Below the pieces are notes generated by a model. It was not told the origin of the DNA. It saw nothing but the letters and a program-made list of their open reading frames with translations, and did no database searches. Shown here one piece after another: positions 1 through 64,000 of a stretch of DNA of 64,000 nucleotides. Source of the DNA: Asterias rubens (lineage: Eukaryota); contig NC_047071.1 in NCBI RefSeq assembly GCF_902459465.1, forward strand, positions 3,534,001-3,598,000. Direction: 5' to 3'. Positions within the stretch are counted from its first letter, which is position 1, and every line of letters begins with the position of its first letter. The position numbers and the translations under genes are program-made.

Positions 1-4304
<4,304 letters not shown>

Positions 4305-6186
4305 ACTAAAGTTTACTCTAAATGTTGTCAATGTAATTTGCTGCAATGGTCTCGTTCCTTGAAGCTTTGTACAAACTCCAATTTAAGTCGCCTTGTACAA
4401 AAGACAGAAGGTTGTCCTTAATGTATTATATGTAAGAGTAGAACCCATAAGAATAAAAAACAACTCACTCAGTTTTTTCCCCCATGAATCCTTGGCAATT
4501 TTGGGCTGAAACTTTCATGATAACTATATACTTGCAGATCATTTTGTGTCATGAATTGTATAATAACACAGATCCAAACCTCAGGGGTATGCAATTATAT
4601 AATGAGCACTTTGGTTGCCACCGTTTACTGTTTTCCTTTCCTACCATAATATATCACAATATTAAACTTTTATTGATAAAATCATGCTTGGGTGATTTTT
4701 ATTTAAGAAAAGTTGCATTGTTGTAGTTTCAGCTGATTTATTATAACTCTCAGACTATTTAACGTTCACAGTAACTTTACAAAACTTTATCTCCATTTTA
4801 TTTCCGCCTGCAGAAATTACCACAGTTTTAGGCAATTTATTTTCATTTACTCTCAGTAATTCTAAGTTTATATATGCACCCAACACTAAGCCCCCAAACA
4901 GGCCTATGTCATCTTGGAAGGTTCACGTCCAAAGTGTAAAGTTCCAAGTCTTACAAGAATTTGAGAATTGTCTTCATTCACCTAAAATTGAGGAAGTTTT
5001 CAGAGGCTTTTCAATTTTTCAGTAATCAACAAGTTAAAGCTCTGACAATTTTGTATGCGTGTCTACGATACCTCATTATAGTGGACCCCAATTGTTAAAT
5101 TTAGACTATCTGCCAATCACCAAGAGAGGGCACTCTCCACCAGGTAATGTCAACAACTTACTAATAGGAGAAGCATGAGTGACGGTCACTGACAGCAAAT
5201 ACCTTGTGTTTTGCGTGTTTTTGATTTTGTATTTAGATTTAGCCAAACTGTATTTTGTTTCTCATAACACAATGCCAGCATAAACCAAACTGTTCTGGAA
5301 CAGGACGTACTGGACACGAGTTCCCCTATGATAACAAGCGGTGTGCATGAGGTTTTGGGAGTGTTTCTTCTAGGGTAATTAGCAAAAATTCCAAAATGCT
5401 GACCTACCAAAAAATGAGAAGAAATCTGAAGTTTAGTTGTATGACAATGTATCTGATTTAATTTTCAAGAGACTGAGAGACTTCTAAATATTTTTTGAGT
5501 ATTTTTGAATGTTAAGCATTTACCATTGTTTGCTATAGGAGTTGTGCACCCTTGCCTGGTAAGTCTGCTGCCCTCTAGTGCGGAGCTTTCAAAAATTCTC
5601 CCGAGGAGATGGTGGTAAATAATTAGTACTTATTGAATCGTTTTTGTGTAATAAAACTTTTTAAGAAAAATACAACAAGTACGTTTTTATTTTATGTGAA
5701 TTTGTTTATTTTTATATCGAACCTGATTCTGTTAATTAAAGCATGCAGCAAATGATTTTATGAAACAGTTCTTTGTGTGTTTCTATATTCTGTTAAATGA
5801 CATTGACACCTTGGAAGGCGAATAAGGATGTGTTGAAAATGCCTGCAGGTGGAATTATTAGAACACGTTTTTCGATGGTCTGCTCTACCAGAATTATGAG
5901 TTTGCAATCAAAGTAACTATAGGCCTTTATAAATTACCCTTTCATAAGACTCAAAACTAATCATGTTTCCAAATCATGAATACACAGGACTGGAATATCT
6001 GCAGTAATCATACATACAAGGCCATTGTCTGTTGTTTCAACAAAATAATGATCTGTTATACTTAAAGTAAAATGAGCAAACAATGTCCACTGGTTCCTAG
6101 GAGAACGGGTCATAAATTGATATAACAACCAGGTTACCACGAAGTATGCTACAACTTAACTCCGTCATGATCTCCGCTATCAACCA

Positions 6187-6378
6187 GGGATCAATTTCAT
6201 AAAGCCTGTAAAGCACAAAGACTTGCTAAGCGCAGAAAAGTATTGCTTAACAGAAATAGGTTACCAGCAAAAATTACATTACATTTAAATCATTGTAACC
6301 GGTGCCTCGATAAACTTTTGCTTAGCAAAGAAATTTGCCAAGCAGTATTTTCTGCTTAACAGCTTTATGAAATAGAAG
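6187..6378. mobile_element. MITE with GG..CAATTTCATAAAG-type ends (Harbinger-like)
   Basis: GGGATCAATTTCATAAAGC ... GCTTTATGAAAT, with internal inverted GCTAAGC / GCTTAGC motifs. Confidence 0.55.
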
Positions 6379-6669
6379 GTTTGGTAAGGGGGTGACCGGC
6401 TACATGTTTTACACCAACATTCGTTGTGTGTTACAATCCTGGTGAAATATCTGACATGTATATCATAACTGTTCTACAAATAAACAGAACCATTATTGTT
6501 TTTTATCTGTGGTTAATATTGATAATGATTAACGAAACATAATCATTCAATCCACAAACCGCGCTGTATTTTGATCTTTGTTGAGATCAATCTCATTATG
6601 CAGTGATTTGGTTTACAACAGCAAGAATACCAATTTCTGTTTCTGTTTCGATGAGAACCAAAACGTAAA

Positions 6670-9600
6670 ATGGAAGTGTTAGGCAAATGGCTAATTGGAA
6701 TAATGTTGGTCTCGGCTATGACTGGTAAGTTAAATTACCTCGTTCCATATTGTAATAATAACTTAACACTAAACACATTTATAGTGAAAACGCCCACTCA
6801 CTAGAATTGTGATACTTCAATATTTTTGTTCAACAAAATTGTCTCGTTTCCTTTGCATTGCGATCTTTCTGAACAATTTACATGCTAAAAACAAATATAT
6901 ATACTCAGTCTTTTTGGAGATTTATGGTACAGATTACAGTCCATTTTTCAGAAACCATTTAAACCATAATTTCAAATGAAATGCAAAGTTCTAATTTATA
7001 CTTGACCATAATCAGGTTTAACTATAGGAAGGTTAAAGGTCTATGAGCAGAATGCAGAGCTGTGGTGATTGGGACAGTAACTATAGAAAGTATCATTTTG
7101 GGTGTCAAGCGGGGGCAACACATTGGGGTGGCTTTTTAATAAACCAAACCAAACCAATCTTATTGGGTGGAACAGGGGGTAGCAAGAATAGTTTCCCCAC
7201 CCCTCCCGGCTTGGTGTGAGCCTCTTTAAGATGCTCTTGTTTCTTTGATTAGGAAGTTCAGCATCCAGCGGAGTGACACGCTTTATAGAGGACCATTTTC
7301 TTCCGTATTCTTGTGACGTAGACGAGGGTACATCATGTGAGATGGACCATGCTGATCCAAACCGTGTCTTGATGAAGTTTCTTCAGCGACAGATGGGTGT
7401 AGGTAAGATGGCGTTTGTGCCTGCCGTATTTTCGATGGAAATGATTGATAATCTAAAATTTGGCTCTTGCAAATTAATATTTGATGTTTTGGGGTATAAA
7501 GCATCAGTCATTTAAGAGTCGCGACAATGATTATGATTCCTAACCATCCCTTTCAGTATGCACAAACAACCAAGGCCTTTTGTGAAATAGCGTGGACAGG
7601 AAATAAAATAGCGAAAAATGTTTTAAATTTGAACAAGAACCGAGTGTTTGTGGCCCAACCGGAACAACATAGAGCGATATTGTGCTTTCCCCAGGTGTTG
7701 TCTATACGATCCCTGTTCTTTAATCTTTCTTGTTAAAAACAGTGAGATGCACCCCACAAAGCCAAAACACCCAACAAGTTAAGTTCCTACCTACAAATTA
7801 CCCCACAATGTATATCGTGTAAGCACAGGCAGTCTTGGGACAACCAAGATGTCTGTGTTTGGGACAGACAGAAAACGAAATGTTTGAAACAGAAAAAAAA
7901 ACCGAGTGTTTTGGGCAAACATGGAACAATAAATTTCAGACGGAAAAGAAATAATCAAACTTGCAAAATAAGTGTTCAATCATTTTGTTGTCGATTACAC
8001 AGATCCTAATCTACGAGCACGTGCTTCAGAAACCAATGCTACTGGATTTGAATGTGACTTCCAACCTGATGCTCCTATTGGTCCACCAGTTCCATTTATG
8101 TGTAACTGGGAGTTAGAGACCAACGATGCTGCAAACTGGGAACCAGGGAGTATTGTTTGGAACGCTTTAACACAAGAAGAAGGACCATTTTTAGGTAAGT
8201 TTAAACAGACTTTGTGATAAAAACTACTTTAATTTCTGAGTAGTTTTTTTTCAAAAACGGCAAAATAGGAACACCTTTGATGTTTACTCTTAAAGATGTT
8301 TGGAAAATACAATTAAAAATCATCCATGTGAAGACATCGATCTAAAAGTCATCAATGCTGGACATGTGTTGACTATGCAGCGAGCGAGAACAGTATTATT
8401 CAAACTACTGGACCAATCACAGAGCTTGTTCTTTTTGTAGGTGCTTATGCTATATCTCGTTTGAACAGCCAAACAGCGATGGGTAAGACCAGCCTATTGG
8501 CTCCTATGATGCATAGCCGGACTGACGTCACAACAGTAGCGTTGTTGGATGTGGACTATTACATACGTGGTGAACCAAAAGGTAAGTACTAGAGACAATG
8601 TAGAATGGTATAATAGTTAGAATTCGACAAAATCGAAGTTTAAGCATAAAGCAGCTCCATGAAATTTGGCGCTGTTCGTACTTATATACCATTTTACACT
8701 TAGAAGTGTCATGTCCTTGACAACAGAAGAGGAAGTATGCTGCTACGTGATTTATTCACATATTAAATACCTAATAAAAAAGTAGTAGTTAATTCAAAAG
8801 TGTAACATTTGAATACTATTGAATACTACAATGATAAAACACATTGTCTTGCTAATTAATTGTTTGACTTGTTTTAATTGAGAAAATTGATAAATAATTC
8901 AATTACTATATTGTGGTTTTTCCCCTTAGATTGCATTCTAAGTATTAAACTGCTGATGGAAAATAAAGAGCGTATTTCCTTGTGGTCGACTGAAGACAAT
9001 TTCCCTGAAACTGAGCAATGGATTAATGTACGCTTCTTGGAGTTTCACCCACCACTGTCTTACCAGGTTTGTTTCAGGTCGTTAGCTGTGGTTGGCATGG
9101 GAGTTAAGCCCTGGAATCAATTAATATACTAAACAAAATATGCTTCTCATACAGTGACGTAACTAATTGATGTACGTGCCCCCCCCCCCCGCCCCAATTT
9201 GCAATCTGGCATTTTGAGATTAAAAGTTAAACAGTGAGTAACATGCTTATTTCAGTGTTTTAAAAATTATTTTTCAATTACACATGTGTTTCTTTTTGTA
9301 CCGCCACCTCAGATTATTTGATGAAATTAATCGCATAACAAGAGTGACGAAAAGAAAGGGGGGCTTGTATAAAAGGAACTGCTAAGTTTTTTTATTGGCA
9401 GAAGTGCATCCCTGAGAAAAAGAACGGCACAGCCCTTCGTATTGGCCTAAAATATGGCGCTGTTTTCAGACAATGGGAGACTAATGTCAGATATGAATAA
9501 CACAATGTTTTATGCTGTATGTAACTGTCTTTCACAGATTGTGTTTGAAAGTACAATGACCCCTGGTGCAGTAGACAGACCCTATGTTGCACTGGATAAC

Positions 9601-12600
9601 ATTGTCCTACGCTCAGGAGGTAGGATACAATACTTCCCCTTTTAAACGAAAAACGATCCTCACATGAAATTGCTTGCACAAAGTGTTTTCTTTTCCAAGA
9701 ACTATAGGCATTACCAATGGCGGTTCAAGTGTAACTCCATCAAATTGTAGGCATCGACAGTAATTAAGAGACGATCAATTTTAAAATAAAACGTAATATA
9801 AACAATGCTCATAATAAAATATTGTCCTATTTCATTGTGAAATAGCAATACTGAATACTGACCCACAGCATGCCACAAAATGTGACTCACAACCTCGGTT
9901 TGGCTGCAGTTGATCTGCGTTTGTAGAAAACAAAATGGCCGCACTAAGGTGCTAATGTAGCATTGAAGGAGTGTTAAGGCCCGGTCACACAGGCCCCGAT
10001 AACGATAACGAGAACGAAAACGATAACGATAAAAATGCACGCTCGCGATTGGTTGAATTGCTCCACGCAGAATACGCCCACGCTCATTCAACCAATCGAG
10101 GGCGTGCATTTTTATCGTTATCGTTTTCGTTCTCGTTATCTGGGCCTGTGTGACCGGGCCTTTAGGAGGAGTGAAGAGATTTTATCTGCGCTGTGACTTT
10201 TCATTGCAACTTTAAAAAAAAAAATCCCAATGTATAGTTGTGTTTGTTGTGCTTAAATTCAGCTCTTCCATCAATGTATGATTGCGAGGAAGCCGGTACA
10301 TCCCTCACAGATGACTGTGGACTCATTGAAGTGAGTGATGATAACTTCTGGTCGAGGGGGGTTGGTGCCACGCCCACATCTGGGACAGGTCCGTCGGTAG
10401 ATCACACACTAGGCACGGCAGACGGTATGATACTTTGTTTTCAAACTGCTTAATATTTCATTAGGTGTTTACGTCACTTGAATTCTCTATAAACCAGAAA
10501 GGGAATCGAGTACCTTTCTCAATTTACTTTTCTTCATTGTATGATTGTAAACTATAACTGGTTCCATCAAGCGAATTATAACAGTCTGGGCATATAAACG
10601 ATGGACAAAGGGTCTGCCACGATGCTAAACATCATGACAGTAATAGGTCCACGAATAGCAAAGAACACTATGGGTTTTGCTCCTGACCCCAAACTCCAAT
10701 AGACGATCCTGAACCTGCAACGTCCTTCTTGACTTATCGTAGAAGGAAAGTTTTTGTGTAATATTGTAAAAACAAAACACCCAATAAGTATCATCTCGAT
10801 AAGTCATTGTCTACCATTTTGTTTATAGGTGGTTACTTATACATAAAGTCAAGTGAGATGTCTGCTACATCGATAGCATCATTACAGAGTGTTGAATATT
10901 ACAAATGGAGTGATCAAACACCATGTACCCTCAGGTTGTACTACCATGCACTAGGGGCTAATCTTGGATCTCTCACTGTAAGAATAAACTCAACCCAGTC
11001 GGTTGACTTGATGGAGTCTATCACATTAACAAACGCAGATGACTGGATTTCATATGACGTGGATTTATCTACTGTATCGGGAAGATATCGAGTAAGTATA
11101 AAACGGGGACCATTTTGGAATTGGGGATGGTTAGTTGGAGGGGTAGATGCTGGCACTTGCCTTCCCCTGCATAACAAGGGGGCCATGAGTTTATGCCCCT
11201 GATTTGTTCATCAAATAAAAAAGGAACACATTTTTAAGACTGCTGTAAATGTTGACACCCCTCAAAGGTGTACATTTCATTTCGGTCAAGCTGATTTCAT
11301 GTCCACACCTTACGGAAACCGAGAACAAAACAAAAAAGGGAAACCAAGGAATTGTGTGTACAAAGTCTATGGGAGGTTCTTCACAAAAGGACAAGGGAAA
11401 GAACAAAAGATGTCTCCACAGAGATGAAAAAAAATGGGCATCTATGTTTACTTTGTTAAACTACTTTGCTTTATTTTCGACTAGATTATATTTGAAGCAA
11501 CAGCGACAGGACCTGAGGGCGATATAGCCTTAGATGATATTGAGTTTCAGCACAGTCAATGCATGGGTAAGATTTATCATGTATTCTGCTTGGATAGTGT
11601 GATTGTTGAACCATTCTATGTCAGACTTTGTTCCGTTTATGTGTGGCCGTTTCGAACCAATTTACCAAAGACGGCTTTGAACAGCTACTTTGTTGAGTAA
11701 AGAATATGTTTTTGTGTTAATATTACTATTTTCAATAGAAAAATCAAGATATCGAAAGATTACTATAGTTCAGTCGGTAAGAGGGATATTCAGTCTGCAA
11801 CTTGTAGAGAGTGATTCTTACTATTGTTTTAAAAGCTGCCATCATTTTATCGATATTTTTTTGCATAGGAGTGGACTTTTGCCGAAGTTTTCCTTGTCTG
11901 AATGGTGGGTCGTGTACCCAGACGTCACAAGACGACTTCCAATGCGGGTGTGCTAAAGGATACGACGGACTCGACTGTAGCACCAGTAAGTGATGACCAA
12001 CGCGACCGGTATCGTTCCCTTTTTTTTGGGGGGGGGGTCGATCACGCTGCACCAAATGCCCGGCCAATATCCACAGACGAGGTTTTAATGCTTCCCACGG
12101 CATTAATGCCTCTGTGCATTCTTGATCGTTGTTACAGGAGTCAAAACAACAGCCATGTTCAAGACAAAGCCTTAAGCTTGACACACTCCAAGCACTTCCG
12201 GGTAAAAATTTACCCAAATATATGGGTACCATGGGGCCTGAGCAAGGGGTCAGTGTGACCCAGTCTTCATGAAAATGACCAATAAATGGGTCAAACTGAC
12301 GCGGAATCTTTTTAGCACTTTCCGGGTCAACCTGACCCAGAAATGAGTCAGGCCTTGAACCGGGAATGGGTCAAACCCGAGAGTTTTAAGAGTAAACTTC
12401 AAAGAGTACACGATTCAATCGCCGTAAAAACTGATCATCTTCTAATTTTTCCCAATTTTTAGATATCGACGAGTGCAACCTCGACCCCTCACTCTGCAGT
12501 TACGATCCATTGAGACTTTGCCAAGATAAGTCCCCTGGATATGAGTGTGTGTGCAAGCCAGGGTACATGGAATTTAAAGGAAGATGCATCGAAGGTAAGT

Positions 12601-14048
12601 TCACGAAAAGCAAACAAAAAAACATACATCTTGTTCTCTTGTTGAAGATTTAAAGAACTTTAATCAGATAAACATCACAAAATTATGTAGTTCGATCATT
12701 AATTGACTTATTTCTCATCAAAACACTATTTTTAAAAGGTGCCCAGCAGCTACAAAAAATACTATACACAAATTAAATTAAGACATAATAAACATTTTTA
12801 CATAACAGACTGTACAGAGACATAAAACTTAAAGGAAGACCTAACATAATTTGTTTTCCTTTTGTCTTCTAGGTTGTTCAAACCATCCTTGTACTCGTGA
12901 TAATGAGACATGTCTACAGAATGACAATGGATTTACTTGTATATGTAATTATGGTTACATCGACTCCATTGATGGACAGTGTATTAGAGGTATGTATGTA
13001 AACAAGTTGCCTACTCCTTCGTCATAAGAAATTGCAACATGACTTGTACATAAAGAGCAGCTTGAGTCTACCTCTTAATCTACTACACAAAACCAACATT
13101 CAGTTAATGGGTCAGTTACGTTAACGTCAGCCAATTTTGAAACTCACTGCCGAAACATTTAGATCATCAGCTCACGCCACAAACAGGCACTGAAACTAAC
13201 TGAGAGTGAAAAGTTGCATTATTATGCCTTCATTGTGCAGCAGCATGAAGCTACAGTGGATTGCCACAAGCTGATTCAAAATGGCTGAAGAAAGGACTTC
13301 CAATTTGCAAATGCATGGTTGTACAGAATGATAAAATCAGCACTCAAATACCTATAAAAGTCATAATGTACAAGTCATTATCTCTCAATGATACTTGAAA
13401 TATAATCGCACACTTGGACATTGATAACCAGTTACACAAACATAGAGCAATAATGATTACTTTTGTTATCAGTTGTTTTGGTTTCAACAGGAAAGAAACA
13501 ATTATCGAAAACGCTTGTCATGTTGTGTCCAAACGTGATCACTGGTATCATTATGAAACAAATCAGTTTTTACTCTTGGTTTGGTTTTACCCTGCACCAA
13601 ATGTGTGTTCGCACTGTATATTCAGTACTTTCCCGAGTTCTGTGAACAAACATCACAGGCATACTCGGGTTGGATTCGAACCCACGACCGTTGCCAATCT
13701 ATTAAGTAACTTTTAGTCACCATAGATTGTTTGTTTGTTTGTTTTCTTGTTCTGTCTATAGACAAGTCTGATGTGGAGTCAGGTATAACACCCTACACAG
13801 AGAAAGTCCTAGTTGGAACCTACGTGGGAGGATTTCTTCTCGGCCTATCGGTAGCTCTACTGGTCATTATATGTCATTTCTCATTTTGTGATGAACGTGT
13901 AGATGGTGATGATAGAGATGATTTTGTGGGAGAGACAGACAAACATGACTCTGAAACTCCGGAAAAGAAAAGCTCAAAATCTGACATGAATGGAGGATTT
14001 GAAATGGAGGTCCTTGACTCGAACTCAGATGAAAATATTAATCATTAA
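6670..14048 (+). CDS. MAM x2, EGF x3, single-pass membrane protein (638 aa as assembled)
   Basis: Exons 6670-6724 (signal peptide MEVLGKWLIGIMLVSAMT), 7253-7402, 8003-8194, 8441-8581, 8930-9066, 9538-9619, 10263-10424, 10829-11091, 11485-11566, 11869-11985, 12463-12594 (Ca-binding EGF, DIDEC), 12873-12989, 13762-14048 (TM VLVGTYVGGFLLGLSVALLVII). Total 1917 nt with consistent phases. AATAAA at about 14096. Confidence 0.9.
9977..10161. mobile_element. PIF/Harbinger-like foldback MITE
   Basis: TIR AGGCCCGGTCACACAGGCCC, TTA on both flanks, near-palindromic 185-bp body. Confidence 0.8.
13560..13715 (-). mobile_element. tRNA-derived SINE (second family), partial
   Basis: GGATTCGAACCCACGACC and TTTTACCCTGCACC segments match the 30775 copy. 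Confidence 0.55.
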
Positions 14049-14966
14049 CATTAAAATCTAATGAGTTATAATTATGGTCTCATATTTTCTTTTAAAATAA
14101 ATGTGCTTTTTATTTACACTGCCAACTAAGAAGACTCGAGAAACATTGTTTAAAAACAACGACTGAACGATTCCTAGTGAGATTGATATTGGTTTATAAG
14201 AGAATGGTTTTAGGTCAAAGTTTTTCAACACTCAAGTACCATGTACAAATTTAAAAAAAACTGTTTATTAAAAACTTGCGCACGTTAAATTTATACAAAA
14301 AACACTATTGGTCTAACTAAAAAAAAAAAAAAGGCTTCCCAAACAATGTTTTTAGATCCATTAGTGTGTGTATCAATAAAGGAGAATGTGAGACACCTTG
14401 CCACAGGATAATATCACGTGATTTGACACATCACATTCACAATGGGCGTGGCTTTCTTATCAAAACTAAAACCATTTGACTAATTCCTAATCTATAACCG
14501 TGATTTTTGTTCACATTTTCGTGAACAAAAATGGAGGATACACGAGCTACGAGAGTTTCTGATAAACACACGATTTACTCTTGGTTTGAAATTACACAAG
14601 CATTAAGTAAATATTTACAACACGACCGCTTTGCCTCCTCTTCTATGTACAATCTTAACAAGAGGCTGAGACAAGTTTCTTCTTTGCATACATTTGGTTT
14701 GTCTTTCTATATTCTACTACCGCGAAGTAGATTTAAGGAATTCTGGAGTTTCATCCTCACGTTGTTCCACAACTTATGTACAAATCGTTCGGAACTCTAA
14801 CAAAAAGTCTCCGAATAGATTTTACACCATCAGATGAATAAATAAACTATCGAAAATAATAAGATTCTTATTAATACTTTAAAGTCATATAATAGTGTCC
14901 AAATATATCTAAAGGAAAACTATGCTGTAATGTTACATATCATACAGCATCAAAACAATTAGGCAT

Positions 14967-16811
14967 TCATTGTGATTTGTGAACTTTTCCAAGGCGTGTC
15001 CATGCATGGAATGCAACCTCAGCGGATTGGAACCTATACAAAGTATTGGCGGGAAAAACAACCGCCATAATTAACAGTGAATGGTTACCATACCATCCGT
15101 CAATAATAGGCACAAAGATAACCGAATTCCATTCATTTATTAAACTGTCAACTAACCACAGAAGAACATTAGCAATAATTATATACATTAAAACTTTTCG
15201 AGCAAATGATCTGGATTTGCCTTCGACTTCAAATCGTTGGATATTAATGAGGAACTCTGTTTGTATCCATGCCTCTACTATGTTTGTTATAGCAAAGATA
15301 ATTGCCAGAGCGAGTGTCCATTCATTGGTTTCCGAATTCGAAGTGAACATAAACCCCAATGATGCCCAGATACGAAAAAATGATATCAGAAAGATTGGAC
15401 AGGCCGTAATGAGCAAAACATAATCAACAACACTGAGATCATCCTTACGAAACCCAACTCTAGGTTTCAATCTCTTCCGGGTCATCACCATGACAACAGG
15501 GAGGGTCACAAAGGTCGGGATGAGCGAGTAATATTGCAAGTACTCACTGGCTTCTTTTGTTATTACTTGTCCCATGTAATGGCCGCTGAAAACCAACTTC
15601 AGTAAACTTAGACATGGGATAAGATAAACGAAATACCAAATAATATTACTGTATTTTTCGCACAGTGTATATCTCGTCACCTTTGAATGCGGAACTGCAG
15701 TTGAACCATAATTTCCGCCAATCTTTTTAACCGGTTTGGCGGTCTCCGAGATGAAACTTGATTCTTGATAAGTTCCCGATCCTTCAAAGTGGCCATTGCT
15801 TCGTCCAAGGTCTAAAGAAGCTGGATTATTGTTTGAAAGATTCTCTCTTTCCCTCAAGGTACTGTTCTGTGTCTGTGCTTGTTGGGAAGATGGCCATAGG
15901 TTGGCGAGAACACCTATCGACACCATCGCGTACTCCGTGTATAAACCCTTCAGGTAGAACTGAACCTCATCAACTACGTAAACAAAGTGGCTGTGATTTG
16001 CGCAACATTTCTTGAAACTCATTCTAGTATTGGTATTACTGCAATTCACATCTACATCATCAACATCATATATCGTGATTAAAGGAGAGACGAGTTTACC
16101 GAACCACCACCATGCCTGCAGTCCTACTATTGCACTTATAGCAAAATGAAACAAGACACGGTTAGCAAACACAGCCTTGCTATACATTCGGAAAAACATC
16201 AACTGAAGGCAAACAGCTACCAAGTTGGTGAAGTGATCAACAATCACAACCCATTCAAGAGGGACTGACTTAGTAAAACCAATCAACATGCAGTGAACAT
16301 CACTGGCAATCTCAAGTGAACGAAACACACAGCTCCCAATGCCAAACGTGTATAGAGTAATCAGCATCGATGATTCGTCAGAAGGTACTGTAACGTCATG
16401 CGTCTCAGTTTGGCGTTGGTTCCCATCACCAACCAAGTTATCAAGTTCAATATGTTCATTGTTATTGGAGCAAAACCAAGAAACATAACCAAGACGATGC
16501 CAAGTATCCTTTTTAATGATAAAATAAACCAAGAGTGTATTAATGAAGATAGCGTAGACGATTCTTGGTGCGTGCATGAAAATCATCCATGAGTCGAATT
16601 CTTCATTTGAGATTGTACTATCAACAGCCACCGAGATACCTAGCGCTGTAACAAACAACACAATCAGACCACGTGTAACTTGCATGGTGGAATTGTCTAC
16701 AACTGGTGTCACATCATTACTTGGGAAGGTTTGTGCAAGAAGGTTGGATGTAGCACTTTCTGATTCTTTGTTGGAATCCGCAAGATTTGAATCAGCTATG
16801 TTTGCATCCAT
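14967..16811 (-). CDS. Otopetrin-family proton channel-like protein, single coding exon (614 aa)
   Basis: Long ORF with multiple TM segments and otopetrin-like motifs (LYTFGIGS, LQLMFF, LYTEYAM, IQTEFL, ANVLLW, FPANTLYRFQS). The ORF-track extension upstream of MDANI reads as a polypyrimidine tract plus AG acceptor, so ATG 16811 is the likely start. Confidence 0.85.
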   Translation of the reverse strand: MDANIADSNLADSNKESESATSNLLAQTFPSNDVTPVVDNSTMQVTRGLIVLFVTALGISVAVDSTISNEEFDSWMIFMHAPRIVYAIFINTLLVYFIIKKDTWHRLGYVSWFCSNNNEHIELDNLVGDGNQRQTETHDVTVPSDESSMLITLYTFGIGSCVFRSLEIASDVHCMLIGFTKSVPLEWVVIVDHFTNLVAVCLQLMFFRMYSKAVFANRVLFHFAISAIVGLQAWWWFGKLVSPLITIYDVDDVDVNCSNTNTRMSFKKCCANHSHFVYVVDEVQFYLKGLYTEYAMVSIGVLANLWPSSQQAQTQNSTLRERENLSNNNPASLDLGRSNGHFEGSGTYQESSFISETAKPVKKIGGNYGSTAVPHSKVTRYTLCEKYSNIIWYFVYLIPCLSLLKLVFSGHYMGQVITKEASEYLQYYSLIPTFVTLPVVMVMTRKRLKPRVGFRKDDLSVVDYVLLITACPIFLISFFRIWASLGFMFTSNSETNEWTLALAIIFAITNIVEAWIQTEFLINIQRFEVEGKSRSFARKVLMYIIIANVLLWLVDSLINEWNSVIFVPIIDGWYGNHSLLIMAVVFPANTLYRFQSAEVAFHAWTRLGKVHKSQ

Positions 16812-19305
16812 CGTGTCTTCAAGAAATAAAAGACAAAGAAAGAATGAATACATCATAGAGCAAGCTTGCTCTATGATTGCATGCACATGAAGTGAAAATA
16901 CAATATGTGTGTAGCACGGTAAGGATGCTCTTTTAAAAGGATGGGGTTTGTAGATTTATGAATAGATGTACGACCAACATCGTCAGTTAATTATTATCGT
17001 CTACATCCTCCAAAAAATCTTTTCATTATCATAAATACAATGCATTTCTAAGCAGTGTGTTTATGTATTAAACTAGGCTAACATGCCACACACCCTGCCT
17101 TTACACAAAACAAACAATCAATCTTACCTTAAGAAAATCGAAAAGCTCAAAAAAGTCAGACAAATTAGTGAAGTAAGAAGTAGCTCGAACAATCAGACAA
17201 GTGCTCCTGCTAAGAAAAGTGTGGAAGTGATTGGTAACCTGGAGTGTCTATTCTATTTCAATCAGATTTAACATAACACACTTGTATTACACGATGTTGG
17301 TTTTAATTTCAAAGGAACAATGTGACCATCAACTTCCTTGTGGTAGTTTCTAAGCAAGTTCCTGTAACTAAAGGACTCTACTTTTGTAATCAAACAGACA
17401 ATTTCCGACAGTATTGGTTGCCGATACTACGATACTACTCCTTGTCACAATGATTATAGGTGTGGTCTATTGCAAATGGTTTGTTTTGGTTTCGAGAAAA
17501 ATGTTTTCAAACAGGATAACGCAGGACACAGCAAACAGGATACAGCACAGAACTGTTTACGATAACTATTAATAGATATTGCATCACAACCAGGAGGAAT
17601 AAAACATCCCTTGGCGAGACAAACAAACAATATACTTTAAGGGTGTTTAGGCAATGTAATTCCATCATGCGGCGAGTCCAAAACTAGTTTGGGTAAAAGG
17701 GGCTTTTTTACCAAATGAAAAAGAGGAACAACCATTTACATTTTCTATCATTCATTTTGTAATTTTTAATTCACAAAAACTAACATTTAGACGCAAATAT
17801 TTCCGGTGGTTTTGGGCGTTTCATTCCAAAAAATGCAAAACTTTGTGGTTCTGTTTTATGTTATCTTCTTCCCATTTTTTTAATTATTGTACGTGTCAAG
17901 CCTTCAGCTTTTCAATCCAGCCCAATGTGCGGCTAATTAAAGAACCAGTTTGTCTTCTTATAAATAGAACCATTACACGGAAGCGTCATGGCAAACTCGT
18001 GATTGCCGGATTAAAACTCAGTGTCTCCCATCTCTTCCGCTGGGACACTTACGGAAAGATTTCAAAGTATTTCAAGTCTAGTTTGGTCAAGGTGAATAAT
18101 GCTGTTTTAATGCCAAATTATAAACAAAAACACAATTTAAAGGTCACAGTTAAACATAAGTTTCCTCTAAATACTGTGTTTACTTGATGAGTAAACAGTA
18201 AAATTAGCCACTGTATTTTCATGAAGAACGTGAAATATATCCACGTTTCTGAGGTGACAGTATGGTACCAACCGCATCTCTAGCCGCAGGGGTTATACGC
18301 AGCCACCACGGACATTTGAATCTTTGAGATCCAAATGTTTGGATATACATGAACTTGTAATTATTTAAAACCTACAGGGCATTTCCGAAATGGGAAAAAA
18401 AAAATCACATTTTTTTTAGCGGTCACTACCAACATGGTAAGACCATTGACCCTGTTTCCACAGCTCATGATTCAATTGCGAAAGGTGCCTGACGCTGCGA
18501 CCCATTGCGAGCCTTTTTCAATAGCTGTAGGGAAAGACTGTTGTGATCGAAATGTGAAGTAGGAACAATATTTGTCTTTTTTTAGACAAGTCATTTTGGT
18601 TATCTGTCTGCAACTGCACCTTACTCCTTCCTTCTTCCTGTTTGACTATCAAATTGAAAACCACTATTCGCCAAGAATACACGTGACACTGATGACAAGA
18701 AAGAGTTGAGATTTATCAGATGTCGGTCAGCACGGTCTACGGGTCACAGTGATTTAGGCGCGATTGTTGCCCTTGGCGCATATGGTAGTTTTGCCCAAAG
18801 ATCGTGAAGCGCCGCGTACGATGTTTGATTTTGCCATTTGTTGTACATTTACTGATTAATACATAATGGAACATTTATTTAGCAACATTTTAAAAATCTC
18901 TTGATCCTAAACACGATCTATGTGAGCCAACGTACTGTGTGAAGCGTCTTGAACACTTTTACCATTAATACTGACAATCTTAGCCTACTCAATACCATAA
19001 AGGAAACAGATTGTCTTGAATAAGGTGTCCTTATTTTACATCTTGCATACTATTAACACACAGTAGATACTGATCGTAACACAATGTGTCATTAAATGAA
19101 CTTCTACCCATCAGGTTATAAGATTTCAATACATACATGTAGTTTATTTCTGGCGACAAAGAGCAACAAGGTAACAACACAGCAAGGTCAAATAAAAAGG
19201 TCAAAATAAACAAACAGATTCACACTTTTTATATAAACACAAATTATTGATATATAAAAATTTATTTAGTATTTCATAAAATGCGTTGATAGAAGTAATA
19301 TATAA

Positions 19306-19555
19306 TGCGTTCGATTAGCTTCCGTGTGTCGACCCCGCGGTGCTCACTCGGGTGAGCCCCTGACAAGAGCTAATCGAACGATCACACTCGCCCTCTAGCG
19401 GTGACGCCATGCACCTCGGGCCAGCCCCAAGTGACCCGTTCCACAAGCAGGGCAATTGGGGGCTGACCCAGGTGAGCCCCTGAAATGACATCAAAGCTAT
19501 TCGAACGTACCCCGGGGGCAGACCAGGGTCGACCCAGGGAAGCTAATCGAATGCA
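19306..19555. mobile_element. MITE with TGCGTTCGATTAGCTTCC TIRs
   Basis: Inverted termini TGCGTTCGATTAGCTTCC / GGAAGCTAATCGAATGCA around a GC-rich body with internal repeats. No clear TSD. Confidence 0.65.
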
Positions 19556-20426
19556 CTCATATTTTGAGACCTGTATTAGAGCAGCACAAGCAAACATCAA
19601 TTTTAACTTCATAGAGCTAGCTCTTTCAGGACAAATACGTGTACCAGTTTCACAAACTAATCGTTGCGTATATATCAGCAGGGAACCAGTCAACAATACC
19701 AATGACATCATATTTCTGGCTGGTAACCCTTTTCTACTGATCAAAATGAGTTTGTGTTTACCCAGTACTAAATCAACATCAGACATGTTGTCAAACAATT
19801 TGACTCTTCAGTAAAAGACTAAGACCTGCTATTTAACCTCATACATAGTGGCCCAATCTTTTGCATTAGTAAAATATGGTTGGCTTATACATTTGTTGAT
19901 GAATATTAAATTGCAATACATCACAAAAGTCTCCATCCTGAGAATGAATGGATTCAAGACAAACTCAGTATATTTTTAGTCAGAGTAGAGAAATATCCAA
20001 CATTTAGCCTTTATTTTACTGGTCCGTCAGCTTTTGCACTTGTTCATAATTCATATTGAATAGGCATGCTTTTTTTTAACACTGAACTAGCCAGCAGACA
20101 GGATCAATTGGAGAGAATTCTGACTGGTCCTCATGTGTCTTATCTGCCATCTGGCCAGCGGACCACTTTTAAGCGAGAACACTGCCACTGTCCAAGCCAT
20201 TATTAAAGACACAGCCTTAATTTTCCTTTTGATGTTATACACGTCCAACCCCTTCATCGATGACTTTTGACCCCTTAAAACATGGCTTATTGATAGTCAC
20301 AGCATTATAATTACCCCCCCCAACACTTCTGAGGAGTTCAGGGTATATTTTCAATGGTGTTTAAAATGGCACACATAAGATAAGGTCTAGTCTGGTTCCA
20401 GGTACTGTAATCTAGTTCCTACCTCA

Positions 20427-22692
20427 TCACTTATTCATAGGGGCCTTCTCTCCTTTCCATAGCTCTTTAAGATCTACAGCACACCCAAGATCTCTTAGAG
20501 CAGCTTTGGCTTCATCTTCACAGTCACTGTTAGCTCTAGCTGCCTGGATTAAAGCCTCTGCTCCTAGCGCTACGATCGCAGAGCAATACTCTCGAGAACG
20601 GGCTACTAGATTACGCAGAGCCATACACGCTTGTTTCTGTAAATACAATCAAATACAACAACTACTTAAATCCCCAAAAATAGTCCATATTATTTACTTG
20701 ACAGTGTCTCAGTGTGTCTAATAGTTTTTTGTTTTTTTAAATAGTTTATTTAACAATCAATAAATCACCAATCAATTAATCATCAACCAATCAATCATTC
20801 ACTCATCAATCAGTCAATAGTTGATCAATTGATTTGAATGCAAAGAACAGAAGATGCTGCAGATTATAATGTCTATTCAGTTCGATTAAAAACTCACATT
20901 TATTTCCTTTAAAATGTCTATTGATACACTACCAGACATCTGATACGCCTGTATACAGTGTCTTATGTATTCAATTGAATTCCTTTACCTGCATAGCTGG
21001 TACCTTAGGATGTATCTGCATTGCTTGTATAATAACTGGTGCCCATCCAGCTTCCATTACCATCGTACAATGTAATGGGTTTCTTAGAGTGATAGCAGCC
21101 GAGGCAGCAAATCCTGCCTCACAAACCTGAGAAAGAAAACAAGACACTATCGATCACTCTAAACTACTAGGGAGTACACTAGGGTTTTAAACTAATGGTG
21201 AGAGTATAATAAGGTGAGGTTTGCGGCAGCACCAAGCGTAAACCTCTTTTGAGTATTGTTGGTTCTGAAAAGAACTGGTGGTTGACAACTCAACGTTTCA
21301 ATCAAGAGATCTGAAGAAGTCCGAGCATCCCAAAGACGATCAAAGCATATTGAAAAAAAAAACCACACAAACACTTTACTTACCCCTGCGTGTTTAATAT
21401 GTCGACTCACAGCTTGTATAAGAATTAGAGCTCCTCCAGAATTCATGATGGCAACTTTGACTTGATCATTCCCAGCTATAGCCTTCAGCATGCTCATAAC
21501 TTGCTTCACAATAGCCTAGGAGTGAAAGAATCAGTTAGTTTTTTTTAACATACATGTAGTACGTTTGTTTAACTTTTATTTAAAGGCAGTGGACACTATT
21601 GGTAATTACTCAAAATAATTATTAGCATAAAACCTTACTTGGTGACAAGTAATAGGGAGAGGTTAAATGGTATAAAACATTGTGAGAAACGGCACCCTCT
21701 GAAGTGCCATAGTTTCCGAGAAATAAGTAATTTTTCACAAACTTGATTTCGAGACCTCAGATTTAGAACTTGAGGTCTCGAAATCAAAACGCACACACCT
21801 TCGTGTGACAAAGGTGTTTTTTTCTTTCATTCATATCTCGCAAATTCGATGACCGATTGAGCTCAAATTTTCACAGGTTTGTTATTGTATGTATATGTTG
21901 GGATACACCAACTATGAAGGCTAGTCTTTGACAATTATCAATAGTGTCCACTGCCTTTAACCCTTTAAAATGTAAAATCAGTAAATTATATTGCTTGAAT
22001 GAATGAGTTAAAACACAAAATGTGAAAACTATTATTGGCAAAGGGCCAACATTCAATCACTCTGTGTTGTTTATTTCATACGGGTGGCCCCATTTAGTGG
22101 AACAAACTAGTGAGTCTAAGCATAAACACATGTAAACAAATACAGTCAATTTTCAAATACATAAAATGCATGACTAGGCCTACAAACAATTGACAATAGT
22201 TATTACAAATAACACTGTATTAAATAGAGTAATACAATAAACACAAATACAACAAATTATCATCAGGTCAGGAGTGGGGAATTCAAAGAGAGATGAATGC
22301 AAATCTTAAGACAATCAAAATCACACAGTATTCATAGTACATTAAACACATAACATGTACTGGCTGGTATCCATCGGAACATTTTAAAATACATAACAAA
22401 ATAAAACATAAATTATGCATATTCAATTCAATTCAATTCATCAATATAGACAGTTGTTTTCATAAACTCAAAAAAATATAAAATTTTAAAAATTCACAGG
22501 TACAATGCAAGTTACATTGCTAAGTAATCAAGAATCAAAATATTATGAAAACAAAACAACTGTACCAATTATTTCACTTTGTTCATATCCATGTCAACAA
22601 AGAACATAAAGAAAATAGATTACACTTATAAGTAAGTTGACAAAGAATAGTAGTTAAACTCTAATAGATTGTACATAGGTACAACATTTAGC

Positions 22693-22725
<33 letters not shown>

Positions 22726-25402
22726 TAGATTCATATGGCGCACTTATCCAGAAAACCTGTTCAAGGCGCCTACAAAAAGAAACAATGCTTCACACTTTAT
22801 TCTATTGATCCCTTGCACAACTCGCTCCCAAAAAAGCATGTCTGCCATTTTGGGAGTCAATTCCTTTAAGTAAATTTTGACTCCCATAATGGTGGACCGT
22901 ATAGGCGTCTGTAAAGTGTGCTCCATGTCTGGGAAAAGTTTCAATATTAATCAATGAGACAAATCGAAAAAACTTTCCCCACAATGGACCCTTCCCATGA
23001 AATATGCTAATCACATTCACGCATGCGTACAGACCCTGTTGGTTGGCACCCGCCATAGAGTTGTGCACTAAGCAGACGCGCAATTTCGTCTGCGTCACGC
23101 ATCCATTAGCCGTGTACAAAACAGCGCGATGTTCCCTCATTTTGCCAACCAAAACGTTAGAACGCATGCGCTATGTGCAATTTACATATTTCATGGGACG
23201 GGTCTTTTCAAACCAACACCTACCCGACTATTGATGTGATCATTCAATACTTGTAGGACGAGCTTCAATCCTCCAAGATCAACGATTTCTTGACAGAATT
23301 CATTACGTACGGCTAACCTCCCAAGAGTTAAGCTCAGGTCACCAGCAACAGATGCGTCTCCAACGTGGACTGTATCAAAAGATTAAATTAGACGTAAACA
23401 ATTATCATAGCCAGTTACATAGCAGTAACAGTCTGGATGGCTTCGGACTGACACCCCTGAACAAAGATACTGACAAAAAAGGAGATCCCCAACATTCGGC
23501 CTAAATAGTTCAGTTGTAGAGTGCTGGCACGTTACTCTGGAGGTGGCAGGTTCGAACCCGACTCAACTCATTTACCTTTGTTCAATCCAAAGTTTGTTAA
23601 TAGATGCCCAGTCAGTTTCCCTTGTGGTTTATAACTTGATAAGTAGAATGTTACATTAACCAAATTTTCATATTCTCAAAGGCTGTACAATTCAAATGAT
23701 ATTTGCTATTCTCTCTTAAGATTTGTACTTTCAAAGGCTAGTTAATTCAAATGATATTTGCTATGCTCTCTTAAGATTTGCCGTTAAAAAACCTTCAGAG
23801 ACCACATCAGAACTCTACCAAAAGTATTCTGATTAAAGTTATTCTAATCGGAAGGTGCTCGCCAAGTTCAATTTATGTCTTTCTTAAAAACAATGTATTA
23901 ATTTATAAAGGATGAGAGCCAAGTAGACTTACTTTTCAGGGTGTCTAGAATTGTTTTTAACGCTCCAGCTTCTACTATCATCTTAGCATGATCATGAGCT
24001 TTGCCAAATGGAACACGAACATCATCATCATTGGTCAAGACACGCAGAGCTCCACAAGCTTCCTTAATCACCTCCTTAGACTGATTGTTATCTTGAATTA
24101 CTCCCATTAATAATGTAATAAGATCAGCTTTGACAAAACCTCTCCGATTCATCTCATGCATTATGCATGAGAGGCGGACAGTCCTGACGCACGATTTGGT
24201 GATTACTTCTGATGTCACATCTTCTTTAAGGATGTTACACAGCATGTCGATTCCCTCTGTATCCATCAAGTCTGGTTGGCCGTTCAATAAAGCAGACAAG
24301 GTATCTAGTACAATAGGCAGCATCGTCGCATCCTTACGATATTTCTGCACCAAATACTTCATCGTTGGAAAAGCCTTGTTGCCGCCTGCCGCAATACGAT
24401 GAGAAATGTCAATGCTACATTCTGATGAAAATTTGCCAAGAGCTGCTTGAATCGTTTTCTCATCTGTAATGACTCCTTGTAAGACTTCATTGAGCTCATC
24501 TAAGGATTGGAGGACTGGATGTCTGCTAGATGAACCATTTTCACCGTCCGCTTTTGGAACTGCTTTAATTATGTTGATTAAATCAACACCTGCAATATGT
24601 CAGATAAAAAATACAAAACAAACCATGTAACTAGTATTACTATTAGTATTTCCTTTGTTTCATTATTATTGTAAATATCAATTATCATAGAAACCTCACA
24701 CCCAGTCACAGAGAAAGCACAATATCTTTGGGAAAACTTGTACAGCTTTACTAGGTATTTTAATTTAAGTATAATTTTCATTGAAGACAGTGCAAGGAGC
24801 AGTTTTTACCGGGAAAATGAAATGGACTGTACAGTTTAATTAATTGGATAACTTTCCGTATGGCGCCACCACATTTTCACTCATTTTTACAAAAAGGGAT
24901 ATCGCATTGAGGTAAATTAGATACTATATTATTTGAGATCGATTGAAAAAGTGGTGGCGCCATACGGAAACTTTTCCAATTAATTTATAATATAGCTTTA
25001 TAATAATAAACATCAAGTTCTGACAACCAGTTTATACTACACTAGTCTAGACTAGTATTACTATTTAGCAATGTATCTGGCTGGGGCGTTGCACCCCTTC
25101 TCCAAAATGTTGACGTCTGTGGTCGTAGTGGTAGTAGTTACTACCAGTAGTTTTAAGCTAGTAAAGCACACGACCGCAGATGTCAAAATTGTGAGAGAAA
25201 AAGTGCAGCCGCGAGCCTAATGTCTTGACTGGGGTGATCGTGACTAGGTAATTTTTGGCTCATCCAAAAATAAATAAACACCTTGTGATTTGAACTGTTC
25301 CACTGCATCATTTAACGCCTCCTCTGGTGACATTTCAAACTCCTCGATGTTCTCCTTCACAACAGCATCAAAGGTATCCTGTGTTATACGCTTGGCGGTC
25401 AT
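20427..25402 (-). CDS. ARMC6: Armadillo repeat-containing protein 6
   Basis: Exons 25402-25282 ([30 protein letters not shown]), 24589-23933 ([19 protein letters not shown]), 23369-23224 ([17 protein letters not shown]), 21515-21384 ([10 protein letters not shown]), 21126-20989, 20636-20427 ([14 protein letters not shown]...[10 protein letters not shown]). All phases are consistent. Confidence 0.95.
21584..21956 (-). mobile_element. Kolobok-like MITE family 1 (ARMC6 intron)
   Basis: TIRs and TTAA flanks intact. Confidence 0.85.
22693..22760. repeat. (AAT)n run adjoining a SINE/LINE-type 3' end
   Basis: (ATA)n followed by TATGGCGCAC...AAGGCGCC. Similar ends at about 57245-57310 and 62295-62365. 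Confidence 0.6.
22987..23204. mobile_element. MITE with GACCCTTCCCATGAAATATG TIRs (ARMC6 intron)
   Basis: GACCCTTCCCATGAAATATG ... CATATTTCATGGGACGGGTC. Confidence 0.6.
23508..23645 (+). mobile_element. tRNA-derived SINE (third family)
   Basis: A-box-like TAGTTCAGTTGTAGAG, B-box GGTTCGAACCC, then CTTTGTTCAATCCAA. Related fragment at about 54480-54575. Confidence 0.55.
24841..24982. mobile_element. Short MITE, TTCCGTATGGCGCCACCAC TIR family
   Basis: Inverted termini of about 30 bp. Related copies at about 48218-48300 (partial), 49479-49610 and 52075-52206. Confidence 0.75.
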
Positions 25403-25483
25403 TTTAAAGCAATTTTATGTTACTTTTTGTGTCTAACTTTACTCAATTCGAGGTTTCTGTTGCATGGGTACAATTAACATTAA

Positions 25484-25536
25484 CAGCGCCACCTATAGTT
25501 CATTACTTAATAATGGAAAGCGCCCTCTTTTGGCGA
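25484..25536. promoter_or_regulatory. Two CTCF-like motifs upstream of ARMC6
   Basis: CAGCGCCACCTATAG (25484) and AAGCGCCCTCTTTTGG (25518) resemble AGCGCCCYCTNGTGG. Motif match only. Confidence 0.4.
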
Positions 25537-26247
25537 ATAGTCCTCATGTTATTCTGACAACAGGAACTTCCATCCGATGACCCTTTATACTAGGCCAGAA
25601 AAAAACGTTATGTGCAGGCATTTTGATAACATCCACCATTCACTCATAAAGTTTGACTATGGCGAAACATCATTTGCTGATTTTTTACAAATTTTATCAA
25701 CAAATATTGTCGACTCAGGAGTCAGAAATGTTTAAAATGATTGGTCCCCTGGGAGCGCCAACATCATAGTGTGCTTAGGGGAGACTCGTTGGGTTGGGCA
25801 CAGAGAATGCTTTCCTCCGTGTAGAAAATCTTTGCAACTCCAACCAACGTACCATCCCTCTTTGTCGAACCGAAAGATACAAAAAGCCAATTATCATTCT
25901 TATCATTACGCGTTTTGTATTAAGTAGATATCTTTTATTCTTTGTTTTATTGACTTGTGCACGTCACTACTTTCACTCACCTCTTTTTCAATTCAGATGT
26001 AGGTCTATATTCGGCCCCTGGGCTGCGAGATTTGAATTTTTGTAAAAAGCTAATAATTTGAAGTTAGAGGTCTATAATTATCAGTAGGCCCTATTCAAAC
26101 CCAGAAATAAAGCTACTAATAGCATACAATCCAGGGTCCAGGCTTGTACAAGCCTAGGCTTTTTCCTGGTGCCCTCCTCTTTTTTCACCCTTTGTTCGTT
26201 TTTCTTGTATGTTTTATGTATATTTATTGTGATATTTGGAAATAAAA

Positions 26248-26281
26248 AACAAACAAACAAACAAACAAACAAACAAACAAT
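26248..26281. repeat. (AAAC)n microsatellite
   Basis: Read directly. Confidence 0.9.
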
Positions 26282-26778
26282 CAAGCTTACACATTAAGTT
26301 TTATTTATAAAATTCATATACCGTGTCGGACCAATACACACACATTAATGCACAATCTTATAAACGGGATAAAATATCCATGCTAAACAAAATGAAAATG
26401 GAAAAATAATAGTAAGCAGGAAGAATAATGCTCACTGAGTGGAATACAATGGTTGCGCGTCTTTTCTATTGGCTGATGGTTTTCTTCTTGCAAAATAATA
26501 ATTCATATCCATAAGAATGTTGTAAAAACAAAGCGCTTAATAACATAAAATAAACTTTTTGTGACCCTGATGAAGTTATCCTGAAGACTTTGAGACATGT
26601 AGTTCTTTTAAAATTTAACAACTGAGTAAATTTGTAAAGAGTTTTTAGTCATGATCAATCATGATATACTCTGTATAAATGAAACAATACATAAACAAAT
26701 AAACAAGCAGGACGTTGTAAACATTAGTTTGTCATTAATTCACTTTTTTTGAACCACCTGAAAGCCTCGGTTTCTTAA

Positions 26779-26935
26779 TGTTTATTTGTGCGACGATAGA
26801 AGAAACTAAAGTAGGCCTAAACAACTGATTTGTTTATTTGTGCGACGATAGAAGAAACTAAAGTAGACCTAAACATTTTATTTGTTTATTTGTGCGACGA
26901 TAGAAGAAACTAAAGTAGACCTAAACAACTTATTT
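26779..26935. repeat. Tandem repeat, 3 x 52 bp
   Basis: TGTTTATTTGTGCGACGATAGAAGAAACTAAAGTAGRCCTAAACA units starting at 26779, 26831 and 26883. Confidence 0.9.
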
Positions 26936-27557
26936 GATGGAAGAATTGTAGTTTCTTGTAAAGCGTTATAGTATTCAGCGAAATTTAAACAAAATAACAC
27001 ATTATTCTGCAAAGCACCTCAGAATCCCTAGCATAATCAACTTGCTTGGATGAATGTCCAACCTTTTCTAAATGGCTACTAAATAAAGAGTTCGGCGAAT
27101 CCCATATTACGATGAGAAGAGACGCGTGTAACTCGGAGTCATCATGATGCAATACTATTGTATACATGTCCGAAATAGGGAAATCATTTTTTGTCAAAAT
27201 GTCTTAATTTAATTTTAAAGTATCATGTTGATTGAGATGTTCGGTTACACTTTGTTTTTTAATTCACACCCATAGCTGATTTAAAAAAAAAAAAAAAACA
27301 ATAACAAAATTAGTAGGCCCCTAAACATGAAGTAGAATTTGAATTTTTTTGCATTGTGGGAGTATCATTAGGCGATGTGTAATCTCTTTGGAGTAGTTTT
27401 GGTTCTAGAAGAACCAGTGGTTGACAGTCAGAGCATACTGATCGAAACATTGAGTTAACAACCACCGTATTTTCAGATCTACCACTAATACTCAAAAATA
27501 GACTTTCCTCAACAGCTCATTAGCCAACTGTCATAAAATTAAAAGCAACACCAATTA

Positions 27558-30500
27558 TTATATATCTGTTTCTGTGCTATTATTTTCAAGTTTCAAGACG
27601 ACACCACCAGAGTTAATATCAGTCCTTCTGGCGGATTGCTTATCACCATCCCTGCCAGATGCTCCTACCAGAAGAGGGTCATTCTCATTCGGAGAAAGGG
27701 GCGAGTTTCTCGGAGATGTGACGTCAGACGAGTCCGTTTCCTTAGGTACCGTTTTCTTGGCTGGGGGTTTGATATGGACGAACGTCTCGATCGGAACGCT
27801 AGAGGGCACTTTTTCTGCTTCTTGATTTGTCATCAAATGATCACGATCGGATTTATACATTGGAGGAGACGTTTTGTTCAGCCAAGCATACTGTATCAAG
27901 GGAGAAGAAGACATTATATGCAGAGAAATAATTGACTACAAAATTAAGTTGGTTAATCAAGCGTAGATTTTGTGCTCCGTACAGTTGAGGAATACAAGCC
28001 TACAAGTTTTCTTTTCACTTCACTTTTCTCTAGAACCCGAGCCAATAACTACACAATGATGTGACACAAAAACTTGTATACGATCACGCAACGAAAAAGT
28101 AAAGTCAGTTTGATTGGCGGAAGCGTATCAAAGTTTTCATTCATTTGCGTCTAGGCTACGATTAGTTAGAGCAAGAACTAAGTTTAGGCGTAGCCCATGC
28201 AGCAAAAGACCCGCCCTTTCATAATGACGTAACAAGACCAAAAACAGCACTCTCACTGACGGCCAATGCAAGTAGCCTTAATACCGAGTTTAAAATCCTC
28301 ATAGACAGAATGCACTATCCAATATTGTGGCTGTAATTCGAATGTTGTTAGAAGATTGTGATGCTGAGTAGGCCTACGTGCAGTTAGGCTTAACAGGACA
28401 TTTTAAGAAGAAATTAACAACCGCAGAAAAACGAGGTATTTAAAGTTAGCATGCAAATGAGGAGTCCAATTTTGTGCAAGGCCAAAAATGGCTTCTGGTT
28501 GCTCTTTTTGTTGTTATGAATTTATACTACTCACACAATTCCACAGCATGCAGATACAGGCAAGACAACGTCCAAGACACCAAGATTGCAGATAGAAGCA
28601 GGCAGACTAATGAAGCAAGCAGACAATCAGCAGAAAGACAAATAAAATATCCATACTTTACCTTGGCTCACCTTAACCAAACCATGATCAGTCTTATCTC
28701 TTGACTCCTCTTGCACTTGTTGAAGCTCAGGAAGAATAGGCACCCGATTGATAGTCAGTGCTCTGTTTCTCATTAGTGTGATGGCAACAAACCAACGGTT
28801 GCGGGCTCGACGCGACTTCACTTCAGATGTGCTTTTGGTTGGAGATGATGTTTTCTGACCTGTAGTTAAAATGTCGTTGTTATTAGTTATTACCAACACA
28901 TAACAATATCGTTTCGGACCTTGTAGGGTCTTTCTCTGATTTTAGCCTTCGAGAAAACCTCTGCTAAGGTCGAAATGTCAGGCCGTTAACTTTGTCTTTT
29001 TGTTTGCATTTATACATAATAATGTTCTTTTGGTTGGTACAGCGGTCGCAACAGCTAATAATTTGCCTATATTACCAATAAAACCAACCGTTTACTTAAA
29101 ACTTAAAAACCACTCCGATTGCCTCTTAACTGACCTTCTTCTACGATGTCAAATGTCTTGTAACTTGTGAGTTGTGCTGATGTGAACTTGTTCTTGCCAA
29201 TGGACTTCCATAATAAATGACAAAACGTGACCACCACAGGATGGGTATGGGCCACCTCCAGTTGAATAAACCCAATATAGGCTTTAAAACCTGCAATGGG
29301 TACAAATCGAATCAAACAGAAATCTTCACTACTTAACGAATGAATCGATATGGCAGTTTGAAAGTTAGAAACATTTGAGTTTTCAAAGAAACTAACCAAT
29401 TGAATACACCGGTTGTGGTGCACAAAAGATGATCCTGACTTGATATTTATTTGGGAGTATAAGTGGATACGAAATTTGCGAGTCACATGACCATTCTCTC
29501 GTGACACCTTGCCCCACATTCTAAAGAACTTTTTCAATTTGTATTCATTCCCTATTCTCACTTGCCAGTTTTCATTCAACAGTGGCAGTGTATTTCAAAT
29601 AAGTCCGATTAAGGTTAGTGTCTGTACTTTTATTTGGGTTCTTATTCCTTGGACTAAACATGCTTTACCTGGATCCCAAAGTTCCCATCCACGCATTAAG
29701 GTGCACCGATCGATCCGACCAATGAACAAAACGCCGAACACTACTGCCTTCAGAATCCTCATAAGACAGGATATCAGACCAAGAAGGACGTTCATGAACA
29801 GCGTGATGTAAACAGTGACGTTGAAGGCTCGCCTTAAAAACGAGAGTGACAACAGTTATTGCAAAGTTATTTCATAATTATTGTTGCCAGCTGAATCCTA
29901 CACAGTTGATATAAAAAAACTGTAAAATTGTTATAATAAAAAAATGCTCAAAAGAAGGAAATATTTTCAGAAAATGTAAAAAACTACACGAAAATAATGT
30001 GGAACAAACCCATTTCTGAGTCAACATAATAATATCAGTTTCAGGGCTGGGTCACTTGCCCCAAAGTCTGGTACAAAGTTTGTACTTTGCCAAAATATAT
30101 CAAGAATTCGCTAACCTATTGTTCAGACTCAAATGTATTGTCTTCTTTTTCTTCTTCTTTTTATCTTCTTTGTCAGCTTGAAGAAAAGCTAATCGAGACA
30201 GAAATACTTGGGCGTAGTACAAAATGAGACCAACCACAAAGCTCAACCTGCGTAGATAACCATGTGAGAATCAAAAGATAAATACACAATGACATACCAG
30301 CTACTGCACTAAAACAAACGTCTACTACTGAGGGAGGAGGCTTCAACAAAGTCAACAAGATATTACATAATCGATATTTACATCCAAGTTAATGAACAAT
30401 ATTTTTGGGGTTAATACTGAATCTGAAAACTATTGACATAGTATGTCATTTTGTCCTGAAATATAATGTATAAATAAAATTTAAAATAAAATTTAAAATT

Positions 30501-32752
30501 GTCAAAATCAAAAATAAATGCACACAGCTTTGCTTAAAACTGGCAAACAATTTAAATGACCATACCAAACCAAGTGCTATATGTTATTAAAACTTACCAA
30601 TAGTCATTGAGTAGATTGAGAAGCGCAGTCTCCATACGTTTACTTAAAGGGTAAATGATTCCATACGTCACGAAAAACACAAGTGCCCAAGAAACAATCT
30701 GAAGAATGAAGAAACCTGGAGGGAGTAAATCATATAATCAATTAGTCAAGGAAAGTAGAAAACAGAAAGACGATTAGAATGTTAATTTTTGGTTTTACCC
30801 TTACACCAATAATACTTTCTCGAGCTCTTTGAACAAAAATCACCGGCAATGACTCGGGTGGGATTCGAACCACCTTTGCGATTCTAGAGCAGTTTCTAAC
30901 CAACTTATAGAACACCGAGATTGCCCGGTAGCTAGTGGCAGTTCTAAACTTATTTAGCAGCGGGTATCGTAACTTACTAGAAACACACTTAGTGACTTTG
31001 TACTTCTGTACTTACCCCAGGCCGAGAATCCGATATGATATCCAGAATATCGTAAATTAGCAACCTGGTGAACAGGAAGAAAAACAACAAGGCACATCAT
31101 GTAGAAATAAAAGCCCAATGGGAGACTTTCTGGGACGATAGAGGGCAGCAGACTTACCGGGTAAATCCATTGTTCTCAGAATTATGCGCATGTTCAGAAC
31201 TACGTAAACAATGGAAATATACCCGGTATGTCTGCTGCCATCTAGCGTTGGAAAGTCTCCTATTATAAACAGGAAATGTTTGATAGACAAAAAACACTAT
31301 TAGATTAACGAGTGTGTCTCTTTCAATGAGGATTGGAACGTCAGATTGTTATTTTATTTCAGAGCTAAAACATGCAAACTCACCACCAACGAGTCGAAAC
31401 TGAAATCTTCCCTGGGGCAGAAGTTTTTGTTTCCTTTCCAAAGACGAAGAGTATGTTTCCTAAGTTGAAAGACAAGAATGGTATACTGGTAGCAGTTACA
31501 AAACTTTGGTAGCAATATTTACTTCAATAAAACAATAATTTGAACTTTTCGTATCACACCATCAGATGGAATCTTACCTGTAGCAAATTTGCATATGGAA
31601 GGAATAAAGTACAGTTGTTACGATGGCGAAATAACAGGTCCCCCAGAAAGTACCTGTAATACATAACAAATAAAACTAAAATAACAATTTAAAGACAACA
31701 AAATAATTGACAATCGAATAAGAATGTTATGAAAATAAGGAGAGCCAAACAATATCTTAAATTCGTCATTTGTTTACCACAAAGTTTTTTTTACTGTTAA
31801 GTTCAACAATCGTACGGTTTATTTTTAGACACAAAATTAGGTCATAATGACGTCATACTTACTTTCAGCGATATCGAAGAAGTCCTTGAGTTCGTAGAAA
31901 GTCGCTGTTTCATTTGATCTCTCAAATATATTATAAACAGATCCATTAATAGCTAGAGATGCATTGGCAGATTCCCAGACGCTGGATAAGGACATGATGT
32001 AAACCAAACCAAGCTGTACAAGAACAAAACAGGAGTCACATTTATTTCATTTTAAGGAACTTTTAACATTATTATCAAAAACAACATGAAACTTATTATT
32101 AGCATAATTTATGATTTGTATTTTTTTTATTTAAATGTAACAACAATCGCTCTCAGGTAGTCAATAATAGGCTAGTATTTGATTCTGTACTCTAAAACAC
32201 TGAGTATTTACAATTATGAACTAACTTAGGATTAATTTGTAATAAATATATAAATTGTCAGCTTACCTGGTATGTGGTTAGAGAGCTCAGGACAAAGGTG
32301 CAAACAATTCTTCTTGAAAACTTGAAGCCTGAATGACACAAACAAATAATTTGAGAGTTTATAGAAAAAAGGGCGATGTCATTGAACTACCTTAAAGTGT
32401 GGGGGAAAAAGATTTTCCCTAAAAGGCTTCATCATACTTTCCTGAATTAGCATTTTTGTTTTAATTAAATGACTTTATGCTAATTAGATTCCTCCATTTT
32501 GCCAACCAAAAGTGTTACCAAGCGCGATGTGCAATTAAGATTTCATGGTAAAAGGTTTAGCATTAAAAGTATTCTTAATTTGCTGAACTGAATTGTAAAT
32601 GATTGATTGATCTTGTATAACTTACCTGGTGCGTCATCTATCAACTTTCTTCTCCATTTGACTGTGAGGCTTGGCTCCCCTACCCTAATCAATCAAATAA
32701 GTTTAAACTTGTTTGGAGTGTCTTGTTTAAAATAATATATCTTCATTCATAG

Positions 32753-32811
<59 letters not shown>

Positions 32812-35800
32812 TATAAAACATTTATATATAGTACCAAAATCAACACAATAAAATAGTTCGAATGAAGTACAGACAGTTTCATGAAATTAATTACAATACA
32901 CTTTTGTTGGAAAAGATAACATGCGCGCAGTTTCTTGAAATTTGAGCATCCTTGATGATGAGCAAATTCGGAAGGATTATTTGTTTCCATGACGACATTA
33001 GAGATGTTTTGAGCATAAAGGTGAGTTTGTATGTAAAGATGTACAGTCTCGTGTAAGACTGCAGTCTTACTCTGGTGTGGGTTTTCTTAGAAGGTACTGA
33101 ACTCGCTCGTAGAAATGAGTCTTCTTAAATTCCTCGTCGATATCGCTGTCTACTGCGGTTTTATCCATCGTCGAATCCTGTCGAGTACAATTATAATAAA
33201 TGGTGTTTGGGAATTTTTTTCAAAACCACGCCTTTGGTCTGTAGGTTTCGAAATCCTCTCTACTTCTTCATGTGTTTTAAAAACAGTGGACGGACCAATG
33301 AAGGAGCCGAAATTCAAAGACTGGTTTTCGAAATGACCTGCAATGTAGCCTAATATATTATCTTGTAAAAGATTTCAAAACTAAATTGTCGTTTCAAACA
33401 AATTCAGAATTTGTATTAATTTATTTGTTTAAACCATAAGACTTAGCAGAAGACCCGTAGTAAAAGGAAAGAAAATTACTAAAAATTAACACAAGGCCTA
33501 ACATAAAAAAAAACATCGGGCGAAGTTAAACACCCTAACAGCCAAACACAGAATAAGTTGGCGATTAAAAATATGCATCAACGGATATTTCAATATATAA
33601 CCCATTCACATGGTAACATAAGTCTTTTGAAACTCACCGTTTCCTGGAATACTAATCTTCTAAAATCTGTGTATATTCCATAGCCGAATCGGATTTCCAG
33701 TCCTATGTAGCATATGAACACTGGACCCAACACTGCCGTTACTATCTTACCTACAATCTAATATTAACAGATAGAAATTGAAGATCACATTAAACATTGT
33801 AATGAGAACAAAATACGAGCATTTATAAGAGCAAGAATTTGTCATGGCATCCATTTTATCTGAGAGTGGTTTGGACTTAACGATCGTCAAAGACCATTTC
33901 TGGCAGTTCGGACAAGGACACATTGAATCTAATGTGTGTTTTTAAGTATCGATGGCTTTTGAACTTACCCCTTCCTCTTTGGGACAAGCTAAAAGAACAG
34001 CTACGTAATAGAAACTCCTGTAACACAACAAATTCAAAGTTTAATTTATGATGTATTTGACCACAAAATGTATTTGTTGCATAGGAAAAGAACTCAGGAA
34101 TTTACTGAGCAGTGTTTAATGTACATCGATGTAAAGGAAAAAACATAAGTTATATTCTTGTCCATAATAAGTTAATAACATTACTCATTCTGGAGTTACT
34201 TCAATGAATTAACCAATCAATAATCAATATCAAGTAAGTGATCGATTGGTCGATCAATCAGTCAATCAGTCAATCAAGCAAGCAATCATACTGTCGTGAT
34301 GAAATATATATAGATATGTTTAAAGTAAATGAAGTGATTTTCTTACCAGACAGTAGAGTAGATTAGACCAATAACATTGCCAGTTAATTTATGTTCAGTA
34401 CTCAAACACAGAAGGATTGGATAGTAAACCACGCTGATTTCAAACACGTTGACAATCGCTATGAATATTAAAACAGTTCCTATTGAGAAAAAGAAAGAAA
34501 ACAAATTATATTAGTTTCTTCTTGTGTTCTAGCCTATGTCGAGGAAAAAAAAGATTCTGAAGAGCTGTTGGTGGACACTATTGGTAATTACTCAAAATAA
34601 TTGTTAGCATAAAACCTTTCTTGGTGACGAGTAATGGGGAGAGGTTGGTGGTATAAAACATTGTGAGAAACGGCTCCCTCTGAAGTGGCATAGTTTTCGA
34701 GAAAGAAGTAGTTTTCCACGAATTTGATTTCGAGACCTCAGATTTAGAACTTTGAGGTCTCGAAATCAAGCATCAGAAAGCACACAACTTCGTGTGACAA
34801 GGTAGTTTTTTTCTTTCATTACTATCTCGCAAGTTCGATGACCAATTGAGCTCAAATTGTCACAGGTTTGTTATTTTATGCATATGATGAGATAAACCAA
34901 CTGTGAAGGCTAGTCTTTGACAATTACCAATGGTATAAAATATTGTGAGAATCGTCTCCCTCTGAAGTCAAACGTAGTTTTTGAGGAAGAAGTAATTTTC
35001 CACTCAGTATTAAAAGACTTTAGGCCCGAAGCCTGTTTCTTTCATTGTTACTAATTTAGTCCAAATTTGGACAGGTTTGTTATTTTATGCATAATGTTGG
35101 GATGCACCATGATAACACCAAGTATGAACACTTGTCTCTGACAATAACCAGAGATGTCTAGTGCCTTTATTGAACATCCGAGGTGAAACTGTTTAAAACT
35201 TTAAAATATAAATATTTACCTTGGAAGACTCCAGGAATGTGACTTATATCTGGATTAAAGAACCAATCACCAGTGAATAAAAGAACCACACACGTTGACA
35301 TGGCAGCAAATGCGCATGCGTAGGATAATCGATCCTCATACGCATCGATAAAGTTAGAAGGTCTGTGGGTAGATAACAATTCATTTAGAGTTAGGTTTAT
35401 CTGATCACTTGGAGAGATAATTAATTGACTAGAGCAAAACAGGTTGTTTGAATTGAATTACTTCCTGTTTTTATCACAGATCAAGGATACAATGTTTTCG
35501 TGCATTCGTCTAGTCTTACATTTAAGTTACATGGTCTAGTTTTATTTTACATACATTATGTTTTTTTCTTTGAGCGAATTTATAAATAATAATAAAAAGG
35601 TTTTTTGTTAAAAGCGAATTTTAACAGATGTTGCTGATCCAAAACGAAAAACATAATGCATAATGCGTGAGCGTAATGAATACTGCATAATGCTTTTGCA
35701 TAGTCCCACAGATGTACAATAACACAATGGCTATTATGTTAAGTGGAACTTGACGACAAATCTGTTTATTTTATTTAACTTAAACGCGTTTTTTCCGTAA

Positions 35801-37333
35801 TAGGCCTAATACCTAAAACAACTTTCTCGAATCCTTAATCTCAATTTTCGGGTCGTGTGTTTACATCAATAGGCTCATAAAACCAAGACGTTGGTAATTG
35901 ACCAATATTCTAAAAAAAAAAATTAAATGAAGCTGTTCACTTACTCTGGAATACTCGGTCTTTGAGCGCAACATTTCGGCCAAAGACGAACTCTTGGTTG
36001 TAGAAACGAAAACACGATGATAATTATGATCTATACAAAATAATAGGCAATAAAAACCACCGACATATTAAACAAAATGATAACCTCAAGTACGATCGGA
36101 CGGGGCCTATATAATAATTTGCATTCTGTTCAAAATACTGGCAGTAAAACCAGCAATTTTTCTCAACCATAATCTAGCATGTTTATTTTGACGTAATTAT
36201 TGTTTATACAATCATCATGTGTGGGTGAAGCTGGCGAAAGAATATGAAACAAGATTCTAAGCACATATAAACGCAGTCTTTTTCATATGATCTCTTCAAT
36301 AAGGTCATTATGTCACTCTGATAGAAGGCTAGATAGAGCGTGAGCTATGCACAATGGACTGTTTTCTCTTTGAACCACACCTGTTTACACTTTCACTACG
36401 TGTAGATATGCAGGTCATAGGCACGATTGTCTTCCTCGTTCATCAATATGAGGACAATTATGTGTTATTTTTTTATTTTTTTAGTTTGTTCACTCTGTGG
36501 TATGATGCTAGGCACGAAAACCTAAAGTTGTCCATTTATTGTGGTTTAATCACGAATGAAACATTAATGTACTTACAGATGGTATAACACTAAGCTGAAT
36601 CCAGTATTTCATATCATATGCTGTATTCTCACACACGGTACCACCTCCTCCATCTGGTATCGGTGTCACATTCATTTCCCTGAAAAAAAAATCACACGAT
36701 TATTAAATAGCTGTATCATTACAATATAATATTGGCTTTTTGACTTTCTAATTTCCAGATGCCCTCCTCGTTGCATAATATAACAATCCACTATCCATGC
36801 ATACAATAATGTCCAGGTACCAATTTCATATAGGACAGGTAGCCTGTAACAACAACATTATTCTTACCAGAATATATCGGCCAAAATACATGTGCCATTT
36901 TGTGACTGGTATCCTACTCACTTTTTGGGTAGCAGGAAATTGCTAAGCAATATTTTTCTGCTTAGCAGCTCTATGAATTCAGGCCCGGATGCTCCACTAT
37001 TTATGAATAATGAACTTGACTAGCCATGATCTCTCTATAATGAGTTATTTCATAATATATTAATGGACACAATTTATACATCAAGTTCTTCAACTTAGCC
37101 CTGACAATTTTTAATAATTTTTATATGACAGGAAATTATCTCAATGACGTGACGTCAATTACTACAAAGGCAGATGCATATGCCTTACCCGACCTGCCAA
37201 GAAACCATTCTTACAATAAAGACCATAATGTTGAAACATTGTAAGCATTTAAAGACAATAATATTGCGAATCCAAGACAAACAAAGACTCACCCTTGGGA
37301 AAATAAGCCGGTGATATTGAATAAATCCGCCAT
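27558..37333 (-). CDS. STRA6L: STRA6-like multipass receptor, copy A (20 coding exons, 781 aa as assembled)
   Basis: Exons 37333-37293, 36679-36577, 36030-35945, 35362-35220, 34479-34347, 34017-33969, 33757-33638, 33177-33071, 32684-32626, 32328-32267, 32013-31863, 31653-31578, 31459-31384, 31064-31016, 30715-30598, 30247-30116, 29832-29669, 29290-29135, 28859-28672, 27890-27558. STRA6-family motifs GFKFSRRIVCT, GRIDRCTLMRGWELWDPG, EVAHTHPVVVTFC, RARNRWFVAITLMRN. Confidence 0.88.
30775..30975 (-). mobile_element. tRNA-derived SINE (second family)
   Basis: Reverse complement matches the 60410 copy (GGATTCGAACC, TTTTACCCTTACAC). Confidence 0.6.
32754..32811. repeat. (AATC)n microsatellite
   Basis: Read directly. 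Confidence 0.95.
34567..35168 (-). mobile_element. Kolobok-like MITE family 1 fused to a diverged related copy
   Basis: Family-1 sequence to about 34935, then a diverged repeat of the same internal motifs ending GTGCCTTTA. Confidence 0.7.
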
Positions 37334-37971
37334 GATGCAATAGGCCTGAGAGAATATGTAGATAGTGGCGCCTAGTCTACGCCATGCTCACTTGAAATAA
37401 CCTATAATAATGGTAACTGTGTCCACCATCAACATCCAACTGACAGTCAGCACTTCAGTAGAACAATTTAATGGATCAGGAAAACAGGGTCATCCTCAAT
37501 TCACGGCAACAAGGAAGTGAACCTTTTAAATGTGAAGTTAGTCGTCACAAATTGGAACAAACGTCCACCTTTTCGGTATCATGTCAACACAGCTTGCAGA
37601 TTAATATGATCATGGAGGTGATAAAGAAACTACGTGCATTTATGCCTTCTGCAAACAACCCCTGATATCAATGCATACTGAACCCTATACACTAGGCCTA
37701 TTATTATAGGCCTCCTACCAACCTTTACACTGACTCAGTGTGTAAACACAAATAATAAATCTCTTTCCCTTTAGTGAACTATGACCCCCTGTATATTATT
37801 GTCAATTATGAATTCCTAGACACGACCCTGTAGCGTGAACTGACATGTGGCCCTTTGTCCAAAGCCTAGTTTGAAAAATGGTTTTATGGAAACGGGAAAT
37901 TTAGAATAACAAACACACAGTATAGACAAGCACGATCAGTACTCGATTGAGTAGTACTCCGTAAAATAATC

Positions 37972-38166
37972 TTCCGACAGAGATGTTGGTTGACTAATAT
38001 AAAGCAATTATTGAAACTTTACAAAAATACAAATAAATTTATTTTTATTTTCAATCTTCGGAAATTTTTTTGTTGGCCGAAGATTTAAAATAAAAATAAA
38101 CTTATTTGTATTTTTGTAAAGTTTAAATAATTGCTTTATATTAGTCGACCAACATCTCTGTCGGAA
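37972..38166. repeat. Near-perfect 195-bp foldback between the two STRA6-like genes
   Basis: Arms TTCCGACAGAGATGTTGG...AATCTTCGG and CCGAAGATT...CCAACATCTCTGTCGGAA with few mismatches. Loop at 38062-38076. Confidence 0.85.
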
Positions 38167-39094
38167 TCTTGTACGTCCCCCATAATGACGCCAAGTTTTT
38201 CCAAGACAAAACAGCATGACTTTACAATACAACAACATCAACAACAACAAACAGCATACAACAAAAAAAACAACAGCAGCAACAATAATATGGCGAAGTA
38301 AAGACTTCGGACGGATAGTATTTGCTGATTTAATCCACGTTTCCTTGTAAGACAGACATGACGGGGCCAACTTGAATCAACCATCAATCATTTTATATAA
38401 GACGGCATTGAAACGAGACTCTATCTTAAGAAGAAGAGAAGAAGAAAAATTGTACCGTCAATACCAGGATTAAAACGAAGTCACTAGAAAGTCATAGGTC
38501 CAAAAACGTCTGTTTAGTGTTAATGCTTGCAAACAAATAAATCAGTTATTTTAACAAAACAACTGACAAGCAAGTATCATCTAAGAATAGCCGCGAATCT
38601 AATGAAAGTCCTCCTCTTAGGCGAAAGTTGCAGCCGCAAAAGGGACCAAAGTGTCACATTTTTCATAGGGAACTCGGAAAGACTGATTATGGGTTGTGTC
38701 AAAACAAGGTTGCCGACAAGGGGAATAAAGAAAACCTCCTGTCGAAGAGGTGAGTGTTTTAAAAGGTTATTCTAAAGTCCAATCATTCAAGTATGTGTCA
38801 AAGTTGTTTAATTATTAACAGTCAGTGTTTATTCCCATGGAAAAATCACAGTTTGTCTTTGATTAGTAAATGGCCATCGGGTGTCTCCCGGTACTGCTTA
38901 TAATACCAAAAAGAACCATTTATAGGTTCTATTTGGAACTCGGTCGTGTCATCCATCGGGAATTTGGTTGGAGGTTTTTTTGGATAACATGGATAAATCT
39001 TTTCATGATAAAACTGATCTATCCGACTGGTGACGCCATTTGCACCCATTCATCTTCTGTTTTAATTAAAAAGGTTAAATTTCTTCAAAGCAAA

Positions 39095-42000
39095 ATGGCG
39101 GAGTTTTTCATTTCAACAAATGTATCAAGTTTTTCATTCTGTGGACGTGAACTGGAATTGGAATACTGGACGTATATTTCTTTACCAGTCTCGGTAAGTA
39201 AAACAAACAACATTCAAATAATTATCAGGAGTGTGGTTTCAATTTACATTCTATGTTTTCGCATACAATAATCGGCCTTAGAAGGTTATAAGGAACTCTG
39301 AAAAGTGAATGTCGAGGTCATCATTTCTACACATAAGCTAGGTTCATGTGCCTTTAATCATCTCAGCGTTGGAATTGTTTTCAGAATGAATTAGAAATTT
39401 GTTTTGAAAAGATTTTTGCGCCGGCGTTTTCGGTGTCATGCCAAATTAATTAGTGATGTTGAAATACAAGGAACAACTCGTTCACATTAGACACTGGATT
39501 TTTACTTCATTGATTATGCAATTATGCTAAAGTTACATTTTATTATTTCAGCTATCAATAATAGTAATGTTCTCCCTTCTGGAGGCTAGAGTGAGTCTGT
39601 GGCCAAACTGCTGTAATCGGAGACCAGGCATCCCATAGTAAGATTGTTAATGTTATTATTAATAAGTGTAAATTTATATCAAATTATGAAACGAAGATAC
39701 CATATATATAAGGTGATGGACTTTAAAGATTGGTGGTTCGCCTAAAAACTGTGTCACCCCAAACGCACCAATATTAGAGTTAAAATAACTACATGAATCA
39801 CTAAACATGTACCACTTAACGAACATGGATCAGTTAAATGTTCACAGAGAGAATGCCAGTGCAAATATCTTGTCATTTGTTTGTTGATGCACCTTTTTGT
39901 AATTTCTTCTTTGATATAGTCCAGTAAATCTAGTGGATTCTTATGACGATCGTTGGTCTTTTTCAAGCGCCTTTGCTGTAATGTCAACCAGTATCTTACT
40001 CCTATTCAGCGGACAGTGGGTCTACAACCCAAATATCGATTATATACCCAATATGCTTAGAGGTAATCAATCAATACTTGATTTACTATTTTTCTATTGG
40101 CTTTTTATGGGGGGATTTTATTTTTAAATATTTGCATGTATTCGGAAGTGTTCGTACACCAACACACCCAATTTGGTTTGTGGTAACACTACGTGTGTAT
40201 TACTTGCTGGGTAGGTTATGTTCTTTTGAGAACTTGTCTTGCTTTATATTATACTACACCAATGTGGTTTTCTTTCGTATTGTTATTTTATGTTTTAAAA
40301 TTGTTTTTGATCCAGGAACAGTGAGCATCTTCATCGGGTTAGCGAATGTCTTATTGATATGTGCGATATTCTATCCATTGTTAATCTGTCTAAGAACGCA
40401 ACACAAAGTCATTGGAAATATCGTCGGGTTACTATTCAATACAGCATGGTAAGTGTTCATCAGATGAACTTAAATTTATCCAAATCTACATTTATAAAAT
40501 GACTGATTTGTGTTGATCGTGTTGATTTTTATGATTCACAGGATGACGTATTATCTCATGATAATGTTGTTCTGCCAAAACATCGAAATTGTAAGTTGAT
40601 TATAATGCTCATTCCCTTCTTTCATTAATTTTGTTTTATTTCCAACAAATCATGAAATTTGTAACTTACTTTGTTGTACATATATAATGGTACTTTTACC
40701 ATGAAACACTGGAAATTGACACACAAAAAAACCTTCGGGTTTAAACTTATACATGCTTATTTATACATGAAAAGTATTATACTGAATTAAACAATGATTT
40801 TCCAATATCTGTACATCCATCCAGCTTGCAGATAGGACGACCATTGCTATAACAGTACCAGTGTTTATTGGTTACATGTTCTTAGAGATACGTTTTGGCA
40901 ATGGGCTTTACGAGCAACTAAAAAAGGCAACATGCAAGGTAAAGTCACTTACGTTAACTCCAAATGGTTCCATTTAAAATATATTGCTTTTCTTAATATA
41001 TTATTTCTATCGAGTTTTTATTTTCTCACCAAATAATCAAATTCTGTTTTTGTTTGTTAAGAGAGACGAACATGATCATGAAGAAGTTAAAGATGACTTT
41101 AAGAAGACACACTACTACGAGAGAGTCAAATATTTACTGACTCCATTCAAAGAAGAGTAAGTTTTATTTGCAGAAAACAAAAATGGTTTTATCCTTCAAT
41201 CGTGAAAGTTTTCTTTAAAGAATTCAGCGCGTCAAAAGAATAACATTCGTCTTCATCAAACTGCTTACAATGCTCTACAATCGACAGGTCAATATGCTTT
41301 TGTCAACCTCGACTTTGCAAGAAGAATATTGATAAACACTAATTTGTCTTACCCTTATAATTTTTATATCATGAAGTTTCATTTGTTTGCAGGGGAGAAG
41401 TGAGTTTCTCAGTCCGACTCAGAAGAAAGCTTTACTCTGATGCTCCTGGTAAGTTTCTTAATACTGCGTCCTGTAATAGTGCCTTAAGCAAGAACATAAT
41501 ATGATGCGGAACGTCACTTTTATAAATGTTTGCAAATTTGAAACAACTTTGTAATTGTTGCTCAGGTTTCAGATATTCAGCAAGAGTTATCTGCACAGTG
41601 GTACTAGCGACGTTAACTACGTACCAGGTACGAACATTCACCAAGGTACAGGGATGTACAACGTCGAATTTTAAACAAAGACATCATGTATTACAATTCT
41701 TTGGTAGGCCTATATTATATAATTGCCTATGTCTCTTTGTATTAAAATACAAAGAGACATACAATAACTCATTTATTGGAATGCTACAAAAACTTTAAGA
41801 AAGCAGCTTTTCAGCATAAAATAAAGAGATCTTTATGAATTATTGTTATTAATAAGAGTAACAACATAATTGAGAGAAACTTGAAATGGTTGCCTCTTTT
41901 TGGTCACTATATAGTCTTGGCCCAAGACTATGGTGCTTGATTCTGGATAGTGTACTACGCGCGGTTGAATCGCCAAAGCGCGCCCGCCACGGTATGATTT

Positions 42001-45000
42001 AGTTAGCTGGACGGCTTGAAATCTAGACTAGCTTGCAGAGTGTAGTCTAGATTTCAAGCCGTCTAGCTAACTAAATCATACCGTGGCGGGCGCGCTTTGG
42101 CGATTCAACCGCGCGTAGTACACTATCCAGAATCAAGCACCATAGTCTTGGGCCAAGACTAGTCACTATAGAACACTGTAGCCTATAAAAAGAAATTCAT
42201 GTCAAAGATGCCAACAAGTTTAATAAATATTTATCTTATATAGGATTTGAGGCATTGCATGGTGAGGTATCAATGTAGATTTGGTTTGCGGTAACACCAT
42301 GTGTTATGTGTATCTACTTGCCAGGTATAGTTTGTTCTTAGGGAACTGTCTTGCTTTATTCTACTGCCGTGGAGTAGATAATCGGAGGTTCGGGAGACTT
42401 CTCAGTTATGAAAAGAACTGTCCTGCTTTTGAACTATTACCAGGGCGGATGGTATAGAAATTAGACTGGACTACTACTTTAGCTTATAGGATCGTAATTA
42501 ACTGTACTGCCGCGGAGTCAGTTCTGAATTGGTCTCAACGTTTTGACTAGACTAGCTTGCTCTAGTCATCGTCATTACTTTTTTGAAGTTTGACACTAAT
42601 TGATTTCCTCTAGGTTGGTCTTCTATACTTGACGAATTTGTACACCCTTTGGACGTATCCAGCTATTGCACTTGATGATAAAGGAATACTGTATCAATCT
42701 TTTGCTGTGTTTAATGCTACAGAGTTCATCATTGAGGCTAGAGAATTCTTCAAAATCGCTGAAGGTTTGTAAACATTAAGTGACAAGATTGATGTGCTTA
42801 GTATGAAAAAAACAATAACAAGTTTACACCATGCATCAAATAGCCTTGTTATACCTCGGTAACAAATTGTGAAGTTTGATTGGTCGAGAAACAATCATGT
42901 GACGCGCAACAAAAACGCATGTTACATGGCTCGACGGGCCGGGTAACATGAAAAGTGATGATGTACACCGGTGTACATCACCTTGATCGTTCCCAGCGTT
43001 GGTCGATTTCGCGCTGTGTATGTACGAAACAACCGCGGGTTCGAGGGAATTGTTTCTTGTTCGTCTGCTTATTAAACAATATATAGTCCGTCGTTATAAT
43101 GTTTGAAGATGACAACAGAACTTCGAGAAGAGGAATAACAATTATACAAAGGTATAACAAAACAATTGTTGCATGCACGTTGTGACTGGGGTCCATGGGT
43201 TTTGTACACCCTCGAGGGAAAATGGCGGCTTCGCCTCGGGTTCCATTTTCTCCCTCGAGTGTACAAAACGCCATGGACCCCGTCACAGCGTGCACCTTTT
43301 TTTGTATTATGTTTGTTGTTACCATGTTCCAATGGCATGGTTCTGTTTACCGATGAATTCTGAGTTTATCAAGCCATGTAGAGCACATAATCATGAGACG
43401 TAGAAGCGCAGTATTCCGTGGTAATTAGCGGATATTGTTACCCATTAATCTTCTATCGGTTACATTCTGGCTAATATGAAACTGCTCTTCTTTTAACAGA
43501 TACGTTCTGGGCATCTTGTTATTTTGCCATCCCTCTGTCAATACTGTACAATCTACACATGCCGCTATGTTACAGGTAGGACTATAGCACGTGTATATGG
43601 ACCAAAGCGAGGCTTGAAGGTCAACAATAGTCCGACGACTGTTTGTGATTCAAATGAACAAATCTATTGCAAAATGGTTAACACTCTTGAAGGAGTCACT
43701 CATCAGTTATGAATTGTTAAATGTTATTTCTCCTCTAGAGAACACACCTTAAAGTTGTGGAGAGGAAACCGAGACTTCTGTCCTAAAGAGAAGTTCCATT
43801 TACCATCTTTAGTGGTAAGATATTGTGTGACGTTTGTGTTTTGTTTGCCCTTATTTGCCCCCCCCCCCAATTACCAGCAGTTTTCTCGGTGTGACCAATA
43901 GAATAATATAATAATATAAATATCGAAGTCTTATATAGCGCACGTATCTACCAAACAAGGTACTCAAGGCGCTGAGTATATACAAACTTTCAGAAAAATA
44001 GGTAATTGCAGTGATGAGTTTTGAGACCCAATTATTTAGCACCTTTTACAAGGTGCTACGGCGCATACAGCAGCCACAGCCAGGAACACCGGGGCGAACC
44101 CCTTCTCTTTCGAAAAGTGCACTGGGTTCTTTTACATGCGTTACACAACACATGGGGCCAACAGCTTAACGTCCCATCCGAAGGACGAAGCAATGGTTAA
44201 GTGTCTTGCTTAAGGACACAAGTGTCACGGCTGGGGATTCGAACCCACGCTCTGCTGATCAGAAACACCAGAGTTTGAACTCGGTGTTCTTAACCGTTCG
44301 GCCACGACACTTCCGGAGCATGTTTGATATGAAATTAGTTTGTATAAATTGATTTACTGATGTGAATAATGCTTTGATTGATAGGTGGCAAATCTTCGCT
44401 TTTCTGGATATGCGATCGGATTTTCAGCATGGGGTAAGTCTACTCCAGTCTGTTATTGGTAAACTAAAGTTCTTTTGTCGGCCTCAAATCTTACAGGGGG
44501 GGTTGAATTCCAGTTCAATTTATAAAAAGTCAGTCCACAAAAGAGAAGATTGTAGAACTGAGTATGTTTGTTATAACCCAGATTAATAATGTGAAAATAA
44601 TAGAGACCGTAAGTGCAAGATGAGTCATTTTTGTAGGTGTTTTTATAGGCAGTGGACACTATTGGTAATTGTCAAAGACTAGCCTTCACAGTTGGTGTAT
44701 CTCAACATATGCATAAAATAACTAACCTGTGAAAATTTGAGATCAATCGGTCATCAAAGTTGCGAGATAATAATGAAAAAAGAAAACACCCTTGTCACAC
44801 GAAGTTGTGTGCTTTCAGATGCTTGATTTCGAGACCTCAAGTTCTAAATATGAGGTCTCGAAATCAAATTCGTGGAAAATTACGTCTTTCTCGAAAACTA
44901 TGGCACTTCAGAGGGAGCCGTTTCTCATAATGTTTTATACCATCAACCTCTCCACATTACTCGTTACCAAGTAAGGTTTTATGCTAATAATTATTTTGAG

Positions 45001-47935
45001 TAATTACCAATAGTGTCCACTGCCTTTAAGATGCATATAAACTTGTACTAATCTCAACACTCTCCCCATCTCTGTGTTCTTTATTTCAGGGTTTCTCATA
45101 ACCCAAGTCGTATCCTGGCTCGTACTGTTCTTCGTTGTGTATTTTATAATTTATCAACTTCAGAAAACTGATGAAGAATTAACATGGCTTCTCAAATGTT
45201 TCGAGGGATACTGGTAAGCCGTATTATTTGTTGATTTCAATTGATTATTTATATTTGTAAATATCAACATAGCTCGATGAAAGAGGCTCTTTAATATCCA
45301 TCACGGTTTTCGTGGAGAATCATTGTTTTGGAAACAAGATGAAATTTAGGATATGATTCAGTCACTTGATACCTGAGGCATTGTGCTTAAAGGCAGTGGA
45401 AACTATTGGTTATTACTCAAAATAATTATTAGCATAAAACCTTTCTTGGTGACGAGTAATGGGGAGAGGTTGATGGTATAAAACATTGTGAGAAACGGCT
45501 CCCTCTGAAGTGCCATAGTTTTCGAGAAAGACGTAATTTTCCACGAATTTGATTTCGAGACCTCAGATTTAGAACTTGAGGTCTCGAAATCAAGCATCTG
45601 AAAGCACACAACTTCGTGTGACAAGGGTGTTTTCTTCTTTCATTATTATCTCTCAAGTTCGGTGACCGATTGAGCTCAATTTTTCACAGGTTTGTTATTT
45701 TATGCATATGTTGAGATACACCAACTTTGAAGGCTAGTCTTTGAAAATTACCAAAAGTGTCCACTGCCTTTAATATAACTAACAAGTTGTTGTTTCTTCT
45801 GTCAAGTGGTCGAAACACCAAGGTCTTTCTTGCGTTAGAATAAAAGTAAAACAAGTTGAGTGTTATTCGTTAGACTCTCTACAAAATAACTCTGTAATTG
45901 TGTGGATCTTTGCTCATTTTTAACTTTCATTGGGTAACCAGGTAATCATTGGGATACCGTGGTAAAAAAATAAACTAATTCTTTTTACCCTGTATAGGTT
46001 AACGTTCGTAACGGGGATCGTGTTTTACTACGTCCAAGTTGCTCTGGCTCATATTGCTTTCTTACAAAAAGAGAAAGAAAAGAGAAGGCATAAAGTCCAT
46101 TTGAGCCTCAACAATAGGTAATTCTGAACAAAGTAATCAAACTATAACCTTTGTAAAAACAAAAATAGTTGAAAGAAAAAAGCCGTTTGTGTTCGACATA
46201 AATTAATCTTGACCCTTGAACAAATTAATCAGCCTTTCAATAAAATTAATATACAACTACCACGAACGGCCGTATTGTATTCTCATTTACTCTCCTAATT
46301 CCGTTATTATTATTTCACCAGGCGAATGTTTCATGTTGTAGTTTACGTGACTTTATTTGTGAACGTCATAGTTGGGTTAGTGTCTTGTTTGATGAGGATC
46401 GTCAAGGCTGTTATCTTTGGTGTACTCTTCATCGGGAGAATCGATCGATCGACCCTTATGAGAGGCTGGGAGTTATGGGACCCAGGTAAGAATCATGGAC
46501 CAATTGCGGATACAATCCTAATTATTTAAAGAGAATGTCACTACAGCAAAGAAGAGATATCGAGTATTCAATTGTTGTTCTTTCATTCCTATTCAGGTTT
46601 TAAATCTTACATGGGTTTTCTGGAGCTAGAGGTTGCCCATACACATCCAGTTCTTGTAACATTCTGTCATTTTCTGTGGAAATCAGTCGGGAAGGACATG
46701 GCAGAAGAAAAAGCATCTATTGCGTTTTGGAGAAAAGTACAAACCAAGAAAGGTAATGTTCACCATGTGTACTTTACTTGTATAAATCAAGTTTTAAACC
46801 ACAAAGGGAAAGTGACTGGGTAACTTTGAATTAATTGGGTTGAACACAAAATTAATTTTGATTTTGTATAAAACCATCAAAACTGTGCTTATTCTCGTAA
46901 CTAAATTTATAATAATTATTAAAAGATGCTCCACTAGATACTCAACTTATACAAAATAAAAGCCATAATTTATTGGAGTGTTTTAAATTAAACTTTTCTG
47001 TGTAATTTCGTCCTCAGATCATGATTTTCCAAAATGAATTTTACACGAGATAATGAAGCTTTTTGTAATAAGCATTATTTGGCTAAACAACCCAACTAAT
47101 TGGTTTATAGGTTCCGAGGGAAGCATGGCCATTGAGCTAAGAAGAGGGTGCCGTCAAAAGCCTCGCTGGCCACGTAATAAATGGTTTGTAGCAATCACCT
47201 TAATGCGTAATCGTTCCTTAACCATTGCGAGAATGAGAATTGCTCCAGAGTTACTTCAAGTCAAGCAAGATATTGAGAAGGAAAGACGAGCAAAACAGGT
47301 ATAGGCATATAGCCCTTTCTATATCCCTACACCCTTTCGAACCACCATCTAAAAACTAACATCTCAAGTTAATATCAAAATAATTGGCGAACAATTTGGG
47401 CTAAAAATTCGTTGCAGGGGGTTCATTTTTTTTATGGCAGGTTTATCAAACTCTGAGAATGAGAAGAACAACCCGTTTGCGTAAGACTTTTACCAACGTA
47501 GAAGATATAAGAACAAGCAGAAGGAGGAAAAACACTTAAATCCACACTGACAAACAAGCCTTCATTGCAACAATCGTAATACAAATTGCTAGGGCTATGT
47601 AGGTCTATACATATAATTATAAAAGGATGCATTTCCTTTTAGACTCATAGTTCAATGAGTAGTCCAACGTGTTTTCCCTCTCTAGGTAGCCTACCGTTTT
47701 AAACTTCGTGAATGGTTATGGTGACTGAACAAAAAATGTTTTTAAAAGGAAACAGATTTTGTATTTAATCATTAATAATAATAGGTCTTATGGTCATTTG
47801 TTTTCCCAGACTGGAGCCGTCTCCACAACAGTCATTTCAAATGGATCAAACTCGACACTCGATGCAGAGGGAAGCAAGACTCTTGCTCAAGACGTCAAGG
47901 ATACAGACAGCATGTCTATCCTTGTCAGTGTGTAA
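39095..47935 (+). CDS. STRA6L: STRA6-like multipass receptor, copy B (19 coding exons, 688 aa as assembled)
   Basis: Exons 39095-39193, 39552-39637, 39920-40062, 40316-40448, 40542-40590, 40825-40938, 41062-41156, 41393-41448, 41566-41627, 42614-42764, 43500-43575, 43739-43814, 44385-44433, 45090-45213, 45998-46117, 46322-46485, 46597-46752, 47111-47298, 47810-47935. Same motifs and intron phases as copy A. Confidence 0.88.
41912..42161. mobile_element. Foldback MITE with 9-bp TSD (Mutator-like)
   Basis: 119-bp arms with one mismatch that I could see, 12-nt loop, GTCACTATA direct repeats at 41903-41911 and 42162-42170. Confidence 0.85.
42846..43300. mobile_element. Non-autonomous element with sub-terminal inverted repeats and a long 3' hairpin (class uncertain)
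   Basis: TTGTTATACCT (42846) / AGGTATAACAA (43150), 22-bp palindrome at 42959-42980, hairpin at 43174-43294. Confidence 0.5.
43902..44311 (-). mobile_element. tRNA-derived SINE, near full length
   Basis: Minus-strand head has A-box (GTGGCCGAACGG) and B-box (GGTTCGAATCC), then a GTGTCCTTAAGCAAGACACTT body and a GCGCTATATAA...(TTA)-rich tail. Confidence 0.75.
44647..45025 (+). mobile_element. Kolobok-like MITE family 1
   Basis: TIRs intact. Right flank TTAA, left flank TTAT. Confidence 0.85.
45391..45769 (-). mobile_element. Kolobok-like MITE family 1
   Basis: TIRs and TTAA flanks, 379 bp. Confidence 0.85.
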
Positions 47936-49277
47936 AAGGCTCGCCCTCAGCCTCAACAAAGGGGGTTCATATCTGTACCTCGTCCTTCAAGTAAAACTTC
48001 CAACAAACCATCATGTTCTGGGAAAAGTCTGTGGGAAAAGTGGCCCAACTGTTACCCCGAAACCAGGATATACATCACAAGATACCAGTCGACCTCGATG
48101 GGTTTAAACTATGAAAGAGAATGCATTTATATGTATTCGAGATGATAACAAACTCTCGTCCACCTTGTGTAATGGCCGAACACAATTTTCAGCGAGTTCT
48201 GCAATCAAAACTTGGAAAAAAAGTTTCCGTATGGCGCCACCACTTTTTCATTCGATATTAAATAAAGTACCTAATTATTTACCTCATTGAGAAATCCCTT
48301 TTTTATCCATGTCGTGTATTAAATTACCTTCTCTTTGAGCCACGAGCCAGCCTTCCCGCCACATTTGGAATCTTTTGATCTTTATTTCAACTTGTAGCTT
48401 TACTAATCAAGCCGATGTAATGACAAACCCATTGGAGCACTCTTCACGCAAAGTTGGTGTTGATATAACAGCATTACATGCCCAGTTCAACTCCATGAAT
48501 GACGTCATAACGTCATAGTGGCTGACAAGGATATCGTTTGTGAAAGATAAGTACTACAGTGCATTATTTGAAAATGAGAGTTCGTTTGAGAGAAGATGCA
48601 AAACAAAACTAATCACGGGCTACTGTGATGGTTTGATATGTGTGGAATTCTACGAGGTCAAACGATCACGAATTACTGAATGTTACGGTGATTGTTTAAC
48701 AATGTTTAACCGCAATGAGGAAACCCACAGAAAGAATTGAATTCGAAACAATGCTCCGAGTGAACATCTAAAACACCTTTGTGTAAAAAAAATCTGAGGA
48801 ATTTAGGTTGCATAATAATTGATTGATGAATGAAGGAATTCTTGTGGAACCAGTGCTATGTGTTCTCCTGACTGTCAGCCCATCAAACGTGCACCCAGCA
48901 CAAGGCAGTCCGAGGCCGGGTATAAGAAAAGGTAAGACGTCTCGCATATGGTGGTCTCCGATTTTTAAGTTTCTGTCCCATTTCTTAAGATAGTATGCGT
49001 GGTTTTGGTAAGGGGCGTTAAGTTTGCAAGAATCTAAACGCACGAGGACACCAATCATTACGTTCATTCAGGATTTCTATAAAACGCCCAACCAAGTCAC
49101 TTTCGATGGATTTCCCTTCGTATCTCGATGCATGATGCGCCTCTCTTTAGATTGTAATCTTAAAAGTAGACATTTTTGAAAGAGAATACTGATCTGAGAT
49201 ATTGAACTTTTGTTTTGTTCTCCACTAATCTCAGGAAAAGAACACAACAGTTATTGACTTCATCTTCTTGATCCACG

Positions 49278-50598
49278 ATGTATCTTATGAAGCCAACGTC
49301 GATCGTTTTAGTATGGTGTTTGTTCTACTTCCTTCAAGTGAGTAATGGTGTACTACAGCATGACCATGTTTTACCCGGTCACTACTACCGGCCATTACAG
49401 CAACATCATCGGGTAAGAAGAGCTGCCGCCCCCGCACCAAGGACCCCGCTCCGTGACTGTCCATGCAGGTATAGTACCGGAAAAGTTTCCGTATCACGTC
49501 ACCACTTTTTCATTTGATATGAAATAATATAGAATCTAGTTTACCTCAATGAGATATCCCTTTTTGTAAAAATTAGTGAAAAGGTGGTGACGTGATACGG
49601 AAAGTTATTCAAAAAAGAGTTATCAACTGTTCATTATTACCTGCCTTTGTTTAAAAAGTTATTCTTTCACGTGGACTTTACAACGAAGAGGCAATGTTTG
49701 GATAGATTTCCGCATCATACCACCTTTTTTACTTGTTAAGAAATCAAATATTATAATTGAATTACCAGATGAGGTATTCCTTTTTGCTGGTGGCAGGATA
49801 CAGAAAGTTTTCCCTTACACTATACCTTGCCACCAATTTATTTATAAAAAGTAACCATTATTGCTCTTCTGTCTTTGTTCTTTATTCTCAATGCATATAC
49901 AGTCAAGAGAAGTTTGCATGGAAATATTATGCACAAAATGTACTTAAGACAATCTACTTAATAAAGCGATCTTTAAAAAAAAAATTTTTTTTTCTTTCTG
50001 TAAAGCACTTAGAAACACATATGAAGCGCTTTAAATTATTATTCCATTTTCTTCCCTTTTAGTTCAAGTCCTTGTTTGAATGGAGCCGAGTGCGTATCTA
50101 AAAAAGGCGCAATAGTCGGCACGGTGGAATTCAGTTGCACCTGCAGCGGTCAATGGGTTGGTACAACATGTGATAGCTGCCCACCGGGAGGTAAGTCAGA
50201 ACAAGTTTTAGGTCGAGTTGTCACAGGTCAATTCAAACTCTAATTTGGAAATTATCTTTCTTTTTTTAGGCCCTTTGTGTAAAAAAAAAAGGGGGAGTAC
50301 AAACAAATTGTTATAATATAATTATTAGAGTTTTCCCCGCAAAGCATTTTTTAATTGGAATATTAATTTGATTCTCAAATTCCCGAATGCACCTCACCAA
50401 AGATTTATTATTGAGGTGTTGCCTATAGTTGACTAATAGTTGCGTTTTCTTGTTTCCTCCTCCCTAGATCCACTATGCAGCCGTTCCTGCCTGGTACACA
50501 GGGATAATGACGTATGTAATGATGGTGGACCGGGGTCCATTGATGCAGTATGTGCGATTGGTACCGACTGTGGAGATTGCCCTTCAAGATGTCAATAA
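49278..50598 (+). CDS. Small secreted precursor (149 aa): signal peptide, His-rich propeptide, RVRR site, EGF domain, C-terminal Cys-rich module
   Basis: Exons 49278-49468, 50063-50190, 50468-50598 (450 nt, phases 2 and 1 consistent, canonical GT-AG). EGF PCSSSPCLNGAEC...FSCTCSGQWVGTTC, followed by CSRSC...CNDGGPGS...CAIGTDCGDCPSRC*. Confidence 0.8.
49479..49610. mobile_element. Short MITE, variant TIR subfamily
   Basis: Same body as the 24841 copy. TIRs read CCGTATCACGTCACCAC / GTGGTGACGTGATACGG. Confidence 0.75.
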
Positions 50599-51841
50599 AC
50601 TCATCACTGTGCAGCCATCTTGGATTTATCTTCTATGCAATCACATGTAACCAAACCGAGGCTGATGGAAGCTCAATTAGTCTGGTACCTTTCCCGTATC
50701 TACGACTAACATTAACGAAGATGAGCTTCCTATATACTACCGTGTTTGTACATAGGAACAAAATTACCACATCTATCTCATGATAATTCAAGAACAATTT
50801 TGTCTCTGCAACTTGGAGCTCTTTTCTCTGTTTTCATGAGGTTGATGGGAAATCATCAACAAGTTCATCATTCCGGAAATTAGGGCTGCACTGACTCACA
50901 ATAACACAAATTGTAAATTTTTTTTAAAAGATCAGTGTTAAAGTCCAAGCTCACGATGGCCTATGACCCCAAGTTAAACGGGAAGTATTCTATGCCCAAA
51001 ATGAGAAGTGGAAGTATTGGAATATTGGCAAATAAATAAAATTATTTATTATAAACACCTCAAAAAACTTGTGACAACTCTCCATATTTAAATGATGGTG
51101 TGTAAATAAAGTAATCATTTTCATAGTTGGGTTTTTTTTTTTTCTTGGATTACAAGGTTTGAATGCGCCTCCACCCCGCCCGCTCCGCCCCTCCCCACCC
51201 GGCCCCGTCGCCCAGACTCCCGTCCCATCTGATGTAGCCTGCTCCCCCCCCCCACCCCAGCAAACAATCAATATAGGTTATTATATTGGCCTCAATTTCA
51301 ATTATCTAAATATTTTGATTGAACTGGTCACCTGAATGATGACAGTCCAAGTGGAAATTGCGGCACATAAAATTACATTAAAAGACCACTTAAAAGTTTT
51401 GGTTTCATCTTTGGAATACATGAGGCGCGTCCCATCACTGCCCCAACCTTGTGCACTGGACCTATCGTCGCTTTTGACTCGGTGTGAAGTTTCAACATTG
51501 GTGAATGAATAAGCTTGAAATGAAAGCATTACTTCCCATGAACAAGGTGTGAACAGACAAAGACTTTGTAAAGCGCTCCTGAAGACGGACCGATAACAAC
51601 CCACAGAGCTTTAAAAAAATAAATAAAAAAAAAACGGGGGGGAGGGGCTCTTTGTGCCATTGGCAGTTTTTGACCACGTGAGTGCGTGTTTGAACCAACT
51701 TTACGTAAAACAAGTAGAATAATATGGTATTTTTGTTTACTCTTGTTAAATTTATTTGTTACTTGCCAAAATAATTGATACAATAATTATAACAACACCG
51801 GGCAGCTAAAGTGATGAAAAGTCGAAGGAATTCGCCTTTGA

Positions 51842-51860
51842 AAGCGCCCCCATGTGGTCA
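51842..51860. promoter_or_regulatory. CTCF-like motif at the putative MRPL24 promoter
   Basis: AAGCGCCCCCATGTGGTCA lies about 115 bp upstream of a strong donor (CAA|GTAAGT, about 51975) that probably ends a 5'UTR exon. Confidence 0.4.
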
Positions 51861-52074
51861 AAAATAAATAAGCTCAGTGTGGCCCTCTATTGACATACAA
51901 AAAAATTGCCGTCTGCCCCCGACCAGGTCAGGAGAGCGAAGACTGGTTCATTTTGATGAACGAAAATCATCCAAGTAAGTCGTTTAATTAATGTGTATTG
52001 GGCTCTAAATAGAAAATTGTGATGACGAAGAAGATAGTTAATTAAAATGTTTGTAGGCAAAAGTAAATATTTTC

Positions 52075-52206
52075 GGAAAAGTTTCCGTATGGCGCCACCA
52101 CTTTTTCATTCGATATGAAATAATAAAGTATCTAATTTACCTCAATGAGATATCCTTTTTTGTAAAAATTAGTGAAAAAGTGGTGGCGCCATACGGAATG
52201 TTATCC
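52075..52206. mobile_element. Short MITE, TTCCGTATGGCGCCACCAC TIR family
   Basis: Both TIRs intact. Confidence 0.75.
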
Positions 52207-52646
52207 ATATTTTCTGCCAACTAAATGCGAGATGGGTTTGCTCTGGTTGGATGATGATGTAGTGTGTTTCTCTCAGTCTCAACTCACTAACGCAAAACTC
52301 GCATTAACTATCATGCATTATCTGACATGGGCGTGGGGGGGGGGGGGCTTTTCAGATGAAATCATTTTGCAGGATGCATTTTACAATTTTTATTAAATAA
52401 ATATTAACTATAAAGAGTAACCTTTCGAACATTACACCAATGACACCACTTTGTCAGGGTAATTCATTACCAGTAATACCACATTGTCATTACCCCAAAT
52501 AAACATTTAAATTTAATTTATTAATAAAAGTAAAAATTTTATTACTGGACTGTCAATACTATACATGTATTACTCTTTATATCTGGTAACATAAAATTAA
52601 CAAGACGACGTGTCTGTGCCCCCTTCAAAAGCATCTATTTACTTTA

Positions 52647-52811
52647 GGACCTCATCAGACATCGGTGATCCCATCATGCATCAGTAATCTCATCTGTGGC
52701 CGTACAATTATCAGTGACCTCATCAGTGACCTCTCCAGTGACCTCGGGCATCAGTGGCCTCAAAGTTGACCTCATCGTTGACCTCAACAGTGCCTCATCA
52801 GTGACCTCATC
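52647..52811 (+). repeat. Imperfect 12-bp tandem repeat (CAGTGACCTCAT) just 5' of the MRPL24 ATG
   Basis: Exact TGACCT at 52715, 52727, 52739, 52767, 52779 and 52802. Confidence 0.85.
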
Positions 52812-55656
52812 ATGGTGAGATTGACACAACTACTTCTTATGGCTCGTCGTGCTTCTTCAAGTTCAAAGGACAAACCATCCTGGGAGAAGATAAATCGACA
52901 TTTCCGCTACGGAATGTCGCGACCATGGACAATTCAATCTCAAGTTGCTAATATGCCAGGACGAGACCGCAAGAAGGTTCAAGTTGAACCAATCAAAGAC
53001 TGGAAGTTCTTCAAAGGAGATTTTGTGAGTCCATTCATTAAATTAAGAGGATTGCTTGTAAACTAGTATTTCAAAGTGACATGTATGAATTGAATATCGT
53101 TGCAATGTCAGAGGATTAGGAAATGAAATCAAATGATTTATTTTGTAATTGATCTTTAAATCTTTGGGAATTTCTTAAGTACATACATGGTATTTATAAT
53201 ATCTTTGTTGTCACTACAGGTTCAAATTCTGAAAGGAAAAGATGCCGGTAAACAAGGAATCATTAACGACGTCATTAAAGAAAGGAACTGGGTCGTCGTT
53301 GAGGGACTGAACTGTGTAAGTACAACATTAATTAATAACATACTTCCAAATCTCTACAAACAAACTAAATAATCTGGCTCATAAGTGATGTCATAATGAT
53401 TGTAAAACCTCTTTGGTATGGTATACACATAAACGGACTGGCATGATCAGGTCACTAGAGCATTTCAACCCCCCCCCCTCCCTTGGGGCTGTGAGTGGCT
53501 AGAAGAGTGATCAATTACACACATCGGTCCAAAATATGAAATAAGAAAAGAAACTGTTCTGTAACAAGTCAAAAATTGTAAGTCTATTGCCCGCTTTAGA
53601 CTACACACGCACGATGTCTTGAACATTGGTCTTGAATTGAAGCGTGTCTAGTTCACAGTGGCTCAAATCTCATAAACTAGCCTATATTAGTTAAACTCCT
53701 CATGACCTTGTTTCAACCAACCAGGATACAGAACTTAACTAGCTAGCAAGAGGGGTGTTTGTTCTAAAAGTTCTAAAAATAATTTTTCTATCATTCACAT
53801 AGTCCATGCTGTGTGATAATGTGTTATTTCTTTCTAATGTGATTTATAGCATTATAGATACATTGGTAAGATGCCAGGGTACAATGGAACATATGTCGCT
53901 AGTGAAGCACCTTTGAATATTCATGATGTCGGACTAGTTGATCCATCAGATAAGTAAGTTGCAATCTTGAAGTATTTCTAAAGTAGACCACATTAATAGA
54001 GATGTCTGTATCACCATTATTGGTTCTTGGGGAAAAGATCATCCACAACATACCTCAAAATTATGTCTTAAAGCCATTGGACACTTCTGGTAAACAGTAT
54101 TGTCCAAAGGCCCACACTTCGTGTATCACAACTTATATATTATAAAATAACAAATCTGTGAAAATTTAGGCTCAATCGGTCATTGGAGTCGGGAGAAAAT
54201 AACGGGAAAACCCACCCTTGTTTCTGGACGTTCCGCCGTGTCATGACATGTGTTTAAAATAAATCCGTAATTCTCGCTATCGAGAATTGATAATTGTTTT
54301 AATGTTTTCTCAAAAAGTAAAGCATTTCATGGAATAATATTTCAAGAGAAGTATTTCACCATTACCTTCTGTAAACCCTGTAAGTTATTTGTAAATCTGT
54401 GAACTTTTATTTTTTCTTCTGTTCCGAAAGTGTATAATGGCTTTAATCAAAACTAAATAGTGAGACCGCCAACATAACGGGCTAAATGGGTCAGTCAGTA
54501 GAGGGCTGGCAAGGTAATCCGGGGGTTGCATATTCAATATAGCTGTAGTCAATTTGTCTTTGTTCAACCCAACATTATTTTAAATAAAACGCTGTACGAA
54601 GCTAAACGCTGATTTCACAATTTAGAACAAGTTTTGTCTTCTAGTTACTACAATTTCTTGATTTGTGCAATTCATTACCAATGTTTGTACAACAGAGATT
54701 GGCTGTTGCCAGCTTCGTGTTTATATCCCCTTGTGGGAGTTTGCGAGTTCCCTTGACGAGAAAGACTTAGACAAAACACTCACAGATCATTATACTGTAT
54801 TATACAACTTAAATCTCTCCATTATATTTCTTACAGCAAACCAGCAGAGATAGATTTTCGATTCACAGAGGCTGGCGATCAAGTAAGAGTATCTAAACGC
54901 ACTGGAAGAATTATACCCATCCCACCCACCGCTAACGAACATAAAGACTACAAGACAAAGGAATCCTATATTGGTACGAAACTAAGCATTAGTAATAATA
55001 GATAAATCTTATATAGTGCAAAACATAACTGGAGGAAATCTCAATGCGCTTGACAACACTGAAAGTTACAGATAATGAGTGAATGCAAGTTGGAAAAGGA
55101 GGGTTTTGAGATTTGAAAATTTTCCATGGTAGCAGCTGTTCTAAGAGAAGATGGTAGAGCTCTCCACAACTTGGGCGAGGTTTATGAAACCCTCACAGCT
55201 CCAACTCCTTCTATACCCAATTGCCAAAAGGAAGGATTCAGGACTGATGAGGCCCACATAACAATTGCGTATCATGGAATCAGTCATTTCATCCAAGTCC
55301 AAACCATTTGATATGTAGTGACATAGGAGAAGAGGATAGTGGAGGATTTAGGCCACATGCCAGCCAAACTGCCTAGTCTTTCAGGCCGTAAAAAAAAGAG
55401 GTCAAGGCCATTTTCATTTTGCAAAGAGCACTTCCACTGGAAAATATTAAAGTCACTGGGAAACTTTTGAAGGGTAACAACTTGACAAATTCTGTTTGAC
55501 GTTTTCTCCCATTTTGCAGAGCAACCCAAAGACACAGTTCTGAAGGATGTTTGTGAGAGAACATACAAGCCATCATTAAAGACTGTTGAAGAAGATCTAA
55601 TGGAAGCCAATAACATCGTAGAAACACGGAAAACAGCTAAAACATACTGGTACTGA
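52812..55656 (+). CDS. MRPL24: 39S ribosomal protein L24, mitochondrial (228 aa)
   Basis: Exons 52812-53024, 53220-53315, 53850-53953, 54837-54973, 55520-55656. KOW region [42 protein letters not shown]-terminal TYWY. Confidence 0.95.
54072..54442 (+). mobile_element. TTAA-flanked MITE, related family 2 (MRPL24 intron)
   Basis: TTAA|AGCCATTGGACAC...GTGTATAATGGCT|TTAA. Shares the internal TGTGAAAATTT...CTCAATCGGTCAT motif with family 1. Confidence 0.75.
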
Positions 55657-55975
55657 ACGGACAGCTAAACTTCTGATGAAAGCGTTTTTGTGCTTTTATA
55701 TCGGGAACAACAAAACTTTTCTGTCCACCACTTTGCCAGCTCATGTTGAAGGCTTCACATTAAATGGACACAAGCTAAAAACTAACAAATTGGCGACAAG
55801 TGGAAATACCAGATGGACACCAGGCAGTGTAAACTTATTTTCACCAAGTTGAAATTTAGACTTGACCAGTCTGGCATTTAGTCAGTGTGATGATGGCTTT
55901 TAGTAAATTCAAATCTGTCCGACCCAGTGTATGGCTCATCAGGCAACCGTTTGTATCTGGTTTCATTTGCATTAA

Positions 55976-56344
55976 AGGAACACGTTGCCTTGGATCGGTC
56001 GAGTTGGTCTTTGAAAAGCGTTTGTAACCGTTTGTTATAAAATGCATATGGGTAGAAAGATGTTGTAAAAGTAGAATACAATGATCCACACAAACATGCC
56101 TCGAAATTACACGGTTTTCCTTTTACCTCATCGACTAACACGGTCGGCCATTTATGGGAGTCAAATTTTTGACTCCCATAAATGGCCGACCATGTTAGTT
56201 CTCACAGTAACAGGAAATCCACGCAATTTCGAGGCAAACTTGTGTGGATCGTTGTATTTTACTTTTAAAACGTCTTTCCAACCATATGCACGGTTACAAC
56301 ACTTTTTATAGACCAACTCGTCCGATCCAAGGCAACGTGTTCCT
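55976..56344. mobile_element. TTAA-flanked foldback MITE, family 3
   Basis: TTAA|AGGAACACGTTGCCTTGGATCGG...CCGATCCAAGGCAACGTGTTCCT|TTAA. Arms are complementary along most of their length, with a central GGGAGTCAA...TTGACTCCC hairpin. Confidence 0.85.
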
Positions 56345-58035
56345 TTAAGCGACTGAGAATATTTTTGCTTCCACCTGGACAAGATTGCCAGTTCAAATGA
56401 TAGGTCACTCCCAGCTCTCGTTGGTACCCATTTGTACACCTGGGTGTAGAGAAGCAATTATGGTAGAGTACCTTGCTCAAGAGTCATCACAGATGAAGGC
56501 TAAATGTCATTGAAATCATTTTATTGTTTTTTGAACAACATGATCTAATTACCCTATTGATTGGTAATTGAGAAACCTAGACTTGATCAGTCTATCTTTC
56601 GGGCAGCTTGATGATGTACTTCAAGAAAAGTATACATGATTTCGTAAGATGAGTCTTATTAAAGAAATGTACACAAATATTGATTTTCTTTCCTTTGTGT
56701 TTCTTTGTTTATACCTTTTATCGGAAACTAAGACCGACAGTGTGTTCTCGGTCAACCACAGAGAGGCCATTTAGATGTGTGAGGAATACCCAGGGGGGAA
56801 ACCCACGCAACCAGGTAGGGAATGAAACACCATTTCTAAATGCAAGGCTGCACTGGTCCAAGGTGGGATTCGAACCAGTGTTCACAAAAGGCATAGAAAG
56901 AAACTACTGATCAACCTGATCAAATTGATGATACTTAATACTAAAAGGGGAATTGGCTGTTGCAAACTGCTAACCAACCAAAAGGACATATAATATACAT
57001 GCAAAACAAATTAAACGGCCTGAAGTTTCAACCCCAGCTGAGTCTTTCTCGAAGGCTAAATGACCTTAAGATGATAGATCCATAATATGGAATGTCAATT
57101 CGGATGTCAAGGGGGAGGATGGTTATCGGCGGACAAAGTTCTTTCTGAAAGCTCAAATTTAATCATTTCACACCAAACTAAACAACAGATCAAGATGTGG
57201 AATAATTTAACAGCTGCTTTCACTTTATAAAATACATTGTACAATAATAATAATAATAACTTTCGATTTATATAGCGCCTAATAATTAGCAATAATTATC
57301 TAAGCGCTTTACAAATAATGGATAATTACACACAAATTGGTGTACATGAAACAAAAAATAATATGCAACTTTTAAATCCATTGAATTTAGATAAAAACAG
57401 CAATGTGAAGTAATAAAACTATGATGTACACAGCATTAATAAGAATGATAACTGTTCACATTTATCTTTCAGGCACTGATCCAATCTATATTCTATATAC
57501 ATAGACCTGAACCAAATTTGAACCAAAATTAATATTCTTTATCCCCGAATGCAAATTGCCATCTATTCACTTTGATGTTACTGCTGACTTTCAAATTCAG
57601 TGTTAGCCCAGACTTCATACAAATAGGCAAAAGTGAGAAATCCTTAAGTCAAGCGAACTGCACGCTTGCTAAATTATCTTGCTGACCCTATGTTCATTGA
57701 ATTGAATTGAATCCAATTGCATTGAAACGCCCTCCTGGAGCAACATCAGAAAAAAAATTTTCTGGTAAAATGTTCAACTCATAGCACGCACACTGTTTTT
57801 GAGGTTGCTTGCTCTATGTTCTGACACCCCTATGTTCTGGTTATCCCTTGTGGTCTACACACAAAGGTTACAGTTTGAAATACAGTTCTACAACTGTTGC
57901 ACACAAAAAAATCAATCTTAAACTTTGTTCAAACATATGTGGGTAGTTACTGCACACTTCTTTTGGCACTTGACATTTATAAGGAAAACATTATTTATAA
58001 CTGTTTCAAGTCAAGATCCTTTTTAAAAAGCTCTG

Positions 58036-58153
58036 TGGTGGTTTTCATTAAGAGTTGGGACTAGTCTTATCTCGAGTTACTAGTCCTAACTTAGGACTAG
58101 CTGTACACTTTTGATATCTCTTACGAGTCCTAACTCTTTGTGAAATCGACCCC
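58036..58153. mobile_element. GGGTCGATTTCACAAAG-family MITE
   Basis: Right end CTTTGTGAAATCGACCCC and internal AGGACTAGTCCT repeats. Related to 63786-63915. Confidence 0.6.
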
Positions 58154-58560
58154 TGATTACTTACGATAAGGAACAAGTTTGGGATGAATCAAGAAGATGG
58201 TGGAATTCCAAGAACATCTCTTAGAAACTTGTTGATTCCTTTAAGACAACCAGAGCAAAAACTGACGAAAAGTTATTTACTAACCCAGCTTTACTAACTA
58301 CAAGATATATTCCGATGGTTACACAGCAAAACACCTCATATTGTTATAAATCCATAGTGTAGAGGTATGAATGCTTAGTTATAAATGTATTTACAATAAT
58401 GGACACTATCTGCTAACTAAAACTGAAGTTCAGGAAGAAAAAAATAGCTCAAAATAAGTGCTTACAAGTTTTTTAAGAAGTGATTACGATTCAACATTTT
58501 AGGCAGGAATATTCAGCATTAATGAGAAAGCCCTCTTATTATTACACAATAATCGTTGCT

Positions 58561-58753
58561 GGGCTCAATTCCACAAAGCACTAATATATAAGACAAACTT
58601 TAAGATTAGTTGTCAAAAATTATTGTTAGAAAGTATCACGCTAAATTGCTTAGTAAAATATGATGTCACAGTTCAAGCATATTGTGACAACACTAAGCAA
58701 TTAAGAGTGATGCACAATTAAGATCAATCTTAGCCCTTTGTGAGATCGGCCCC
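58561..58753. mobile_element. MITE with GGGCTCAATTCCACAAAG / CTTTGTGAGATCGGCCC ends
   Basis: Imperfect TIRs, with CTG at both junctions. Confidence 0.55.
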
Positions 58754-60409
58754 TGTAGGTGTATAGACCACGACTTGGACATTCCAGAGCCTTTCCAGCA
58801 GGCAAATTACTACACAGGTCATATGGAAAACTTTATGTAGTAATTTCTACAAATTCAACAGCTGAAGAAAGTTTGAGATGTCTCTTTCTTTATATCAAAA
58901 GTAGATACAAATCAGACAGTCTCCATCTCCATAAATCTCCATAAAGTTTATGTTTTCTTCAATCGAGCTGTCTGGCTGTGTACTAATCGTGCCTGCAGCA
59001 ACTCCATGATTGGTTGCTCTTTTAAACATGTGATGTCACAGGCAGTCACATGGTGTATTACCCTTGTCAATCTCTTATGTTACACAACATTGCAACAAAA
59101 TGAAAGCTCTTTTATAATAGAGTAATCTTGGTTAATAAATCAATAACATTTTCTGAGTAATAAATAATGTTTCAAAAAGCAAACAAATTAAATTAAAGAT
59201 ATTGGTCTTTTTTTTAAGGAAAACGTTCTTAGAAACCACATTAACAACATTGTAACTTTTCTACATTTTTATATATCAACAGATATACAAAGCTATCTTA
59301 ATTGACTTGTTTAACTATTACCTTTAGTGTTGCCATCTGTTTTTTGTTTTTTTAACGTAGACAAATATTGATGTGTAAAATGGAGTCCGACCAAAACAAA
59401 TTCAAAACCCAAAGTGTACCTTGGTTTTGGAGCGAGATATGATATTTCTAGTTATAGGGAAGGTATACTTTTGGTCATCACTCTTTAAATTAATGGCAAT
59501 AAACACTTACTGGGGTATAAAGCATTTTGAAAATCACTACACTTCAAAGTAATGTGGTTATGTTTAAATGTAATAACATTTCCACAGGTTAGTTTTAATG
59601 TATGTATCTGCATTTATATAGGATTAAAACCATCAAACGATTCCAACACCAAACACCAAAGGTATTTACTCTTGCATGCACTCTGGGTTCAAACTAATAT
59701 TCAAATAAATTTTACAAAAAGTTATGAAGAAGTTTGTCTCAATGATAAACTAAAAGACTTAAAATATAATGCATTCATAATATTGTTTAAAGTGATTAAA
59801 TCATACTGGCTAAGAGTTTCAAATTTTACAGACAAAACACCAACTACATGTACCACCTCATTCCACTCTCAAGAAAACAAAACACATTTTTATATTTTGC
59901 TGATCTCTTAGCAACCTTTACATTTGTTGGAATTAAACAACTTTATTAAAAAATAGACCAAATCGCTTGTCACTGCACTAGCTGTTATAAACTTCAACAT
60001 CAAAATATTATAAAAAATTTACAAAATAGAGATTTGTTTAAAGTCTTATAGGACTCACAGTAATGCTGCGTAACACCATGTAAATTCCAAAAGTGATTTT
60101 ACTAAAGTGCATTTTATTCTTGAGTCGTCTCGAAACACAATCAATTTGAGTAATATCGCAAGTTTTGATTTTTTGTCTACACTTCTAATCCGTCAAATCT
60201 GAGAAAGTTTATTTTTTAGTATGTCAATTAATTTGCATACCTTTTTTTTTTTTAGTATTTATTATTTTATGTGCTAATAGCCTCACAATCTTTTAATAGT
60301 CTCAAAGAATAGTTTGTTTGTGTCTTGAAATAACAACACAACGACGAGTAAAAACATATTTTATTATTTATCCCCGATGCAAAAACAACATCTATAAAAT
60401 CGATGTGAT

Positions 60410-60612
60410 ACCCGCGGCTAACACATAGGATTCAAACTGCCTCCAGCTACCAAGCATTCTCGGTGGTCTAGTTGTATGACACTGATAAAGAATTGCAAAG
60501 GTTGTGGGTTCGAATCCAACCCAAGTGATTTCCCAGTGGATTTCTTTCACAAACTCGGGGAATGAGTATTCAGTGCTTAATACACACAGTGTAAGGGTAA
60601 ACCCGATTATTT
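60410..60612 (+). mobile_element. tRNA-derived SINE (second family)
   Basis: GGTGGTCTAGTTG A-box, GGTTCGAATCC B-box, tail GTGTAAGGGTAAA. Reverse copies at about 13560-13715 and 30775-30975. Confidence 0.6.
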
Positions 60613-61511
60613 ATTACATATTTAACTGAGACAGTGCAGGTTTTAATAGTTTGGACAATCATCCAACTAGCGTTTCATAGAATCGTCTCCTCCAATGCAT
60701 GAACTCTTCAAGTTGACGCTATCAGTTTTATGGAGTAGTAGATCCATGAGGACATGTGTCACACGACTTAACATCAAGCGAACAATTCTGAGTTGGGAGA
60801 CAAAATGGACAAATAAAACAATTCAATAACAGAATATTTGAAACAAACTAAATACAATTGTCTATGATTTTAAAAATCATATTGTTCTCATTGCAAAATC
60901 TACATTGGTCATTTAGATAATGCCTACGTAAGAAAGATACATATGTGGTGTTAATGCAAACCAAATATCTATTGATACCTCATCATGCAATGCCTCAAAC
61001 CCCGACGCCTATGTAAGTTATGCACACAAATACTATAGACAAATTAATTTTCTTCACACGTGAGTGGTGTTATGATAGAACAGGTCCAAAAATGTTGACA
61101 ATCTAGAACTGCACATTTGTGTTTGTATATAAATATTCATCAAGCTATCAACTACTTAAAGGGCAACATAAAGAAGGGGTTTAAACTAAATGAGCAAAAC
61201 AGAAAAACAAAGTTATATACAATACTTTGATATTGAGATAATAATAACAATTATTATTAGTAAAAACATTAGTTAATAGTCATATATTAACAATAAATAA
61301 CAATTAACATTGGTATATTCAAATATCTGCTTAAAAGACACAAAATTATTCAAATGTTAAATTAACAAATAAAACACTTAAGAATAAGACAATGAGAAAT
61401 ACAGATAATATAAAGTGACAAACACAAAACACAAATGGTAAGTTTTCAATACAGTGCATTAAAATTAATAATTTGTTGCTTCCAATTTAAAGCATTAGCT
61501 ATTGAGTTTAA

Positions 61512-61874
61512 AGGCAGTGGACACTATTGGTAATTACTCAAAATAATTATTAGCATAAAACCTTACTTGGTAACGAGTAATAGGGAGAGGTTGATAGTAT
61601 AAAATATTGTGAGAAACGGCTCCCTCTGAAGTGACGTAGTTTTCGAGAAAGATGTAATTTTCCACGAATTTGATTTAGAATTTGAGGTCTCGAAATCAAG
61701 CATCTGAAAGCACACAACTTCGTGTGACAAGGGTGTTTTTTCTTTCATAGTTATCTCGCCACTACGACGAACAATTGAGGTCAAATTTTCACAGGTTGGT
61801 TATTTTATGCGTATGTTGAGATACACCAAGTGAGAAGACTGGTCTTTGACAATTACCAATAGTGTCCAGTGTCG
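61512..61874 (-). mobile_element. Kolobok-like MITE family 1
   Basis: Left TIR and TTAA intact, right TIR degenerate. Confidence 0.8.
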
Positions 61875-62096
61875 TTAATTAATCCTCTAAGATTATCCCA
61901 TCAAACTATTAGATTAAAATGGGAACTCAATATAGCTTTTTTTATAGAAACAAATAAATTTGGAAAAATAATCTTGGAGGGGAAACTACCTTAATTTTTT
62001 ATTGTAATTTGTAACAAAAAATCATCCAAAACTTACATGAATTAAACTTTGGATTTAATCAAGAAGCATGAATATCAATGAATAATCTTAACTTAC

Positions 62097-63969
62097 CTCT
62101 CCATCTTTAAACTCTTCATTTATTTTTTTACTCTCAGTTTCAAGTGTTTTATGAAGACCACATCTTTCTTCCAAGTTGTCCTCAGTCAGACAATCTGTTG
62201 ACAAAACATTCAAAATACAATCAGAAGAGGATTGTGGAATATCAAATAAAAAAAATTAAAATAAAGAAGAAGCAGTAGTAGGAGTGTAAAAGTAGTAATA
62301 ATAATATTAATATAATAATAGAGACATTTGCAAAGCGCCTAATGCGACAAGCCTCTAAACGCATAAGAGCACAATAAAATATAAAATGAAAGAAAGATAC
62401 AATTACAATATTCAAATAAGCAGATTAAAAAAAGCAGCTTCAACCAATAGGGTTTGAACAGAGACCTTTTAAGAGAACTAGTGTGGCAATTACGCACAGT
62501 CTATGGGAAATTGTTAAAGGCAGGGACAAAGGAAAGATCAAAAGAATGCTCCACAAGGGTGCAGTTTCAAGACTTTCTGGGTTGACATAGGGGAACAAAT
62601 GTCTGCATTGTGTACGACTCTTGTTATTTTGTATAATCATGTCCTTACCTTCGTGTTCTATCTCAACCGCTTTGAAGGTGGATGAAGTCCCATGATTGCT
62701 ACTACAGCTGTAACTACCATCAGAAACATTTTTGATAACCGTGACTTCCATCTCAAGTAATGAAGATGAATACCTAGTTAATCTCACTAAGTGTTTGCTA
62801 TTCTCAATGAAGGTAGCATTGTCAGCTAAAGAGTTAAAAAATAAACAAAACAAATAATCTTGATTATAAGATGATAGTATAAGAAGACGATAATTTTGAA
62901 ATAGAAAGAAACTAAAAACATTGTTTATCCCCATAGCATGATCATCACTGGACCTTAAAAATTCCGTAAGAAAATTTGCAGCCCGGTCTATACAGGCACC
63001 TTGGAGTTTTTCTTACACAAACAGACACGTTACTTGCATTTGTATATAGTTGGTGGGTTACATGAAGTGCTTAGACTGCCAGCAACTGTTTTGATAACAA
63101 AAGAAAATTCTGTTCAAACACTCACTTTTGGTCCAACTAACATTTAACTGTTCAGTGTTGAATACTCCATAGTCGAATTCACAGTACAGGACTATCTTAT
63201 CCATCCCACATACTTTAACAGACTTTTCAACTGGCTGTACAATAGCTGGAAAAATACAACAATTTAACCAACAAAAATTATTAATCAAATAGGATTTGGC
63301 AGTTTGTGGGATAATCTCATTCTAAACATCTCATTTTTACTGGATAGGATTTGCACTTTGTGTGGTTATCTTATTTTCAATGAACAGAATCTGGTCAGTA
63401 TATGGGAAACTCTTACTTTCAATGGAAAGGATATTCAGGTTGAGGGTACGTACACTTTAATCTCATATTAACGGGGTAAAATTTGCAGTCTGTGGAGTAA
63501 TTTCATTTTCAACTACGAATAGGATTTTCAATCTTTGGGATTATCTTATTTTAACAAATGATTTTCAATCTGTAAGGTAATCATATTTTCACTTGGTATG
63601 ACTTGCAGTTTGTGGAGTAATCTCAACCTTATGATATGGGATAGTCCTGTTGAGGAACTAACAGGCCAAACCATTTTCATCAGTTTCATTCGTAGAGAAC
63701 ATTTTCCACCACTGCATGTAAGAATTTAAACATTTTGTCACGGTGGCATTTTGTAATGTACAGTCATTGGTTGGAGACGCACCTGGGGTTGATTTCACAA
63801 AGATAGTGCTACCTTAGAACTAGTCCTAGGACTCTTGGAGTTATTAAAAACTTAAGGCTAGTTCAAAGTTAGGACGAGTAACTCATCCTTACTCAAGATA
63901 AGTTAAATCCAACCCAGATTCATTGACTTACCCGACTTTGGAGAACCATCTCGAGGATTTCCACTGGGA
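62097..63969 (-). CDS. Ig-like domain protein, partial (5' exons outside window; last exon not resolved)
   Basis: Phase-consistent exons 63969-63932, 63782-63663, 63245-63126 (IVLYCEFD...LNVSWTK), 62825-62649 (LEMEVTVIKNVSDGSYSC), 62194-62097. Ig C...W...DxGxYxC pattern. The two most 5' exons are less certain. Confidence 0.6.
63786..63915. mobile_element. GGGTTGATTTCACAAAG-family MITE filling a short intron
   Basis: Left TIR follows CTG at 63783-63785. Internal AGGAC/GTCCT motifs as in the 58036 copy. Right TIR remnant AAATCCAACCC. Confidence 0.6.
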
Positions 63970-64000
63970 CTGTTAAAAATAAAATTAGAAAAATCACTTA

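Follow-up and report, generated by a model that had tools for sequence, protein, structure and literature searches.

Three exons on the forward strand of an Asterias rubens contig (NC_047071.1) read as the gene of a small, Cys-rich secreted precursor, and they raise two questions: whether they form a gene of their own, and what kind of module makes up the C-terminal end of their product. The window is the whole stretch of 64,000 nucleotides that was analyzed (positions 3,534,001 to 3,598,000 of the contig), and coordinates are counted from its first letter. The gene was found to consist of the following parts, all of which except the element in intron 1 belong to its transcripts.

48600 to 48931, forward strand: upstream non-coding exon, seen in an X7 contig, spliced from the GT at 48932 to 49235 (GT..AG)
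49235 to 49277, forward strand: 5' UTR portion of coding exon 1, containing a TGA (49269-49271) in frame with the ATG
49278 to 49468, forward strand: coding exon 1, opening the ORF; 49422 to 49468 encode an Ala/Pro-rich linker and C61 and C63 of the mature part; a phase-2 intron follows
49481 to 49609, no strand assigned: MITE-like element in intron 1, with 30-nt inverted termini that are 93% complementary; outside the gene product
50063 to 50190, forward strand: coding exon 2, with an EGF-like domain (C63/C68/C74/C89/C91/C100) and an extra C103; junctions present in RNA contigs
50468 to 50598, forward strand: coding exon 3, following a phase-1 intron, with one CDDGG-GTDC-type module (C110-C144, 50476-50580), one further Cys (C148) and the TAA stop (50596-50598)
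50599 to 51253, forward strand: 3' UTR, the X3 contig running unbroken from exon 3 to about 51253

The MITE-like element is of very high copy, with contig depth reaching about 294,000.

The three coding exons are separated by canonical GT-AG introns and give a 450-nt ORF of 149 aa. In order to obtain RNA evidence, contigs of public runs were compared with positions 48600-52000 of the window. Both junctions, 49468|50063 and 50190|50468, were present in spliced contigs of three runs (X3, X7, and X1), which confirms that the exons described in an earlier note form a real, spliced and expressed gene. Run X3 (146 million letters) contained a 1164-nt contig of depth 151 with both junctions, while a 1564-nt contig of X7 included both junctions as well as the upstream joint 48931 to 49235, and continued 323 nt further 5' of 48600. 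The X1 contig is a slightly diverged Asterias-like transcript with identical splicing. Contigs of X2 span the introns and behave like genomic DNA. Compared with the A. rubens CDS, the X1 transcript carries nine coding differences, seven of them synonymous and two non-synonymous (V25I and D29N, both in the pro-region). The four changes that fall in the mature part are all synonymous, which suggests that purifying selection acts on it.

An exact look-up showed that the same 149-aa protein is already present in RefSeq (models XP_033634772/3 from A. rubens), under the automatic name 'multiple EGF-like domains protein 10'. An ortholog from A. amurensis, named 'uncharacterized', is 97% identical and keeps every Cys. 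The four differences between the two species are F18S, V25I, D29N, and K77T, none of them at a Cys, and the first three fall within residues 1-29 (one in the signal segment, two in the pro-region). The claim that the precursor was unrecognised is thus only partly upheld: it fails for the gene, already modelled in RefSeq for two species, and stands for the C-terminal domain, which is uncurated.

The exons might instead be part of a longer protein, for example a STRA6-like membrane protein, or the locus might be an artefact of gene prediction. The contig that joins the exon ending at 48931 to the first coding exon could be read in this way, as could the STRA6-like gene located about 1.3 kb upstream on the same strand; RBP_receptor (STRA6-type) exons were indeed identified at 46320-46718 of the window, in agreement with the neighbour previously proposed. 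However, the upstream exon (48600-48931) contains stops in all three frames and a TGA lies in frame two codons 5' of the ATG, and the ORF is therefore not the tail of a longer protein. Furthermore, the transcripts finish in a continuous 3' UTR past the TAA, and RefSeq has the identical 149-aa product, modelled in two species. The reading as a longer protein or artefact is already largely refuted, and we regard it as extremely improbable. Both a search with the exon and a search with the family profile described below found the module only once in the A. rubens genome (417.6 Mb). The locus is a genuine, spliced, expressed, single-copy Asterias gene for a 149-aa protein.

The product has the layout of a secreted precursor and reads as had been claimed, with a segment ending in VSNG, a His-rich pro-region with RVRR, and a 101-aa part containing 15 Cys.

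49278 to 49349, forward strand: signal-peptide-like segment, codons 1-24, MYLMKPTSIVLVWCLFYFLQVSNG, with S at -3 and G at -1, ending in VSNG
49350 to 49421, forward strand: pro-region, codons 25-48, VLQHDHVLPGHYYRPLQQHH-RVRR (RVRR at 49410-49421), basic and His-containing

Residues 7-21 form the sole hydrophobic segment of the protein on the Kyte-Doolittle scale, and none was observed after residue 25, as expected for the stand-alone precursor of secreted type, lacking a transmembrane segment, that had been proposed. The pro-region comprises 24 residues, including five His, and has a pI of 10.8. No R-X-[KR]-R site other than RVRR (residues 45-48) is present, and RVRR is kept in A. amurensis. 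The two features of a convertase precursor are both there, namely a predicted signal peptide and a site of this kind in front of the putative mature domain. The putative mature part of 101 aa has a mass of 10.2 kDa and is acidic, with a pI of 4.57; its Cys are found at residues 61, 63, 68, 74, 89, 91, 100, 103, 110, 114, 123, 135, 141, 144, and 148. This odd number of 15, from which a disulfide-linked dimer had been suggested, fits no account in the explanation that we favour below. According to the predicted layout, the protein would enter the secretory pathway, lose its signal peptide after G24 and be cut after RVRR48 by a furin-type convertase, releasing an acidic 10.2-kDa polypeptide with 15 Cys and two domains, EGF and module, that would act outside the cell.

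The first of the two domains has the Cys pattern C-x4-C-x5-C-x14-C-x-C-x8-C. Exon 2 alone matched the Pfam EGF model (PF00008) with an E-value of 0.0017 and 19.1 bits, as compared to a cut-off of 21.5, and the full-length A. amurensis ortholog scored 21.6 bits against the same gathering threshold (GA 21.5), a borderline match; Pfam matches to laminin-EGF were weaker. The six-Cys pattern is in place, and a single EGF-like domain in the mature part, as earlier described, is retained as a borderline assignment. Its C-x4-C first loop is what we take to be the structural EGF type of Notch, Delta, and MEGF proteins, the ErbB ligands presumably having a longer loop.

The second domain, encoded by exon 3, follows exactly the pattern that had been claimed, C-x3-C-x8-C-NDGGPGS-x4-C-x2-GTDC-x2-C-x3-C. 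The 42 aa of this exon gave no match in Pfam, even at E<=10. A full phmmer pass over 1.84 billion representatives, in which the matches are 50%-identity clusters, found 395 proteins at a threshold of E<=1e-3, of which 75 reached E<=1e-10; the E-values were as low as 1.8e-41, and most of the proteins had 2-8 matched stretches. With P0004 as the query, 785 proteins were retrieved at E<=1e-5. An alignment of 110 module instances (A1), from which a profile was made, defines a CDDGG-GTDC six-Cys repeat family with the unit xxC-x3-C-xxAxDG-x-CDDGGPGS-xYxx-C-xx-GTDC-x-DCG-x-R. When the A1 profile was run against the whole A. rubens genome, exon 3 was found at an E-value of 2.2e-9 (46.3 bits). As judged by these sequence searches, the similarity of the modules is far beyond chance.

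Extraction with an HMM, which is free of regex bias, yielded 983 module instances in 317 proteins. Two or more tandem copies were present in 292 of these holders (92%) and a single copy in the 25 others; tandem arrays are therefore typical of the family, though not obligatory. The starfish has one copy, in the protein as in the genome. A Cys spacing of 3-7-11-5-2 was observed in 306 of 380 instances extracted by regex, while the spacing of the starfish module, 3-8-11-5-2, occurred in 16. Across the 983 instances, the six Cys positions are conserved at 91-99%, D16 at 99%, D31 at 98%, G17 and D34 at 97%, G29 at 95%, T/S30 at 92%, G18 at 91%, and R38, which the starfish keeps, at 85%. Three conserved positions are replaced in the starfish: D11 (86%) and D15 (88%), both of which are N, and G36 (91%), which is P. 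N at D15 was found in 3% of the HMM-extracted instances, and CNDGG in 22 of 621 regex-extracted instances. The starfish core, C-N-D-G-G-P-G-S together with G-T-D-C-G-D-C, thus contains one replacement, D15 to N. Ahead of the third Cys the family has D-G (D in 86%, G in 78%) where the starfish has N-D and one extra residue, so that loop 2 is longer by one, and in the C-terminal tail the starfish has P-S-R against G-x-R in the family, with R kept and G lost. An extra Cys is located four residues past the sixth. On its profile scores and residue pattern, starfish exon 3 is a member of this large, uncurated CDDGG-GTDC repeat family.

No described family was found to cover the module. Our copy of Pfam holds models up to 2025, and for the 110 isolated module instances neither Pfam nor NCBIfam offered a model, the best hits being chance matches to zinc fingers; similarly, no Pfam or NCBIfam model covers the module in any of the repeat proteins tested. 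The A1 profile matched nothing among PDB sequences at E<=10. An AF2 model of the module, built from the 110-sequence alignment, reached a pLDDT of 76.9 and is almost without regular secondary structure. It had no match to a characterised fold in the PDB (Foldseek; VIA-align wide). The AlphaFold DB entries on which it superposed, with a deviation of about 1 A, contain this unnamed module too, and the search of AlphaFold DB clusters returned it in other proteins and nothing else. When AF2 was given the 101-aa mature part with no alignment, the pLDDT was only 56, and this poor model was set aside. In the literature, nothing was found on the module motif or on the accessions, and the module is not described in an astacin review. 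A search of the protein atlas with the exon gave low-score leads only.

Six Cys and Asp/Gly-rich motifs could also mark the C-terminal module as a divergent LNR repeat of the Notch type, a resemblance that the earlier note had pointed out in loose terms, and one neighbour cluster in the protein atlas, at a low score of 0.84, has PF00066 in 23% of its members. However, none of the 110 instances matched the Pfam Notch model at E<=1 and exon 3 did not match it at E<=10, while the true LNRs of the A. rubens genome score 32-45 bits with this model. Alignment of profiles with hhalign against five A. rubens LNRs gave a probability of 0.7%, the 3-7-11-5-2 spacing of 306 of the 380 instances is unlike the LNR spacing, and PDB sequences returned no match even though LNR structures are present there. 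The resemblance is thus superficial, and we consider it highly unlikely that the module is an LNR. Kinship to LNR was rejected as a candidate assignment, there being neither HMM similarity nor profile-profile similarity.

The holders of the module are spread over bacteria, algae, and animals. Those with names include Myxococcales, Sandaracinaceae, and MAGs of Alphaproteobacteria among the bacteria; the haptophytes Chrysochromulina, Prymnesium, and Emiliania and a pelagophyte among the algae; and the hemichordates Saccoglossus, Ptychodera, and Glandiceps. A back-translated pattern located at least 120 loci in species-representative bacterial genomes. Among the matches listed, the Myxococcota loci belong to Polyangiaceae, Sandaracinaceae, and Bradymonadia, and the other bacterial loci to Phycisphaerae, Flavobacteriales, Cytophagaceae, Chryseobacterium, Caulobacterales, Hyphomonadaceae, and Puniceicoccaceae. 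The occurrence of similar modules in algal and myxobacterial proteins, as previously put forward, is confirmed by the holders in haptophytes, in the pelagophyte, and in Myxococcota. In these proteins the module is found in tandem arrays alone, behind signal peptides, and often downstream of peptidase domains (trypsin S1, papain C1, astacin, and a LAS-like peptidase domain); it also accompanies VWA, Kringle, Fz, Ly6/uPAR, and WD40 domains. PF26571, which is listed for four holders, corresponds to their common N-terminal peptidase-like region and not to the module. As to full-length relatives of the starfish protein, the A. amurensis ortholog alone was found, and none outside Asterias. Among the named holders in the representative protein set there was no second echinoderm genus, which does not prove absence; on this showing the gene may be of recent origin, with a role peculiar to Asterias.

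A distribution over bacteria, algae, hemichordates, and one starfish genus poses the question of ancient origin versus horizontal spread. In the P0040 gene of Ptychodera flava, four modules correspond to four exons with phase-1 introns placed one residue before the first Cys, and the starfish module exon is likewise entered via a phase-1 intron, three residues before its first Cys. A phase-1 intron ahead of the module is the signature of a shuffling exon, and such an exon structure shows that this is the structure of an animal gene and not contamination. In pairwise scores the starfish module is no closer to the hemichordate modules than to bacterial or other ones, and in a FastTree tree of 81 named instances supports ranged from 0 to 0.73, with the position of the starfish lacking support. 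A module of 40 residues cannot, on its sequence, settle between ancient origin and horizontal spread in animals. We tentatively propose, as a possibility somewhat short of an even chance, that the module represents an undescribed, probably Ca2+-binding extracellular domain family with a strikingly patchy, 'marine' distribution (Myxococcota, Phycisphaerae, Bacteroidota, haptophyte and pelagophyte algae, and ambulacrarian deuterostomes), which would have spread at least in part by inter-domain gene transfer, become a phase-1 shuffling exon in animals, and entered a lineage-specific, convertase-processed factor in Asterias.

What the protein does can be approached through the conserved residues and the partners of the module. 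The near-invariant acidic and glycine positions are D11, D15, D16, G17, G18, G29, D31, and D34. Because five near-invariant Asp adjoin Cys and Gly, the module is a putative Ca2+-stabilised binding unit, and its position behind secreted hydrolases and in arrays of adhesive type points to binding or anchoring. It may thus form a disulfide-locked, Ca2+-stabilised knot for extracellular binding or anchoring, which in the starfish, carried on a phase-1 exon, would have been added to an EGF exon. With N at D11 and D15 and P at G36, the metal site could be weakened in the starfish. The gene product is most likely a secreted, convertase-processed protein of EGF and the uncurated module, the module being stabilised by Ca2+, and would serve as a small soluble factor binding to matrix or surfaces rather than as a hormone or toxin.

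The architecture of signal peptide, pro-region, and RVRR, the small size, the abundance of the transcript in one run and the apparent purifying selection on the mature part would also suit a processed signalling ligand, a growth factor or hormone in which the furin-released EGF-plus-module peptide acts on a receptor in the manner of ErbB ligands or EGIP. However, the first loop of the EGF is of the structural type, not the longer one of ErbB ligands, no orthologs were found outside Asterias, and the holders of the module in other organisms are enzymes and tandem-array proteins rather than hormones; a ligand seems unlikely, if the likeliest of the alternatives to a binding factor. A defence peptide or toxin directed against microbes or predators would be expected to be small, disulfide-rich, secreted, lineage-restricted, and highly expressed, and the starfish protein is predicted or appears to be all of these. 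On the other hand, the acidic pI of 4.57 for its mature part disfavours a classical antimicrobial peptide of the cationic kind. Pfam revealed no similarity to toxin families, the gene is single copy without the family expansion typical of toxins, and divergence from A. amurensis is low. We hold this role to be improbable, even more so than that of a ligand, and retain the matrix- or surface-binding factor as the preferred reading.

The new content of this locus is the module: it stands for an extracellular repeat family that is widespread but uncurated, and to which the starfish protein belongs as a solitary, EGF-fused animal member, the gene itself being already in RefSeq. The domain is a candidate for curation, as a sizeable and well-conserved extracellular family (395 clusters at 50% identity; in the 317 proteins that were examined, about a thousand instances) without a Pfam or NCBIfam model or a sequence match to a solved structure, and it is suited to a new family entry, to structure determination, and to a test of metal binding. 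The starfish protein, which is short, single-copy, and apparently well expressed, offers a tractable animal representative.

Among known systems, the MEGF10 name is the one under which the protein is currently filed, most likely because its EGF is of the Notch/Delta/MEGF type. MEGF10 itself is large and spans the membrane, and it combines an EMI domain with many EGF repeats. The starfish protein shares with it a Cys pattern like that of EGF and laminin-EGF, but has 149 aa, one EGF, and no transmembrane segment; lacking the MEGF10 architecture, it has received its RefSeq name by mis-transfer, and for A. rubens the name is an annotation error. The exogastrula-inducing peptides of sea urchins (EGIP) are convertase-processed EGF peptides from secreted precursors. 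A secreted precursor, an EGF unit, and basic processing sites are common to both, which makes for a loose analogy only, since the starfish protein combines a single structural-type EGF with an unrelated module, and other echinoderms yielded no relative by sequence. The Notch LNR (PF00066) is, like the module, a small extracellular unit with six Cys and rich in Asp and Gly, and Ca2+ dependence would be a common principle if the Ca2+ reading of the module holds, but the two differ in Cys spacing and share neither HMM nor profile-profile similarity. The acidic cluster adjoining Cys in LDL-receptor class A repeats presumably follows a similar logic (DCxDG-type), and one hemichordate holder of the module is automatically named 'Low-density lipoprotein...', but no module instance matched Pfam Ldl_recept_a.

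The closest counterparts are the repeat proteins of hemichordates, haptophytes, and Myxococcota, which are unnamed or uncharacterised, such as P0040 from P. flava, P0035 from Glandiceps, and the SpAN-like astacin P0117 from Saccoglossus. These proteins carry 2-8 copies of the module against one in the starfish. There the module follows an EGF, with an RVRR pro-region ahead of both, and departs in having x8 and not x7, CNDGG and not CDDGG, and DCPSRC, with its extra Cys, and not DCGxR. The repeat proteins nevertheless contain the same six-Cys module as the starfish, at 40-55% identity, with DGG and G[TS]DCxDC cores, the R tail, and signal peptides, and a phase-1 exon encodes the module in Ptychodera as it does in the starfish.

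Contigs from two RNA-seq runs differed at the 5′ end. In one run, a non-coding exon at 48600-48931 was joined by a GT..AG splice to the first coding exon at 49235, and in another the most abundant contig ended 13 nt upstream of this junction. Taken together, these observations suggest either that the 5′ exons are alternative or that the STRA6-like gene lying upstream on the same strand reads through into the gene under study. The following features were identified in the window:

29172-29834 and 34343-34465, minus strand, RBP_receptor (STRA6-type, PF14752) exons
46320-46718, plus strand, RBP_receptor (STRA6-type, PF14752) exons
48219-48303, upstream non-coding exon, second, partial MITE-like copy of 85 nt, 81% identical
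49481-49609, intron 1, MITE-like element whose terminal inverted repeats are 30 nt long and 93% complementary

As RBP_receptor exons are found on both strands, the window holds two STRA6-like genes in divergent orientation; an additional STRA6-like pair is found outside it, on this chromosome and on C4. Contigs covering the MITE-like element of intron 1 reached a summed depth of ~294,000, and the element is thus a very high-copy repeat of the A. rubens genome. The partial copy probably interrupts transcript assembly at the upstream non-coding exon.

Units encoding the Notch-type LNR were observed elsewhere in the A. rubens genome:

C20:9683285-9684931, minus strand, at least five LNR units (loci L123 and L125-L129)

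These units show an exact 207-bp periodicity and near-identical sequences (DLYNNGQCDQ[IM]CNRKECLFDAFDCE), and the LNR-encoding unit looks to have been tandemly amplified recently.

In the hemichordate Ptychodera flava, the six-Cys modules of P0040 are encoded at locus L130 (JASXRY010000041.1:122860-135785) by four exons:

8026-8154, module exon
8431-8568, module exon
9157-9273, module exon
9808-9929, module exon

Each module (4/4) occupies one exon with phase-1 boundaries, and the module exon is a textbook shuffling unit. Four bacterial or metagenomic proteins (P0185, P0070, P0084, and P0108) carry two to three modules C-terminal to a peptidase-like domain with H..D and HxH motifs, listed as PF26571, and other module-holding proteins contain trypsin, papain or astacin domains. 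The six-Cys module seems to be commonly appended to secreted hydrolases.
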